In this document: in pieces, positions 1 to 64,000 of the stretch | Layout of the letters: every line of letters begins with the position of its first letter | Numbering within the stretch: the stretch's first letter is position 1 | Source: Nitrosopumilaceae archaeon | GTDB lineage: Archaea; Thermoproteota; Nitrososphaeria; Nitrososphaerales; Nitrosopumilaceae | DNA length: 64,000 nucleotides | Assembly: GCA_965214835.1 (NCBI GenBank) | Contig: CBDCCK010000002.1 | Location: 1,088,001 to 1,152,000 of the forward strand | Direction of reading: 5' to 3' | Notes under the pieces: generated by a model | Seen by the model: only the letters and a program-made list of their open reading frames with translations | Databases searched by the model: none | Told to the model about the DNA's origin: nothing | Position numbers and translations under genes: made by a program

Positions 1-150
1 ACTGAACTGTACAAAAACATGACGCCTCCCCCCGGAGCAGAACAGGGTTCCGGTGAGCAGGCCGGCCAACAGGCCAATCAGCAGGCCGGCCAGGAGGGCG
101 CTCAGCAGTCAGAATCCCAGTCTGATGATTCTACCAACAAAGCAAATTAA
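1..150 (+). CDS. dnaK: C-terminal tail of Hsp70 chaperone DnaK (partial, runs off window)
   Basis: Frame 1 reads TELYKNMTPPPGAEQGSGEQAGQQ...KAN*: a low-complexity Q/G tail after an ELY motif, directly upstream of dnaJ. Confidence 0.75.
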   Translation, partial: TELYKNMTPPPGAEQGSGEQAGQQANQQAGQEGAQQSESQSDDSTNKAN

Positions 151-175
151 GGATAGCCCCCGCCTTTAAGCAGAA

Positions 176-1261
176 ATGAGCTCCAAACGCGATTACTACG
201 AGGTCTTGGGGGTTGACAAGTCCGCATCTGTGGGCAACATCAAGGCGCAGTACAGGAAGCTGGCGCTAAAGTTTCACCCGGACAGAAACAAGTCCAAGGA
301 GGCAGCTGAGCACTTTAAGGAGATCTCCGAGGCCTATGCCGTCCTGTCCGACCAGCAAAAGCGCCAGACCTATGATCAGTATGGACACCAGGGCATAGAC
401 GGTCAGTACAGCCAGCAGGATATCTTCCGGGGCGCGAACTTTAACTTTAACGACCTGTTCGGAGGTTCAGGCGGGGGATTTGACTCTATTTTTGAAAACC
501 TGTTTGGCGGGGAGAGGGGGTTTGGCGGCTATGGCAGGCAGCGCGGTTCTGACCTGCTTTATGAGACCCAGATCACCCTAGAGGAGGTCCTGCACGGAAA
601 AAAACTGGAAATCGACATGAAAAAGGAGATTCCGTGCGAGACCTGCAGCGGCAAAGGCTGCAAGCCTGGAACCTCCAAGACCAGATGCACGTCATGCAAC
701 GGGCAGGGACAGGTCAGGCAACAGCGCAGAATGGGGTTTGCATCATTTGTTACGGTTGTACCGTGCAACTCGTGCCGCGGGCAGGGGATGATGATCACTG
801 ATCCCTGCGCCTCCTGCAAGGGAAGGGGCAAGACCAGGGGAAACAAGCACCTTGGCTTTGAAATTCCCCCCGGCACCCAGACCGGTGACTACACCATTCC
901 CGGCGAGGGCGAGTATGTGCCTGATGGCGTGAGCGGGGATCTTGTGGTCAGGGTCAGGGTGCTGCCTCATTCGAAGTTCAGGCATGACGGTGTTGACCTG
1001 TTCTATGATCAGGACATAACAATCGTTGATGCTGCACTGGGGATAGAGGCGCTTGTCCCCACACTGGACGGAAGCGAGAAGATCAGGGTCGAGGAGGGAA
1101 CCCAGCCCAACTCCATCAGGAAGCTAAAAGGCAAGGGGCTGCCCTATCCGAATTCCGGCAGAAGGGGGGATCTTTTTGTCAGATTTGTCGTGCATGTGCC
1201 TGAAAAACTAGGCAAGGATCAAAAGAAGATTTTACGGGAATTTGAGCAGACACTTGGCTGA
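176..1261 (+). CDS. dnaJ: Chaperone DnaJ
   Basis: J domain with HPD, G/F region, four CxxCxGxG repeats. Confidence 0.98.
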
Positions 1262-1267
1262 TTTTCC

Positions 1268-1813
1268 ATGAAGATTGCCCTTGATGTTGATGGCGTGCTA
1301 GCAGACGTCATACTCTCCTGGATCAAGCAGAGCAACCGGCACCGCGACCGGCTGACCAAGGAGCAGATCACCAGCTGGGATTTTTGGAGGAGCCACAACA
1401 TCAACAGGTATGATTTTTACAAGGAGCTGTCAGACTGCTGGAAAAGCTGGAAGACCGTTCCGCCAACGGAAAAAAGCCTGTCAAGGAGCACAAAAAGGCT
1501 GTCGGAGTTTGGCCAGGTTGATATTGTCACTGCCCGGGAAAAGTCTACCGATGAGTTTGTCAGACAGTGGCTGAGTCTTCACGACATCTCATACGACAGC
1601 TATGTCTCCGTTGTAGACGGCACACTCAAGGCCGGTCTTGACTATGACGTATTCATCGATGACTCGCCACTCAACGCAACTGCGCTCGCTGAAAAAAACA
1701 GGACTGTGCTGCTATATGAGCAGCCCTGGAATGCGGATTTTCACAACCCAAAGTCGGTTCGTATCTCCTCATTAAGCGACGCCATAGAAAGGATCAGCCG
1801 GATTTCTTCATGA
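1268..1813 (+). CDS. HAD-superfamily 5'(3')-deoxyribonucleotidase-like protein
   Basis: DVDGVLAD motif I, VTAR, FIDDSP. Confidence 0.85.
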   Translation: MKIALDVDGVLADVILSWIKQSNRHRDRLTKEQITSWDFWRSHNINRYDFYKELSDCWKSWKTVPPTEKSLSRSTKRLSEFGQVDIVTAREKSTDEFVRQWLSLHDISYDSYVSVVDGTLKAGLDYDVFIDDSPLNATALAEKNRTVLLYEQPWNADFHNPKSVRISSLSDAIERISRISS

Positions 1814-2127
1814 GTCGTATCTCCACCTGGTGTCCCTCTCTTACGTGCCCTGCATGGCTTGATTTTAGGAACTCCCCGATCTTATCCTCGGTATAAAACC
1901 TCCTGTTATAGCGCCCAATCACCTTTTTGCAGTTTCTGCAGTAAATCTCGCTGTATTCCAACAAGGCCGGCTATGCTGATGGTGTATTTGTACTGATCAA
2001 TAGAGAAACCGTAAGGCCTACTCTCATCGCAGAAGATAGGCAAGCTTGAGGCCCGGATTGACGACGTGTTCAGGGAGAGCCAGGAGCTCAAGACCCCTAG
2101 CTGGGCAGGGTTAACCGTAAACCCAAG

Positions 2128-2268
2128 ATGACAAAAAGGGCAAGCATACCACTGACCCTCAAGGAATGGGACGCGCCGGATGCGGCTGCACACAAGGCCA
2201 AGATGCAAGTCCGCCCTGCTGCGCTCGGTTCTGGCAGGCTCCAAGGTGATTCCGGCGTTAGCCGCTAA
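2128..2268 (+). pseudogene. Frameshifted ribbon-helix-helix (CopG-like) regulator remnant
   Basis: MTKRASIPLTLKEWDAPDAAAHKAKM, then KSALLRSVLAG in a shifted frame: strand-helix-helix pattern. Confidence 0.45.
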
Positions 2269-2321
2269 CGGTTACCGCCCGATCCTTACTTTTTTATAGG
2301 AATATCTCCAATAGATTATAA

Positions 2322-2416
2322 CGTTGGCGACGGGAATTGAACCCGCATGAACGGCCCGGCTAGGGGCCACTCGCCGAGGCTTCAGCTCGGTGGGCTTGCC
2401 AATGCCCAACACCAAC
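2322..2416 (-). tRNA. Atypical tRNA: GAA (Phe) anticodon, long variable arm, G73
   Basis: Minus strand folds as GTTGGTG/CGCCAAC acceptor, GGGC/GCCC D stem, CCGAG-CTGAAGC-CTCGG anticodon arm, 9-bp variable stem, GCGGG-TTCAATT-CCCGT T arm. Confidence 0.85.
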
Positions 2417-2451
2417 GTTATTTTCTGCCTTGGTATATTTAGATTAAAAAA

Positions 2452-2678
2452 TTAGGATTTCCTGACAGGCTTGATGATATGAATCCGGCACGCCTTTAGC
2501 GGATCACTGTCATCGGTTCTCTGCACCATGAGCAGCTTTGGCGTCTCAAAATCCTCGGTACACTTGGGGCAGGCGTACGTCAGAACCCGGAACTCGTTTG
2601 GATTCTTAGCGTGCTCAGCTGCGGATAATACACCAGCTGGGAGCCGCAGTTGATGCAGAAGCACTTGACTGTGGCCAT
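2452..2678 (-). pseudogene. Frameshifted small Zn-ribbon protein (CxxC...CxxC)
   Basis: MATVKCFCINCGSQLVYYPQLS continues after a frameshift as AKNPNEFRVLTYACPKCTEDF; a second Cys-rich ORF end (ITCTVCKCKFVEEA*) overlaps its start. Confidence 0.5.
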
Positions 2679-2858
2679 CAGGCCTCCTCCACGAACTTGC
2701 ACTTGCAGACGGTACACGTTATGATCTGGCCGGGCTCGACCCGGGCTGTCTGCTCAATTACAGCAAGGCGTGACTATCAATCGTCTTATTATAGCAGCGA
2801 GCAGAAGTCTTTGAGTCAAAACAGGGTTCATTCGAAAAGTACAATGATCACGTAACCG

Positions 2859-3173
2859 GTGCAGTGGGCATGGCAAAAGAAACGGACGGCCTACGGGATC
2901 CTCCCCGTTCCGGATGCAGGCGAGGCGCACGGAAAAAGGATTGCCGCCATAATGAACCTATCCATTGAACGCAACAGTACCGACGTCATGACGGTGCGTG
3001 ATGGCACAAGGGATGCCACCGGGACAGAATACAACACAGGACATGTCCAAGGACTGATGCGCCGGCACGGCCTGTCGCACCGCAGGGTGCAAAATGTACA
3101 TGTCAGCCATGCCGCCCCAACCCGGCGGGATGGTGTACAGAAGGATCAGCGAGCTGCGGCATGCCATGTCTGA
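2859..3173 (+). pseudogene. IS630-family transposase N-terminal (winged HTH) remnant
   Basis: YNTGHVQGLMRRHGLSHRRVQNVH resembles the IS630 HTH segment; no DDE domain follows. Confidence 0.55.
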
Positions 3174-3388
3174 GTATTACAGGACGGCGTTGTTTGCCCG
3201 CCTTTACATGTACAAGTACATTTGCAGATCGCCGGTCAAAGCCCTCAATTACTTGTGACCGTTGTCATATTCAAGGAGGATTTGACGGATTATCTCAGGG
3301 AGCCCAAACCCCCCGATGTCAGGTTCGGGGTACTTTTCACTTAGCTGATCACACAAGAAACTTATTCTAGAGCCTTGATCTGAAGGGT

Positions 3389-3473
3389 GCGGGAGTCGCC
3401 AAGCCTGGTCAAAGGCGTAAGGTTCAGGTCCTTATCTCCTAGGGGTTCGTGGGTTCGAATCCCACCTCCCGCA
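3389..3473 (+). tRNA. tRNA-Leu(CAG)
   Basis: GCGGGAG/CTCCCGC acceptor, TAAGG-TTCAGGT-CCTTA anticodon arm, long variable arm, GTTCGAATC T loop, A73. Confidence 0.97.
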
Positions 3474-3591
3474 CTATAATCAAGATCCCCCGCCTGAGCT
3501 AGTCGGCACGTGGAAGGGCAGAGTCTTCAACCTTGTTGCTGGGCGTGAGCCTGACGGTTGTGCCAGCGCCGCAAGGCTGGACTTGCAGATC

Positions 3592-3712
3592 GTAGTAGGA
3601 CGGCCCTGGGCAGAATTGAAGTCACGACCCCTAGGGCCGGACAGGCATGAAAATCACGACTGCAGGCAAATGTGCGCCTGATTGCTGCCTCGGCAGGGGC
3701 CAATCCTGTTAC
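3592..3712. mobile_element. IS66-type MITE family A, degenerate copy
   Basis: Similar to 40650-40767 and to both ends of IS66 24179-25766; ends GGCAGGGGCCAATCCTGTTAC; imperfect 8-bp flanks TGCAGATC/GGTAGATC. Confidence 0.75.
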
Positions 3713-3783
3713 GGTAGATCCCGCCCCTGCCGCTTCTCCGTTTTTATAAACAACTTTAAAAACTATATCCCCCCACACTTTGC

Positions 3784-4035
3784 ATGGGATTTATCGGTGG
3801 CAGGGGAACATCACGAAGGCCTGTCAAAGAACTAAAAAAAACTCCAGTTTCTGGCGACGCATACAAAGAGTATCAAAAGAAGATCAAGGAGGCAGCCAAG
3901 GACACCTATATTTCCGTTGGTCGCGGTACCAAGAAAATCAAGTTCGGTGATCTAAAGGAGGGCTCGGGAACGTCTTCTGCAAAGGGAAGATATGTCTCAA
4001 TGGGCCGCGGAACCGGAAGAAGAAAAGTAGAATAA
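3784..4035 (+). CDS. Small basic hypothetical protein with three GRGT repeats
   Basis: 83 aa, K/R-rich, TATA-like TTTATAAA upstream. Confidence 0.75.
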   Translation: MGFIGGRGTSRRPVKELKKTPVSGDAYKEYQKKIKEAAKDTYISVGRGTKKIKFGDLKEGSGTSSAKGRYVSMGRGTGRRKVE

Positions 4036-4058
4036 ATTTCCGCCTTTCCTAATTTTTA

Positions 4059-5954
4059 TTATGACAACTTTTGTATTTTTTCCTGCAGTTTTCTGCTGAT
4101 CTTCTCTCCGGAGGTCTTGCCCCTGAGAGTCTTCATTGCGATTCCCATCAGGGGTCCCAGGGCTCGCTCCCCCTGCTTTTCAACAATTGACCTGTTCTCA
4201 TCTATGATCTGCTCTAGTGTGGAGTCTAGTTTTTCATCCGACAGGGACATATCGGAGGCCTCCCGTATGACCTGATCTGAGTCCCTGCCTGACATTATCC
4301 CCTCCAAAATCATCTCAACTGACTCTTTTGAAATCTTTTCACCATCAAGCAGTTCAAAAACCCGGATCATGGCCTTCCCTGACAGCCTTGTTTTGTCTAA
4401 TCCGCTGCGCTCCAAATTTGTAACCGTGGAGCACAGAGTGGATGCCACAAAGTTTGGCGAGCTTTTTGACGCCCCGCATATTTTTTCAAATATCCCCATA
4501 TACTCAGAATCAAAGATTTGCTCGGTCAGCTGGGCGTTTAGCTGATACCTATCTTGGATCTCTTTTATTGTTTGATCCCAAGATTTTGGAATGTTTCTAC
4601 GAGCATTCAAAAGATCCTGCTCAGAAATTATGACCGGCGGAATGTCGGTCTCTGGGTACATTCTAGCTGCACCCGGCCTTGGCCTTAGGAACTTTGTTTC
4701 CCCTGCCGGCGTTGCCAGTCTGGTATCTGCCGGAATTGCATGCTCCCTGATATGCTCAACTCTTTGTATGATCTGATCAATGATTGTGTGCATCCTCTCT
4801 GCTGGGGCAGCAAGAATCAAAAACGCGTCGTTTTCCGAAGCCTTTGTATTTTTTCTTATGTCTTCTACGTCTGCCTCCTCTACTCCGTAGTTTGGCAGCT
4901 CATCTGAATGAAACACCCCGCCTATTCCAAAAAATCTCACCATCTCTGCAACCTCCCTTCCCAGCCTGATTCCCTCATGAGGCATAAACCCGAACACGCC
5001 CCCTAAATTTTTAAAGACAATCCCAAAAATCCTGTGTCTCTTCCTGATTGCGTCCTGTACAATCCTTGATCTGCAGCTCCCCATTGCGCCTGTGATTTCA
5101 ATGCGATCCTCGCTGCTGTGGAGCCAGCCCCTGCCCCGGATCTCCTCTGAGATTTTCAATAGTCCGTGCTGCCGCCTTGCCTCATACTCGACGACCTTTT
5201 CCAGCTGATCTAGCTGCTGCACCCCCTTTACCTCTATGACCGCCCCGCCCATTATTGAAACGTTGATGTCCTGGCGAATCGAGCCCAGGCCTCTTTTGAC
5301 CCTCCTCGTGCTTCTTAGAATCCTGCCTAGTGCAAGTGCAATGTCCTTGATCTGCCCGGGTTCTGCCTCAAATGGCTCGGTGGCGATCTCTACTAGCGGA
5401 ACGCCGAGCCTTTCTAGTCCATATTTCCTCGCCGAGCCCTCGTCCCCGAGAATCTTTGCGGCATCCTCCTCTAGACAAATGGACTGGATTCCGATTTTTT
5501 TATCGCCTACCTCGTAATGGCCCCCCTGGGATACCAGCATGGTCCTTTGAAATCCTGTCGTATTGGAGCCGTCAATAACCGTTTTTCTCATTGGGAAGAT
5601 CTCCCTGAATATTCTTGATCCTAGTGCAGACGCTATGATCAGAGCCGTCTCCTTTGCATCTGCATCCAGCTCGTGTGGCGGCTCCTCGTCCTGCTCTACC
5701 AGGCAGCTGCTTTGGGGGTTTGCAAAGTACAGGATTGTCTTTGATTTCGCGCTCTCAAACAATGCGGCGGGATCAAGCTCCCCCAGCTCGCTTTTTGAGG
5801 CGCGCAGCCTTCTTTGAAACTTTATAGAGTACTCGTCTGACTCTATGGGCTGGCAGTTGCAAAATAACTTCTTGTTGGTGGCCAGCTGCTGGTGTATCTC
5901 AAGTCCGACCTTGACGCCAGCGTCTTTTATTGAGAATTTTTCCATGATGCCCAT
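4059..5954 (-). CDS. gatE: Glu-tRNA(Gln) amidotransferase subunit E
   Basis: KVGLEIHQQL, DGSNTTGFQRT, RMYPETDIP motifs. Confidence 0.97.
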   Translation of the reverse strand: MGIMEKFSIKDAGVKVGLEIHQQLATNKKLFCNCQPIESDEYSIKFQRRLRASKSELGELDPAALFESAKSKTILYFANPQSSCLVEQDEEPPHELDADAKETALIIASALGSRIFREIFPMRKTVIDGSNTTGFQRTMLVSQGGHYEVGDKKIGIQSICLEEDAAKILGDEGSARKYGLERLGVPLVEIATEPFEAEPGQIKDIALALGRILRSTRRVKRGLGSIRQDINVSIMGGAVIEVKGVQQLDQLEKVVEYEARRQHGLLKISEEIRGRGWLHSSEDRIEITGAMGSCRSRIVQDAIRKRHRIFGIVFKNLGGVFGFMPHEGIRLGREVAEMVRFFGIGGVFHSDELPNYGVEEADVEDIRKNTKASENDAFLILAAPAERMHTIIDQIIQRVEHIREHAIPADTRLATPAGETKFLRPRPGAARMYPETDIPPVIISEQDLLNARRNIPKSWDQTIKEIQDRYQLNAQLTEQIFDSEYMGIFEKICGASKSSPNFVASTLCSTVTNLERSGLDKTRLSGKAMIRVFELLDGEKISKESVEMILEGIMSGRDSDQVIREASDMSLSDEKLDSTLEQIIDENRSIVEKQGERALGPLMGIAMKTLRGKTSGEKISRKLQEKIQKLS

Positions 5955-5955
5955 C

Positions 5956-7248
5956 CTATTCTGAAAATTCCGATGCTACCTTGTCTAGCATGATGCCCCT
6001 GATCCCGTCCCGGTCTTCTGAAACGCCTGCTGCCCACATTGCCTTGACTAGGGCAGTCTCTGGAATCATGTCCTCCAGCGGGACTATTCCCAAGCTGAGC
6101 AGGTCCCTGCCACTCTCATATACCGTCATCCTTACCCTTCCGTCAATGCACTGTGAGGTCATTCCCATGAAGATTCCCCTCTCCCCCATCCTCTTGATCA
6201 CGGGATACGTCCTTTTACCTATGTGCCCTAGCCCCGTTCCCTCGAAGATTACTGCCTTGTAACCTGACTCGGCAATCCCCTCCAAGATATCCGGGCTGAG
6301 TCCCGGGTAATATTTTACGAGCGCCACCCTTTCATCAAGTTTTATCCTTGGCCTGAACTCATTGCTGGCGAAGAATCGGCCCTTCAGGTTTCCATGCAGG
6401 GCCTCGTTTACGATCAAAAATGCGGGATCGTCCCCAATCGTTTGAAATGCCCCCCTCTTGCTTGTGTGGTTCTTTCTCACTCGTGTACCTATGTGGCATG
6501 CCACAGTATCGTCATTCCCATCCTGGTGCATCACGACATACACCCCGTTTGTCTTGCAGCCTGTCAGAAATCTTGCAGCTGCAATCAGGTTCAGTGCCGC
6601 ATCTGATGATGCCCTATCCGAGGATCTCTGTGATCCCACCAGGGCAATCGGAATCGGAAACCCTGCTAGTGCAAACGAAAGAAACGACGAGGTATAGTGC
6701 ATCGTGTCCGTCCCGTGTGCAATTATAACCCCCGCATATTTTTCCGGATCAGCGGTATCTTGGATGGCCTTTGCAATTTTCAGCCAGTGCTCTGGAACTA
6801 TGTTCTCTGAGTACTCTGAGAATAGTACCCCTGCATCAATGTTTGCTATTTTTGATAATTCCGGAATTGAATCATTTAGTTCCTGTGCCGTCAGTGTAGG
6901 GGTTACCGCACCCGTCCTGTAGTCTATCTTGCTTGCAATGGTGCCTCCTGTGGATAGCAGAAGGATGTCTGGCAGTTCCGGATTGCCCTTTGATTCCGGA
7001 TTGCCCTTTGATTTGCTCCTGCCTGTCGTAATTTTTTGAATATCGCTTATCTTCTCCAGCTCTATTCCTACGTTGTACCCGCTTTTCAGCTTGATAACTA
7101 TGTGCCTGTCGTCTGCATGCTCGTACCTTGGCATGATTATTCCCGCATATGTCAAGCCTGCAGAAATTTTTACGGAATCCCCCACCACGATCTGCCGTTT
7201 TTTGAGAAACTCAAGGGACTCTCCTGCATAGCCTCCAAATCCTGACAT
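5956..7248 (-). CDS. gatD: Glu-tRNA(Gln) amidotransferase subunit D
   Basis: STGGTIAS, HGTDTMHY, SQRSSDR asparaginase-like motifs; adjacent to gatE. Confidence 0.97.
   Translation of the reverse strand: MSGFGGYAGESLEFLKKRQIVVGDSVKISAGLTYAGIIMPRYEHADDRHIVIKLKSGYNVGIELEKISDIQKITTGRSKSKGNPESKGNPELPDILLLSTGGTIASKIDYRTGAVTPTLTAQELNDSIPELSKIANIDAGVLFSEYSENIVPEHWLKIAKAIQDTADPEKYAGVIIAHGTDTMHYTSSFLSFALAGFPIPIALVGSQRSSDRASSDAALNLIAAARFLTGCKTNGVYVVMHQDGNDDTVACHIGTRVRKNHTSKRGAFQTIGDDPAFLIVNEALHGNLKGRFFASNEFRPRIKLDERVALVKYYPGLSPDILEGIAESGYKAVIFEGTGLGHIGKRTYPVIKRMGERGIFMGMTSQCIDGRVRMTVYESGRDLLSLGIVPLEDMIPETALVKAMWAAGVSEDRDGIRGIMLDKVASEFSE
6976..7011. repeat. 18-bp perfect tandem duplication in the gatD linker (SKGNPE x2)
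   Basis: TTCCGGATTGCCCTTTGA repeated twice, in frame. Confidence 0.9.
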
Positions 7249-7351
7249 TCTGTGGTTTACTGCAGCCTATTTTATAAAAACTACCTGTGGCATCTCACGT
7301 GGGCATCCCCGGCAAGGGCCCTCTCTTTTGGCAGGCAGGTTATTTTTTCAT

Positions 7352-8597
7352 CAGTAGTTCCGATTGTGACCCCGGCCTGCCCTAGCCCGGATCGGGGGGC
7401 TTTTTGTTCCATGGTCTCATACACCATCTTATAATCCGGGCAAGCAGTACCTTGAGCTTGATCTTCTTTTTTTTGCACCATGATCTTGCGATCATCCAGA
7501 TGTTAGACATTCCAAGCGACAGGTAGAACAGTATGAGTCTTATGGCATCGTTCCGACTGCAGGTGCGCGGCATGGCCCTCTTGACGTCCCGGTATCCGGT
7601 CTCTATTCCCCACCTCTTGCGGTACTCCTCGGGAAGCTCAAACAAATCCTCCGGCGTGCAGTTGGTCATGTTGGTGACAAAGGCGATGTGGAACTTTTTC
7701 TTGTTTTTATCCTCCCTTTCCAGTATTATCAGGTTGCATCTTATCTTGCTGCTGCCAGAGGATATGGTATACTTGCTGACTGCATCCCTGTGCCCGTCTA
7801 TGTGCTCCTGTATGGCCCTCTCAACTCCCTTGGTGCATACTGCAGGAGTCATGAACCGCAATCCTGCATTATTTATCGTGTTGAGTACGTCAACTGAGTA
7901 AAACTCCTTGTCCATCAGGACCATCTGCGGCCTGATGTGCATTCTCTTGATGGTTTGCAGCAATTTACGCACGAATTCGGGGTTAAACGCGTCCCTGGTC
8001 ACCGGAAGGCACGCAAGGTGCGTCTGGTGCTTTTGTCCTACTGTTCTTGCAGTGATGTATGCCTCAGCCGTGCGGGTGCCCGGCCCCCTGTACTTTATCT
8101 TGTGGGTCATGTCCGGATTGTGGTCGTACCGCGGGATCTTGGTCTTGTCGATGGCTATGATCGGGGATTTTCCAATCAGGCCACCCTTGATGGAGTCTGT
8201 GACGGTCCTGCGCAGGATCTTGTCGGCCCTCTTGTGCATCGTCTCATAGTCCACCTGGCCCAGCTTGCCAAGCAGCCAGTCGGCGCCGGGGCTGCGGCCT
8301 GCAGAGTCCCGGAGTATCTCTGCGGCCTGTTCTGCGCACATGCGCTCCTTGGACATCGTTGCCAGAAGCGCAGCTGCATCCGTTTCATCGTATATTGCGT
8401 TGTGTCTGTCAGAGAACTTCATGCCTACTGCCGAGACGGCGTTCTGGAACATCTTGCGCTCCCTGTGTCCGTACGGCTTTTGAGCGGCCCTGGCACTTTT
8501 TGTCATGCAGGAATTGCTAAAAGTTCCCCCTATAGATCCAAGTGATCATAAAAATCTGTCAATTTGCCTTATTTTCAGGCCACAATCGGAACTACTG
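7352..8597 (-). mobile_element. Complete ISH3-family insertion sequence
   Basis: 17-bp perfect terminal inverted repeat (TIR) CAGTAGTTCCGATTGTG; 5-bp TSD TTCAT (7347-7351, 8598-8602). Confidence 0.92.
7382..8506 (-). CDS. ISH3-family DDE transposase (intact ORF)
   Basis: IAIDKT, LMDKEFY, YRKRWGIETGYR motifs. Confidence 0.9.
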   Translation of the reverse strand: MTKSARAAQKPYGHRERKMFQNAVSAVGMKFSDRHNAIYDETDAAALLATMSKERMCAEQAAEILRDSAGRSPGADWLLGKLGQVDYETMHKRADKILRRTVTDSIKGGLIGKSPIIAIDKTKIPRYDHNPDMTHKIKYRGPGTRTAEAYITARTVGQKHQTHLACLPVTRDAFNPEFVRKLLQTIKRMHIRPQMVLMDKEFYSVDVLNTINNAGLRFMTPAVCTKGVERAIQEHIDGHRDAVSKYTISSGSSKIRCNLIILEREDKNKKKFHIAFVTNMTNCTPEDLFELPEEYRKRWGIETGYRDVKRAMPRTCSRNDAIRLILFYLSLGMSNIWMIARSWCKKKKIKLKVLLARIIRWCMRPWNKKPPDPG

Positions 8598-9465
8598 TTC
8601 ATAACCTCTGGTATTTTTTTTAAAACCACCGTTGAAACGTCTTTGAAGGGAGGGGGAGCCTGTGGCAGCACGGACCTCAAATCCCCAACCCACCTTTTCT
8701 CCATTCCTAGAACACCCTCTCTAAACCTGTCAAGGCTAAATTCATGGCCATACAGACTGGTTTTGGTTTGTACTAATTCGGGATCTAGGCATACCTGCTT
8801 TCCAAGCAAGTAGTTCAAGTCGTATAGATGCCTGGGAGCTCCAGAGTAGATCACGGCCCGAACCTTCTCTGCCATTATTTCCTCTTTTGACATTGAAGGA
8901 ATGCTAAAGGCGGGGAGCTCGTCGTAATTATGTAAAACAGTTAGGTTTGCCGGCCTGACTTGCACACTCTCGCGTAAGCTTAGATCGATTCGTACGTTGT
9001 TAGGCCAGCTGTTGAACCCCCTGTATTTGACAACAAGCCTCCTGCTGTCTCCCACTGTGGTTTCAATCCTGATTCCTGTAACCGAAAAATCCAACTCGTT
9101 TTTGCCATCAAGTAGTGCTTTTACATCCTCTGAAACGTCCTCAGAGCAGGTAAAATCCACGTCTTCTGAAAATCTAAAATCACTAAAGTAGGTTTTTTTT
9201 ATTGCAGTGCCCCCTTGGACACCATTTTATCCAGTTTTGACAGCCGTGCAATAAGAGAAAGAATGTAACAGCTCGGGCTTTGGAAGTGACTTGCGATTTT
9301 AGGCACGAATTACATCTGCGGAGGCCTCTGGTGGTAAAATTCACGCCTGAACTTCCAGAGCTCGACCTGTTACGAAAGAATGCTTATTACTGCATAGTCC
9401 TTTTCCATCGTCCCGATTTGAATATTTTCCTGCCCTGCCAGCCTCCTCATTTTCTCATCATCCAC
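8598..9465 (-). pseudogene. AbiEii-type nucleotidyltransferase toxin, interrupted
   Basis: EKDYAV...KGGTAIKK.YF..FRFSEDVDF, AEKVRA, RHLYDL; split by MITE 9265-9373; last codons (MKK*, ending 7340) cut off by ISH3. Confidence 0.85.
9265..9373. mobile_element. IS66-type MITE family C, copy 1
   Basis: TIR GTAACAG(C/G)TCG(G/A)GCT.TGGAAGT; 8-bp TSD GAAAGAAT. Confidence 0.9.
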
Positions 9466-10134
9466 TAGTAATCCCCCCACCCCAAAAGCTGGGTTCTTGT
9501 CACGTTGACTATCAACCCGTATTCCTTGGAATATTCAATTTTCTTTTTATCAGATCTCGGATCAAGGTAATGGTATGGATATCCCCTCAAGTTTTCCTTG
9601 ACTGACTTTGAAATGCCACCTTCTAATTCCAAGATATCTAGCAGGTATCCTGGCCTCCGTAGCACCACACTGATTTTTACCTTTTTTGGTAACAGCTCGG
9701 GCTCTGGAAGTTGTTCCTGATTTCAGGCACGAATCTGCCCAAGAGGGATCTTCAAGGTGGCAAAACTCACACCTGAACTTCCAGAGCCCGAGCTGTTACC
9801 TTTTTTGCCATTTCTAGGAGCTTTTGCCAGTCTAGCTCACCTCTTACATTCCATATTGCCTTGGCAACCTCTGGAATTCCACCGCAGTATTCTGGATGCA
9901 TTAGTCCATCCACTATCGTTTTTTCCTTGCTAGATATGCTGAATTTTGTCCTATTGGACTCCTCCTCGGTGAACCCAAAGAATTTTTTCCTTGATAGCGT
10001 TACAAACTCGTATCTCTGATTTCCAAACCCTATGACTCGCCTCTTTTTTCTTTTCGGCGTTGCCACAAAAACCGTATGTAGAATCTGCTCGGTCATTCCC
10101 CAGAAACTCATCGCGGTCCAAAATCCGACATAAT
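9465..10134 (-). pseudogene. AbiEi-type type IV antitoxin, interrupted and 5'-truncated
   Basis: YVGFWTAMSFWGMTEQ, SSKEKTIVDGL.HPEYCGGI.EV, RR.GYLL; split by MITE 9689-9799. Confidence 0.85.
9689..9799. mobile_element. IS66-type MITE family C, copy 2
   Basis: Perfect TIR GTAACAGCTCGGGCTCTGGAAGTT; 8-bp TSD CTTTTTTG. Confidence 0.92.
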
Positions 10135-10150
10135 AGACTTTATGCGTAAT
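10135..10150. repeat. Lone TIR of 80-bp MITE family B
   Basis: AGACTTTATGCGTAAT at the abiEi truncation point. Confidence 0.75.
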
Positions 10151-10155
10151 TAGAC

Positions 10156-10247
10156 GTATGTGGTCACGTCCCCTTGTTAGCTAGGCACGAAAATCACAAT
10201 CATGCATCTAATTCGTGCCTGACTGATGGGGGTAGGTGGCCTCGTAC
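10156..10247. mobile_element. 92-bp MITE family E, copy 1
   Basis: Ends GTATGTGGTCAC...GTGGCCTCGTAC; 8-bp TSD AATTAGAC; homolog at 33517-33608. Confidence 0.9.
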
Positions 10248-10291
10248 AATTAGACTGTTGAACACATGATAAAAACGCCCCCGCCGTAGCC

Positions 10292-10418
10292 AGGGTGATG
10301 GATCAACCCCTCGTTATGCATGTGCTTCGCGCACTACCTGTTGAATGGGGATATCCGAGCTGCTGTTCCTGTGCTACGCGCACTGATGGATGAATGCAGC
10401 TTCTGATCTGTCAAACCA
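10292..10418 (+). ncRNA. Putative bridge (seek) RNA of the IS110 element
   Basis: Outer stem 10296-10305/10404-10413 encloses two repeated guide-hairpin-guide arms whose guides match the element junctions. Confidence 0.8.
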
Positions 10419-10445
10419 TATCCAAAAGGAGGTGAAAGAAAAGGA

Positions 10446-11521
10446 TTGAGAAGCATAGGAATAGACATTGGAAAGAGAAAATGCGGTGTGCGTCATCGAC
10501 GCCAAGGGACACGTGCTAGAGGAGGGCTCGTATAACAACACGTACAAGGAGGCATCAAAGCTTGCTGCACGACTGAAAAAAGAGTACAAAAAGTGCTAGG
10601 CCGCGTGCGAGTCAACGGGCAACATGTGGCTAAAGACGTTCAGGGCGTTTGAGGATCAGCATATCCCCATACTGCTTGCAAACACCCTCAAGATGAAGAT
10701 AGTATCAGAGACCAGCGCAAAGACCGACCCGATAGACGCAAGGAAGATAGCCGACACGCTCAGGGCCGGAATGATACCACGATGCTACGTGGCATCAGCA
10801 GAGCTGAGGGATGTCAGGGAGCTGATGAGGTACAGGATACGGATGGTACAGGAGAGGACCGCAGTCATAAACGGGCTGCACAGCTTGGCTTGACAAGTAC
10901 GACATAGCCATAGATGCATCCACGATGTACTCCAAGAAGGCCATACGGAAGATCTCCGATACCAGGCTGAACATGCCAAACGATGACAGGATACTGGCAA
11001 GCTGCACTAGGAGGATTGCATCAGTTACAGAGGAGATAGACCAAGCAGGGGAGGACATAGGAAGACAGGCAGGATCGAACGAGGATGCCAAGCTGCTGTT
11101 GAGCATGACGGGAATAGACACCTTTGCAGCAATGCTGCTGATAGCAGAGATCGGTGACATAACCAGGTTTCCATCGCCGAACCAGCTTGTGTCCTGGGCC
11201 GGCATGTGTCCCCGGGTGTACCAGTCGGGGGAACGCGAGTACCACGGCCACATGAAAAAGGATGCAAACCGCAGGATCAACTGGCTGATGATCCAGATAG
11301 CCAACGTCGCCGTACAGCACGACGACAGGATGAGGGAGTTCTACGAGAGGGTCCGCAAAAGGAACGGCAACAACCACGTCATAGCGATAACGCATGTTGC
11401 AAACAAGATGCTCAGGATAATCTGGCACATGCTGACGACAAAGACTGCGTATTCATCGCGCAATGCTGTCCTGTACGACAAGAAGATCAAGAGGGTGACA
11501 GAACTGGCGGGAACGGCATAG
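10446..11521 (+). pseudogene. IS110-family DEDD recombinase, three lesions
   Basis: IGID, CEST, KTDPIDA and YQSG motifs; GGAGGTG RBS; frameshift near 10485, TAG at 10597-10599, frameshift near 10890. Confidence 0.92.
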
Positions 11522-11755
11522 GATTACCACCTTCCATCCCCCACCCACCCAATGATCCGCCCGCACCTCGGCAGGTGCGACAGGACTGGCTCGTGCGTAT
11601 TGCTAGCGTTAGCTATAAAGCACGGCCCGGCCGACTAGGCACGGATCAGAAGACGAAAGGAACGTCGCCATGTTACTGGCGGGCGTTTTACCATGGATGC
11701 ATAACTCCGACTAGAGCCCAGCCAATTCTTCCGGATCACTACCGGCGCTCGGTTC

Positions 11756-12403
11756 CTACACGGCAGCCACCGCCTCTGCGATCCACTTGTTGTACAGCCA
11801 TATCCTCAACTTTACCTCCTGTACTATATTGGACCACTTGAGGGCCTTTACGTCCTCGCCGAACATGCGCTTTATGGCCGATATCACGATCTCGACGATC
11901 CATCTGATGCCAAAGCCGACCGTGCTCTTCGGGTACCGCAGGTTCTCCTGCCCCTCCTCCTTTGATAGGCTGCCCACCTGCTCCTCGGGACCGCCCCCGA
12001 GCTGCCATCGCACCAGCCGGCCCCACTTGTCGCCGGTGCCCCTGCCCTTTGCATTGCAGCTTGTCAAGAGCCGTATGAGTGGCCTTATGCCTCGCTTGTG
12101 GCACTCGGCTACGTTCTTCCTTGAACCGTATCCGCCGTCTGCAAGCATAATCTTGCCCGGCATGTCCTGGTTCTCGCCGGTGCCGAGCCGCGCCAGCGGC
12201 GATGTCCCGTCTGCAAGCATGTTGGGGATCTTGACTGCGTCCGCGCTGTCGGTGCAGTTTTTCTCCTCTTCCTTGATGTTCCTGGACGCCTCATCAAGCA
12301 ATTCGTAAGAGTTTGCCCCTTGTGCGATACTGCCGGCCGGGGTCTTGATCACCATATTCTTCACACCGCATCCCGGGGCGAGCCAGTTCGTCGTGTATGT
12401 CAT
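11756..12403 (-). pseudogene. IS5-family (IS903-like) transposase, 5'-deleted
   Basis: LADGGYGSRKN and RWIVEIVISAIKRMFGE motifs; N-terminal half missing. Confidence 0.8.
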
Positions 12404-12451
12404 CGGCGCCTAGATCGGCCAAGCTCGATGACACGCTTGCAGCGGTGGCCC

Positions 12452-12532
12452 GTAAGGATTTGCCCCCTCCAGAAGATATGACATGGTGATCAAGGCCTTG
12501 GTCTGCAGTGTAGTATAGGGGCAAACTCTTAC
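12452..12532. mobile_element. IS66-type MITE family F copy
   Basis: GTAAGGATTTGCCCCCT...AGGGGCAAACTCTTAC, like the TIRs of IS66 27252-28874; no TSD seen. Confidence 0.7.
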
Positions 12533-12621
12533 GAATCCTCCCACGTTGGCGAGGTCATGGTATCTGGGGTCGGGCGTCTGCCCGTTTTGCCGCCTGTAGA
12601 TTTTTGCGTATATTATAAAGG

Positions 12622-14808
12622 CTACCTGTAGTAAGAGGCGACGAGTTTTTCCCCTATCTTGAGATCCTTTTGCTCTCTGACCTTCTTTACGGCCTCTTCA
12701 AAGTTCTTCATTTTTACCTCTGCACCCTTGGTGGTCTTTTCGATTTCCTTGATCTCTGGATGGCTATCGAGGAACTCGTGGATGACCAGTGACACGGCCG
12801 TGTTTGCAATTGCCGCAACGTCCGCACCGCTCAGTCCGTCCGTCATTTCTGCCAGCTTGTCAAAGTCCACATGTTCTTCCTTGCTTGGATCAGTGACTGC
12901 TGGAATCTCCTTTGCATTGATCTCCAGTATCCTCTTCCTGCTTTCCTTGTCTGGCAGCGGAATCTGGATGATCTTATCAAACCTGCCCGGGCGCAAGAGT
13001 GCTGGATCAATCATGTCTGCCCTGTTTGTCGCTGCAAGGACTACGACCCCGTGCATGTTTTCCATCCCGTCCAGCTCCGTCAGTAGCTGGCTTACGACCC
13101 TCTCAGTAACGGCCGTCTCGCCGCCTGCTCCCCTGACTGGCGCAATCGAGTCTATCTCGTCAAAGAATACGACACATGGAGCAGACTGTCTTGCGCGTTT
13201 GAAAATTTCCCTGATTCCCCGCTCTGACTCTCCTACCCACTTTGAGAGCAGTTCAGGGCCTCTTACGGACACAAAGTTTGCCTCGCTTTGCGTGGCCACG
13301 GCCTTTGCCAGCAGGGTCTTGCCTGTCCCGCTTGTCCCGTGCAAAAGGATTCCACGCGGCATCTTGTGTCCCAGCTTGTCGTACAGTCCCGGATACTTCA
13401 TGGGCCACTCGACTGCCTCCTGGAGCTCCTTTTTTACGTCCTCTAATCCGCCGACATCCTCCCACTTTACGTCCGGATTCTCGATGAACACCTCCCTCAT
13501 TCCGGATGGCGTTACCTCGATTATGGCCTTTTGAAAGTCGTCTGAGTTTACAATCAGCTTGTCCAAGGTTTCGGGTGGTATCTTCTCATCCTCGAGGTTT
13601 AGCTCCGGCAGCAGCCTTCTCAGGCATTTCATGGCCGCCTCCTTGCACAGGTACTCCAAATCCGCGCCTACGTATCCGTGGCTGATTGCCGCCACCTTGT
13701 CCATGTTCACCTCGTCTGACAGCGGCATGTTTCTTGTATGGATTGCAAGAATGTCCTTGCGGCCCTTTTTGTCCGGAACCTTGATCTCAATCTCCCTGTC
13801 AAACCTGCCCGGACGCCTTAGTGCGGGATCAATTGCATTTGGCCTGTTTGTCGCCGAGATCACCACGACCTTGCCCCTTGCCTCCAGACCGTCCATCAAG
13901 GATAGCATCTGTGATACGACCCTTCTTTCCACCTCGCCGGTAACCTCCTCCCTTTTTGGCGCAATGGAATCTATCTCGTCTACGAAAATAATCGAAGGCG
14001 CCTTTTCCCTTGCCTCCTTGAAAATCTCCCTCAGTCTTGCCTCGCTCTCTCCGTAGAACTTTGACATGATTTCGGGACCTGATATGCTAATAAAGTGGGC
14101 ATTGCTTTCGTTTGCAACGGCCTTTGCCAGCAGGGTCTTGCCGGTTCCGGGCGGGCCGTACAACAGAACCCCCTTTGGTGCCTCGATTCCAAGCTTTTCA
14201 AATATCTCCGGATGGCGCAGTGGCAGCTCAATCATCTCCCTTACCTTTTTAATTTCATCTGTCAGCCCCCCGATGTCCTCATAGGTGACCTGTGGGACGC
14301 CCCTTAGCGTCTCGCCTTTTTCTGCAATATGGAATACCGTCTTTTGGGTGACTAGGACTGCGTCAGCTGCAGGCGTCACGCCAATGACCTGGAAGGTCAG
14401 CCTTCCGCCAAAGTACGGCACCATGACATTGTCCCCCTTGATCAGGGGAACGCTTTCTAGTGCGTCAGCAAGGTATCTCTCATCTATCGGCGGGATCGCC
14501 TCTAGTGGAGCAACCACTATTTTTTCAGCAGCGACTGCCTTTATTTTTCTAACCGAAATTGTATCCCCTATTGCTATGCCTGAGTTGTTTCTACCTAGTC
14601 CGTCAATCCTAATGATTCCCTTGCCCTCATCTGACGGATATAGCGGAAGGCATTTTGCAACGGTTCTCCTCTTTCCCTTGATCTCAATAACATCGCCTGT
14701 GGAGGCATTTAGGGTATCCATGGAGTCATAATCAATTCTTGCGACCCCCCTGCCTACATCCCTGGTGTATGCCTCTAGGACCTTGAGGGAGAGGGCGTTT
14801 TGACTCAT
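12622..14808 (-). CDS. cdc48: CDC48/VCP-family AAA+ ATPase
   Basis: N domain plus two AAA modules ([16 protein letters not shown]), RPGRFD. Confidence 0.97.
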
Positions 14809-14855
14809 ACAAAAATGGTCTTTGGCTAATTTTTATATCTTTGGCGCTTCCAAAC

Positions 14856-14944
14856 GCAAGAGTTTGACCCCTCCAAAAGATACCGGGTGGGGGGCATTGG
14901 TGATCAAGGCCCTGACAGGCACTCGCCTGGGGGCAAGCTCTTTC
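14856..14944. mobile_element. IS66-type MITE family F, degenerate copy
   Basis: GCAAGAGTTTGACCCCTCC...GGGGCAAGCTCTTTC; shares internal TGGTGATCAAGGCC with 12452-12532. Confidence 0.6.
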
Positions 14945-15130
14945 CAGCTGAGCAAAATGTGCTGAAAAACCGGGCAAAAACCGAATCTGGGCAAGAAGCA
15001 GGCGCCTCAAGTCATGCCAGTGACAAGTCAAAAGCAGCAATTCCGGCCACGCCTCACTTGCCGCCTCAGGATCGCTTGCGCGCTGCCAACCATAAGCTTA
15101 AAATCGGAAGGATTGTGACCGTCGATCTAC

Positions 15131-15862
15131 ATGGGAAAGAGACCGCTGGTTAGAAGACGCGGCCGTGGAGGCATGCAGTTTAGGGTATCTGCGACCGGCA
15201 AGGTGGCAGATGCCAAGTATCCAAGCTATCCACTCTCCGAGCAGCATGAGGGAAAAATAGTCGATCTTGTACATGAGCGAGGCCGTGACGCCCCCCTCGC
15301 AAAGGTCAGGTTTGAGGACGGCTCAATCTCGTTTGTTCCTGCCGTCATTGGAACAAAGGTAGGCACTGTCATGCAGTTTGGCCTAAAATCAAAAATCGAG
15401 GACGGAAACGTGATTAGCGTCCAAAACATTCCAGATGGCACGGTCGTCTGCAACGTAGAGCGGCATTTCTGCGATGGCGGCGCAATTGTCAAGTCTGCAG
15501 GAACAAGCGCAACTGTCTTCTCACATGGGGAGGACGGGGTGACTGTAAAGCTGCCTTCTGGCAAGTTCATCACACTGAATCCCAAAAACCGCGCAATGAT
15601 CGGCTCCCTGTCCGGCGGCGGCGCGTCTGAGAGGCCGCTGATGAGCGCGGGTGGAAAATGGAGGAAATTCCGCGCACGGGGCAGAAAGTACCCAATAGTC
15701 AGAGGCGTCGCACAGGCAGCCTACGTTCACCCGCATGGCGGTGGACGGCACCAGCACGTCGGCCAGAGCTCAACCGTATCCAGGGACACTCCTCCGGGCG
15801 CCAAGGTGGGAAGTATTGCTGCAAGAAAGACCGGAAGGGCCAGAATCAAAGATAGAAGGTAG
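15131..15862 (+). CDS. rpl2: 50S ribosomal protein uL2
   Basis: MGKR..VRRRGRG, VRGVAQAAYVHPHGGG. Confidence 0.97.
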   Translation: MGKRPLVRRRGRGGMQFRVSATGKVADAKYPSYPLSEQHEGKIVDLVHERGRDAPLAKVRFEDGSISFVPAVIGTKVGTVMQFGLKSKIEDGNVISVQNIPDGTVVCNVERHFCDGGAIVKSAGTSATVFSHGEDGVTVKLPSGKFITLNPKNRAMIGSLSGGGASERPLMSAGGKWRKFRARGRKYPIVRGVAQAAYVHPHGGGRHQHVGQSSTVSRDTPPGAKVGSIAARKTGRARIKDRR

Positions 15863-15905
15863 CCCAGCCTAAAATTGATTAATAGCTTTTCAAGAATTCC
15901 TTTGG

Positions 15906-16181
15906 ATGGCACAGCGAATACACCTGTTTGTAACCGGCAAGGTGCAGGGGGTTTTCTTCAGACAGGCGTTAAAAGTTATGGCAAGGAGAAACAATGTCCT
16001 CGGATGGGTCAAGAATCTCAAAGACGGCCGCGTTGAGGCCATTTTGGAGGGCGAGGATCTTAATGTCAGCAAGGTAGTCGAGTGGGCGCACGCGGGTCCG
16101 GCAAATGCCAGGGTGGAGGACGTCGAGATTAGAAATGAGGACTATGCTGGCGAGTTCACAAAGTTTGACGTGCTGTACTAG
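15906..16181 (+). CDS. acyP: Acylphosphatase
   Basis: GKVQGVFFR, GWVKNL.DG.VE. Confidence 0.95.
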   Translation: MAQRIHLFVTGKVQGVFFRQALKVMARRNNVLGWVKNLKDGRVEAILEGEDLNVSKVVEWAHAGPANARVEDVEIRNEDYAGEFTKFDVLY

Positions 16182-16510
16182 CGTATGGTCTCTAGCGCCT
16201 CCTTTATCACCGGCTTTATCCTTTCAAAATCCTCCTGCGATGAGACCTTGGCCATGCCGAGCGGATCCTTGCGGCCTTTCTGAATCTTAATCACAACCAG
16301 ATCCCCCTCGGGCGCAACGTCTGCAAACCATCTAAGCGTGATCGACTTGCAAAATACAATCCTGTGCATTCTTACATCCTCCACCACGTTGTCTGCCAGT
16401 CCCAGGCAGTAATCCCTGATCAAATCGTACAGCGGCTGTATTTTTTCTGGGACTTGTTTTTTAAAGTCATCATAGCTTCTCCTGCTTCCAAACGAGACCA
16501 GTCCTGTCAT
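16178..16510 (-). CDS. Conserved hypothetical protein (DUF5655-like fold possible)
   Basis: 110-aa ORF with typical composition, convergent with acyP. Confidence 0.7.
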   Translation of the reverse strand: MTGLVSFGSRRSYDDFKKQVPEKIQPLYDLIRDYCLGLADNVVEDVRMHRIVFCKSITLRWFADVAPEGDLVVIKIQKGRKDPLGMAKVSSQEDFERIKPVIKEALETIR

Positions 16511-16540
16511 AAGACAGTTCTTTGAAATTAGTATATAGTA

Positions 16541-16851
16541 GTAGCCCTACTGGTTCCGATCCAGACCGGTGACCCCATTTCAGGGCGTACAAGATCCGCC
16601 ACGTTGACGAAGAAGCGTGGATGCCCCACCTTAGGATTGCTCCCTCCCGGACCTCGTCCCTTTCGATGGCTCAGTCTTGAAAGTTATCCCTTCGGATAAT
16701 TCCAGTCTTGCAACCACCCGCTTCGGCGTGATTTCATTTCCGCACGCCAAGCGGGAATCACCCTTCTAGAGATTTACCCAGTAGTTACTGATCTCTGCAT
16801 ATAGCCGGTTTCAGAACAGGGCACGGCTGGCGCCCCGATCCTACCTACTAC
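16541..16851 (-). ncRNA. ffs: Archaeal SRP (7S) RNA; ends approximate
   Basis: Minus strand has the helix-8 motif AGGTCCGGGAGGGAGCA and a helix-6-like hairpin TTATCCGAAGGGATAA; about 300 nt non-coding. Confidence 0.9.
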
Positions 16852-16883
16852 CAGAAACCCTACAACGTATTGTTATATTTGCA

Positions 16884-17798
16884 TTAGGCCTGTTTTCCCT
16901 TAAATTTGGACACGGTACTGCATACCGAGCAGATTTTTCCCGTACACTGTGCCCCACAGCTCCGGCATCTTGTTTTTGCCTTGGAATCTGCCTCCCTGAC
17001 AATCCCTGAAATCTTTACAACCGAGTTGTACAGGTTGTTTTTAATTCCCACATGCTGTCCCTCCAGCGAGTTTAGGAACTGGCGAATCTCTGTCCTGATT
17101 CCCTCGCCCATGTGCGGACATGGCTCTGTCTGGAAGGGTATTTGGTTTGCAAATGCATAAAAGACAATCTCGGACTCGTAGATTTCTGAAAACGGCTTGA
17201 TTTTTCTCAAGACGGGATTTTCTGCATCCGGACTCATCCGGCCGATCTTACTGACGTCCCCCGACAGCATGTTGATGAGATATGTCTGCAGGTTGTCATC
17301 CAGATTGTGTGCCGTAGCTATTACGTTTGCCCCGATTTCCATTGCCGCATGATCCATTGCGCGCCGTCTCAGCGTGCCGCAAATCGAGCATGACGAGGTT
17401 TTTTCACCCCCCCTTTGTCCCAGTGCCTCCTCCAGTGTCAGCTCAAACAGTCCCTTGTATGAAAAAACACCGTGCTTGACCCCGAGCTTCCCACAGTATT
17501 CCCCTGCAATTTCCAGCGCCTCATTGCGATATCCGGGTATGCCCTCATCTATTGTGACTGCGTGGATTCTAAAATTGTGTGATTTTGACATCTGATCTAG
17601 AATATGCAGCAGTGCAAGCGAGTCCTTGCCGCCTGAAACGGCGACGGCTACCAGATCACCGCCCCTTATCATCCTGTGCTTTGAAATTGTTTTTGCAGTC
17701 TTTCTCATAATTGAGTCTGTAAAGCACCCGGAGCACAGGCTTTCCCCGGAATACCTCCTTGTATATGCTGCTACTTTTTCACATCTGCCGCATTGCAC
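16884..17798 (-). CDS. tRNA 2-thiolation protein (TtuA/NcsA, PP-loop)
   Basis: SGGKDS, CSICGTLRR, AHNLDD, terminal Zn fingers. Confidence 0.9.
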   Translation of the reverse strand: MQCGRCEKVAAYTRRYSGESLCSGCFTDSIMRKTAKTISKHRMIRGGDLVAVAVSGGKDSLALLHILDQMSKSHNFRIHAVTIDEGIPGYRNEALEIAGEYCGKLGVKHGVFSYKGLFELTLEEALGQRGGEKTSSCSICGTLRRRAMDHAAMEIGANVIATAHNLDDNLQTYLINMLSGDVSKIGRMSPDAENPVLRKIKPFSEIYESEIVFYAFANQIPFQTEPCPHMGEGIRTEIRQFLNSLEGQHVGIKNNLYNSVVKISGIVREADSKAKTRCRSCGAQCTGKICSVCSTVSKFKGKQA

Positions 17799-17837
17799 AA
17801 AAATCGATTCTCGCCTGTCCTTATGACTTTTTAGATG

Positions 17838-19034
17838 CTATATCGTAAACCAGCCTGACTTGATGTATGTCAGCGCAATATTGAGGCCAAATACGGCAAA
17901 CGTAAAGGCGTAGATGGACCACATGATTCTGTTGACCCCGGCCTCAGAGATCTTGTCGACTATGATGCTGTGGATAAACTTACCCCCGTCAAGAATTGGC
18001 AGGGGCAGCATGTTGATTATTCCTATGAAAAATGAAATCAGCCAGAGCCACAGCAGGTACATGGACACGTGCGGATCCCACTGTATAAAGTCATAGATTG
18101 GAGTATGGGATGTGTTGTCTCTGATAATCCCCATTCTTCCTATCTCCGGATCGTCAGGAGACGGCATTATCTCAACTGGAAACGTTATTTCCTGTCCACT
18201 GCGCAGCACCGAAACGTCTGCAGTCTGTCCGGGCAGCAGCTCTATCTCCTGGAGATCCACCCACGTATTTACTCTTGCCTCATTTATCTGCGTAATGACA
18301 TCCCCGACTGCCATTCCGGCCTTTTCAGCTCCAAACCCGCTCGTTATTTCCAGAACCTTTACCCCTTCAGGCGCTACGTAAAATGCATCCACAACCTGCT
18401 CGGGCAGCACCAGTGCAAACACCGGGTTTGTAAGCAGCAGCGCCCCAAGGGCCAGTGCAAAAATAACATTTGCCGTTGCGCCTGCCCCTATCACCCTAAG
18501 CTTTGAAATCTTTTTTGCCTTTTCAAATTCCTCCTCGTCAGGCTCTACAAATCCCGCAAAAATTGCGATAAAGACTGCAAAGCCCCCTGATTTTACCCTG
18601 ATCTTTTCTAGCGTGGCTACTATTCCGTGCGCTCCCTCGTGCACGACTAGCACGATGGGCAGCGACAGCAAAAACGCCGCAATGGCAGATCCCGAGGTCA
18701 GCGTTATTCCCGGAATAAGGACTGTCAGCTCGGCAGCCTCTGATGGGATAAAAACAAACTTGAAGATATTGTCCAGCAAGAACCAGAACGCAAAGCCCAT
18801 CATCATAAAGCCCGCAACTACGCTTACGTCGGCAAAGACGCGAATTCCCCTGCGCGTCCTGCCTAGCATGCCGGAGAGAACCGATTGGACCTGGTAGTTC
18901 TTGTAGACAAGGCTGTATGCCTTTAGCTCAAACCCCCGTTTTTCCAGCCTCAGTCCCTTGGCCACTGCCAAAACGGCGACCCAGCCAATCAGGACGTAGA
19001 TGATTGCATTTTGTGAAAGAAAATCAAGCTCCAA
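17838..19034 (-). CDS. Site-2 (M50) membrane metalloprotease with PDZ domain
   Basis: HEGAH and NMLPLPILDGG motifs. Confidence 0.93.
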   Translation of the reverse strand: MELDFLSQNAIIYVLIGWVAVLAVAKGLRLEKRGFELKAYSLVYKNYQVQSVLSGMLGRTRRGIRVFADVSVVAGFMMMGFAFWFLLDNIFKFVFIPSEAAELTVLIPGITLTSGSAIAAFLLSLPIVLVVHEGAHGIVATLEKIRVKSGGFAVFIAIFAGFVEPDEEEFEKAKKISKLRVIGAGATANVIFALALGALLLTNPVFALVLPEQVVDAFYVAPEGVKVLEITSGFGAEKAGMAVGDVITQINEARVNTWVDLQEIELLPGQTADVSVLRSGQEITFPVEIMPSPDDPEIGRMGIIRDNTSHTPIYDFIQWDPHVSMYLLWLWLISFFIGIINMLPLPILDGGKFIHSIIVDKISEAGVNRIMWSIYAFTFAVFGLNIALTYIKSGWFTI

Positions 19035-19074
19035 TTATTGCTACTTTTTTTAATTACGCCATTTATCACTTACT

Positions 19075-19386
19075 ATGAAGCCGGCAGTTGTAATCTCCAC
19101 ATTTCCCAGCAAGCGCTCCCTGACCAAGATTGCCAACCAGCTGGTCAGAGACAAAATCGTCGCATGTGTGAACTTTTTCCCGATCTCCTCAGTATATTCT
19201 TGGAGGGGCAAAATCGAAAACGAAGGCGAGTACCTAGGAATCTTCAAGACCGCACAAAAAAACAAGGATCTCCTCAAAAAGACGCTGGCAGAACTCCATC
19301 CTTATGACGTGCCTGAAATCGCAGAGATAGACGTCTCCTCCGTCAATCCGTCATACATGAGGTGGGTTCTTGGCTCCACCATCTAG
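19075..19386 (+). CDS. cutA: Divalent-cation tolerance protein CutA
   Basis: ACVN, SVYSWRG, HPYDVPEI. Confidence 0.95.
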   Translation: MKPAVVISTFPSKRSLTKIANQLVRDKIVACVNFFPISSVYSWRGKIENEGEYLGIFKTAQKNKDLLKKTLAELHPYDVPEIAEIDVSSVNPSYMRWVLGSTI

Positions 19387-20441
19387 CTTTCCACCGCAAA
19401 TCTCAATGTTGAGACCATTCCGCCAAGTCCGGCCACCCTGAGACCAAGATCCGTTGACGAGTCTACGCTGAAAATCTGCGTACCTTTTGACTCTGCATCG
19501 TTTAGGAACTCTATGATCCTCCCCTCATCCTCGTCTTCTAGTACCCTGTCCGAAAACACCAGCGACTCGATGGCGCCATACCGATTTGCGTTATTGGCCT
19601 CCTCGAACCCCATGGTAAATTTCCTGCTTTGCCTGCCTGCCATCGACATCACGCTGTCAATGATATCCGCAATCCGTGCGATCTTGCTGCCTGCCATTAT
19701 CTCCTTCATGGCCTCTGATTTTGTAAACGTATGGATGCCGTCCTCCCCGCCCGAATCTATTCCCTCGACTATCTGAATGCCTGGCTTTTTTGCACTTGAT
19801 GATTTTTCGGCATAGTTTGCAAACCTCCTTTTGGTCTCCCCCGGACCAAAGACTACCATCCTGTCACCCTCTTTTATGACGGATGCTACTGCCCTGTCTA
19901 CCTCCTGAAAGAATTTCTCCGTGTTAAAGCTAGTCTTGTACTGCTTTCCAGCCAAGCCCGAATAGATGTTTGGCATGACCTCCAAATGGGTTCCATCCAG
20001 TCTTGCTATCCCACAGTCTGCCCTGTCGATTGCGACTAGAACAAACCCCGTCCTGTCGTTTTCTGTATCGACCAGCTTTTTTTCTACGCCGCCCCACTTT
20101 TTCTTAAAGATTGTAAATGCATCCCCTGCCTTGATTAGCATGGAGTGGTGCGAGCCGTGCGGAACTGCCTCATTGCTTGACTCCAGTATCGTTCCTGCAA
20201 CTCTTAGCCTGTCTACGGCGCTGTCTAACGATATCTTTTCGACTCGCAATGAGATTCTGACCCTGACTCTCTCACCCCTGTCTGGCCTCGAGTATTCCCT
20301 GTCCTGCTTGATTACCCGCGTAGTGTCCCCGGTCATCCTGTCGCCCACCTTGATCACGCGGCGAAGACTTAGCAGGTCATCTGCATCCTGGACAATCACG
20401 GAAATCGTATTGTCGTCGACAACCCTGCCAATCATAGCCAT
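19383..20441 (-). CDS. pelA: Pelota (ribosome rescue factor)
   Basis: eRF1-like three-domain layout; RLRVAGTI, GSHHS, LGGMVSTLRF. Confidence 0.93.
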   Translation of the reverse strand: MAMIGRVVDDNTISVIVQDADDLLSLRRVIKVGDRMTGDTTRVIKQDREYSRPDRGERVRVRISLRVEKISLDSAVDRLRVAGTILESSNEAVPHGSHHSMLIKAGDAFTIFKKKWGGVEKKLVDTENDRTGFVLVAIDRADCGIARLDGTHLEVMPNIYSGLAGKQYKTSFNTEKFFQEVDRAVASVIKEGDRMVVFGPGETKRRFANYAEKSSSAKKPGIQIVEGIDSGGEDGIHTFTKSEAMKEIMAGSKIARIADIIDSVMSMAGRQSRKFTMGFEEANNANRYGAIESLVFSDRVLEDEDEGRIIEFLNDAESKGTQIFSVDSSTDLGLRVAGLGGMVSTLRFAVES

Positions 20442-20471
20442 TTAACCATGCGATAGTAAAAAAGAAAATAC

Positions 20472-20930
20472 CTACCTGCTATCTTTGGAATCGCCCTGAC
20501 TCTTCTTTTTGACATAGTTTTCTACCCAGTCCAAGGTAATCACCCCCGCCTCGGCCAGGTTGACCAGAGAGTTTGAGGATGCGTTTCCCGTCACCTTTCC
20601 ACTATGCCTCCTAATCTGCCTCCACTTGAGCAAGGTGTTTCCACTCTTTGACGTATAAATTATGCCCAGCACGTCTCTTGCATTGACAAATGTAATCTCA
20701 CGAATCTTTTTCAGGGTGACCTTGTCGGCTGCCTCCACATAGATTGAGCCCAGGCCCTCCTCTCTTTCTGCAAACACCTCAAAGTCATCCAGATAGCTTT
20801 TTGGGGCAAACGAGCTGCACGTGCTTGCAATAACGAAGCGCCTGAAGCTTTCAAGGGATGCCGATGCGTCTATCGCTACCATAGATATGCACACCGGCTT
20901 GCCATTTATCAAGCTTCTTGAAAGACTCAA
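20472..20930 (-). CDS. Conserved hypothetical protein
   Basis: Long ORF upstream of pelota on the same strand; true start probably ATG at 20882. Confidence 0.75.
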   Translation of the reverse strand: MSLSRSLINGKPVCISMVAIDASASLESFRRFVIASTCSSFAPKSYLDDFEVFAEREEGLGSIYVEAADKVTLKKIREITFVNARDVLGIIYTSKSGNTLLKWRQIRRHSGKVTGNASSNSLVNLAEAGVITLDWVENYVKKKSQGDSKDSR

Positions 20931-21051
20931 TTAGTATGGTGTCTGAAAACGGCTTGCGGGCGGTGATGAACGTATCCCAATGATTGATGAATTGGATCTT
21001 GAGTTCTGAGCCTGCCGTAATTTTTAAGAAGCAACATCCCAAACCACAACC

Positions 21052-21471
21052 ATGAAGTCACTGACAGAATACCTGACATTTAACACAAAAACCCGCGTCG
21101 CGTTTGTCAATATTACGCCTGACGTGAGGGAGCTTGTGCATAAAAGCGGCATCAAGGAAGGACTGTGCCTGGTAAATGCAATGCACATCACTGCCAGCGT
21201 GTTCATAAACGACAACGAACCCGGGTTGCACCATGACTACGAAAAGTGGCTGGAGGAGCTGGCCCCGCATGAGCCAACCGGGGACTATAGGCATAATGAT
21301 ACCGGTGAGGATAACGCCGATGCACATCTGAAAAGGCAGGTCATGGGACGAGAGGTTGTAGTCTCTGTAACAAACGGAGAGCTGGACTTTGGTCCCTGGG
21401 AGGCGATATTTTATGGCGAGTTTGACGGAAGGCGGAGTAAGAGAGTGTTGGTTAAGATTATCGGCCAGTGA
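21052..21471 (+). CDS. YjbQ/UPF0047 family protein
   Basis: [32 protein letters not shown]. Confidence 0.93.
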
Positions 21472-21636
21472 CTATCCAAAGTCTGCATCCCGCTTTTGAC
21501 TCTGACCCTCGTTTGCACGTGCTGCTGCGCGAAACTCGTCGTCGTGGTTCTGTGGGCCGTGTCCACATCTTACACATTCTATCCTGAACCCATCATCGTT
21601 TTTTTCATACGCCTCGCATCCACAAAAGCACACCAT
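21472..21636 (-). CDS. 54-aa Cys/His-rich microprotein
   Basis: MVCFCGCEAYEKNDDGFRIECVRCGHGPQNHDDEF...; below the ORF-track cutoff; TATA-like sequence upstream. Confidence 0.6.
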   Translation of the reverse strand: MVCFCGCEAYEKNDDGFRIECVRCGHGPQNHDDEFRAAARANEGQSQKRDADFG

Positions 21637-21693
21637 GATGACTCCGATGTTTTAATGTGATATAATCCATTCCGTAGCATCCAGTTTAGATAA

Positions 21694-22041
21694 TCACCCA
21701 CAGCTTGTAGGCCCTGATCCCGCCTTCGCAGCGTGGCGCGTATGGATTTCTGCATCTCGTCTACGGCCTCGTACAGCCAGTTTGCAGTTGCCTTTTTGAA
21801 CCCGCGCCACTGTTCCCCTGCTATTCAGCTGCGGCATGTACGGCGGCAGGTACTTTAGCGCCGCGCCACTGTTCCACTCTGCCATCCTTTTATTGACCAA
21901 TTCGGCCTTGTGATACGAGGCGTTGTCGACAAACAGCACCACCTTGCCGTACTTGCATCGAAACACCTTGAGAAACTTGATGAACGTGTACTTGACCTTG
22001 TCGTAAAAGCGACAGTCAAGGCAGTTTGCCGACAGGGCCAC
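21694..22041 (-). pseudogene. IS630-family transposase DDE remnant
   Basis: VVLFVDNASYHKA, LKYLPPYMPQLN; frameshifted and truncated. Confidence 0.85.
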
Positions 22042-22068
22042 AATCGAGTAAAGCCTTCTAGTCGACAG

Positions 22069-23151
22069 AGAAGCGATTCTTAATTAGCAGATTTTGACCC
22101 ACTTGGGCACTAATCTATGCCTGACGGATCAAAATACCTGTAAAACCATGTACAAGTCATGTGTTTGATCGATAGACTGACAAAAAACCCACGGACGTTC
22201 CGGATGTTTGCAGGAATGACCGAGGCAGAGTTTGACCAGCTGTGTACCGAGGTGCAAAAGAAATTTCCAGATACCGAGAAGAAGAGGCTCTCAAGGCCCG
22301 ACCGTGTGCGGGATATAGGCGCAGGCAGGCCCTTTGCCCTGGATCTGAGGAACCGCGTACTGCTGGTCTTGTTCTACTACAGGACGTACGTCTCCCAGGA
22401 CGTGGCTGGCGCCATGTTCGGTATAGGACAGGCGTCGGTCTCGCGCTCCATAAGCCTGACTGAGCCCCTGCTAAAACAATGCCTGCCGATCCCCGAGAAG
22501 ATTTACAAGGACTCCAAGAGGATCTCCTCAGTCGAGGAGCTGGCCGAGATCTTCCCGGGGATGGTGTGCCTGACTGACGCCTCCGAGCAGCCCACAAACA
22601 GGCCCAAGAGAAAGGACATGGAAGAGTCGCACTATTCGGGCAAGGCAGGCACGCACACGGCCAAGGTCCAGTATACGGTCAACATACACGGTGCCATAGT
22701 GCACAAGACCCCGCACTCGCCGGGGCGCGTAAACGACGTCAAGATATACCAGATGAAGCACCCCACGTTCTGGAGCGGTGAGGAGGACGGCGAGGAGCTG
22801 CGGCACTATATGGATCGCGGATACCAGGGTGCGCAGCACATCGATGCAGGGACGAAGGTTATACTTCCAATCAAGAAGAGTCCTGGCGGCAAGCTGACCG
22901 ACGATGAAAGAGTACAACAGAACACACTCAAAGATACGGGTGTACGTGGAGAATGGCATACGCAGGGTCAAGACATTCAAGATAATGAGCTACAAGTACA
23001 GAAACAGGCTCAGAAAGTACGATCTGGCCAACAGTATCGTGTGCGGGCTGGTCAACCTGAGGATACTGGAACGGATAGCCGCTGTGGCCTGAAAAACACG
23101 GCAGAAAACAACTGCAACCTGCCACTCGTAATTTAATTACGGATTGCTTCT
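22069..23151 (+). mobile_element. IS5-family (ISL2-like) insertion sequence
   Basis: Imperfect TIR AGAAGC(G/A)AT(T/C)C(T/G)TAATTA; 3-bp TSD CAG. Confidence 0.85.
22159..23092 (+). pseudogene. HTH_Tnp_4/DDE_Tnp_4-type transposase with one frameshift
   Basis: TDASEQ, YSGK, MDRGYQG; after a frameshift near 22908, EYNRTHSKIRVYVENGIRRVK. Confidence 0.88.
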
Positions 23152-23266
23152 CAGGCTGGCGAGTGGGGACAGGCTCCCCTACAAGGGTACCAGCTGTTCT
23201 TGACGCTCCATCCCGGGATGAACGAGGCCTCGTCTTCCATCATTATCGTGCACCCCTTCGAATAGT

Positions 23267-23344
23267 AGACTTTGCGTAATCGACCTGAATGAGGCAAATT
23301 TGTTCGTAATAATCCCAGATCTGAACCGATTACGCATAAGGTCT
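23267..23344. mobile_element. 80-bp MITE family B copy
   Basis: Near-identical to 40092-40171; no TSD. Confidence 0.88.
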
Positions 23345-23569
23345 GTTATGGAATAAAACACAGCCGGAAGAAAAGTGTCAAGATGTGATTGTTCTCGGAT
23401 GTGTTCCACAAACTGTCGTGATTGCAGGATGTGATTATATAGTGGAAAACACAAGTTCGTAAAATCCCGGGCTTGGCTCCGAGGCACCCCATGGCGTCTT
23501 GATCTTGACGAGCTTTTGCTTCACACTGCGCGTTGATAAACCCTAAAATAATCTTTTTTTGATGATATA

Positions 23570-23785
23570 ATGATGAAGACGGCAAGTACGGAATATATTG
23601 ACAACATGCCTGCAGAGGATCGTAAAAAATATGCAGGCCATTGGATAGTGATCGTCGATGATAAGGTGGTGTGCCATGCCGAAAAACAGAGGGACACATG
23701 GGATATAATTGACAAGTATGATAATGCCGGAGACATGCCGCTGGTACAGTACGTGTATGAAGAGGATCTTCCACTTTTACTGTGA
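23570..23785 (+). CDS. DUF5678-like small protein
   Basis: KKYAGHWIVIVDDKVVCHA pattern. Confidence 0.75.
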   Translation: MMKTASTEYIDNMPAEDRKKYAGHWIVIVDDKVVCHAEKQRDTWDIIDKYDNAGDMPLVQYVYEEDLPLLL

Positions 23786-23792
23786 GTAACAC

Positions 23793-23972
23793 ATGCCTGT
23801 GTTCAAATATCTTCCACGGCAGATAGATGATGTAACATCATTTGCACCGATGTTGGATGTCGTAGTTTCCCATAGAATCCCGGTACAGACAAGGGCGTAT
23901 GTTGATTCCGGTTCCAGTACCACATACATGCCAAGAGGCACAGCTAGGCGTATCGGCGTTTTGGGTGGCATC
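23793..23972 (+). pseudogene. Retropepsin-like aspartic protease, 3'-truncated by a MITE
   Basis: RAYVDSGSSTTYMP.GTARRIG catalytic D-S-G motif. Confidence 0.75.
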
Positions 23973-24102
23973 GAGGTTGTCGCCTAATTCATCAAAATTC
24001 CTAAAAACCATGGGGTGTCGTCTGGATTAGGCGTGCAAAGGGAATGGAAATTCAGAAAAGTGTGCAGATTGAGTCAGGCAGGGGGAATTAGGCGACAACC
24101 TC
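23973..24102. mobile_element. 130-bp MITE family D, copy 1
   Basis: Perfect TIR GAGGTTGTCGCCTAATTC; no TSD (deletion junction). Confidence 0.88.
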
Positions 24103-24178
24103 GGTCATACCCAACAAGGCACCTTCGCGCGGTCTCCTTCATAATCTCCTGCAGCCACGAGTAGGGAATCTTTTGCAT

Positions 24179-25766
24179 GTAATAGGTTAGCCCCTGCCTA
24201 GAGTTAAAGTCACACCCACCGTCTTTTCAGGCATGAAAATCACAACCGCAGGCAGATTAGTGCAGGATTGCTAGGGGCAGACGACCACGTACCCGGGGTT
24301 TCTGACCAGCGCGTCCCTGATCATGTCCGTAACGTTGCACCCCCGGAGGCGCCATGTCTCGATGCACGTCAATATGTTACCGAACATCTTCTGTCCGTCT
24401 TTTGTCCGCAGTCCGAACCGTATCTTGCGCGCGATCACGCCGGGCCTCAGCGTGCGCTCTGCTAGGTTGTTGGTGGGATCCATCCCAGGACGCGTCGTAA
24501 ACGTGTAGAGAAACTCCGAGGCGTTGTCAATCTTTGTGGCACAGCTGTCACATCCTTCCTTCCTGTATGTGGCGGCAATCTCGCGTGTTTCTGCCACCCG
24601 ACTGTCGTGCTACCTGGCAGCCTCCTCCGGCGGCCCCGGCCCCTTGGCGCAATGCATCTGCCACTTGAGGCGCTCGCCTGCGGCGCGAACCTCCGGGGAG
24701 TCCGTTTTCTCGCTTTGGGCATCTGCCTCCCGGATTATGTGGGCCCAGCACCGCTGCCTGTTCCTGCCAAAGAACTTATCGTATCCGGGGTATCCGTCAG
24801 TCACCCCGACTCTGGGCACGTATGAAAAGTGCTCATCCAGTACGGATGCCCTCCTGCTGTCAGTTGCCACCATGTGCGCACCGACTGCCCTGCCGTCCTT
24901 GACTCCCACTGCCACCCACATGTAGCCGCTCTTGCCGTCGTATGGCATCCCCGTCTCGTCCATGTGGACGTGGTCGCATCCTGCAATGTCTTTTTTGATG
25001 TCCTCCACGCACGGATCAAGCTTCTTTGCAACGGCCTTGAGGCAGTTCTGTATCATCGCCTTGCTTACATCAATTTCAAAGATCTCCTTTACGATGCGCC
25101 TGATCGAGTCGACGGATGCCGGCATGGTGTACAGGGTGCCGATATAGGAGGCAATGTTGGGTCCAAACTCGGTGCCCGGAACGACCAGCCCGCCCCCGTT
25201 TGTCGTGGTGATGGCGCCGCACTTGCGGCACTTGCGGCGGGTAAAGTAGTGCTGTGTCGTGACCGGCTCTGGGATCTCTGGAATGTCAGTAGCCATCCTG
25301 GTTCCGGCGGGAACCGGATCTGTCAGGTCGCGCCCGTTGCACGCGCCGCACATGTCAGGCACGTGCGTTTTGTACCGGGTCGGTGTTCTCCTGTGTGATA
25401 TGCCCTCGTGTCCGGGCCTGCGGCCCGGCCTTGCCGGTACCCTTCCAGAGGCCCCTGCCGCGGCTGCTGCCTTTTTCTGCCTGGTCGGAATCGAGTTCTG
25501 CGAGGAGGGGCTGTGCGGGTTCTCATAGTATTTGATGCGCTGTTCAAGCTGCTTGATTCTTGCGGCATCCTCGGCATGTTGCATGGCAGATGCTGCCCTC
25601 TCTATGTCAAGCTCCCCCTGCGTCTTCTGAAGCTCCGCTTTGACGCAGGCAAGCTCCTTGGACAATGCCTTGAATTCCGAGGCTGTAGACATGTGTTTCC
25701 CGGGTAATGATAGTTTATAGATCAGGTGGTCATAAAAAATCAACTAGGCAGGGGCTATCCTGTTAC
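24179..25766 (-). mobile_element. IS66-family (single-ORF, ISBst12-like) element 1
   Basis: TIR GTAA(T/C)AGG(T/A)TAGCCCCTGCCTAG; 8-bp TSD TTTTGCAT. Confidence 0.92.
24271..25743 (-). pseudogene. IS66 transposase with one in-frame TAG (24610-24612)
   Basis: HMDETG, VTDGYPGY, QRCWAHIIR, PTNNLAERTLR. Confidence 0.9.
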
Positions 25767-26030
25767 TTTTGCATGAACTTGCCGATGGTGCTGTGGTCCG
25801 GCACCGGCTCGTCCCATGGCAGCTTTAGGCACTCTGCGAGGCCCTGCATGTCGCGGTACGTCAGGTTCATGTACACCATTAGGATGCACAGGCAGGCAAG
25901 CTTGCCCCTGCTGTGGATCGTGGGCCGTCCCGGTTCCGGCTTGACCGGGACAGGACACGGGTTCTCCATGATCAAAGAAACTATATGGGATGGGAGAAAC
26001 CCAGATCTTGGGTGTGGGCAGCATGATACT

Positions 26031-26159
26031 GGGGTTGTCGCCTAATTCCACTTGTTTGACCCAATCTGCACGTTTTTCTGAATTTCCGCCCTTTTGCACG
26101 CCTGATCATATGGCATCTCAACGGCTTTCATGAATTCCAATGAATTATGCAACAACCCC
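26031..26159. mobile_element. 130-bp MITE family D, copy 2 (inverted)
   Basis: GGGGTTGTCGCCTAATTC...GAATTATGCAACAACCCC; 9-bp TSD CATGATACT. Confidence 0.88.
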
Positions 26160-26340
26160 CATGATACTACGTCCGGTACTCCTTGCGCCTCTTGTGTTTG
26201 CTCATTAGAGAGTCTGCACCCGATCCGATCAATAGGTGTGGGGATTGAGAGAATCAGGCCAAATTGTCTAATTAGGCAACAACCCCCCCTGCCACGTGTA
26301 AAATAGCGAGGACAGCCTGGTGGAGGTGAGCCTTGCACGG

Positions 26341-26601
26341 TTATTTTTTGTAGGCTTGTGAGCGGTGTTTTACTTTGGCCACATGCAGAACCGATTTGTG
26401 TCCTACCATGTCAACGACCACACGATACTGGCCAATGCGGAGTTTATAAAATGGCGAGCCTCTCATTCTTTCAAGCAATCCGTAAGGGTTTGATGCAACT
26501 TCATCCATCAACAAGATCACCCTCTTTGCGATGCCTGCATCAATACGATCTAGATCCTTTTGTGCCTTGGCAGAGTAGACAACCCTCCAAATAACTGCCA
26601 A
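26341..26601 (-). CDS. RelE/ParE-family toxin
   Basis: YSAKAQKDL, YKLRIGQYRVV, VKHRSQAYK. Confidence 0.9.
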   Translation of the reverse strand: MAVIWRVVYSAKAQKDLDRIDAGIAKRVILLMDEVASNPYGLLERMRGSPFYKLRIGQYRVVVDMVGHKSVLHVAKVKHRSQAYKK

Positions 26602-26602
26602 A

Positions 26603-26863
26603 TTACAGCCCGTATTTTTCCTTCATTTGTTCTTGAGTCTTGTAGTTTCCTTGCTCAATCTCTGCAATGGATGCCTTTATTTCGGCAAGCTCCTCTTCTG
26701 TGAGTAGTTCCTCATCCTCCTCCCTGTTGAGAACAGAATTGTTTTGCTCAGTGAGCCCGTCAAGTTGAAGTTGGGGCATGAGTTTTTGACCTATTAGGAT
26801 CCCACTATGAAAAATCGAATTGGCGATTTCATAGAAGGGATCTTGGAGTACGGTGCCTGACAT
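26603..26863 (-). CDS. Acidic antitoxin-like protein (start may be ATG 26779)
   Basis: LTEEELAEIKASIAEIEQGNYKT.EQMKEKYGL directly upstream of the RelE-like gene. Confidence 0.75.
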   Translation of the reverse strand: MSGTVLQDPFYEIANSIFHSGILIGQKLMPQLQLDGLTEQNNSVLNREEDEELLTEEELAEIKASIAEIEQGNYKTQEQMKEKYGL

Positions 26864-26865
26864 GT

Positions 26866-27207
26866 TTAGATTCCTTCCAACATGCTATCGAATTTTTCTA
26901 TTGCAGTCTTGAGATGTTTGTTAAAGTCAGCTAATTGATCTGCGTTATAATTCATAAATTGGGACAGGCCTTCTTTCATGCTAGCAATATCTATGGCAAC
27001 ACCCATTAGTAATGCTAGTTTTTCTGGAGGCAAAGTGGCAAGTATTTTAATAGAATCTGTTTTTGATAGTTCGAAATTTTTGATTTCGTTGAGAGGCAAA
27101 CCATGTTTTTCAGTAGTAGCATTAAGATTTTCAACCAGACTAGAAAAGTCATTTAGTACGTCCCGTAGCATTTTTAATCTCGTGACAATCTGGGATTTAT
27201 CTGACAT
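26866..27207 (-). CDS. Hypothetical helical protein, AT-rich
   Basis: 113-aa ORF tightly coupled to the toxin-antitoxin pair. Confidence 0.6.
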   Translation of the reverse strand: MSDKSQIVTRLKMLRDVLNDFSSLVENLNATTEKHGLPLNEIKNFELSKTDSIKILATLPPEKLALLMGVAIDIASMKEGLSQFMNYNADQLADFNKHLKTAIEKFDSMLEGI

Positions 27208-27251
27208 GCAACTCGTAGCATGAGCCTGCTAATATTTCTATTGTACTATGT

Positions 27252-28874
27252 GTATGAGTTTACCCCTCAGGCGACGCTGCCAGTCAGGGTCTTGACGAGC
27301 ATTTCCCTCACGCCGCACCCCCGGGCGCGCCAGTTCATCGCGCACGTCATCAATACGGTGAACATCTCCATGCCTTCCATGGTACGGAGTCCCTGGAATA
27401 CCTTGCGCGCAATTACGGACGGCCTCAGCATGCGCTCGGCCAGGTTGTTGGTGGGCTCCATGCCAGGATGCAATGTGAACGTGTACAAGTATTCCGAGGC
27501 GTTCCCAAGCTTTGTGGCAAAGCTCTCGCATCCGGCCTCCATGCCGAATGCCTCGGCCAGCCCGCGCGTTTCTGCCACCAGCATGTCGTGCCGGGCGGCG
27601 CCCTCCTCCGGCGGCCCCAGCCCCTTGGCATGGATGAACTTTTTCTTAAGGGCCACATACAGCGCGTGGGCCTGCCTAGAAGCCTTGCAGGCCTCCCTGG
27701 CCTCCCGGAGTATGTGGGCCCAGCACCACTGCCTGGTCTTGAATGCGGCGTATACGCCGTACCCGTCGACTGTGACCGGTTTGTCATAATACGGAAAGTT
27801 CATGTCAACTACGGCCCTGCCTCTACTGGGTGCGGCCAGCGTGTGGACGCCGGTTGTGGTGCCGTCCTTGTTCCTGCCTACTATTACCCATATGCGGGCC
27901 GTCCTGCCGTTGTATGGCATGGCAGTCTCGTCAATATGCAGATAATCAGAATCCTTGATGGCCTGCTTGATGCCCTCTACGCTGGGCTTTATTGCATTGG
28001 CACCGGCCCTCAGGCACTGCAGCACGCCTGCCTCTGAGACGTCCATGCCCAGGATTTCTGAGCACAGTGTGGCCGTGGCCTGTATGGAGGCAGGTGCCAC
28101 GCGTATTGCGGCCATCATCCCCGTGATGTTTGGTCCAAACTCGGTTCCCGGCACGTTCCATGACCTGTCGTCTTCGATGCACATGTTGCCGCAGTCGGCG
28201 CATTTGCGCCTGTATGCGGTGTGCTGTGTCGTGACCGGCTCGGGCCTCCTGGGGGTATCGGTCACAAGCTTGGAGAAGATCTTTTTCGGCTTCTTCATGT
28301 TGGTGCTGCCGCACTTGCCGCACTTTTTGGGGCAGTGCTTTACAAATTCGGTCGGCATTCTCTTGTGTGATATCCCCTCGTGTCCCTGCCTGCGGCCCGG
28401 CTTTGCCTTTGCAGATGCCGGTACGTTGCCTGATGCCTTTGCAGCAGCAGTCTTTTTCTGCTTGGTCGGAATCGAGTTCTGCGAGGATGGGGTGTGCGGG
28501 TTTTCGTAATATTTGATGTGCTGTCTGAGCTGCTGGTTTTCTGCTTTCAGTTCGGCAGTCTGCGCCTCAGATGCTGCTACCCCCTCTGGTCCCTTTTGCC
28601 TGTACCAGCTGATCTGTGATGCCTGCATCACGATTGTCACCGAGGACTCGGCCATCTGTTCGACAAGCATGGTTATCGTCTGATCCTTGTCTGCGATGAT
28701 CCTGTCCTTCCTGCCTAATTCGGCTATGGTGCGGGCCAACTCGTCGCGTAGTATCTTGGTCTCTGAATCAGGCAATGAATACAGGTGTGATCTGGATGCA
28801 TATGGATCCAGATGGTGATCAAAAATTGGCCTTGTGCTCAATCTAAATTATACGGATGAGGGGTAAACTCTTAC
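27252..28874 (-). mobile_element. IS66-family (single-ORF) element 2, apparently intact
   Basis: TIR GTA(T/A)GAGTTTACCCCTCA; flanking direct repeat GTACTATGT (9 bp). Confidence 0.92.
27267..28841 (-). CDS. IS66-family transposase
   Basis: Coiled coil, Zn finger, HIDETA, VDGYGVY, CWAHILR, PTNNLAERMLR. Confidence 0.92.
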   Translation of the reverse strand: MSTRPIFDHHLDPYASRSHLYSLPDSETKILRDELARTIAELGRKDRIIADKDQTITMLVEQMAESSVTIVMQASQISWYRQKGPEGVAASEAQTAELKAENQQLRQHIKYYENPHTPSSQNSIPTKQKKTAAAKASGNVPASAKAKPGRRQGHEGISHKRMPTEFVKHCPKKCGKCGSTNMKKPKKIFSKLVTDTPRRPEPVTTQHTAYRRKCADCGNMCIEDDRSWNVPGTEFGPNITGMMAAIRVAPASIQATATLCSEILGMDVSEAGVLQCLRAGANAIKPSVEGIKQAIKDSDYLHIDETAMPYNGRTARIWVIVGRNKDGTTTGVHTLAAPSRGRAVVDMNFPYYDKPVTVDGYGVYAAFKTRQWCWAHILREAREACKASRQAHALYVALKKKFIHAKGLGPPEEGAARHDMLVAETRGLAEAFGMEAGCESFATKLGNASEYLYTFTLHPGMEPTNNLAERMLRPSVIARKVFQGLRTMEGMEMFTVLMTCAMNWRARGCGVREMLVKTLTGSVA

Positions 28875-28887
28875 GTACTATGTAGCC

Positions 28888-28979
28888 GTAAGAGTTTTAC
28901 CCCCTAGGCGACACTGCGGGCCGGAGCCTTCATGATCACGCCTGCCACGCCGTATCTCAGGGGAGGGGTAAACTCTTAC
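28888..28979. mobile_element. IS66-type MITE family F copy
   Basis: GTAAGAGTTTTACCCCCTAGGCGACACTGC...GAGGGGTAAACTCTTAC, matching both ends of the adjacent IS66. Confidence 0.85.
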
Positions 28980-29030
28980 GTTCCTGACCTAGAATGCGTT
29001 TTAATACCCAAACCCCGCTTTAGATACTGT

Positions 29031-29576
29031 ATGGATTTCTCAGATGAGCAGATCAAGGACATGCTGGAGCTCAAGGAAAAAACGCTGCAAAAGATTGAAA
29101 AATACCAGAAAGAAATCCATTCCCTAGAAAAGCAGCTTGTGATTCTAGACTCCATTGTCAAGCAGTCAAGCTTTACCAAGGCGTCATCGCTTCCAAAATC
29201 CGAACCCGTCCAGGCAGAGCAGCCAAAGGAGGACTTGATTCCAATCACGCGTGGGGGCCGGGGGGACGTGATTGCCAATGCCTACGTCACGCCCGAGCAG
29301 GTGTCCATCATACTAGACGAATCCCTGGATATCGACGAGAACACCCCCCCATTCAAGTCATTCTTCCTGGACAGGATAATTGGCGAGATGAAAAGAAAGG
29401 ACAGCACCGACGGTACAATTCCAAGCGATGAGGCAATTGACTTTGTTGTAAACAAGAACGGCTCGAGCATCAGGGAGATCATCGTCAGAAACTACCGCCA
29501 AAAGGAGAGGGTGAACGAGATCATCAATACTGCCGGCTGGTCTCTTAGTAGGATGCTAGAAAACACAAACAGGTGA
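29031..29576 (+). CDS. Conserved hypothetical protein (N-terminal coiled coil)
   Basis: ATG at 29031; 4 nt upstream of guaA. Confidence 0.8.
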   Translation: MDFSDEQIKDMLELKEKTLQKIEKYQKEIHSLEKQLVILDSIVKQSSFTKASSLPKSEPVQAEQPKEDLIPITRGGRGDVIANAYVTPEQVSIILDESLDIDENTPPFKSFFLDRIIGEMKRKDSTDGTIPSDEAIDFVVNKNGSSIREIIVRNYRQKERVNEIINTAGWSLSRMLENTNR

Positions 29577-29580
29577 TGCC

Positions 29581-31104
29581 ATGGACAGGATAGTCGTACT
29601 GGACTTTGGCTCGCAGTACAGCCACCTAATCTGCAGGCGGATAAGGGAGTTCTCGGTTTATGCAGAACTGGTTCCGTATGATATCTCGCATGACGAGCTA
29701 AAGGCAATGAATCCAAAGGGGGTGATTTTCTCCGGGGGCCCGTCAAGCGTTTATAGCGAGGAGGCCCCGGTTCCTGAAAGCAGGATTTTTGACATGGGCC
29801 TGCCCCTGCTCGGGATTTGCTACGGACACCAGCTCATAGTAGACAACTACGGGGGAAGGGTAAAGCGGGCAAACAGGGAGTACGGCTCATCGCTTTTGAG
29901 AGTTGATGACGACTCTGATCTTCTGAGGGGGGTGGGGGAGTCGGTCAGGGCATGGATGAGTCACGGGGATGAGGCAGAACAGATACCGCAGGGCTTTGAG
30001 GTCATAGGACACACTGAGAGTGCAAAGGCGGCAGCCATCGCAAGCCGCCCAAGGTCAGTTTTCGGCATACAGTTTCATCCCGAGGTGGTCCACACAGAGC
30101 GGGGGGGCGAGATTCTGCGAAATTTTGTCCTCAATATCTGCAAGGCAAGGCAGGACTGGACCATGGAGGCCTTTGTAGACAGTGCGGTCGAGAGGATTTC
30201 AAAGATTGAGGGAAACGTGCTGTGCGGGGTCAGCGGGGGCATTGATTCTACGGTTGCGGCGCTGATCATTCACAGGGCGGTGGGGGACAGGCTCAAGTGC
30301 GTATTCGTAGACAACGGCCTGCTACGCCTAGACGAGGAGAGAGAGGTCAAGGAGATGTTCAGGGACAACTTTAGGGTAAATTTTACGCCCATCGATGCAA
30401 GGGAGCGTTTTCTCTCAAGGCTCAAGGGAGTCACGGATCCCGAAAAGAAGAGAAGGATCGTAGGTGAGGAGTTTGTCCGGATTTTTTCAGATTTTGCAGA
30501 AAAGAACGGTCCGTTCAGATGGCTGGCACAGGGTACGCTTTACCCAGACGTAATCGAGAGCGGGGTCTCAAAGGGGCCGGCCGATGTCATAAAATCACAC
30601 CACAATGTAGGCGGACTGCCGGACTGGTTGAACCTAGAGGTGCTAGAGCCGCTAAGGGAGCTGTACAAAGACGAGGTCAGGCAGATTGCAGGAATTTTAG
30701 GGGTCCCCGACAGGCTTCTCATGAGGCATCCCTTCCCAGGTCCCGGCCTCTCAGTCAGGATAATCGGCGAGGTTACGCCGGACAAGCTGGGCATTTGTAA
30801 GGCTGCAAGCAGGATTGTCGAGGACGAGTTGGCGAAGGAAGGCGTCTATGAGAAGGTTTGGCAGGCATATGCTGCGGTGGGAGACGACAAGGCGGTGGGA
30901 GTGGTTGGGGATGAGAGGCGCCACGGCAATGTTGTCATGGTAAGAGTCGTTGACTCCGTCGATGCAATGACTGCAGACTGGACCAGGCTATCCCACGGGA
31001 CGCTAGAGAGGATCAGTAACAGGATTACAAACGAAATCGACGGGGTAACATGGGTGTCATATGTCATCTCAAGCAAGCCGCCTGCAACCATTGAACCCCA
31101 GTAG
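29581..31104 (+). CDS. guaA: GMP synthase (glutamine-hydrolysing)
   Basis: LDFGSQY, GICYGHQ, QFHPEV, SGGIDS, KPPATIE. Confidence 0.98.
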   Translation: MDRIVVLDFGSQYSHLICRRIREFSVYAELVPYDISHDELKAMNPKGVIFSGGPSSVYSEEAPVPESRIFDMGLPLLGICYGHQLIVDNYGGRVKRANREYGSSLLRVDDDSDLLRGVGESVRAWMSHGDEAEQIPQGFEVIGHTESAKAAAIASRPRSVFGIQFHPEVVHTERGGEILRNFVLNICKARQDWTMEAFVDSAVERISKIEGNVLCGVSGGIDSTVAALIIHRAVGDRLKCVFVDNGLLRLDEEREVKEMFRDNFRVNFTPIDARERFLSRLKGVTDPEKKRRIVGEEFVRIFSDFAEKNGPFRWLAQGTLYPDVIESGVSKGPADVIKSHHNVGGLPDWLNLEVLEPLRELYKDEVRQIAGILGVPDRLLMRHPFPGPGLSVRIIGEVTPDKLGICKAASRIVEDELAKEGVYEKVWQAYAAVGDDKAVGVVGDERRHGNVVMVRVVDSVDAMTADWTRLSHGTLERISNRITNEIDGVTWVSYVISSKPPATIEPQ

Positions 31105-31235
31105 AAGTTGAGTCCCAGAACGGAGATCAGGCATTGTGAGGGGTGCGGAAGCGCAGTGTCCACGGCTACTAGTTGATCACAGAAAGGGCGATTTTTTTCA
31201 ACCAGAGGATCTAAGATCTGCCAATCCTGTACAAG

Positions 31236-31313
31236 AGACCTTATGCGTAATCGGTTCAGATCAAAAAAATCAGGCAGTTTTTACATCATTTTTGGCAAAT
31301 ATGCATAAGGTCT
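31236..31313. mobile_element. MITE family B variant
   Basis: AGACCTTATGCGTAAT...ATGCATAAGGTCT; 3-bp TSD AAG; different internal sequence. Confidence 0.75.
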
Positions 31314-31585
31314 AAGGCATGTGGAGTGCAATAGTACGTGCAGTTGAAAATCGAACATTTTTTATTGAAATATGCACGAGATGTCAAAACTGTGATACTT
31401 TTTTTGGTGTGCGCACTATAGTTCAAAATGCCAATAAAATGCAAGTTATCTGTGAAGTCACTTGAAAAATTCGTACGGCTTCTGATTTCGGATCACCTCT
31501 CAGAGGGGCAAACTCTTACGTCAGGAACTGGCAAGTTATCGGGTGCTGCTTTCTAGTGGAAAGTGTCGGGTGCTTGCTGTGTAGC

Positions 31586-32269
31586 CTAATCTAATCGCCT
31601 TGAATAATGGTAAAGTTTGCCCAAATCATCATAATCTATACGGAATTTGGTTCCGTGGTTTCGCAGGCCCCGCCCATTATTTGTCCTCGCATCAAAATCT
31701 ATCGCCACAATTCCATTGGCTATGGCATTAATGAACGTCTTGGACTGTGGTTCTCTGTATATGTACGCCGTATCGTATCTTACCATCCCATTTTTCCTGA
31801 TCCCCTTCACCACAATCAGCCGCCGGAACTTGGATATGAAGGCGTTAATCAGGTCGTCATGTGTCCAGTACGGCCATGTCATATCACTTACGCCGTCGTT
31901 GCGTACGGTAATCCTGTCAGCCTCATTTGCAACATAGAATCCCCTGTCGGATCTGCCACGTATGGTATGTCTGAAACTAATCCTGTCTTTTACATCCTGC
32001 CATCCAAACTCCCTTACCATGTGGTGCATGTGTTGCTTTGGTTGTGCCTCCAAATGAAAGAGAGTCAGTAACGCAGATCCCGAATGGAATTTGATTTCCC
32101 ACTTTCCGGCATCCGGCATGTCAAAATTCTGGCCATTCACACCCAACAGCTCTTCTAAGATGTTGCCGGGAGCACCAGTGCCCCCATAACTGTAATCGGA
32201 CAGATTGTGCCATCCTGATGAAAGAATTTTGCGTACACGTGCAAACATCTCGTTGTCAGACAGCGTCAT
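31586..32269 (-). CDS. MvaI/BcnI-family restriction endonuclease
   Basis: GNILEELLG, PDAGKWEIK (PD-ExK), LTLF, RNHGTKFR. Confidence 0.88.
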   Translation of the reverse strand: MTLSDNEMFARVRKILSSGWHNLSDYSYGGTGAPGNILEELLGVNGQNFDMPDAGKWEIKFHSGSALLTLFHLEAQPKQHMHHMVREFGWQDVKDRISFRHTIRGRSDRGFYVANEADRITVRNDGVSDMTWPYWTHDDLINAFISKFRRLIVVKGIRKNGMVRYDTAYIYREPQSKTFINAIANGIVAIDFDARTNNGRGLRNHGTKFRIDYDDLGKLYHYSRRLD

Positions 32270-32949
32270 ATCTTACGGCTCCTGACCTTTGCAATCCTGT
32301 CCTCTGCCATTCTTACATAATCCGCCGATTTTTCTATGCCTATCCAGTCGATACCGGCCATCTCTGCTGCAATCGCCGTAGTCCCACTGCCCATAAACGG
32401 ATCCAATACAGGGCCACGACCGGCTGCCTGAATGCATCTGGATGCCAGATCCACCGGAAACGGTGCAGGGTGTGGATTGTTGATTTCCTGATTGATTTTC
32501 CAGATGCACCCTGCACTATTGGCTTTGGGGGCAAGCTTAAAGTCCGGTTTGGCAATAAGATAGATGACTTCGTAGTTGGGAAGAAAATAACCGGGATTGA
32601 AGTTGATCCCGCCTGAACGCTGCCAGATTATAATCTGGCGCACGGGAAAACCATCCCGTATGTCGTGGCGATCCTGCATGATGCCATGCTGTACGCGCCA
32701 TTTGTGGTTATAGAATATGGTACCGTCCGGCCTCAGTATGCGGAGCATTTCGGCAAGACACAGGCGCTGCCACTGCACATACATGTCATGTGGCATACAG
32801 TCATCATGCCCGTCGTAGCCGTTCTGCAATGCGGCTTTGGACCACTTACCTCCGCTGCCGTTTTTTAGGCCGTTGCCAGCGCTGTTTTTTATGTTATATA
32901 GAGGGGAAGTGACCACAAGTTTGGTGCTCTGATCTGGCATCCTCTGCAT
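32266..32949 (-). CDS. N4-C/N6-A DNA methyltransferase (beta-type order), possibly defective
   Basis: TSPLY (expected SPPY), HPAPFP, VLDPFMGSGTT; GDCL motif lies upstream of the first canonical start. Confidence 0.85.
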   Translation of the reverse strand: MQRMPDQSTKLVVTSPLYNIKNSAGNGLKNGSGGKWSKAALQNGYDGHDDCMPHDMYVQWQRLCLAEMLRILRPDGTIFYNHKWRVQHGIMQDRHDIRDGFPVRQIIIWQRSGGINFNPGYFLPNYEVIYLIAKPDFKLAPKANSAGCIWKINQEINNPHPAPFPVDLASRCIQAAGRGPVLDPFMGSGTTAIAAEMAGIDWIGIEKSADYVRMAEDRIAKVRSRKI

Positions 32950-33026
32950 AATGTCAAGGCAGTCACCATGTAGAACACGGCCTATGAATTTTTTCAGGCT
33001 ATGGTGTCTTGTCTTTGATGCTTGTG

Positions 33027-33290
33027 CTACTCGGGTGGGGCCGCACGGAACGACGTTTTGTTTATCATCTTAAATTCAGCCGTAAGTTCTGACAGTCTTG
33101 TGTTTAGTTTCATCATCTGCCTTTTTGTTTCATCGATTTCCATCTTCAGTGCCTTTTTTCTGGATTCTGGCTTTGATTCTGCCCCGCAGTACACGTCAAC
33201 CTTTTTTCCATCTGGATAATGAATGAAATACACGTAATTTTTGCCGTTAATTTCTTTGACCCTGACTACCATGTAGTAACAAGACATCAC
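33027..33290 (-). CDS. Small putative DNA-binding protein with C-terminal coiled coil
   Basis: VKEINGKNYVYF...KKVDVYCG; divergent from the transposase, first gene of the RM unit. Confidence 0.6.
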   Translation of the reverse strand: MMSCYYMVVRVKEINGKNYVYFIHYPDGKKVDVYCGAESKPESRKKALKMEIDETKRQMMKLNTRLSELTAEFKMINKTSFRAAPPE

Positions 33291-33516
33291 GTACTATTAA
33301 AAAATTTAGCCCTATACATAGGTAAATTTTATACTATATTTACCCCTTTACATAGGTAAGATGAATCAAAAGGGGTGAGGGCAATGATGAAAAAACAAGG
33401 GCCGGTCGCTATACTAGAGACTGACCGTGACGGTATGATGAGATATCAAGCCGTGACATCTGAGCCCTCATCTTATGATTCCAATCGTTCTATTTTAGTT
33501 TTTGAGGTGCGTTCCG

Positions 33517-33608
33517 GTATGTGGTCACGTCCCTTGCTAGCTAGGCGTGAAGATCACAATCATTCATGCTAATTCGTGCCTGACTGGCGGGGGTAGGTGA
33601 CCTCATAC
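33517..33608. mobile_element. 92-bp MITE family E, copy 2
   Basis: GTATGTGGTCAC...GTGACCTCATAC; 8-bp TSD GCGTTCCG. Confidence 0.9.
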
Positions 33609-33617
33609 GCGTTCCGC

Positions 33618-34838
33618 ATGAGTCCAAGAGAGGTTAGGGGCAAACAGATCGCAGAAAACCCAAACCAAATCGCCAGAATTAACGATACTCATTATACCGT
33701 AAAATCACAATCCCGAAACATCTGGCATGATATCATTGCCACGGAGCTGGCCGGATCTGCTCCTGCGAGGATCACCAATTCCGAAGTATGTGCTGCAAAC
33801 ACATCCATGCAGTAGAAATATCGATTCAAATCCACCGACAGGTCAAAGACGACATCATCATTGAAGAGGTTACAATAGACTCGTGCCAAAAATGCAAATC
33901 AGGCAGCATTAAGAAGGACGGCATAAGAAAAAACAAAAGCGGCAACATCCAGAGGTTCAAATGTCTTGACTGCAAGCACAGATTCTCAATCAACCTGGGC
34001 TTTGAGAGGATGAGGGCAACGCCTGACCAGATAACGATGGCCATGAACCTGTACTTTAACGGCGAGTCGTCAAGAAAGGTCGCACAGTCAATAACACTCA
34101 CGGGTGTTAAAGTGTCCCACATTACGGTTTAAAGGTGGAGCAAAAAGTACGTTGAGCTGATGGACAGATACCTTGAAAAAATCACTCCGCAGGTGGGCGA
34201 GGCATGGAGGACGGACGAGTTGTACTTGAAGATCAAAGGAGACCGAAAGTACCTCTTTGCCATACTGGACTCGGAGAACGGTTCTGGCTGGCCCAGATGG
34301 TGTCAGAACACAAGGGCAACGACGATGTGCCCCCAATGTTCAAGGACACAAAAAAGAGGGCAGGTAAGGTTCCAAGCACATTAGACTTTATGCGTAATCG
34401 GCTCAGATCTAGGATTATTACGAACAAATTCATCTCATTTAGGTCGATTACGCATAAAGTCTATTAGTCTCCGACGAGGCTGCAAACTTTCACCATGCCT
34501 GGAGGGAACAGTACAGGCCTAGGAACTTCCTGCACAAGGACACCGAACACCACAGGCACATCCATCTCTCCGGCGACACGAACAACAACCAGATGGAGTC
34601 CCTCAACGGCAACACGCTAAGGGCCCGCGAGAAGGTTATCCGGGGAATCAAGAAGGATGATTCTGCAATATTCAGGGGGATGCAGCTCCACCACAACTAT
34701 ATCCGCCCGCACCGGGGTCTTGATGGCGACACGCCTGCCGACAGGGCCGGAATCAAGATTCGAGGGAATAACAAGTGGAAGACAATAATCCAGAACGCCA
34801 GCACCCGACACTTTCCACTAGAAAACAGCACCCGATAA
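33618..34838 (+). pseudogene. IS6-family DDE transposase with N-terminal SWIM and Zn ribbon, multiply disrupted
   Basis: CSCED...CKHI, CQKC...CLDC, WRTDELYLKI, NNQMESLNG, NYIRPH; two frameshifts, one stop, one MITE. Confidence 0.88.
34383..34462. mobile_element. 80-bp MITE family B copy
   Basis: Perfect TIR AGACTTTATGCGTAATCG; 3-bp TSD ATT; removal restores KVPSTLVSD. Confidence 0.92.
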
Positions 34839-34900
34839 CTTACCAGTTCCGCGCCACCTCCATTCTTAAGTTTAAGTACAAATCAGGGTCTAGGATTAGT

Positions 34901-35299
34901 GTGGATGATATCATCAAGAGAACGTCAATCAAAATATTAGAATCTCTGCAAACAACCTTGGAGAAAGGCAATTTGGATGATGCCGCCACTTTCGGCACTA
35001 CGCTCACCGAAATCTCCGTCATACTGGATTCTAAGATGGGGGTGTTTATCGGCGAAACCGTCGAATCTTCTTTTATGCAGCTAGCCGAAGAGGCACGTTC
35101 GTACGAGATCAGCGATGAGGAATATTCCAAAGAAATACAAGAACTGAATTCATGTGCAAATGATCTGCTGAACGCGATCAAGTCAGGCGAAAACAGCAAC
35201 ATTTATTCCGCTCTTCTCGAACTTCGCTTTCATGCGACAAAAAAGCAGTACAGCTGGTCCGGCAAATACAAACGTCGTCGTTCCGCACGGTTTAGGTGA
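34901..35299 (+). CDS. Hypothetical all-helical protein
   Basis: Likely GTG start downstream of the IS6 end; stop overlaps the next gene. Confidence 0.65.
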   Translation: MDDIIKRTSIKILESLQTTLEKGNLDDAATFGTTLTEISVILDSKMGVFIGETVESSFMQLAEEARSYEISDEEYSKEIQELNSCANDLLNAIKSGENSNIYSALLELRFHATKKQYSWSGKYKRRRSARFR

Positions 35300-35790
35300 A
35301 AGTGATGGTTTCTAAGAACTGGGATGAAAGAGAACGAGAAATCGAACAAGGCCAAGGCCACCGGACACTAAGACACAATCAGGAAAACCCGCCATACGCA
35401 GAAGAGTCCGACGAGCGTTTTGCCACGCATCGCATCGTCCGTTTTTCCATACTAAAAAAACAGCGCACCGGCAAAGCATATCGCGCACTAGTCATTGAAA
35501 ACATGCAGTTCAGGTCGGAGCTGGACGGCCAAGCGAAGGAAATCCTATGTCTGCGGGAAAAAATCTCGGAACTGAAAGAGAAAGTCCAGGATCTGCGGGA
35601 AGGCTATAAGCGTATGCGGCTTGACGACATGCTTGAGCAGAACAAGGTCAGCAGAAAGGAGCTAGAGTCCATATTCGGCAACGAACCCGATTATGCGGAC
35701 ACCGCATCTCTTGACGGGTTACTGAAGAATTATGTGGATCCAAAGCAAAATTCACAAGAGTTGGTAAGGTCTGTCAGAGATAGGTACTGA
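35296..35790 (+). CDS. Coiled-coil protein, candidate antitoxin
   Basis: C-terminal SLDGLLK...SQELVRSVRDRY resembles archaeal VapB-like tails; precedes the PIN gene. Confidence 0.65.
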   Translation: MKVMVSKNWDEREREIEQGQGHRTLRHNQENPPYAEESDERFATHRIVRFSILKKQRTGKAYRALVIENMQFRSELDGQAKEILCLREKISELKEKVQDLREGYKRMRLDDMLEQNKVSRKELESIFGNEPDYADTASLDGLLKNYVDPKQNSQELVRSVRDRY

Positions 35791-36531
35791 CAGGCTGGTT
35801 TATTAGACCTTATGCATAATCGACCTGAATGAGGCGAGTTTGTTCGCAATAATCCTAGATCTGAACCGATTACGCATAAAGTCTATTACGATACCAACGT
35901 CTGGATATCCTACATGCTGGGTGAGAAGGACGGCTATTATGCCAGCTGCAAGCCTTTGATCGAGGACATAGAAAGCAAGAGAAAAATCGCCGTCGTGTCA
36001 CACTTGGTAATCATCGAGGCCATACACGTGTTGCGACAAAGGATCATTGAGAAAAGCAGGTTTGCCGGTGATGATAGGACGGAGCGCGACAGGATCATTG
36101 ATGTGGCAAACGCCATTGTAGGCAAGTTCGTATCCATGGCGGTCAAGTTATCCAAAGAAAAAAAGATCATCATTGCGAGACCCGACCGAAAGATCCACGA
36201 GCATCATTGCACGGTCATGAAAAAAATGAAGGGTTACTTTGGACATGTCAGGACAGTAAGCATGTGCCCATATTGCGAAAAAGGGCGCGTTGGCAGAGAA
36301 GATCAGAACGTCTGCCCGTCATGCAAGAACAGCCGCAAGCCGCTCAGCAGACACCAGTACAAGGCATTGGGTCACGCAGACATAGAGCGTGCATATTTTG
36401 CCAGTTACCACTCCGTTCCGCTGTTCTGTTCCACGGACAAGTCATTCCGTGATTTGAAAAACGATTCTGACTTTGGCCGAACAACATTTCAAGTGATTCC
36501 GCACCCCTCAACGCGGGATCGTTTCCAGTGA
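35770..36531 (+). pseudogene. PIN-domain nuclease with internal Zn ribbon, interrupted by MITE B
   Basis: Removing the MITE gives RLVYYDTNVWISYML; then IIEAIH, CPYC...CPSC, GHADIE, STDKSF; start codon uncertain. Confidence 0.8.
35805..35884. mobile_element. 80-bp MITE family B copy
   Basis: Family B TIRs; 3-bp TSD ATT. Confidence 0.92.
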
Positions 36532-36541
36532 TATCCTCAAT

Positions 36542-36695
36542 AGACCTTATGCGTAATCACAGGGACTGACGGGAGTACCCCGGCAGACAGGGCCGGAATC
36601 AGGATTCAGGGAGGCAGCAAGTGGAAGACAATAATCCAGAACGCCAGCACCCGACACTTTTCACTAGAAAACAGCACCGATAACTTACCAGTTCC
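36542..36695 (+). mobile_element. Lone MITE B TIR fused to the 3' end and right repeat of a second IS6 copy
   Basis: 36559-36695 is a diverged direct repeat of about 34711-34850 (TPADRAGI...KWKTIIQNAS plus terminal repeat). Confidence 0.85.
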
Positions 36696-36696
36696 C

Positions 36697-37428
36697 CTAG
36701 GTCATTATGATGTCGCCTAGCTGCCTGGGGGTGATTTTTTGGGCGCCCCTGATCGCCGACGTTGAATAAATCTCAGGGTTCCTTGCGTGCAGCCATGCAA
36801 GAAGCGACTCTGCCTCCTTGAGCTTTTTGAGTTTGGCGAGGCGATCCGCTCTTTTTGTGTTAGAATACCTGCCTATCTTGCATCCAAAGTCCATCCCAAG
36901 CAAAATGATTTTCTTTGCTCCAAAGTGGTGTGCTAAAAATACGGCGCGATCGCCGTCGGTGAATCCCCCAAAGTTGGAGATTCTTCCAAACGGCCTTGAC
37001 TGGGTCGTTCCAATGCACCTTGAAAAGCCTCTCACCATTGGAATTTTTTCCATGTTGTCCCCGTGTGCATGAACCACCATGATGCTTTTTTGCGATGCCT
37101 TGAGCAGTGATTTCGGGTCTCCGTCAAGATCCGTGACAACGATGTCTGGCTGGATTTTGTTTTGAATCAAAAACTCCGTTGCGCCGTCTGCTACGATTTT
37201 TGTAGTGTCCTTGTATTTTTTTAAGACTGGCAGGGATCTTGCAACTGAGGGGCCCGCTCCGACCACCATGACCGGCCTTCCAGAGATCGCTTTTTTAAGG
37301 CAGCCGGGGCTTGACCTTCCCCTTATTGCCGAATCCAAAAGCCGGGCTGACTCCTCGTCCTGCCTGCGCGAATAGCCGAATTTTTTGCGAATTCTCGCAT
37401 ACCTTGACTCCCAGCCCCGTATGGCCAT
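36697..37428 (-). CDS. mptE: 6-hydroxymethyl-7,8-dihydropterin pyrophosphokinase (MptE/DUF115)
   Basis: VGAGPS, ADGA, VTDLDG, HAHGDN, GGFTDGDRA; divergent from folP. Confidence 0.9.
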   Translation of the reverse strand: MAIRGWESRYARIRKKFGYSRRQDEESARLLDSAIRGRSSPGCLKKAISGRPVMVVGAGPSVARSLPVLKKYKDTTKIVADGATEFLIQNKIQPDIVVTDLDGDPKSLLKASQKSIMVVHAHGDNMEKIPMVRGFSRCIGTTQSRPFGRISNFGGFTDGDRAVFLAHHFGAKKIILLGMDFGCKIGRYSNTKRADRLAKLKKLKEAESLLAWLHARNPEIYSTSAIRGAQKITPRQLGDIIMT

Positions 37429-37462
37429 ATGACTCAAATTGGATTGGCACGTCATAAATCAT

Positions 37463-38317
37463 ATGAGGCTAGGCCCGGTACGTGTTGGGGGAAGCAATCC
37501 GGTCAGAATCATGGGCATACTAAATGCCAGTCCCGAGTCATTTTACAAAAGCTCCGTCAAGAGAACAAGGCAGTCGATTAAAAACACCGCAAGGCAAATG
37601 GAGGCAGACGGCGCCGACATCATAGACGTGGGCGGCATGTCAACTGCACCGTATCTGAAAACAGCGGTATCTGAAAAGACCGAGTCCAGGCGGGTAGTCG
37701 AGGCCGTCAAGGCAATCCAAGACGCCTCAAACCTGCCCATCTCGGTAGACACCTGCAGGTCCGGCACCGCAAAAGACGCAATGGATCTGGGCGTGGATAT
37801 TCTAAATGACATATCCGGCCTAAAGCACGATCCGCTGATGGCCGGTGTCCTGGCAGCGTACGACCCGTCTGTAGTTCTCTGCGCCTTTAGCAATTCCGTA
37901 TCCCGGGGGGATCCGGTCATACAAACAAAGAGTCTTCTCAAGGAAAGCATCGCTCTGGCAAGACGGTCAGGTACTGATCCCGAATCCATCACGCTTGACC
38001 CCTCCATCGGATTCTTCCGAAGGTCAGGACGCGGGGAATTTTTTACCAAAATTACGACTGACTGGTTTTTGCGCGACCAAAGAATAATCCGGAACCTGAA
38101 AAAAATAAAACAGGACCACCCGCTCTTGGTATCCGTTTCGAACAAGTCATTTGTTGGAAAGCTGCTTGACATAGACAACCCGCCTGATCGAGTTTGCGGA
38201 TCGGTAATCGTGGAGGCAATCTGCGTCCTAAATGGCGCAGACGTGATCCGCACCCACAACGTCTATCAAACAAAGCGGACTGTAAGCATAGCTGAGAGGA
38301 TTCCTAAAGGCTTATAA
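37463..38317 (+). CDS. folP: Dihydropteroate synthase
   Basis: MGILNASPESF, IIDVGGMST, ISVDT, SNKSF, IRTHNV. Confidence 0.93.
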   Translation: MRLGPVRVGGSNPVRIMGILNASPESFYKSSVKRTRQSIKNTARQMEADGADIIDVGGMSTAPYLKTAVSEKTESRRVVEAVKAIQDASNLPISVDTCRSGTAKDAMDLGVDILNDISGLKHDPLMAGVLAAYDPSVVLCAFSNSVSRGDPVIQTKSLLKESIALARRSGTDPESITLDPSIGFFRRSGRGEFFTKITTDWFLRDQRIIRNLKKIKQDHPLLVSVSNKSFVGKLLDIDNPPDRVCGSVIVEAICVLNGADVIRTHNVYQTKRTVSIAERIPKGL

Positions 38318-38332
38318 TGCATTTTCAAACCT

Positions 38333-39781
38333 TTGATAAAGGTTTCATTGGAGTTCAAGGAGGGATTAACTTTTGACGACGTTCTTCTCATACCCAAATA
38401 TTCAGATATCACCACCCGATCACAGGCGAATCTCAGTACAAGACTGTCTCGCAACATCACCCTGAATATTCCCCTGGTCAGCGCAAACATGGATACCGTC
38501 ACAGAGTCGTCTATGGCAGTAGCCATGTCCCAGCACGGCGGAATCGGCATAATTCACAGATTCCTAACCGTCAAGGAGCAGGTAAGCGAGGTTCTAAAGG
38601 TCAAGCGCTCGGGAAGCGTAATGATTGAAAACCCCTACACGATCAACTCCCAGCAGAGCGTTCAAAACGCACTAGACTATGTGGATGAAAAGGAGGCGTC
38701 CGGACTGCTAGTTGTTGACTCGGATTCCAAGCTTGTGGGGATTGTAACTGCAAGGGATCTTCTCTTTGAGACCGACATGTCCAATCCAATCAGGAATGTG
38801 ATGACAAGAGATGTCGTAACTGCACAGCCTGAAGTCGGGCTAGACGAGGCAAAAGCAATCCTGCACAAAAACAAGATTGAAAAGCTCCCCCTAGTAGACG
38901 AGTCGGGCCACGTCAAGGGTCTGGTCACAAGCAAGGATATTACCGATATTGAAAACTTTCCCGCTGCAACAAAGGACAAAAAGGGCAGGCCGCTTGTCGG
39001 TGCCGCCGTTGGTGTCAAGGGAGACTTTATGGAAAGAGCCGAACAGCTGCTAGATGCAAATGCCGATGTAATTGTCGTGGATATAGCACACGGACACAGC
39101 GAAAACGCAATCAGCACCGTAAGGAATATCAAAAAGGCATTCCCTGACTGCGAGCTAATCGCAGGAAATGTTGCAACCGGCTCTGGCGCCGAAGACTTGA
39201 TCAGGGCGGGAGTCGATGCAGTAAAGGTCGGCGTCGGCTCTGGCTCGATCTGCATTACGAGGGTCATTACCGGCTCTGGCGTCCCGCAGCTTACTGCGGT
39301 TATCGAGTGCGCTAGGGTGGGCCGTGACAACGACGTTCCGATAATCTCTGATGGCGGTACGAGAACATCCGGCGATGCCACCAAGGCACTGGCTGCGGGA
39401 GCATCGACTGTCATGGTTGGAAGCCTGCTTGGGGGCACGGACGAGTCCCCAGGGACCGTTTTGACCAAGAACGGCAAGCGGTTCAAGGTCTACCGAGGAA
39501 TGGCATCACTGGCCGCATCCATTGGCAGAAAGTCAAAAGAGACCGGCATCACCGCACTTGAGGACGATCTCAATGACTATGTGGCCGAGGGGGTGGAGGC
39601 CATGGTTCCGTACAAGGGCACAGTCGTCGACATTCTAAAGCAGCTAGGCGGCGGCATACGCTCGGGCCTGAGCTATTGCGGCGCGCGCACCATTCCCCAA
39701 ATGCAGCAAAATGCCGAATTCATCAAAATGTCAAGGGCCGGGTTTGCCGAAAGCCAGCCTCACGACGTATCCCTGATGTAG
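38333..39781 (+). CDS. guaB: IMP dehydrogenase
   Basis: LTFDDVLL, CBS pair, GSGSICITR, YRGMAS. Confidence 0.98.
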   Translation: MIKVSLEFKEGLTFDDVLLIPKYSDITTRSQANLSTRLSRNITLNIPLVSANMDTVTESSMAVAMSQHGGIGIIHRFLTVKEQVSEVLKVKRSGSVMIENPYTINSQQSVQNALDYVDEKEASGLLVVDSDSKLVGIVTARDLLFETDMSNPIRNVMTRDVVTAQPEVGLDEAKAILHKNKIEKLPLVDESGHVKGLVTSKDITDIENFPAATKDKKGRPLVGAAVGVKGDFMERAEQLLDANADVIVVDIAHGHSENAISTVRNIKKAFPDCELIAGNVATGSGAEDLIRAGVDAVKVGVGSGSICITRVITGSGVPQLTAVIECARVGRDNDVPIISDGGTRTSGDATKALAAGASTVMVGSLLGGTDESPGTVLTKNGKRFKVYRGMASLAASIGRKSKETGITALEDDLNDYVAEGVEAMVPYKGTVVDILKQLGGGIRSGLSYCGARTIPQMQQNAEFIKMSRAGFAESQPHDVSLM

Positions 39782-40091
39782 CAGGCTACGCCTTGCAGCT
39801 TTTTCCACAAAATTCCTAGTCTGCCGAACCCCGATTTTAGGCACGAAGAATTGGCCGTTTTTACGCGTTCAGGCACGATTGTGCAACAAGCTAAAAATTC
39901 CAGGTTCTGTAACATCTTCGAGGGAAACATGAAATACAAATCTTCTCCGAATTGCTCATTCAGTAGCCTTGTTTAGTGAGGCGTTCTGAATGATGGTCTT
40001 CCACTTGTTCTTACCGTCAATCTCAATCATGGCTTCCTGAGCTGGCGTCTTGCCCTTTAGAGATCCGTGTTTCTTTGTAAAATTATAGTAT

Positions 40092-40171
40092 AGACTTTAT
40101 GCGTAATCGACCTGAATGAGGCGAATTTGTTCGTAATAATCCCGGATCTGAACCGATTACGCATAAAGTCT
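40092..40171. mobile_element. 80-bp MITE family B copy
   Basis: Perfect TIR; 3-bp TSD TAT. Confidence 0.92.
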
Positions 40172-40649
40172 TATACTCTCATGCCTTCGATTATGGAAGT
40201 GTCCATTTTCTTTAATCCTCTGAATACTTTCTCACGGTCTCGAATCTCACCGTTCAATCTTTCCATCTTGTTGTTGTTTTTGTTACCCTGAATGTGAATG
40301 TGTCTAGTATGCATTGTATCTTTTCCAAACACTTTCTTGCTTGATTTCATATAAGCTTGTAATCCATCAGTGATGAAAATCTTGGGATTCTTGCCAGCTT
40401 GCTTCTTTGTCAGTTCTAATAGATTGTCTGCATTGTGATGAAATTTGTTATCTGCCATGTCACTAGCCAACCAGTATCTAGTATCATCATCCATTGAAGC
40501 AAATAGATAATTCTGTTTTCCAGCTACCTTTATCCAAGCCTCATCAGCTCGAAACCAGTCGCCAACCCTTGGTACTATTCCATTAAGATAAACAGAAGCC
40601 AGTTTGGGATAATCACAAACCCATCTATAGATAGTCATATGTGAAACCT

Positions 40650-40767
40650 GTAACAGGATATCCTCTAGCCAGAGTTGAAGCCATGTTCCTTACAGGATAG
40701 GCATGAAAACCACAACTGCAGGCAAATGTGTGCCTTATTGCTGCCTAGGCAGGGGCTGTCCTGTTAC
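40650..40767. mobile_element. IS66-type MITE family A copy
   Basis: GTAACAGGA...TCCTGTTAC; 8-bp TSD TGAAACCT. Confidence 0.92.
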
Positions 40768-41289
40768 TGAAACCTCAATTCCCATCATCTCATAGTGATT
40801 TGAAATGTCTCTTACACTCATTCCCGAATAATACATTTGAAGCGAACCTGTAACCACATTCTCATCAAACTGCTTTTTCTCAAATCCAATATTTTCAGAG
40901 AATTTCTTTTTACAGTCCAGACACTCAAAAATTCTGACCTTGCCATTCTTGTTCTTTCTGAATCCATCTTTTCTTAATCTGCCAGAATCACAATACTTGC
41001 ATAGCTTTAGTTGTGAGCGTTCCATGATTCTAAACTCGTTGTTTCCGTAACACTTGTTTTGCTTGATAATTTCTAAAACGATTTTGATGTGCTTACAGTC
41101 AGACTTTCTTATCTCATGATCCTTGCATTCACACCTAAGACCATTATCAGTCTTTGACACGATATAGAATTTTTCTGGATTGGTTTGTGATCTTACCTTG
41201 AACTTATCTGACTCAATCTGTGAACAGTGACCTTTATCTTCCATCATGGATTGAGCTCTTTGAGTTCGTGAATTCACGTAATAGTATTA

Positions 41290-41330
41290 TATCCGTACTA
41301 ATATAAAGTGTTCTATTATTAGTACGGATA
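41290..41330. promoter_or_regulatory. Palindromic operator between the divergent transposase and AbrB-like genes
   Basis: TATCCGTACTAATA-N13-TATTAGTACGGATA, perfect 14-bp inverted repeat among TATA-like boxes. Confidence 0.7.
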
Positions 41331-41361
41331 GATTTTTATATTAAATAGCAAGTTTGAAGAT

Positions 41362-41538
41362 ATGCCAAAATGGAAAATGGATGAAACAGAATTTTCAGTT
41401 AGTGTAAGTAATGATGGTAATGGAAGTAATGTCTGTAGAATTCCAAAACCAATTATGGAAAAAATGGGTCAACCAAACAGAATTAAATTCATAATCAAAG
41501 ATAAAAAAATTCTAGTATGCAAAGATGTGAAAAATTAA
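41362..41538 (+). CDS. 58-aa AbrB/SpoVT-like DNA-binding protein
   Basis: FSVSVSNDGNGSNVCRIPKPIMEKMGQPNRIKFIIKDKKILV swapped-hairpin pattern. Confidence 0.7.
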   Translation: MPKWKMDETEFSVSVSNDGNGSNVCRIPKPIMEKMGQPNRIKFIIKDKKILVCKDVKN

Positions 41539-41695
41539 AATGACTGCAAAACATAAGGCATCAGGCAAGGCTCAACAGTATATGTCAGCAACACGTGGAA
41601 CCATATGATGAACACATATGACACGAACCCCACAATCACATCGGTCTCAGTACCGTGACCACTTTTTTTTATTTTTTAATGACATGGTGTGAATA

Positions 41696-41995
41696 ATGAA
41701 AAGACTGAAGCTTTTATTCATACTGGGATTCGTGACATACTCCCAGATACCCATAATTGACACGCTGTTCTTGGACGAGTACGGATACCGCTTTACCATA
41801 CCCGGGGGAGAGACATACCTGTTCATTGCAGTCACCATTTTCTTTCTGATGGGCGGGAGGATGGAACCAGTGACCGAGCTTATAAAGTCCATTGGCATGA
41901 TAACTGGCATACTGGGAACAATGGGCGTGTGGACTGTGTTTGGTATACTGGCATACGGTATTGTGTATAGGTTGAGAAAAACATTCACTTCCTAA
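41696..41995 (+). CDS. Small membrane protein (cargo)
   Basis: Three hydrophobic segments; lies inside the IS6 TIRs. Confidence 0.6.
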   Translation: MKRLKLLFILGFVTYSQIPIIDTLFLDEYGYRFTIPGGETYLFIAVTIFFLMGGRMEPVTELIKSIGMITGILGTMGVWTVFGILAYGIVYRLRKTFTS

Positions 41996-42074
41996 AGTCC
42001 GTATTTCACCCCTCGAAGATGTTACAGAACCAAATTCCACTAGTTTTTTATGCATCATTGAAAATCAGACAATC

Positions 42075-42542
42075 ATGTTCACCAGGCGGACAATAATTGG
42101 AATCATTGCCGGGGCTATAATTATAGGAATTGGCGTTGCGGCGCTTGTTACGTCCATTGGCGTTCAGACCCTGAATATTGAGGAGACAATCGAGGTTGGA
42201 AAGTCTCTGCCGTATAACATAAACGGGCCAGAGGGTTCATCCCAGCACATGTACATAACTGGAGAAAAATTTGATCTCGAACTGGCCAGTCCTGCAGACG
42301 GACTGCAGATCCCACTAACCTCCTACAAGAACGAACTGACACTGGACTGGGTACATCTGGCAGGCGGCGTTACGGACATCAGGATACAAAATACCGGAAG
42401 CACCGAGCTTGATGTAAGGGCCACGCTGAACGTCTCCACCGATCCAATCCTGTTTGCATATCACTTTGTTGTAATTACTGCAGGCGTGATCATCATAGGA
42501 TTTAGTCTTGGCTTTAGCATTAGAAAGCCCAAAGGATTCTAA
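42075..42542 (+). CDS. Membrane-anchored hypothetical protein
   Basis: N- and C-terminal TM helices around a beta-rich domain. Confidence 0.8.
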   Translation: MFTRRTIIGIIAGAIIIGIGVAALVTSIGVQTLNIEETIEVGKSLPYNINGPEGSSQHMYITGEKFDLELASPADGLQIPLTSYKNELTLDWVHLAGGVTDIRIQNTGSTELDVRATLNVSTDPILFAYHFVVITAGVIIIGFSLGFSIRKPKGF

Positions 42543-43354
42543 TCGACTCTTGCTGCCCTGTAAGAGCCCAGACTTTTGAAGAACAGGGCCTCATTTCTGA
42601 TTTTTTCAATCATCTGTGACACCCTTGGATCCCTTTCGCTTCCTTCAAAATCAACATAAAAGTTGTACTCCCACGCCGTAGTCTTTGTCGGCCTCGACTC
42701 AATCTTGGTAAGGTTAATCCCGCCTTCATGGAACTTTTCAATTATTTTGTACAATGCGCCTCTTTCGTGCTTCACTGAAAATATCACCGACGTCTTGTTA
42801 TTCCCTGGATCGTCTGATTTTTCCCCGGATAGGATCAAAAATCGCGTATAGTTGCCGGTATTGTCTGCTATATTGCTCTCAACTACGGGCAGCTGGTGGA
42901 TGTCTGATGCCTGCTTGCTGGCAATGCAGGCAACGTTTTGCTGGCCTAGCTCCTTGACGATCCCAACACTGCCTGCCGTGTCATAGGTCGGCACCGTCCT
43001 CATGTTGTGTGACTGGATGAACTTTCTGCACTGTCCTAGTGCCTGTGGATGTGAGTATACCGTGTCGATTTGGCCTAGTTTGCCACTGCCGATCAGGCAG
43101 TGCTCTATCTTGTGGTATTTCTCCCCGACTACGTTGAGAGCAGTCGAATAGAGCAAGTCGTTACTCTCTCCGACACTCCCTTCTATGGAGTTTTCTACCG
43201 GCAAAACTGCATAGTCTGTCTTGTTGTCAGCAACGGATTCCAAAACCTCGGCAAACGTTGCACATGGAAGGGTCCGAATGTGCTTGCCAAAGAATGACAT
43301 GGCAGCAGCCTCGCTGTATGCGCCTCGTTCGCCTTGGAACGAAACGCTGGTCAT
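42539..43354 (-). CDS. pheA: Prephenate dehydratase
   Basis: FQGERGAYS, PVENSIEG, SHPQALGQC, NYTRF, ACT domain KIESRP. Confidence 0.96.
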   Translation of the reverse strand: MTSVSFQGERGAYSEAAAMSFFGKHIRTLPCATFAEVLESVADNKTDYAVLPVENSIEGSVGESNDLLYSTALNVVGEKYHKIEHCLIGSGKLGQIDTVYSHPQALGQCRKFIQSHNMRTVPTYDTAGSVGIVKELGQQNVACIASKQASDIHQLPVVESNIADNTGNYTRFLILSGEKSDDPGNNKTSVIFSVKHERGALYKIIEKFHEGGINLTKIESRPTKTTAWEYNFYVDFEGSERDPRVSQMIEKIRNEALFFKSLGSYRAARVD

Positions 43355-43360
43355 TTCAGA

Positions 43361-43900
43361 TCAGTCCAGAAATATCGCTTTGCCAAAATCACTGGAAAGT
43401 TTTCTGTCGTCAATCCAAGAGCATTCCTTGCATTTTATTGCATCTCTGTATGGAAGGACCCTTTGTCCGCACTTTCTGCATTTTGTGAATAACACGCCCA
43501 AGCTTGACTCGTTCATGGCCGCATGCAGCGTTCCGTTGTTTAAGCTAATGATTTTCAATGTGATCATATCGTTTACCAGGGCCACGGTTCTCTTTCTGAT
43601 GTTTCTTGTAGAACAGATGCACTCTATTCCTGCCTTTGTTCGGACTCCGTTGATATAGTCCACACTCACTGCAATCATGGACGACATGACTGCTGCCACG
43701 GTACCAATAACAATATCTCCTGCCTTTGGAGCCAGCTGCTTTTGCGTCTTGATAACTGTGGCAATTCTTTCTTTTTTGTCCATGTTTACTGTGCCTACGA
43801 CTGCAGCACGGACCATGTTCCCATCATCAAAGGTGTTCTCTCCTGCCTCAAACTCCTCAATTGAGGCAATTTTCTCACCGGGGAGCGTAGTGCTTGGCAT
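43361..43900 (-). CDS. csl4: Exosome complex RNA-binding protein Csl4
   Basis: LPGEKIA, S1 domain, LGVL.TKC..C...C..C...DRKLS. Confidence 0.92.
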   Translation of the reverse strand: MPSTTLPGEKIASIEEFEAGENTFDDGNMVRAAVVGTVNMDKKERIATVIKTQKQLAPKAGDIVIGTVAAVMSSMIAVSVDYINGVRTKAGIECICSTRNIRKRTVALVNDMITLKIISLNNGTLHAAMNESSLGVLFTKCRKCGQRVLPYRDAIKCKECSWIDDRKLSSDFGKAIFLD

Positions 43901-44031
43901 GCTAAACCGTCGATTGTGATTAATTATAATTGTTTATGGGTTGGATATGTCAGAATTGTGGGGTATTTTTGGTGTACATACTATTCCCCTGCGTAAAACG
44001 ATAGTCTCCCCCCCTGCCCTGACTGCGACGC

Positions 44032-44397
44032 AGCTTGTTGCACAACCCTGCCTGCAAAACCGGAACTTGTCAAAAAACCACCACGCAGCCAAAGGCACTG
44101 CTTGACGGGGCGCCCAAGAGCATCGAGGCAGATGCGCAGCAGGGCGGCCACGATAGCACGGGTGTGGCCCAGAGCCCCAGCATACTTCATATGGGATCTC
44201 GCTGCTGGCCCTGCCTAGTACAGGCAAGGATCAGAGCGTGCCGGGCAAGATCCTGCTTGCAGGGGACAGATACGGTTCAAGGAAAAGCATCGCCGAGTGC
44301 CACAAGCGCCGTAAAGCCACTCATACGGCTTTTGACAATCTGTACTGCAAGGGGCAAGGACAACGGCGATGAGCAAGACATCCCAGTTCCAGACTAA
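44032..44397 (+). pseudogene. Internally deleted IS5 (IS903-like) remnant
   Basis: Starts AGCTTGTTGCACAAC; 44230-44370 resembles the GKIMLADGGYGSRKNVAECHKR region of 11756-12403. Confidence 0.7.
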
Positions 44398-44417
44398 AAA
44401 TTGATATTAAACAGACT

Positions 44418-45503
44418 GTGCCATCAGTTTTTGTGAAAGCCCTAGTTTACGATGAGTATTGCAAAGATGATGACTTTGCAAGCATACTGAAGATCAAGGA
44501 CATTCCAGAGCCGGCTCCCAAGCCTAACGAGGTTGTTTTTCGTGTAAGGGCTGCGGCATTAAATTATGATGATATTTGGGGCATGCGCGGAAGACCCCTT
44601 AAAGTTCCCCTACCGCATATCTCTGGAACTGATGCTGCAGGAGAGGTAACTGCAATAGGCGAGGATGTGAAGAACATCAGGGTCGGAGACCGGGTAGTAT
44701 CCCATGGAAACATGTCGTGCAGAGTGTGCAAGCGGTGTACAAGCGGAAGAGAGTTTGATTGTAAAAAAAGGATCATTTGGGGATTTCAAACCGGTCCATT
44801 GTGGGGAGGGTATTGTGAAGTCACCAACCTGCCGGAGGTAAATGTCGTAAAAATCCCTGAAAATATTTCCTATGATGATGCAGCGGCCGCATCGATGACC
44901 CTGCTGACCTCGTGGCATATGCTGGTCGGTAGAGCAAAAATCCAACCGGGACAGGCTGTTTTGATCATGGGCGGAGGCTCGGGGGTCGGAAACTTTGGAA
45001 TTCAGATTGCAAAACTGTACGGCTGTACGGTCATTGCCACTGCTAGTCCGGACAAGCTTGGCCAGCTATTGGAACTGGGGGCAGATTATGCGGTGGATCA
45101 CAGAAAGGAGGACTGGGACAAGGAGGTATGGGAAATCTCCAAGGTGCTGGCCAAAGAGTCTGATGGGACGCCAGGATTGGACATGGTCTTTGAGCACATT
45201 GGAGGCTCTCACTGGAACAAGGAGCTCAGGCTACTCAGGTATGGAGCCACCATCGTTACGACCGGGGCAACGACCGGATATGATGCCCCGACCGATCTGC
45301 GGCATATTTTCTTTAAGGGAATCAACATCTTGGGCTCAACGCAGGGAACTAGGGCAGAACTTGAGCAGGGACTGTACTGGATGTCTCAGGGAAAAATCAA
45401 GGCAATAGTTGATTCCGTATATCCGCTTGAAAGGGCGGTGGACGCTCACAACAAAATGCTGACCGGGAAGGGGCTGTTTGGAAAGATTGTCATGCGTCCA
45501 TGA
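44418..45503 (+). CDS. Zn-binding medium-chain dehydrogenase/reductase
   Basis: PHISGTDAAG, structural-Zn CRVCKRC...C, GGGSGVG. Confidence 0.92.
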   Translation: MPSVFVKALVYDEYCKDDDFASILKIKDIPEPAPKPNEVVFRVRAAALNYDDIWGMRGRPLKVPLPHISGTDAAGEVTAIGEDVKNIRVGDRVVSHGNMSCRVCKRCTSGREFDCKKRIIWGFQTGPLWGGYCEVTNLPEVNVVKIPENISYDDAAAASMTLLTSWHMLVGRAKIQPGQAVLIMGGGSGVGNFGIQIAKLYGCTVIATASPDKLGQLLELGADYAVDHRKEDWDKEVWEISKVLAKESDGTPGLDMVFEHIGGSHWNKELRLLRYGATIVTTGATTGYDAPTDLRHIFFKGINILGSTQGTRAELEQGLYWMSQGKIKAIVDSVYPLERAVDAHNKMLTGKGLFGKIVMRP

Positions 45504-45659
45504 CCTCAGATCCTAAAATCAACTCATTGTTATGGTGGCGATCAAAGGTTCTTGAATGCACGTGTGGTGCGTACAAAGTACGTAGTCACCTCCACCCAAC
45601 CCATCTGGGCACCAGCTTGCACAAAGTTGTGATTTTTACGCTTGGCCAGCAGGGGGGAC

Positions 45660-45867
45660 GTGGCCTCGTACCAAAAAACACCCACAGTTTTGACACCTCG
45701 TGCTTTAAAAAAAATGATCGACTTTCAACTGTACGCATTGTGGGCATGAACTGCGCAAGAAGACGTTTTTTGATGATCAAAGACTTTCAATCACCACTAT
45801 GCGCATTTGCCAAAAATGACGTAAAAACCGCTTGGTTTTTTTGATCTGTACAGATTACGCAAAGTCT
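45660..45867 (-). repeat. MITE B-related end with extended homology to about 31236-31410
   Basis: Reverse complement begins AGACTTTGCGTAATC and aligns in blocks with the 31.2-31.4 kb region. Confidence 0.6.
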
Positions 45868-45908
45868 AGCATATGCAAAGAGAGGTTTTTCAGGCTGGTA
45901 AGTGGATC

Positions 45909-46904
45909 CTAAAGCCAGTGTGGAGTCTGCAGATATCCCTCAATGGGTTCCCTCCGTAGTACCTTGAGTAATGCATTTGCCTGTGGCGTGGAGAGCAGCG
46001 GCATGTCAAACCGGTTGTCCGTAGAGATCCTCGGGCATGCGACCTGAATAAAGGCATCAATTCCCTTCAGGTTTCGAAGCCTTTCGTTCGTAATGTCTGT
46101 CAGGGCAAACAAATGGACCGTTTTTCCCTCCTTTTCGAGCTCCCTTTTGAATTTTAGCCCCGCCGTTTTTGACAGCTGGCCCTCCTTGAGTCCCACGATC
46201 ACCCCGAATGTTTGTGCCTCGGCTGCCTTGTAGACTGCAAGCGTTGCCTTTTTCTGAAGCTTTTGTGCAAACTCGGTGATCTCCCTTACCTCGTTAAAGT
46301 ACGGATCCAAAACGTATGTAGGCCTGTTGGTGGAAAGCGCGATTCCTGATGCGTGAAAATTACTCTGTCCCAAAAACACGTTTACGTCTGCAGCCTCCGT
46401 GCCCTCCATTGCAGGATAAAACTCGCAGCCAAATACCTGGCCGTCATTTAGCTGTCCTTTTCCGGTTCCGATCTTTACTGCGATGCCGTTTTCCTCAAAG
46501 ATTCCTTTGACCTTGTCTACCTCGTGCAGGTGCTGGCTGTCAGTTAGCAGCGAAATGGTTTTTCCCCTCAACTCTGACGCGCATTTTTGTGCGACACTGT
46601 CAAAAGCGACGTCGTCAAAGGCATCAATCAGGTAAACCCCCTCCTCATACATCTCGGTATTGATGGTATGGCCTACATTGAACAGAATCTCGGCAGAAAG
46701 AACCCTTGCCCCGTTTGTATTCAGATCACATGTTCCCCACGTCGTGTCTGCTAGGACGTATGCAGGAATTCCAAACCGCCTCATGATGTTTTGAGCCGCT
46801 TGCTGAACCTGCGGAATCATTCCGTCCGGACCGTTTAGTGCCACAGATGCGGGCTTTTTCTCAGCAATGATCTCAAATATCCGCTCCTCGTCTATTACTA
46901 TCAA
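45909..46904 (-). CDS. dph2: Diphthamide biosynthesis enzyme Dph2
   Basis: WGTCD, GQVFGC, ACPRIS. Confidence 0.94.
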   Translation of the reverse strand: MIVIDEERIFEIIAEKKPASVALNGPDGMIPQVQQAAQNIMRRFGIPAYVLADTTWGTCDLNTNGARVLSAEILFNVGHTINTEMYEEGVYLIDAFDDVAFDSVAQKCASELRGKTISLLTDSQHLHEVDKVKGIFEENGIAVKIGTGKGQLNDGQVFGCEFYPAMEGTEAADVNVFLGQSNFHASGIALSTNRPTYVLDPYFNEVREITEFAQKLQKKATLAVYKAAEAQTFGVIVGLKEGQLSKTAGLKFKRELEKEGKTVHLFALTDITNERLRNLKGIDAFIQVACPRISTDNRFDMPLLSTPQANALLKVLRREPIEGYLQTPHWL

Positions 46905-46946
46905 TTTTAGATCAAGGCCCTAAGGTTTTAATTTAAACCAACCTAG

Positions 46947-48299
46947 GTGAAAAGCCACAAATGTATCGTAATTCCACCCAATCCATTGAAAAATGACTGC
47001 ATCCTCAGCATTGGATTTGACGACACTGACTCACCAGGCGGAATGTGTACGACGTATCTTGCCTACAAGGCTGTAGGCGCAATACAAAAGGATGCAGTGT
47101 TCCTAGATTATCCCAGACTTGTTCGCCTCAACCCGAACATTCCATGGAAAACCAGAGGCAACGGCGCCGTTTCTTTGAAGGTCAAAACAAAAAATCCCGC
47201 ACGGATCAAAAGCAAAATCACTGGACTAGTCAGGCGGTACTCGGACACAAGGCACGGGGCAAATCCCGGACTGGTCTTTTATGAAAACTCAGAAATTCCC
47301 TCCGAGTTTCGGGATTTTAGCGAGGCTGCTCTGTGGCGCCTGATTCGCCGCGACAGCGCAAAAAAATTTGCGGACAGGCACGGCCTTGACGCGTTTCACT
47401 TGGGAAACGGGCAGGGACTAGTCGGCGCAATCGGCGCAATCGGCTATCAGTTCAACGATTCCACCGTGGAGCTTCTAAGCTATAGAAAAAAGTCCATGTT
47501 TGGCAAAAGGCGTGAGATTTCTGCTCGCAGCGTGCAAAAAATGCAGAGTGCAAATCCCCAGACCTTTAGCAGCTATGATACAAAAAAGAAAAAAATCCTG
47601 ATGGCGCCTCACGGCCCTGATCCGGTTTTTTACGGCCTGCGTGGGGAAAGTCCTCTGTCTGTATGGAAGGCATCTAAAGCCATTGAGTTTGATGAAGAGC
47701 TTGACGGCCATATGATCTTCAGGTCAAACCAGGGTACCGGCGATCATCTGAAAAACAAAATTGATGTACACAGGCTAGATCCGTACACCTCTGGGATTGT
47801 GGACGGAACGATTTCAAGACGTCCCATCATGCATCCCGGGGGACATGCTGCCTTTTCGCTGAATTCCAGAGGCGTTGATGTAAAATGTGCCGTCTACAAG
47901 CCAACCGGACTTTCCCCGATTGCCATGGAGCTAATCACAGGTGACAAAGTTCGCATTGGGGGCGGTGTCAGAAAATCCACCCGCAGTTATCCCCGCATAG
48001 TCAACGTCGAGTTCATTGAAGTACGAGGACTGTCTGCCAAACAAGCCATTTCAAACCCATCCTGCAAAAAGTGTGGCAAAAATATGAAGTCAAAGGGCAG
48101 AAACCAGGGATTCTCCTGCTCTAGGTGCAGTACGTATGCTGCCAAAAAAACCACAAAAAGGATTTCACGGGACTTGAAGAAAAAGCAGTACATCCCGGTC
48201 GTCTCGGCCCACCGCCATCTGACACGGCCCGTACAGCGACAGAACAAACCAAACAAGATCAGTTTTGACGAATCGATCCCCTGGTTTGCATCCTATTAG
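46947..48299 (+). CDS. tiaS: tRNA(Ile2) agmatinylcytidine synthetase
   Basis: GFDDTDSPGGMCTTY, NPNIPWKTRGNGA, PHGPDPVFYGLRG, C-terminal Zn ribbon. Confidence 0.95.
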   Translation: MKSHKCIVIPPNPLKNDCILSIGFDDTDSPGGMCTTYLAYKAVGAIQKDAVFLDYPRLVRLNPNIPWKTRGNGAVSLKVKTKNPARIKSKITGLVRRYSDTRHGANPGLVFYENSEIPSEFRDFSEAALWRLIRRDSAKKFADRHGLDAFHLGNGQGLVGAIGAIGYQFNDSTVELLSYRKKSMFGKRREISARSVQKMQSANPQTFSSYDTKKKKILMAPHGPDPVFYGLRGESPLSVWKASKAIEFDEELDGHMIFRSNQGTGDHLKNKIDVHRLDPYTSGIVDGTISRRPIMHPGGHAAFSLNSRGVDVKCAVYKPTGLSPIAMELITGDKVRIGGGVRKSTRSYPRIVNVEFIEVRGLSAKQAISNPSCKKCGKNMKSKGRNQGFSCSRCSTYAAKKTTKRISRDLKKKQYIPVVSAHRHLTRPVQRQNKPNKISFDESIPWFASY

Positions 48300-48304
48300 A
48301 AAAG

Positions 48305-48394
48305 TAGCGGGGAGTAGATTTGAACTACTGATTTGCGGGTTATGAGCCCGCCGGGATGACTTTGCCCAAAAGCGTCTGACTTCCCCACCCCGCT
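48305..48394 (-). tRNA. Initiator tRNA-Met(CAT) with a 15-nt D-loop intron (48361-48375)
   Basis: A1-U72, GCGGG-CTCATAA-CCCGC arm; removing ACGCTTTTGGGCAAA restores D loop AGTCAGGTCA. Confidence 0.92.
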
Positions 48395-48475
48395 GGATCA
48401 ACAATCCATCTGGGCAGTATATACGAGTTATCAAATTCTTGAAAGTAATTAATATGATTCGTCAAAACCGACTTT

Positions 48476-49570
48476 GTGGATAAAAAACTTCGCATCATGG
48501 GCATTGCTGCAGCAGTAGCTGCCGCAGTCGTAATAATGAGCTCCCCGGGCGCACCCCCCCCGCTTCCTGATCCTGCCACAACAGGCCAGGGAAACGAGTC
48601 GGTGGAGGTATTGGCAGCACATCTGGAAAACCCACAGGCGTTGGCCTTTGGCGATGACAGGGTTTTCCTGACAGAAAAGCCCGGACGAATTAGGGTCTTG
48701 GAGGATGAATCGCTGCTAGAAAAGCCCCTTGCCACATTTAGGGTCCCCGACGTCTTTGATGGCGGCCTGTTGGGCATTCAGACGCATCCTGACTTTGAGG
48801 ACAATCATCACCTGTATGTCTACCATACCTATGTGGAGGACGGCTCGCTTTGGAACAAAGTAACCAGGGTCACAGAAGCCGACAATCGACTAGTTAAGGC
48901 AGAGACCATTGTAGACAAAATTCCCGGCTCTCAGTTTAGCAATGGGGGGATAATCAAGTTTGGACCCGACGGGAAGCTCTATGTTGCCACGGGATCCGTC
49001 TCTGACTCGTCTCACATGCCGCAGGATCCAAACTCACTGGCAGGAAAAATTCTAAGACTAAACGATGACGGAACCATCCCTGAGACAAATCCGATTCATG
49101 ACTCTGCAGTATATGCCCTAGGGTTTAGGAATCCGCAGGGTATGGCGTGGGATGCGGCAGGCAATTTTTACATGACTGACATGGGGCCGACAAAGAGCGA
49201 TGAAATCAACCTGGTGCTCCCGGGCAGAAACTATGGCTGGCCTGAACAGGAATGCGCCGGCGGGGGGTATGAGGACTCTATCCTCTGCTATGATCCCGCA
49301 ATAGAGCCGGGAGGAATTATAGTTTATGACGGCGACTTGCTTGATTTTAAGGGAAAGCTAGTCATGACTGCACTTCGAGCATCAAACCTCTACGTCGTCG
49401 ATCTTGAAAACCCAAGCCTTCAGACACAGGACATTATTCTCAGCGGAACGGGACGCATTCGCGATGTTGCACAGGCCCCTGACGGGAGCCTCTATATCCT
49501 GACCTCAAACACGGATGGAAAAGGTTTTCCGGCAGATGATGATGACAGACTGTTGAGGATAGTGCGGTAA
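48476..49570 (+). CDS. PQQ-dependent glucose/sorbosone dehydrogenase family protein
   Basis: N-terminal anchor, GGLLGI..HPDF, FGPDGKLY, G.RNPQG, NYGWP. Confidence 0.92.
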   Translation: MDKKLRIMGIAAAVAAAVVIMSSPGAPPPLPDPATTGQGNESVEVLAAHLENPQALAFGDDRVFLTEKPGRIRVLEDESLLEKPLATFRVPDVFDGGLLGIQTHPDFEDNHHLYVYHTYVEDGSLWNKVTRVTEADNRLVKAETIVDKIPGSQFSNGGIIKFGPDGKLYVATGSVSDSSHMPQDPNSLAGKILRLNDDGTIPETNPIHDSAVYALGFRNPQGMAWDAAGNFYMTDMGPTKSDEINLVLPGRNYGWPEQECAGGGYEDSILCYDPAIEPGGIIVYDGDLLDFKGKLVMTALRASNLYVVDLENPSLQTQDIILSGTGRIRDVAQAPDGSLYILTSNTDGKGFPADDDDRLLRIVR

Positions 49571-49571
49571 A

Positions 49572-50831
49572 ATGACGGATTCATCAATCCCCAAGTTCTT
49601 TGAGAAGACCAGGAAGGAGAGGCTGGAGGCAGTCAAAAATTTTGCCGGTCTGTCTGAGGACGACATCCGATCCATGGAGATGCCGGACGGGGGGATAACC
49701 TTTGAGAGGGCAGACACGATGGTTGAGAACGCGCTAGGAACGTTTTCACTTCCCCTGGGCGTGGCCACCAACTTCAAAATCAACGGCAGGGACTATCTTG
49801 TGCCCATGGTAATCGAGGAGCCCTCGGTAATTGCAGCGGCCTCCAAGGCCGCAAAGCTTGCAAGGCCCAAGGGCGGCTTCAGGGCAACTGCAGACGAGTC
49901 TTACAGCATAGGACAGATTCAGGTCTTGGGCGCCGATATTGATGATGCAGTATCAAAAATCAGGGCAAATACCGCCCAAATCCTTGAGACGGCGAACTCA
50001 AAGAGCAGCACCCTGTCAAGGATGGGGAGGGGGGCAAAAGAGATTGCGTGCAAAAAAATCGACACCGATCTTGATCCGATGCTGATCGTCGAGCTGCTAA
50101 TCGACGTGGGCGACGCAATGGGCGCAAACGTGACTAATACCATGTGCGAGGGGGTCGCACCGCTAATTGAAAAGCTGACCGGGGGCAAGGCCCTTCTCAG
50201 GATACTGTCCAACTATTCTACGAGACGCATGGCAAGGGCCACTGCGACCTTTGGACAAGAATCTGCAGGAGGCAGGGAGGTCGTGGACAACATGGTTCAT
50301 GCATACCAGTTTGCAAAGCATGACGTATACAGGGCGGTAACCCACAACAAGGGAATAATGAACGGGATCATTGCAGTGGCAAATGCCACGGGACAGGACA
50401 GCCGTGCGATAGAGGCCGCGGCCAACGCATACGCTGCACGCTCGGGACAATACCGCTCGCTGTCTGAGTGGACAAAAGACCACGATGGCAACCTGGTGGG
50501 AACCTTGGAGATTCCGCTCTCGGTGGGGGTCGTCGGCGGAATAATCAACGTGCATCCTGTTGCAAAGATTTGCGCCAAAATCCTGGGCGTCGGGTCTGCC
50601 AGGGAGTTGGCATGTGTGATCGCCGCGGCAGGCCTGGCCCAGAACTTTAGTGCCATGAGGGCGCTGGCAACTGACGGAATACAGAGGGGCCACATGAGGC
50701 TCCACGCCAGAAACCTGGCCTCGGCTGCGGGTGCGGCCACCGAGCAGATTGACGGGATAGTTTCTCAGATGATCGAGGAGGGGGACATCTCTGTAAACAG
50801 GGCAAGGGAGCTGCTTGGCCAAAATCAATGA
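49572..50831 (+). CDS. mvaA: HMG-CoA reductase, class II
   Basis: ENALG, EEPSVIAA, DAMGAN, THNKGIMNG, GIQRGHM.LH. Confidence 0.95.
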   Translation: MTDSSIPKFFEKTRKERLEAVKNFAGLSEDDIRSMEMPDGGITFERADTMVENALGTFSLPLGVATNFKINGRDYLVPMVIEEPSVIAAASKAAKLARPKGGFRATADESYSIGQIQVLGADIDDAVSKIRANTAQILETANSKSSTLSRMGRGAKEIACKKIDTDLDPMLIVELLIDVGDAMGANVTNTMCEGVAPLIEKLTGGKALLRILSNYSTRRMARATATFGQESAGGREVVDNMVHAYQFAKHDVYRAVTHNKGIMNGIIAVANATGQDSRAIEAAANAYAARSGQYRSLSEWTKDHDGNLVGTLEIPLSVGVVGGIINVHPVAKICAKILGVGSARELACVIAAAGLAQNFSAMRALATDGIQRGHMRLHARNLASAAGAATEQIDGIVSQMIEEGDISVNRARELLGQNQ

Positions 50832-50864
50832 CGTTATTATATAGACGGACTGCAATGAGATACC

Positions 50865-51842
50865 ATGTCCGAGGTGAGGTTTGCGATTCCAAAGGGAAGC
50901 CTGGAGGATGCCACGTTCAGGCTCCTGGAGAGGGCATGGACCAAGGTAAACCGCAAGAGCAGGACATACAGGGTGTACCTTGATGATCCAAAGATTATAG
51001 TAAAGATGCTGAGGCCTCAGGAGATTCCAATTCTGGTCAGCGAGGGGCTGTACGATGTGGGGATTACCGGCAAGGACTGGGTGGGGGAGACAAAGTCCGA
51101 TGTCGATCCAATCTTGGATCTGGAGTATGGAAGGATTAGGCTGGTCGTTGCGTTTCCGGACAGCTACAGGTACAAGAACCTTGATGCGATGATTGCCGAC
51201 TATGCCAAAAGGAAAAAGACGCTGAGAATCTCCTCGGAATATCTTACGACTGCATCCCGATTCATCAAGGGCTGCCCATCCTACAAAAAACACTTTGGAG
51301 GCAGGGATCCGCAGATTGTCACCCCTTGGCTGCGCATAGGGACCAACAAGTCAGTTCAGATCCACCTGTCATTTGGCGCTACCGAGGCCAAGCCTCCGGA
51401 GGATGTGGATGCCATAATGGATGTGACCGAGACCGGAACCACGCTAAAGCAAAACAAGCTCAAAATTGTAGACGAGGTTCTGGCCTCCACTGCACACCTG
51501 ATCGTAAACAAAGAGTCCCTCAAGGACAAGGCAAAGCGGGAAAAGATCTTCGACATTGTCACGCTTATGAGGGGCGCAGTACACGGCAAGAAATACCTCC
51601 ACGTCTACCTGAACGTGGAGGAGGGCAACCTGCCAAGGCTGCTCAGGCAGATACCCTCGCTGAAAAAGCCGACGGTCAGTCCGCTAAGCGAGGACGGCTG
51701 GTACGGGGTCAATACCATAATCAAAAAGTCAGAGTTTCACAAGATAATTCCAAAGCTGCGAAGGATTGCCCAGGGGCTGGTGGTGCACGAGCCGCGACAA
51801 ATCCTGGAGCTTGAGGAGATCAAGCGTGATGAGGAAAATTGA
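50865..51842 (+). CDS. hisG: ATP phosphoribosyltransferase
   Basis: AIPKGSL, RPQEIP, GATEA, DVTETGTTL. Confidence 0.96.
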   Translation: MSEVRFAIPKGSLEDATFRLLERAWTKVNRKSRTYRVYLDDPKIIVKMLRPQEIPILVSEGLYDVGITGKDWVGETKSDVDPILDLEYGRIRLVVAFPDSYRYKNLDAMIADYAKRKKTLRISSEYLTTASRFIKGCPSYKKHFGGRDPQIVTPWLRIGTNKSVQIHLSFGATEAKPPEDVDAIMDVTETGTTLKQNKLKIVDEVLASTAHLIVNKESLKDKAKREKIFDIVTLMRGAVHGKKYLHVYLNVEEGNLPRLLRQIPSLKKPTVSPLSEDGWYGVNTIIKKSEFHKIIPKLRRIAQGLVVHEPRQILELEEIKRDEEN

Positions 51843-53107
51843 TGAAAATTATTTCGGTCAGTAACGCGGGGCAGTTTCTAAAGAGACTGGGCACAAAAAA
51901 CCACCCGAAAAACCAGAGGATCGTGGGGGCCATCTTGAGGGACGTGCAGAGAAACGGCGATGCCGCACTCAGAAAGTACGAGAAAAGGTTCGGCGCAAGC
52001 AGAATCTCATCACTGAGGGTCTCAAGGCGTGAGATTGCCGGCGCATACTCTGAGGTCTCGCCCGGGGACATCTCTGCAATCCGACTTGCAAGGTCAAGGC
52101 TGGCAAAGGCAGAATCTGCGGTAAGACGCCAGCTCAAGGACGTAACGATAAGATCAGGCGGCACAAGAATATCAAAGTCGTTTGTTCCGATAGACAGCGT
52201 TGGGTGCTATGTGCCCGGCGGGGCTGCGCGGTATCCCAGCTCCGCTGTAATGTCCATAATCCCCGCAAAGGTTGCCGGAGTAAGGCGGATAGTGGTGGCG
52301 TCCCCCCCGGACTCCTCGGGAGGCATCGACCCGCTGACCGTCGTGGCAGCCGACGTCTGCGGCGCAACCGAAATCTACAAAACCGGAGGCGCGCAGTCCA
52401 TTGCCGCCCTCTCATACGGAACGCACTCCATCGCAAAGGTAGACAAGATAGTGGGACCGGGCGGCGCATTTGTGACTCTGGCAAAGTACCTTGTCAGCGA
52501 TACCACCGCAGTAGACATGACGGCAGGGCCCACCGAGCTTGGGATAGTCATTGACTCGGCAGAGGATGCAGGACTTGCGGCACTGGACTTGATCTCACAG
52601 GCAGAGCACTCCACGGACACGTTCTGCTATGCGCTGACCACATCCCGTGCAATTGCCAAAAGAATCCAATCCGATGTGAACTCCAAACTAGGGGACATAT
52701 CGCGCTCAAAAATCGTAAGGAAAAGCCTTGAATCAAACGGATTCATAGCCGTCTGCAGGGCCTCAGACATAATAGATATTGCAAACGGGCTGGCGCCTGA
52801 GCACCTAGAGATTATCAGCAAGAACACCAAAAGATGGGGCAGGATCAAGAACCCTGGCCTGATCCTGCTGGGAAAAAACAGCCCGTCCTCGGCCAGCGAC
52901 TACCTGCTGGGATCAAACCACATCCTGCCTACAAGCCGATTCGGCAAGACCCGGGGCTCGCTGTCCGTGCTGGACTTTGTCAAGCTCCTGACTCGGGTGG
53001 AGGCCAGCAGGGAGGATCTGCAGAGGATATCAAAGCCCATGGAGCGCCTTGCCGTGGCAGAAGGACTGCCAAACCACTACGAGGCGGTGAGGGGAAGGCT
53101 GCAATGA
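51839..53107 (+). CDS. hisD: Histidinol dehydrogenase
   Basis: GCYVPGG, GGAQ, AGPTE, SQAEH, APEHL, GSNHILPT. Confidence 0.96.
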   Translation: MMKIISVSNAGQFLKRLGTKNHPKNQRIVGAILRDVQRNGDAALRKYEKRFGASRISSLRVSRREIAGAYSEVSPGDISAIRLARSRLAKAESAVRRQLKDVTIRSGGTRISKSFVPIDSVGCYVPGGAARYPSSAVMSIIPAKVAGVRRIVVASPPDSSGGIDPLTVVAADVCGATEIYKTGGAQSIAALSYGTHSIAKVDKIVGPGGAFVTLAKYLVSDTTAVDMTAGPTELGIVIDSAEDAGLAALDLISQAEHSTDTFCYALTTSRAIAKRIQSDVNSKLGDISRSKIVRKSLESNGFIAVCRASDIIDIANGLAPEHLEIISKNTKRWGRIKNPGLILLGKNSPSSASDYLLGSNHILPTSRFGKTRGSLSVLDFVKLLTRVEASREDLQRISKPMERLAVAEGLPNHYEAVRGRLQ

Positions 53108-54174
53108 AAAACCCGTGGTATGAAAAAAAACTAGAAGAGTACTCCGGGTTGGGCGGATACAAAAAGCCTGAAAAACTTGACGGCGTTCTAAAGCTTGACT
53201 CCAACGAGAATTTTGTAGTAAGCAAGAAATTCCAGCAAGACGTCATATCCCATGCAAGGGCAAGCTCCGATGTCCGGCAGTACCCGCTGGGCGGAGCTGA
53301 AAGGCTGATATCAAGGCTGTCAAAGCACCTCCGGGTTCCTGAGAGCATGATCGGCGTTGGAAGCGGCTCTGATCAAATCCTGGACCTGCTCCTGGCAAAC
53401 CTGGCATCAAAGGCGACTAGAATCCTAACGTCTGATCCGACCTTTGGGTTCTTTGAGGAGCGGTGCAGGCTGTACTCGATCCCCCGCACCAAGATTCCAT
53501 TCTCGGCTGATATGAAGCTGGACATTGAAAAGTTCGATGCGAACCTCAAAAAATGCCAGATCCTGTACCTGGACTCCCCAAACAACCCGACGGGGTTCCA
53601 GTTCTCAAGGAGCCAGCTGGAGTCCTTGATCAAAAAGTTTGATGGGCTGGCAATCATAGACGAGGCATATGGCGAGTTCGGCGACTCCTCGACTGTCTCC
53701 CTGACCAAGAGGTATGACAACCTGATAACGGTCAGGACGTTTTCCAAAGCGTTTGGACTTGCGGGACTGCGTGTGGGATACTTTGTTGCAAACAGGAGGA
53801 TTGCCGAGGCGTTCAACCGGATACTGCAATACCCATACCCCCTCAACACCCTGGCAATTGAGGCCGGAATCGCCTCGCTGGACAGGGCAGGCCAGATCAG
53901 GGAGGCAGCAGAAACGATCAAGACCGAGCGCAGGAGGATCATTGAGAGCCTCCGCAGGTATGACGCCTTTACCGTCTTTGACTCCAAGGCCAACTTCGTG
54001 TTATTTGACGCAAAGGGCGCATACAAGCGCATCTTTACTGCGCTAGTCGAGCAGGGAATCTCCATACGCAAGCTAGGAAGGGTTGGCCCCCGTCCGGGAT
54101 GCCTGCGCGTCACGGTCGGAACAAAGGAGATGAACTCCAAATTCCTTTTGGCAATACGTGACCTTTTGGGATGA
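53104..54174 (+). CDS. hisC: Histidinol-phosphate aminotransferase
   Basis: LDSNEN, PNNPTG, IDEAY, RTFSKAFGLAGLRVG; ATG overlaps the hisD stop. Confidence 0.96.
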   Translation: MKNPWYEKKLEEYSGLGGYKKPEKLDGVLKLDSNENFVVSKKFQQDVISHARASSDVRQYPLGGAERLISRLSKHLRVPESMIGVGSGSDQILDLLLANLASKATRILTSDPTFGFFEERCRLYSIPRTKIPFSADMKLDIEKFDANLKKCQILYLDSPNNPTGFQFSRSQLESLIKKFDGLAIIDEAYGEFGDSSTVSLTKRYDNLITVRTFSKAFGLAGLRVGYFVANRRIAEAFNRILQYPYPLNTLAIEAGIASLDRAGQIREAAETIKTERRRIIESLRRYDAFTVFDSKANFVLFDAKGAYKRIFTALVEQGISIRKLGRVGPRPGCLRVTVGTKEMNSKFLLAIRDLLG

Positions 54175-55099
54175 GAAATTGAGCGGCCAAAGGTTTGACT
54201 CTGTAATCTTTGACTGCGACGGCGTGCTTGTCGACATCACGCAGTCCTATGACAGGACAATAGACAGGACATGCGGCCACATGCTCCGGGAGGTTGCGGG
54301 AATTGACTCTATAGAAATCGATCACAAGATAATTGACGGGTTCAAGGCATCGGGCGGATTCAATGACGAGGTTGACCTGACATATGCTGCAATACTGTCC
54401 GTCTATGCGGCCCACAAGCTAGGCAGGAACCCGTCGGAGTTCGTCTACGAGGTAATCTCAAATGCCGACAAGACGGGGATCCGCTCAGTCCGGTCCTATC
54501 TGGAATCTGTCTGCGACATCTCCGTCGTACTACCAAGGCTGGGCTCCCTGGGGGACAGACACGACAATCCCGTATACTCTGTGTTTGACCAGATCTTCTT
54601 TGGGCCGCAGCTGTATGAAAAACTATTTGGAAGGCCCTCAAAGTTTTCGGGGCAGGGGATGATCTCGCATGACAGGGTAATCCTGTCAGAGCCGCTGCTG
54701 CAGACGCTCCAAAAGGAGTTTGGAGAAAAAATGGCAGTGGTTACGGGACGCGGAATGGCCTCAATCCGCCACTCCCTCGGGGACATGCTTGGCTACTTTG
54801 ATGTGAGAAGCTCGGCGTTTTTGGAGGACGAGCCAAGGGAGCTTGCAAAGCCAAATCCTGCGACACTGATCCGTGCCATCAGGGCAATGGGGTCAAAAAA
54901 CTGCCTATATGTGGGCGACTCGATGGAGGACTATATCATGGCAAGGGATGCGACCCGGGCAGGCAGCCCCGCCGCCTTTTGCGCCATTGTGGGCACAAGC
55001 ACAGATCCAGGCGGCAGGCGCAGGCTATTTGAGGACTCGGGCGTGGAGATGATCCTGGGTTCCATAAACGACATTCCGAAGGTATTAAATTTAGTCTGA
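54158..55099 (+). CDS. HAD-family hydrolase, candidate histidinol-phosphatase
   Basis: [19 protein letters not shown]; located inside the his operon. Confidence 0.85.
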
Positions 55100-55127
55100 G
55101 AAAACACCAGTATTCCCGGGTGATGAG

Positions 55128-55715
55128 ATGAAAAGACGCACAAGCAAAATCAAGCGAGAGACAAAGGAGACCAGCGTCTGCGTGTCTGCCAGCATTGACG
55201 GCACCGGAAAAACCAGCGCGTCTACCGGCGTAAGCTTTGTTGATCACCTGATTGTCGCATTTGCAAAGCACGCAATGCTCGACCTTGCTGTGGAGGCCAA
55301 GTCAAAGGACAATATCGTGCACCATCTGGTAGAGGACACTGCAATCACAATAGGGGGCGCAATAGACGAGGCGCTAGGAGACAGGGCCGGAACTGCCAGG
55401 TTCGGTCATGCATCCGTCCCGATGGACGAGTCGCTGGCAGAGGCATCAGTCGACCTGGTGAGGAGGCCGTTTTACAAGCTAACGCTGTCTGTAAAGAGGA
55501 CAAGGATTGAGGATGTCTCAAGGGAGGATCTTGAGCATTTTTTCCAGTCCCTGCTGCAAAACCTGAACAGCTGCGTCCACCTTACCGTACGGTATGGGGA
55601 CAATGATCACCACAAGGTCGAGTCCGCAATAAAGTCCCTTGCAGTGGCGCTTAGAATCGCCTGCTCCAGGGACTCTAGGCAAAAAGGAATTCCCAGCACA
55701 AAGGGCGCAATGTGA
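55128..55715 (+). CDS. hisB: Imidazoleglycerol-phosphate dehydratase
   Basis: RETKET, HHLVED, PMDE, NDHHKVE, PSTKG. Confidence 0.96.
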
Positions 55716-56317
55716 TGAGCAGGATCGCGATATTTGACTATGGCGCCGGAAACATCTTCAGCCTCAAAAACGCGCTGGAAAGGCAAAACGCAACAGTAGA
55801 AGTGCAGACCAGCGTCGACAGGCTGGCCGGATATGACGGGATCTTCCTGCCCGGCGTTGGAAACTTTGATCCTGCCATGCGGAGCATCGGCCAGGATCCT
55901 GCGGATTTTCTGCAGGCCGTCGGGGACACGCCTGTCTTTGGCATATGCCTTGGCATGGAGATGTTCTTTGAGAAAAGCCAGGAGGGGCAGGAAAAAGGCC
56001 TTGGCATCATAGGCGGCGACGTCGTTGTCCTGCCTGACACCCTGAAGGTTCCGCACATGGGATGGAACGCACTTGAGATAAGGCGGGAAAGCAGGATCCT
56101 TGAGGGCGTAGATGACGGATCCTGGGTCTACTTTGTACACTCGTACAGGGCAAACCCCGCAGCGCCTGACGTCATAGTCGCCGAGTCCGACTATGACATC
56201 AGGATCCCGGCAATAGTCCAAAAGGGCAACTATTTTGGAACCCAGTTTCATCCTGAAAAGTCAGGCGATGCCGGCGCCCTGATGCTGGGGAACTTTTTGA
56301 GGGAGTGCTCCAGATGA
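55712..56317 (+). CDS. hisH: IGP synthase glutaminase subunit
   Basis: LPGVG, GICLG, PHMGWN, YFVHSY, QFHPEKS. Confidence 0.96.
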
Positions 56318-57024
56318 AGATAATTCCCGCAGTTGACATAATGGACGGGAAGGTAGTCAGACTCTACAGGGGCGATCCAGGCCAGAAGACGGTATACAGC
56401 GATGATCCCGTGCATATTGCCAAAAAGTGGCAGGATGAGGGCGCGGACATGCTGCATATCGTGGATCTGGATGCGACAATAGGGACGGGGAACAATCTGG
56501 ATCTGATTGAAAAAGTCGCAGGGGAGCTGTCTGTTCCAGTCGAGGTGGCAGGCGGCCTGCGCGACGAGCAGACCGTCGCCCGGGCGGCCTCCTTTGCGGC
56601 CCGGGTCGTTGTCGGCACCCTGGCCTTCGAGGACACAGAACTGCTGCAAGGCATCGCCAGAAGACACGGGTTCTCAAAGATTGTAGTCTCAGTAGACCAC
56701 GCCGGCGGATATATCGTCACGCATGGGTGGCAGCAGAGCACAAAGACGCCGCTGCTTGGTGCGATAAGCGAGTTTGCAGGCATGGGCTTTACGGAGTTCC
56801 TACTCACAGACGTGGGCAGGGATGGCACCATGGAGGGGCCAGACCTGGAGTTTCTTGAGCAGGCCTGCGCCGTATCAAACGCAAACATAATTGCAAGCGG
56901 GGGAATCTCAAGCATCGGCGACGTGTCCAGAGTGCGGGCAAAGAACGCCTCTGCGGTGATTTTGGGCAAGGCGCTGTATGAGGGCAGGGTCTCAATCGGG
57001 GAGGCAAAACGGCTTGCTGACTAG
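56314..57024 (+). CDS. hisA: ProFAR isomerase
   Basis: IIPAVD, HIVDLD, GGLR, DGTMEG, ASGG. Confidence 0.95.
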   Translation: MKIIPAVDIMDGKVVRLYRGDPGQKTVYSDDPVHIAKKWQDEGADMLHIVDLDATIGTGNNLDLIEKVAGELSVPVEVAGGLRDEQTVARAASFAARVVVGTLAFEDTELLQGIARRHGFSKIVVSVDHAGGYIVTHGWQQSTKTPLLGAISEFAGMGFTEFLLTDVGRDGTMEGPDLEFLEQACAVSNANIIASGGISSIGDVSRVRAKNASAVILGKALYEGRVSIGEAKRLAD

Positions 57025-57814
57025 AAGGATCATTCCCTGCTTGGACGTGGATGACGGACGCGTTGTCAAGGGACTAAACTTTGAGTCAATCAGGGACGCC
57101 GGGGATCCGGTGGAGCTTGCAGCCAAGTACAGCAGGGACGGAGCCGACGAGCTTGTCTTTTTGGATATCACGGCATCCCAACAAAGACGGAAGACAATCA
57201 GGGAGCTGGTATCCAGCGTTGCCCAGGTAATTGACATCCCGTTTACCGTTGGCGGGGGGGTTGGCAGCATGGAGGATGCGCGGAGTATCCTGCTCAGCGG
57301 TGCCGATAAGGTGGGGGTGAACACCGGCGCCGTAAGAAACCCAGAGCTGCTGGCTGAGCTTATGGCCGTGTTTGGAAAGCAGTGCGTTGTGGTGGCAATA
57401 GACGCAAAACGAAACTATTCAGAAGACCCCGGCAAGACAATGTTTGAGGAGAACGGGAAAAAGCTCTGGTTCGAGGTCTTCATCTATGGGGGAAGGCAGG
57501 GTACGGGCCTTGATGCGATACAGTGGGCAAAAAAGGCAACAGAGCTTGGCGCCGGGGAGGTCCTGCTGACTAGCATTGACAGGGATGGTACCCGGGACGG
57601 ATATGACATACTGCTTACCAAGGAAATAGTAGATGCAGTATCTGTGCCCGTCATTGCGTCTGGCGGGTGCGGCAGGCCCGAGGACATGTACGAGGTCTTT
57701 GAAAAGTCAGGCGTTGATGCGGCCCTTGCGGCATCAATCTTCCACTATGAGGGCAGGTCGGTCAACCGGGTCAAGGAGATCCTTCGGGATAGGAACATCC
57801 CCGTACGATTATAA
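57014..57814 (+). CDS. hisF: IGP synthase cyclase subunit
   Basis: RIIPCLD, ADELVFLDI, TSIDRDG, LAASIFH; TTG start. Confidence 0.96.
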   Translation: MLTRRIIPCLDVDDGRVVKGLNFESIRDAGDPVELAAKYSRDGADELVFLDITASQQRRKTIRELVSSVAQVIDIPFTVGGGVGSMEDARSILLSGADKVGVNTGAVRNPELLAELMAVFGKQCVVVAIDAKRNYSEDPGKTMFEENGKKLWFEVFIYGGRQGTGLDAIQWAKKATELGAGEVLLTSIDRDGTRDGYDILLTKEIVDAVSVPVIASGGCGRPEDMYEVFEKSGVDAALAASIFHYEGRSVNRVKEILRDRNIPVRL

Positions 57815-57836
57815 GGAAAATTTGTGATGACATGCC

Positions 57837-58163
57837 ATGAGCAAGACTGCAGACGAGATTGATTTTGCCAAGGGTGGCGGACTGGCTCCCGTAATAGTAC
57901 AGGACGCAGACTCCAAGGAGATCCTCACCCTGGCATACGCCAACAAGGAATCCCTGGAGCTGACCAGGAAAACCGGAAACTCTTGGTTCTTTAGCCGCTC
58001 GAGAAACAAGCTCTGGATGAAGGGCGAGGAGTCAGGAAATACCCAGAAGGTAAGAGACATCCTGGCTGACTGTGATCTTGACACCATAATCTATCTGGTC
58101 GAGCCGTCAGGCCCTGCATGCCATACCGGCAGGAGGACCTGCTTTCATTACAGAGTAGACTAG
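57837..58163 (+). CDS. hisI: Phosphoribosyl-AMP cyclohydrolase
   Basis: SRSR..LW.KGEESG, DCD.D, ACHTG..TCF. Confidence 0.96.
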   Translation: MSKTADEIDFAKGGGLAPVIVQDADSKEILTLAYANKESLELTRKTGNSWFFSRSRNKLWMKGEESGNTQKVRDILADCDLDTIIYLVEPSGPACHTGRRTCFHYRVD

Positions 58164-59076
58164 CAGACCATGCTTGGAATCAGTACTTCGTGCCTGGAAG
58201 ACGTTTTGGACTTGTTATTAGACTCGGCTCCATAGGTGCAGGGACCAAAACCCTGTCAGATATCGGGGCGCGACTGGACTACATTCTCTACCTTTTGCGT
58301 CTCTGGCACATCAAATCCATCTGGACTCTGTACTTTGGCCCGTCATACGTGTTACATGATCCAACCGCACTAGCTCTGCTTGCAGTTAGTGTTGCATTAC
58401 TGACAGTTTTGGTTTACAAGATCTGCTCCAAAAGATTCCTTTAATCACGCCAAGCGGCGCAAGGCCTCCCATAGCGGGAACTGGGAAGACTGTGATGCGG
58501 AATACTCTGAAATAGAACAGGCAGTCTGCCTCTATGCGACTAGGCGATCTTTTTTCTGAACAGTCAGGATGCAAAGATAATCCCGGAATTTTGTGAAAAA
58601 AAAACCGGCAGGAAAATGTGGATATGGTGAGTTGGCAGTCAGGTCAGCTGTAGATAAAAAACAATGCCAAGGGAGATGTCACTGTATCATAAACATGTAC
58701 ACTGCAATACCGGGCGGCACGATGATCTCAAATGATCTTTTGCTCTCAGCTGTTGCACGAGGAATACCTCGCCTTGGACACCCAAGCACAAATCTGCATG
58801 CATCTGTGATCCTCATGTCTGGCCAAAGCGGACGTGACCCTGCATGAGTCATAATACACGAGTCACCGTCTGGAGCAGCTTTGAATCCGGCGTCATGCAT
58901 CAAAATATTCTCAAAAAACCCCGGTTTTTACAAAAAATCTGCACTGATTTACTCGTGTTTTTTGCATTATGTCCCTTGGAATTGTATAATAATGCTAAAT
59001 TTCCCAAGTCAAAAAATTAAGTATCACTAAACTTGATATTAGGATTTTTTATGTATATTTTTTGAGGCAAAATCTC

Positions 59077-60285
59077 ATGAGAGTCGCACTACAATGCAGG
59101 GAGTGTAAAAAAGACTATGATTCTACCTTCAAGTACGTCTGTGATGAGTGCTTTGGCCCACTGGATGTAAAATACGATCTTCCAGCGATTTCTAAAGACG
59201 TTTTTACAACCCGGGAAAAGACATACTGGCGCTATTTTGAACTACTGCCGGTTGTAGACAAGGCCAACATTGTAAGCATTGATGCGGGGATGACTCCACT
59301 GACTAGGGCAGACAAGCTTGGAGATGAGTTGGGACTAGACAACCTGTACATAAAAAACGACTCTGTAAACCCGACGTTTTCCTTCAAGGACAGGCCTGCC
59401 GGCGTTGCAGTATCCAAGGCAAGGGAGTTCGGGCTGTCTGCAGTTGGATGTGCCTCCACCGGCAACCTGGCCTCCGCCACTGCGGCACATGCGGCAAAGG
59501 GGGGCTTTCCGTGTCATGTCTTTGCACCAAGTGACATCGAAATGGCAAAGATCGCCCAGGCCCTGTCGTATGGTGCAAACTTTATTGCGGTGGACGGCAC
59601 GTATGATGACGCAAACAGAATAGCCGCCCAGATTGGAGACAGCCAGGGCATCGGCATAGTCAACATCAACATGCGCTCATACTATGTGGAGGGCTCCAAG
59701 ACACTGGCCTATGAGGTAGCCGAGCAGCTTGACTGGCAGGTGCCCGATCATCTGATTGTTCCCGTCGGGAGCGGCGCCATGCTTAATGCCATCTGCAAGG
59801 GATTCGAGGAGCTGCGGCAGGTCTCGCTGCTTGGGGATGTCTCTGGCATGCACATGATTGCAGCCCAGCCACACGGGTGTGCCCCGGTAGTCGATGCGTT
59901 CAAGAAAAACACGGAGATAGTCCCCGTAGAGCATCCCCGGACCGTTGCCAAAAGCTTGGCAATAGGCGATCCCGGGGATGGCAGGTACGTGCTCAAAAGA
60001 CTGCGGCAGTACAATGGATTTGCAGAGGAGGCCGATGACCGGGAGATTCTGGATGCGATACTGCTCTTGGCCCGGACCGAGGGCATATTTACCGAGCCTG
60101 CCGGCGGCGTTTCGGTGTCTGTCCTGCAAAAGATGGTGGAGGAGGGCAAGATCGACAAAAGCGACAAGGTAGTCTGCTATGTGACCGGCAACGGGCTCAA
60201 GGCAACAGAGTCACTGATGCAGGTACTGCAAAAGCCCGAGACAATGCAGGCCGACGTTGCAAAGATTGCAGCGGTGGTAAAATAA
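59077..60285 (+). CDS. thrC: Threonine synthase
   Basis: NPTFSFKDR, ASTGN, EGSKT, PVGSG, TGNGLK. Confidence 0.92.
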   Translation: MRVALQCRECKKDYDSTFKYVCDECFGPLDVKYDLPAISKDVFTTREKTYWRYFELLPVVDKANIVSIDAGMTPLTRADKLGDELGLDNLYIKNDSVNPTFSFKDRPAGVAVSKAREFGLSAVGCASTGNLASATAAHAAKGGFPCHVFAPSDIEMAKIAQALSYGANFIAVDGTYDDANRIAAQIGDSQGIGIVNINMRSYYVEGSKTLAYEVAEQLDWQVPDHLIVPVGSGAMLNAICKGFEELRQVSLLGDVSGMHMIAAQPHGCAPVVDAFKKNTEIVPVEHPRTVAKSLAIGDPGDGRYVLKRLRQYNGFAEEADDREILDAILLLARTEGIFTEPAGGVSVSVLQKMVEEGKIDKSDKVVCYVTGNGLKATESLMQVLQKPETMQADVAKIAAVVK

Positions 60286-60286
60286 C

Positions 60287-61615
60287 ATGGCAAGTATAGT
60301 ATTTACAATTCCCTCGGTTTTGAACCAGGGCGGCGGAGAGAGAAAAACCGATCTTCTTGCGGATTCGTTACAGGACGCCTTTACAAAGATCTCCGAGACA
60401 ATGGGCGATGACTTTAAGCGCAGGGTTCTGGAGGCAGACGGCAGGCCTCGCTCGCTGATTAACGTCTACGTTAACGGCAAAAACGCAAAGTTTTCCGGAG
60501 GCATGGACATCGAGCTAAAAGACGGCGATGAGGTCTACATTCTTCCTGCAGTGGCCGGCGGCTCACAGGAGCTCTCAAGCGAGGAGCTGGACAGGTTCTC
60601 ACGCCAGGTGATGCTTGAGGAAATCGGATACGAGGGACAGCTCAGGCTCAAAAGCTCCAAGGTGTGTGTTGTGGGGACAGGCGGACTTGGCAATCCCATT
60701 ATATCAAGACTGGCTGCCATGGGTGCCGGCACGCTGCGTATAGTAGACAGGGACGTCATCGAGCTATCAAACCTGCACAGGCAGACAATGTTTGATAGGG
60801 ACGATGTAGGCACAGTAAAGGTGGAGGCCGCCTCCAAAAAACTCAAGAAACTAAACCCCGAGTGCAAAGTCGAGCCATTGGCAGTATCTGTCAACGACTA
60901 TACCGCACCGGAGGTCATACAGGGATGCGACGTGGTAGTTGATGCCCTAGACAGCGTCAATGCCAGGTATGCGCTAAACAAGGCGTGCGTCAAGCTCGGA
61001 ATTCCCTTCGTTACGGGGGCCGCAGTAGGAGTCTCCGGCCAGGCATTTACCGTGCTGCCCAAAGAGAGTGCGTGCTATCACTGCATGTTCCCTGCGCTGG
61101 ACGAGGACTCTATGCCCACATGCAGCATAGAGGGCGTTCACCCTGCAATCCTGTCGATTGTAGGGGGAATCGAGGTTGCAGAGGCAGTAAAGGTAATCCT
61201 TGGCAAAAAACCAAGCCTTTCCCAAAGAATCCTGCATATCGACTTGGAGAGCATGGACTTTTCAAGTGTCAGGACATTCAGGGCAGAGGAGTGCTCCGTA
61301 TGCGGCTCTGGCAGGCCTCAAGACGCCCCAAAGGAGGAGCTGATCCTGGAGGAGCTGTGCGGACGCAACCGCGGAAGGCGTACGTTTTCCATTACTCCTA
61401 CAAGTACGTTTGACCTTGATGTTGCCAGCGTAACTGCCGCTGCCAAGTCCAGGGGACTTGCCGTTGACAACCGGGGCGAGCTGGGACTGTCCATGCGCAA
61501 TGACGACTATTCTGTGAGCTTTATGAAAAAGGGATCCGCGGTGGTGGTCGGGCCCAGGGACGAATCCGAGGCCATTGCCCTGTATAACGGCCTCCTTGGG
61601 AAAAAACTAAATTAA
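60287..61615 (+). CDS. Fused ubiquitin-like (MoaD/ThiS/SAMP) domain and ThiF/MoeB E1-like adenylyltransferase
   Basis: ILPAVAGG followed by RFSRQ, GTGGLG, SNLHRQ, CYHC, PTCS, CSVC. Confidence 0.92.
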   Translation: MASIVFTIPSVLNQGGGERKTDLLADSLQDAFTKISETMGDDFKRRVLEADGRPRSLINVYVNGKNAKFSGGMDIELKDGDEVYILPAVAGGSQELSSEELDRFSRQVMLEEIGYEGQLRLKSSKVCVVGTGGLGNPIISRLAAMGAGTLRIVDRDVIELSNLHRQTMFDRDDVGTVKVEAASKKLKKLNPECKVEPLAVSVNDYTAPEVIQGCDVVVDALDSVNARYALNKACVKLGIPFVTGAAVGVSGQAFTVLPKESACYHCMFPALDEDSMPTCSIEGVHPAILSIVGGIEVAEAVKVILGKKPSLSQRILHIDLESMDFSSVRTFRAEECSVCGSGRPQDAPKEELILEELCGRNRGRRTFSITPTSTFDLDVASVTAAAKSRGLAVDNRGELGLSMRNDDYSVSFMKKGSAVVVGPRDESEAIALYNGLLGKKLN

Positions 61616-61635
61616 CTCCGGCACATGATCAAACC

Positions 61636-62073
61636 ATGAAACTGATACTCGGCTCTCTGATACTTCTGCCACTGCTTGCGTTTTCCCCCGCATTTTCCCA
61701 GCATCAGACCGGCATGGATGACGGAATCTTCATCCTTGTCCAGTCCACGGTAAGAAACCCCGACGGCGTACTGGTCTCATATCTGGAGTCCAGCAAGTTT
61801 ACATCACTTAACATTCCCGAACTGCAGTCATTGCTGGACTTTGAGGCCTCGCGCGGCGCCGCACCAATAGTCTCAATTGACGGCCAGTCATACCAGGTGA
61901 TAAGGAGGGCCCAGGAGAAGACCTTTACTGATAACAATGTGATTGCCAGCACCAACCTGCATAACAACGTTGACGGCCAGCGCATACACATTGCGCGCTT
62001 TGCGCATGACGGGTATCCTGTCTCCCCCGGGGATACCTTGGAGTCTATCTGGACCTTTGTTCGCCCGGTGTAG
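61636..62073 (+). CDS. Secreted hypothetical protein
   Basis: Signal peptide ending SPAFS. Confidence 0.8.
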   Translation: MKLILGSLILLPLLAFSPAFSQHQTGMDDGIFILVQSTVRNPDGVLVSYLESSKFTSLNIPELQSLLDFEASRGAAPIVSIDGQSYQVIRRAQEKTFTDNNVIASTNLHNNVDGQRIHIARFAHDGYPVSPGDTLESIWTFVRPV

Positions 62074-63262
62074 GAACTCTAGATAGCAGCACCCCAACGC
62101 CTATCGCAAAAAACACGACTAGGGGAACGAATCTGTATGGCTGGTTTGTCTGCGTGCTAAACCCTGTTAACAAGGGGGCCACGAACAGCATGCCGGCAAT
62201 GATCACCATGATCGTGTTTGCGTGTCTTACCCCGTGCATCGAGGATATGAACAGTCCTACGACTAGTGGAATCAGGAACAGCAGCACGATGCCGTCCCAT
62301 CTTAACTGGTTGGCAAAGGAGGAGAACCCCATCCAAAACTCTGATGCGTCAAATACCTCGCCCTCTGTCCCTCCGGCAGGCAGTCCGGCCGACACCAGAA
62401 ATGCACCTGCAATCACTACCGCTGTAACAACACCGGCAATTATGACTTTGCTTGACCTTGCGATGTCTGCCTGCAGGTAATAGTAGACCGACATGGGCGC
62501 AAACATTGCAGTCAGCGCCTTGGCCGGAATTGAAAGCACGAATGCCGCCGGCGAGAGAAACCATTTTCGCTTGGCCAGATACAGGGATGCCACGTAAAGC
62601 AGCGCCCAAAAATTCGTGTATGTTGCCGACGTGTCGTATGACAAAAACACGTTGCTCTGGAGCAGGATGACGCTTGATACGACTCCGGCAAACCGCTTTT
62701 GTGTTAGCTGGACCGTGAACAAATATGTCAGTATTACCAGCAGTATCGATGCCATGAACGGAAGCACCGCATAGTTTCCAAAGGCCCTCATGGATGCCAC
62801 CGTCAGCGCGTATGTCACATGTGGCTCATACCCGTATGATACGGACTCTGGCGTCCATACATCTAGCGTTCTTTTCAGGTTTTCATAATCCTCCCATTTT
62901 TCCTCCTCTGAGAGCTCCCCTGCCGATGATATGATGTATGTGCCAAGAATGATTATCAGGACTGCAAGGGCGGCCTTTTTTGATATCTCAAAGCTAAAGA
63001 GCCTGGCAAAAAAACTCGTCATTCTTGGAATCCTTCCCTTAAAGTGTAAAAATGCCAAGCCGAGGACAACGATGTTGGTTATGATCAGCGGTACTGACCA
63101 AACCCCGATCTCAAACCTGTCCGGTCCTGCCTGGGGGATTTGCGGAACTATGCCCTCTGACAGTGTCAGTAATGCCGGAAATACTATTGGAATGGAGCTT
63201 GTGAGGGCTATTACAAGTGAGAACAAAAACCCCGCATACAGGACAACTTTTTTTTGATTCAT
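62045..63262 (-). CDS. Polytopic membrane protein (GT-C glycosyltransferase-like layout possible)
   Basis: About ten TM segments, acidic WED loop, RF.PL near the C-terminus. Confidence 0.75.
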   Translation of the reverse strand: MNQKKVVLYAGFLFSLVIALTSSIPIVFPALLTLSEGIVPQIPQAGPDRFEIGVWSVPLIITNIVVLGLAFLHFKGRIPRMTSFFARLFSFEISKKAALAVLIIILGTYIISSAGELSEEEKWEDYENLKRTLDVWTPESVSYGYEPHVTYALTVASMRAFGNYAVLPFMASILLVILTYLFTVQLTQKRFAGVVSSVILLQSNVFLSYDTSATYTNFWALLYVASLYLAKRKWFLSPAAFVLSIPAKALTAMFAPMSVYYYLQADIARSSKVIIAGVVTAVVIAGAFLVSAGLPAGGTEGEVFDASEFWMGFSSFANQLRWDGIVLLFLIPLVVGLFISSMHGVRHANTIMVIIAGMLFVAPLLTGFSTQTNQPYRFVPLVVFFAIGVGVLLSRVPTPGEQRSR

Positions 63263-63393
63263 AATTATCTGGCCTTTCCTTATCAGTCTAAATCCGTATT
63301 TTACTTATCTGTTTGAGCTGCCATCAGGCTCGTTTCCACCCCTTCCTGCACGTGTTGACAATAATTAAATGAGTAGCATGTAACTTCACTGGC

Positions 63394-64000
63394 ATGGACA
63401 GATCTACCTTAGACAGAGTAGACAAGTCTGGAATGTATAAAGCCTATGACGAGTGGCCCAAATCTGCCAGGGAGGCCTATGGGAGGGACTTGGGCACGGC
63501 TGACTTTGAGGGCGTGGAGCACATTGTATTTTCAGGCATGGGCGGCTCGGGAGCAATAGGGGATCTCTTTGAGTCAATCCTGTCAAAGACCAGCATTCAT
63601 GTAAACATAGTCAAGGGGTACGTGCTGCCCAACACCGTTTCAAAAAACTCCCTTGTCGTGTGCATCAGCGTATCTGGAAACACGATCGAGACCCTCTCGG
63701 TCCTCAAGCGCGCCCACAAGCTAAACTGCAAGCTGATAGCGTTCTCCTCTGGAAACAAAGTAGAGTCCTTTTGCACGAAAAACAGCATCATTCACAAAAA
63801 AATCCCCGTGACTCATTCCCCGAGGGCGTCATTCCCCTCCTACGTATACTCCATACTGAATGTCTTGGGATCCTGCCTTCCGGTTTCCCCGTCAGACGTG
63901 CTGGAGTCGATCTCCAAGCTGGAGGAGATCTCACTGAAGATATCCTCGTCAAATCTAGCCCGGGGCAACCCCTCGCTGGACCTGGCAAGATTCATCTCGG
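63394..64000 (+). CDS. SIS-domain phosphoglucose/phosphomannose isomerase (partial, runs off window)
   Basis: FSGMGGSGAIGD, SVSGNTIETL, SPRASF. Confidence 0.9.
   Translation, partial: MDRSTLDRVDKSGMYKAYDEWPKSAREAYGRDLGTADFEGVEHIVFSGMGGSGAIGDLFESILSKTSIHVNIVKGYVLPNTVSKNSLVVCISVSGNTIETLSVLKRAHKLNCKLIAFSSGNKVESFCTKNSIIHKKIPVTHSPRASFPSYVYSILNVLGSCLPVSPSDVLESISKLEEISLKISSSNLARGNPSLDLARFIS

Follow-up and report, generated by a model that had tools for sequence, protein, structure and literature searches.

The left end of an IS110/IS1111-family element in an archaeal genome very probably encodes a bispecific guide RNA for a DEDD/serine recombinase, one arm of which would read the insertion target, and the second arm the junction formed by the element's own ends. 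We base this reading on sequence comparison, since the loops of the RNA covary with the adjoining DNA across copies and genomes and the targets predicted from the loops are present in the genome. The element lies in a stretch of 64,000 nucleotides of a Nitrosopumilaceae genome, hereafter the window, to which the coordinates below refer.

Boundaries and copies of the element

A blastn search of the whole genome (query 10150-11810) showed that the interval 10251-11705 is repeated. Eight copies with ~98% identity, the window one included, make up subfamily A, three copies with 85-92% identity subfamily B, and three with ~65% identity subfamily C. A dozen shorter left-end matches occur besides these, and a model of the element's RNA has 22 matches in the genome, representing at least three subfamilies. 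In the eight A copies similarity stops at TAGNCTGTTG on the left and at CATAAC on the right; outside the element they have only TAGNCTGT-TG and CATAAC in common, and the DNA further out is unrelated. We therefore delimited the element as 10261-11699 (1439 bp), with a TG core at both junctions (10259-10260 and 11698-11699), the left flank CTGT (10255-10258) and the right flank CATAAC (11700-11705), in agreement with the ends and cores proposed in a first-pass annotation of the window. The conserved flanks of the A copies are the insertion site: every A copy reads flank-TG/AACAC...ATGGA-TG/flank, and uninterrupted targets, one of which (TAGCCTGTTGCATAAC) is present elsewhere in the genome, carry a single TG. 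As in the IS110/IS1111 superfamily, terminal inverted repeats are absent and there is no target duplication beyond the core dinucleotide.

Both non-coding ends are long, with 185 nt on the left (10261-10445) and 178 nt on the right (Table 1). They carry subterminal inverted repeats of 12-17 bp, the sequence of which varies by subfamily (A, C, D, E) with the mirroring between the ends always kept; subfamily C has a perfect 17-bp repeat located 8 nt from each tip. The rRNA gene of the genome scored 1452.6 bits with the archaeal SSU model versus 1089.2 with the bacterial model, confirming an archaeal host. In assembled contigs from four runs of unknown kind belonging to one study, all short and broken at repeats, neither the empty site (10260/11700) nor the circle junction was spanned. 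[quoted passage not shown] The run contigs carry the letters of other copies at the lesions private to the window copy, namely insertions behind 10363 and 10485 and a C at 10597.

Table 1. Features of the element and its surroundings in the window
Feature	Position	Strand	Remarks
Left half of target TAGACTGT and TG core	10251..10260	+	A copies have TAGNCTGTTG in common and diverge further left; severed tip of another mobile element
Left end	10261..10295	+	tip AACACATG, predicted to be read by the donor arm
Left subterminal inverted repeat TAAAAACGCCCCCGCC	10270-10285	+	mirrored at right end
Putative bridge/seek RNA gene, 118 nt	10296-10413	+	P1 closing two arms; upstream of recombinase pseudogene
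P1 closing helix, TGATGGATCA with TGATCTGTCA	10296-10305 with 10404-10413	+	10 bp
Arm 1, predicted target-binding	10307-10350	+	
Arm 2, predicted donor-binding	10357-10402	+	
Shine-Dalgarno-like GGAGGTGA	10428-10435	+	upstream of TTG start
Recombinase pseudogene	10446..11521	+	TTG start 10446; Pfam domains on pieces
Right end	11522..11699	+	alignment of 16 right ends
Right-end conserved block 1 CTAGCGTTAGCTATAAAG, TATA-like	11603-11620	+	alignment of 16 right ends
Right-end conserved block 2 CTAGGCACGGATCAGAAG	11635-11652	+	complementary to P1 3' strand
Right subterminal repeat GGCGGGCGTTTTA	11678-11690	+	
Right-end tip CCATGGA, then TG core	TG 11698-11699	+	
Right target half CATAAC and remaining terminal sequence of host insertion sequence	11700..11810	+	22 blastn hits to 11698-11810 in genome
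DDE transposase ORF of host insertion sequence	11756-12403	minus	Pfam DDE_Tnp_1

Structure of the putative guide RNA

The first-pass annotation had described a stem enclosing two arms upstream of the recombinase, and both the architecture and the positions of all its strings were confirmed. The closing helix P1 holds two arms, each with an internal loop set between an outer stem and a hairpin of 4 bp. We aligned 26 left-end RNAs on this structure (alignment A1), 15 of them from this genome and 11 from relatives (G002, G010, G004, G019, G001 and G022) that were located using the intact recombinase P0001 described below; the elements were picked by hand from blast hits, and kin among them are not independent. 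Pairing was found in 94.4% of 750 pair cells versus 29.6-52.2% with partners slid by 1-3 columns. Both sides have changed in 13 of the 29 pairs, and none of 500 shuffles reached any of the five measures applied; P1 by itself shows such changes in six of its ten pairs. With its length of 118 nt and its two similar arms, the putative RNA is compact and internally duplicated, as had been suggested.

RNAalifold independently recovered the four arm helices and put in P1's place a short invariant helix (columns 9-12 with 65-68) that closes arm 1 only and never varies. G-U pairs are frequent (one pair is GU in 25 of the 26 rows, another is UG in 14 and UA in 11) and are confined to the plus strand, which fits an RNA of that strand and not duplex DNA. 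The minimum free energy fold of the window RNA has the same three-way shape with a modest z of -1.0, and that of an undeleted copy reaches -2.0, likewise modest; the window copy has lost 2 nt after 10363 in arm 2, where all other copies read GCTGTGTTCC. An Rfam scan of the region gave no family match, the best score being mir-8908 at 10158-10245 with 26 bits versus a gathering score of 74; this match is the hairpin of a 92-bp repeat. A model built from the RNA alignment (R1) was scanned against 151 genomes of the order and matched 15 of them, the present genome (G000) included, among which are 12 of the 103 high-quality genomes.

Target guides and flanking DNA

The claim that the guides of arm 1 match the target was upheld. 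The 5' target guide GTTATGCA (10313-10320) and TGCATAAC are reverse complements without a mismatch, and the 3' target guide CTGTTG (10338-10343) is identical to the left flank plus core. In loop 1 the 3' strand is CCTGTTG in subfamily A, GTAGTTG in B and ACTTCTG in C, and TCATTTG, CCCTTTG, TTTTGTG, GGTCGTG, CAGCTTG or TGGAGTG in other genomes; in every case it equals, or nearly equals, the 7 nt preceding the element.

Covariation of guides with flanks in homologous elements had been named among the checks, and it is present. Scoring five non-core positions per pair, we found that the left guide matches the left flank at 93 of 120 positions (24 distinct pairs from 26 elements in about six genomes), as against a mean of 42.5 and a maximum of 75 in shuffles, none of 100,000 of which reached 93. 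With one flank per distinct guide (18 guides) the match was 67/90 versus 30.2. Element by element, all five positions agree in 9 of 26, four in 10, three in 4 and two in 3. On the right side, tested for the 20 of 26 elements that have a right tip (B4, M3, M4, M6, F1 and F3 are without one), guide and flank agree at 49 of 102 positions versus 30.6 in shuffles, 124 of 100,000 of which scored as high; at least four of six positions match in 11 of the 20 elements and at most three in the other nine. Several of the elements with mismatching right flanks adjoin one unrelated repeat, CGCCTAATTCGCC, which suggests later rearrangement or recombination between copies.

Some copies stand outside alignment A1 and the flank tests. 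They comprise five more A copies with identical guides, in all of which the flank is TAGCCTGTTG; C copy 1315098, whose flank matches its own guide; and fragments in which the RNA is truncated, namely c2915643, c504222 (flank mismatches guide), c2772767 (flank matches), c1869346, c747681, c225879 and c1892127. For an out-of-sample comparison, the 110 nt upstream of each of 20 new R1 hits in other genomes were searched automatically. The element's own 8-nt guide was present there with at most one mismatch in 10 of 20 cases, as compared with 29 of 380 for the guides of other elements (Fisher p 2.2e-6), and most of the own-guide matches adjoin a tip resembling the left end, 28-41 nt before the RNA.

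Predicted targets in the genome

Joining the two loop-1 strands gives a predicted empty site, for which we searched the genome. The prediction for subfamily A has 4 exact matches (30 at ≤1 mismatch; base-composition expectation 0.089), that for B has 23 (expectation 0.073) and that for C has 57 (expectation 0.024). Each of the 23 B sites coincides with an inverted-repeat tip of an insertion sequence of the DDE_Tnp_1 type, seven pairs of them lying exactly 1364 bp apart; for A and C, the sites form the tips of several further families of repeats. The window copy itself is located in the tip of such an element, the transposase ORF of which follows on its right. Three subfamilies in this genome thus differ in their target loops, and each would home to the terminal 8-14 bp of other mobile elements or of repeats. 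In the related genomes G010 and G004, the empty targets predicted from three guide pairs gave no match at ≤1 mismatch.

Donor guides and element tips

The strands of loop 2 correspond to the tips of the element. The 3' donor guide ATGGATGAA (10386-10394), reading ATGGATG(AA), equals the right-end tip and core followed by the first two bases of the left end, and the left tip is matched, as its reverse complement, by the 5' strand. Right-end tips differ by subfamily (ATGGATG, ATAGATG and ATAGGTG), and the 3' donor guide equals the tip at 7/7 positions in 16 of 20 elements, tracking all three variants. In G019 a left end AAGACA is paired with a guide TGTCT, so that a C-to-G change in the tip is matched in the guide.

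The first-pass annotation had read both donor guides from the window copy. Its 3' guide indeed equals the junction; the 5' guide, TGTTCC, carries a 2-nt deletion and is not a faithful template, the other copies having TGTGTTCC, the reverse complement of GAACACA. The single core mismatch that it had noted in the donor arm parallels IS621, in which 8 positions, not 9, are paired by the left donor guide (PMC11208158, in excerpt).

The recombinase

The three lesions previously noted in the recombinase gene are real: 2 nt are deleted after 10485, CAG has become TAG at 10597-10599, and an additional G at 10887/10888 leads to a TGA at 10891-10893. The extra G is common to all eight A copies and to two of the three B copies. 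With the three lesions in the reading frame and the 2-nt deletion in the donor loop, the window copy is, judged from its sequence, inactive. Its pieces retain IGIDIGK, ACESTG, KTDPIDAR and YQSG, and the Pfam domains DEDD_Tnp_IS110 and Transposase_20 were found both on the window ORF pieces and on the sole open frame of this family in the genome, a B copy at G000:C2:513383-514456 encoding 358 aa (P0001; E 7.8e-30 and 2.5e-24, respectively). P0001 aligns with IS621 (8wt6, E 2.1e-8) and ISCro4 (9t56), and its D6, E55, D94, D97 and the Ser of YQSG correspond to IS621 D11, E60, D102, D105 and S241, so that the D-E-D-D residues and the serine are kept, as had been stated. Repairing the window recombinase for use as a tool, which the first-pass annotation had envisaged, is unnecessary because this intact recombinase exists elsewhere in the genome and full-length open copies are also present in G010 and G004. 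Among named elements, ISHvo10 came closest by tblastn, with 30.1% identity across 93% of the query. A single-protein search of contigs for related loci gave only one match, which is bacterial and 21% identical. Between carriers of the common frameshift dN/dS is 0.18-0.34 in both halves of the gene, which is odd for long-dead genes.

Miniature elements and the right end

At least four miniature elements of ~370 bp consist of the left end and RNA joined directly to the right-end non-coding region, with no gene. Both these and the eight frameshifted A copies carry a bridge RNA of their own, some with their own target loops, at new sites. In the right end two blocks are conserved from A to E, a TATA-like box lying ~25 nt upstream of block 2, and block 2 is able to form a 12-bp pairing with the P1 3' strand. 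This pairing holds in 172 of 206 cells versus 52-76 of 158-190 when slid, and 131 of 20,000 partner shuffles were as good; the signal is mostly conservation and not covariation, and the P1 5' strand is itself similar to the block.

It is tempting to speculate on an economy of one recombinase and many guides, combined with an archaeal circle-specific switch, and we consider such an arrangement in this genome possible but doubtful. The frameshifted and miniature copies would be moved in trans by the single intact recombinase; alternatively, the common +1 G before GCU-UGA-C might be bypassed by +1 recoding. With the TATA-like box upstream of the block that can pair with P1, transcription from the right end would run into the RNA and the gene only once a circle has formed, and the transcript could fold an alternative, longer closing helix.

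Proposed mechanism and alternative explanations

The two strands of loop 1 match the two halves of the insertion site: the 5' strand is complementary to the top strand of the TG core and right flank, and the 3' strand, identical to the left flank and TG core, is complementary to the bottom strand. Loop 2 corresponds likewise, strand by strand, to the tips of the element as joined right to left. In the mechanism we propose, which draws on homology with IS621 and with the seekRNA elements, the RNA may be expected to bind the DEDD/serine recombinase and to bridge the excised circle, with its RE-TG-LE junction, to a target bearing the same TG core, where strand exchange at the core would insert the element with no target duplication.

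The bridge RNA recognized by the first-pass annotation stands as one of the IS110/IS1111 superfamily, in view of the protein domains, the DEDD residues with the SG serine, and guide loops that covary with target and donor. That it is of the type of the IS110 group proper (IS621/ISEc21) and not of IS1111 type seems unlikely to us. A long non-coding region holding the RNA upstream of the recombinase (10261-10445) is what most IS110-group elements have, and IS621 and ISCro4 are the only solved relatives that match the protein. The order of the guides, with the top-strand match 5' of the bottom-strand match, is nevertheless that of IS1111 seekRNAs and the reverse of ISEc21 and IS621, and this reversal separates IS1111-family from IS110-family seekRNAs (PMC11187229, in excerpt). 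Subterminal inverted repeats, an IS1111 hallmark (PMC11187229 and PMC11208160, both in excerpt), are here 12-17 bp long, within the 7-17 bp of the IS1111 group, whereas in the IS110 group proper they are absent or 2-3 bp. The intact protein carries GLCPRVYQSG, which fits the IS1111 transposase motif GL-P----SG, and its nearest named relative ISHvo10 is listed among the diverged relatives of IS1111 that have a long non-coding region at either end (PMC11187229, in excerpt). What departs from the IS1111 group is the place of the RNA, which in that group lies in the right end, downstream of the gene. On the strength of the guide order, the subterminal repeats and ISHvo10 as nearest named relative, we file this archaeal element in the IS110/IS1111 superfamily and not as IS621-type; its polarity is of the IS1111 type and its RNA lies upstream.

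A more basic objection is that the structure at the left end might serve merely as a leader acting in cis, or as DNA recognized by a protein, the guide matches being a by-product of insertion beside similar sequence. P1 ends 15 nt before the ribosome-binding site, and a regulatory role could coexist with a guide role. As a full explanation, this is most improbable: at least 18 variants of the guides have loop strands that changed along with the flanks and helices that still pair, the G-U pairs point to a plus-strand RNA, and the miniature copies keep the entire structure without any recombinase gene. Chance, finally, is hardly credible as the source of the window matches, for although the motifs are short and the 6-mer CTGTTG arises in 6,450 of 200,000 shuffles of the 186-nt left end, both target motifs do so jointly in only 14 and all four motifs in none (the fourth, the 6-mer GTGTTC, is absent from the window copy itself, which has TGTTC only), and the pattern recurs with different sequences in other subfamilies and genomes. 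The left end as gene of a bispecific guide RNA is the reading we retain.

Significance

The kind of system is already known, having been described in 2024, and what we add is a well-documented archaeal example. To our knowledge, bridge/seek RNAs have been bench-tested in bacterial elements only. In full-text literature searches, with supplements outside the search, we found no description of an archaeal bridge RNA; archaeal elements with predicted RNAs may already be listed in Durrant Supplementary Table 5 and Siddiquee Supplementary Fig. 2. Archaeal IS110 recombinases have been discussed in a set of 662 homologs (bioRxiv 10.1101/2024.06.21.599552, in excerpt), and IS110-adjacent intergenic regions of bacteria and archaea have been mined at large scale, an effort that has probably swept in such loci already (bioRxiv 10.64898/2026.10.21.760802, in excerpt).

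The element offers a compact archaeal RNA of ~120 nt with intact recombinases at hand, and a natural reprogramming series: a single genome holds three target specificities, and about six genomes together have at least 18 variants of the guides. It shows, as far as comparative analysis carries, that an RNA-guided mode with IS1111-type polarity operates in archaea, and it bears on the proposed kinship of IS110 recombinases with archaeal Nop5 (bioRxiv 10.1101/2024.06.21.599552, in excerpt).

Comparison with known systems

Like IS621 (Durrant et al. 2024, PMC11208160, and Hiraizumi et al. 2024, PMC11208158, both in excerpt), the element combines a DEDD and Ser recombinase with a left-end RNA upstream of the gene, and its RNA has two pseudo-symmetric modules of stem, internal loop and hairpin, which serve target and donor respectively. 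Beside the core, the donor guide likewise lacks one pair, and, as with the handshake guides of IS621, the two bases (AA) after the 3' target guide match the element tip and not the target. In contrast, the core is TG here and CT in IS621, and the guide order inside each loop is reversed, the left target guide of IS621 (A50-U58) lying 5' of the right one (G77-G80; PMC11208158, in excerpt). A 10-bp helix makes a three-way junction where IS621 has a 5' stem-loop and linker; the RNA is ~120 nt as compared with 177 nt; the 12-17 bp subterminal repeats are a further difference, and protein similarity is low (E 2e-8). The sigma-70 junction promoter of IS621 is inapplicable here because the host is archaeal.

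With the IS1111 seekRNA elements ISEc11, ISKpn4 and ISPa11 (Siddiquee et al. 2024, PMC11187229, in excerpt) the present element has in common the top-strand match 5' of the bottom-strand match, subterminal inverted repeats, the GL-P----SG motif and site-specific insertion into repeated DNA. Unlike most IS1111 elements, it has its RNA upstream; in that group the RNA normally lies downstream of the gene, named exceptions being ISMtsp17 (upstream) and ISHvo10 and ISAcp5 (both sides; PMC11187229, in excerpt).

The nearest named element, ISHvo10 of Haloferax volcanii pHV4 (NC_013966.1 17092-18090), is also archaeal. By eye, a GAGCTG...GTGC...GCAC string in its upstream region resembles the donor arm; homology of the RNA is unsupported by model R1, which gave nothing significant on ISHvo10 or on Haloarcula plasmid loci (best E 0.064-0.13). 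The ISHvo10 locus is annotated as 'IS110-like element ISHvo10 family transposase'. Finally, IS4321 and IS5075, which we set beside the element by description only, are bacterial and reportedly insert into the terminal inverted repeats of other transposons, in their case of the Tn21 family, and resemble the archaeal element in having subterminal inverted repeats and in inserting into the termini of mobile elements.

A frameshift shared by subfamily A and B copies

The recombinase gene of the window copy carries an extra G, which we also found in the seven other subfamily A copies and in two subfamily B copies. At this position and its equivalents, the insertion changes AGC-CTG-CTT-GAC to AGC-TTG-GCT-TGA-C, and skipping one base at GCU-UGA-C would regain the frame with length unchanged. 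Among the carriers of the extra G, dN/dS was 0.18-0.34 in both halves of the gene. Possible readings of the extra G in these copies are +1 recoding, a split protein, gene conversion or trans-mobilisation.

Miniature elements and insertion junctions

The genome (G000) also contains miniature elements of approximately 370 bp, in which the left end and bridge RNA are joined directly to the non-coding region of the right end, without the recombinase gene. The miniature element at 2955990 has a target loop of its own, which matches the left flank at 6/7 positions and the right flank at 4/6. A further repeat family, starting (T)CGCCTAATTCGCC, adjoins several right ends irrespective of the prediction made by the guide of the element itself; compared by eye, the beginning of this repeat and the guide of copy 2955990 agree at 7/8 positions.

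In two copies from the genome of a relative (L033 and L055 in G010), the left tip is missing its initial 8 nt and the junction lies at an internal TG of that tip. Both target guides nevertheless fit the flanks (8/8 left, 5/6 right), and these copies look like products of recombination at the wrong TG.

Two blocks in the right end, the first of them TATA-like, are kept across subfamilies A-E and in the miniature elements. The second lies approximately 25 nt downstream of the first and is complementary over 12 bp to the 3' strand of the bridge RNA closing helix. Together the blocks may form an outward promoter, which would read into the bridge RNA only in the circular form.

Coordinates of the features described (G000:C2, contig C2 of the genome containing the window)
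Feature	Location	Strand	Remark
Extra G	window 10885-10893
Miniature elements	G000:C2 near 639986, 2955990, 3124525, 2139569	+, -, -, +
Truncated miniature forms	G000:C2 near 10105, 655671	+, -
(T)CGCCTAATTCGCC repeat at right flank	G000:C2 copies 1519223, 639986, 3124525, 2955990
(T)CGCCTAATTCGCC repeat downstream	G000:C2 copies 2928842, 10105
TATA-like right-end block	window 11603-11620		CTAGCGTTAGCTATAAAG
Second right-end block	window 11635-11652
Hairpin-forming repeat	window 10156-10247		92 bp
Host insertion sequence	window 11698-12403 + 10251-10260
DDE_Tnp_1 ORF of host insertion sequence	window 11756-12403	-
728-aa ORF	window 12622-14808	-	two Walker-type AAA modules (translation)
Further IS110-family recombinase genes	G000:C2 311780, 1472973, 1547883, 2027714, 2873103

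Genomic surroundings and other IS110-family elements

The window copy is hosted by another insertion sequence, whose terminal 113 bp are present 22 times in the genome and whose tip is split by the IS110-type element 6-10 bp from its end. The neighbouring hairpin-forming repeat is MITE- or REP-like, with 131 genome matches by blastn (113 of at least 80 nt); an Rfam match to mir-8908 is spurious, being explained by this repeat. Judged from its translation alone, the 728-aa ORF looks like an archaeal Cdc48/VCP ATPase. Further IS110-family recombinase genes elsewhere in the genome share only 29-32% identity with P0001, the intact 358-aa recombinase of a subfamily B copy, which means that additional families of such elements are present in this genome.
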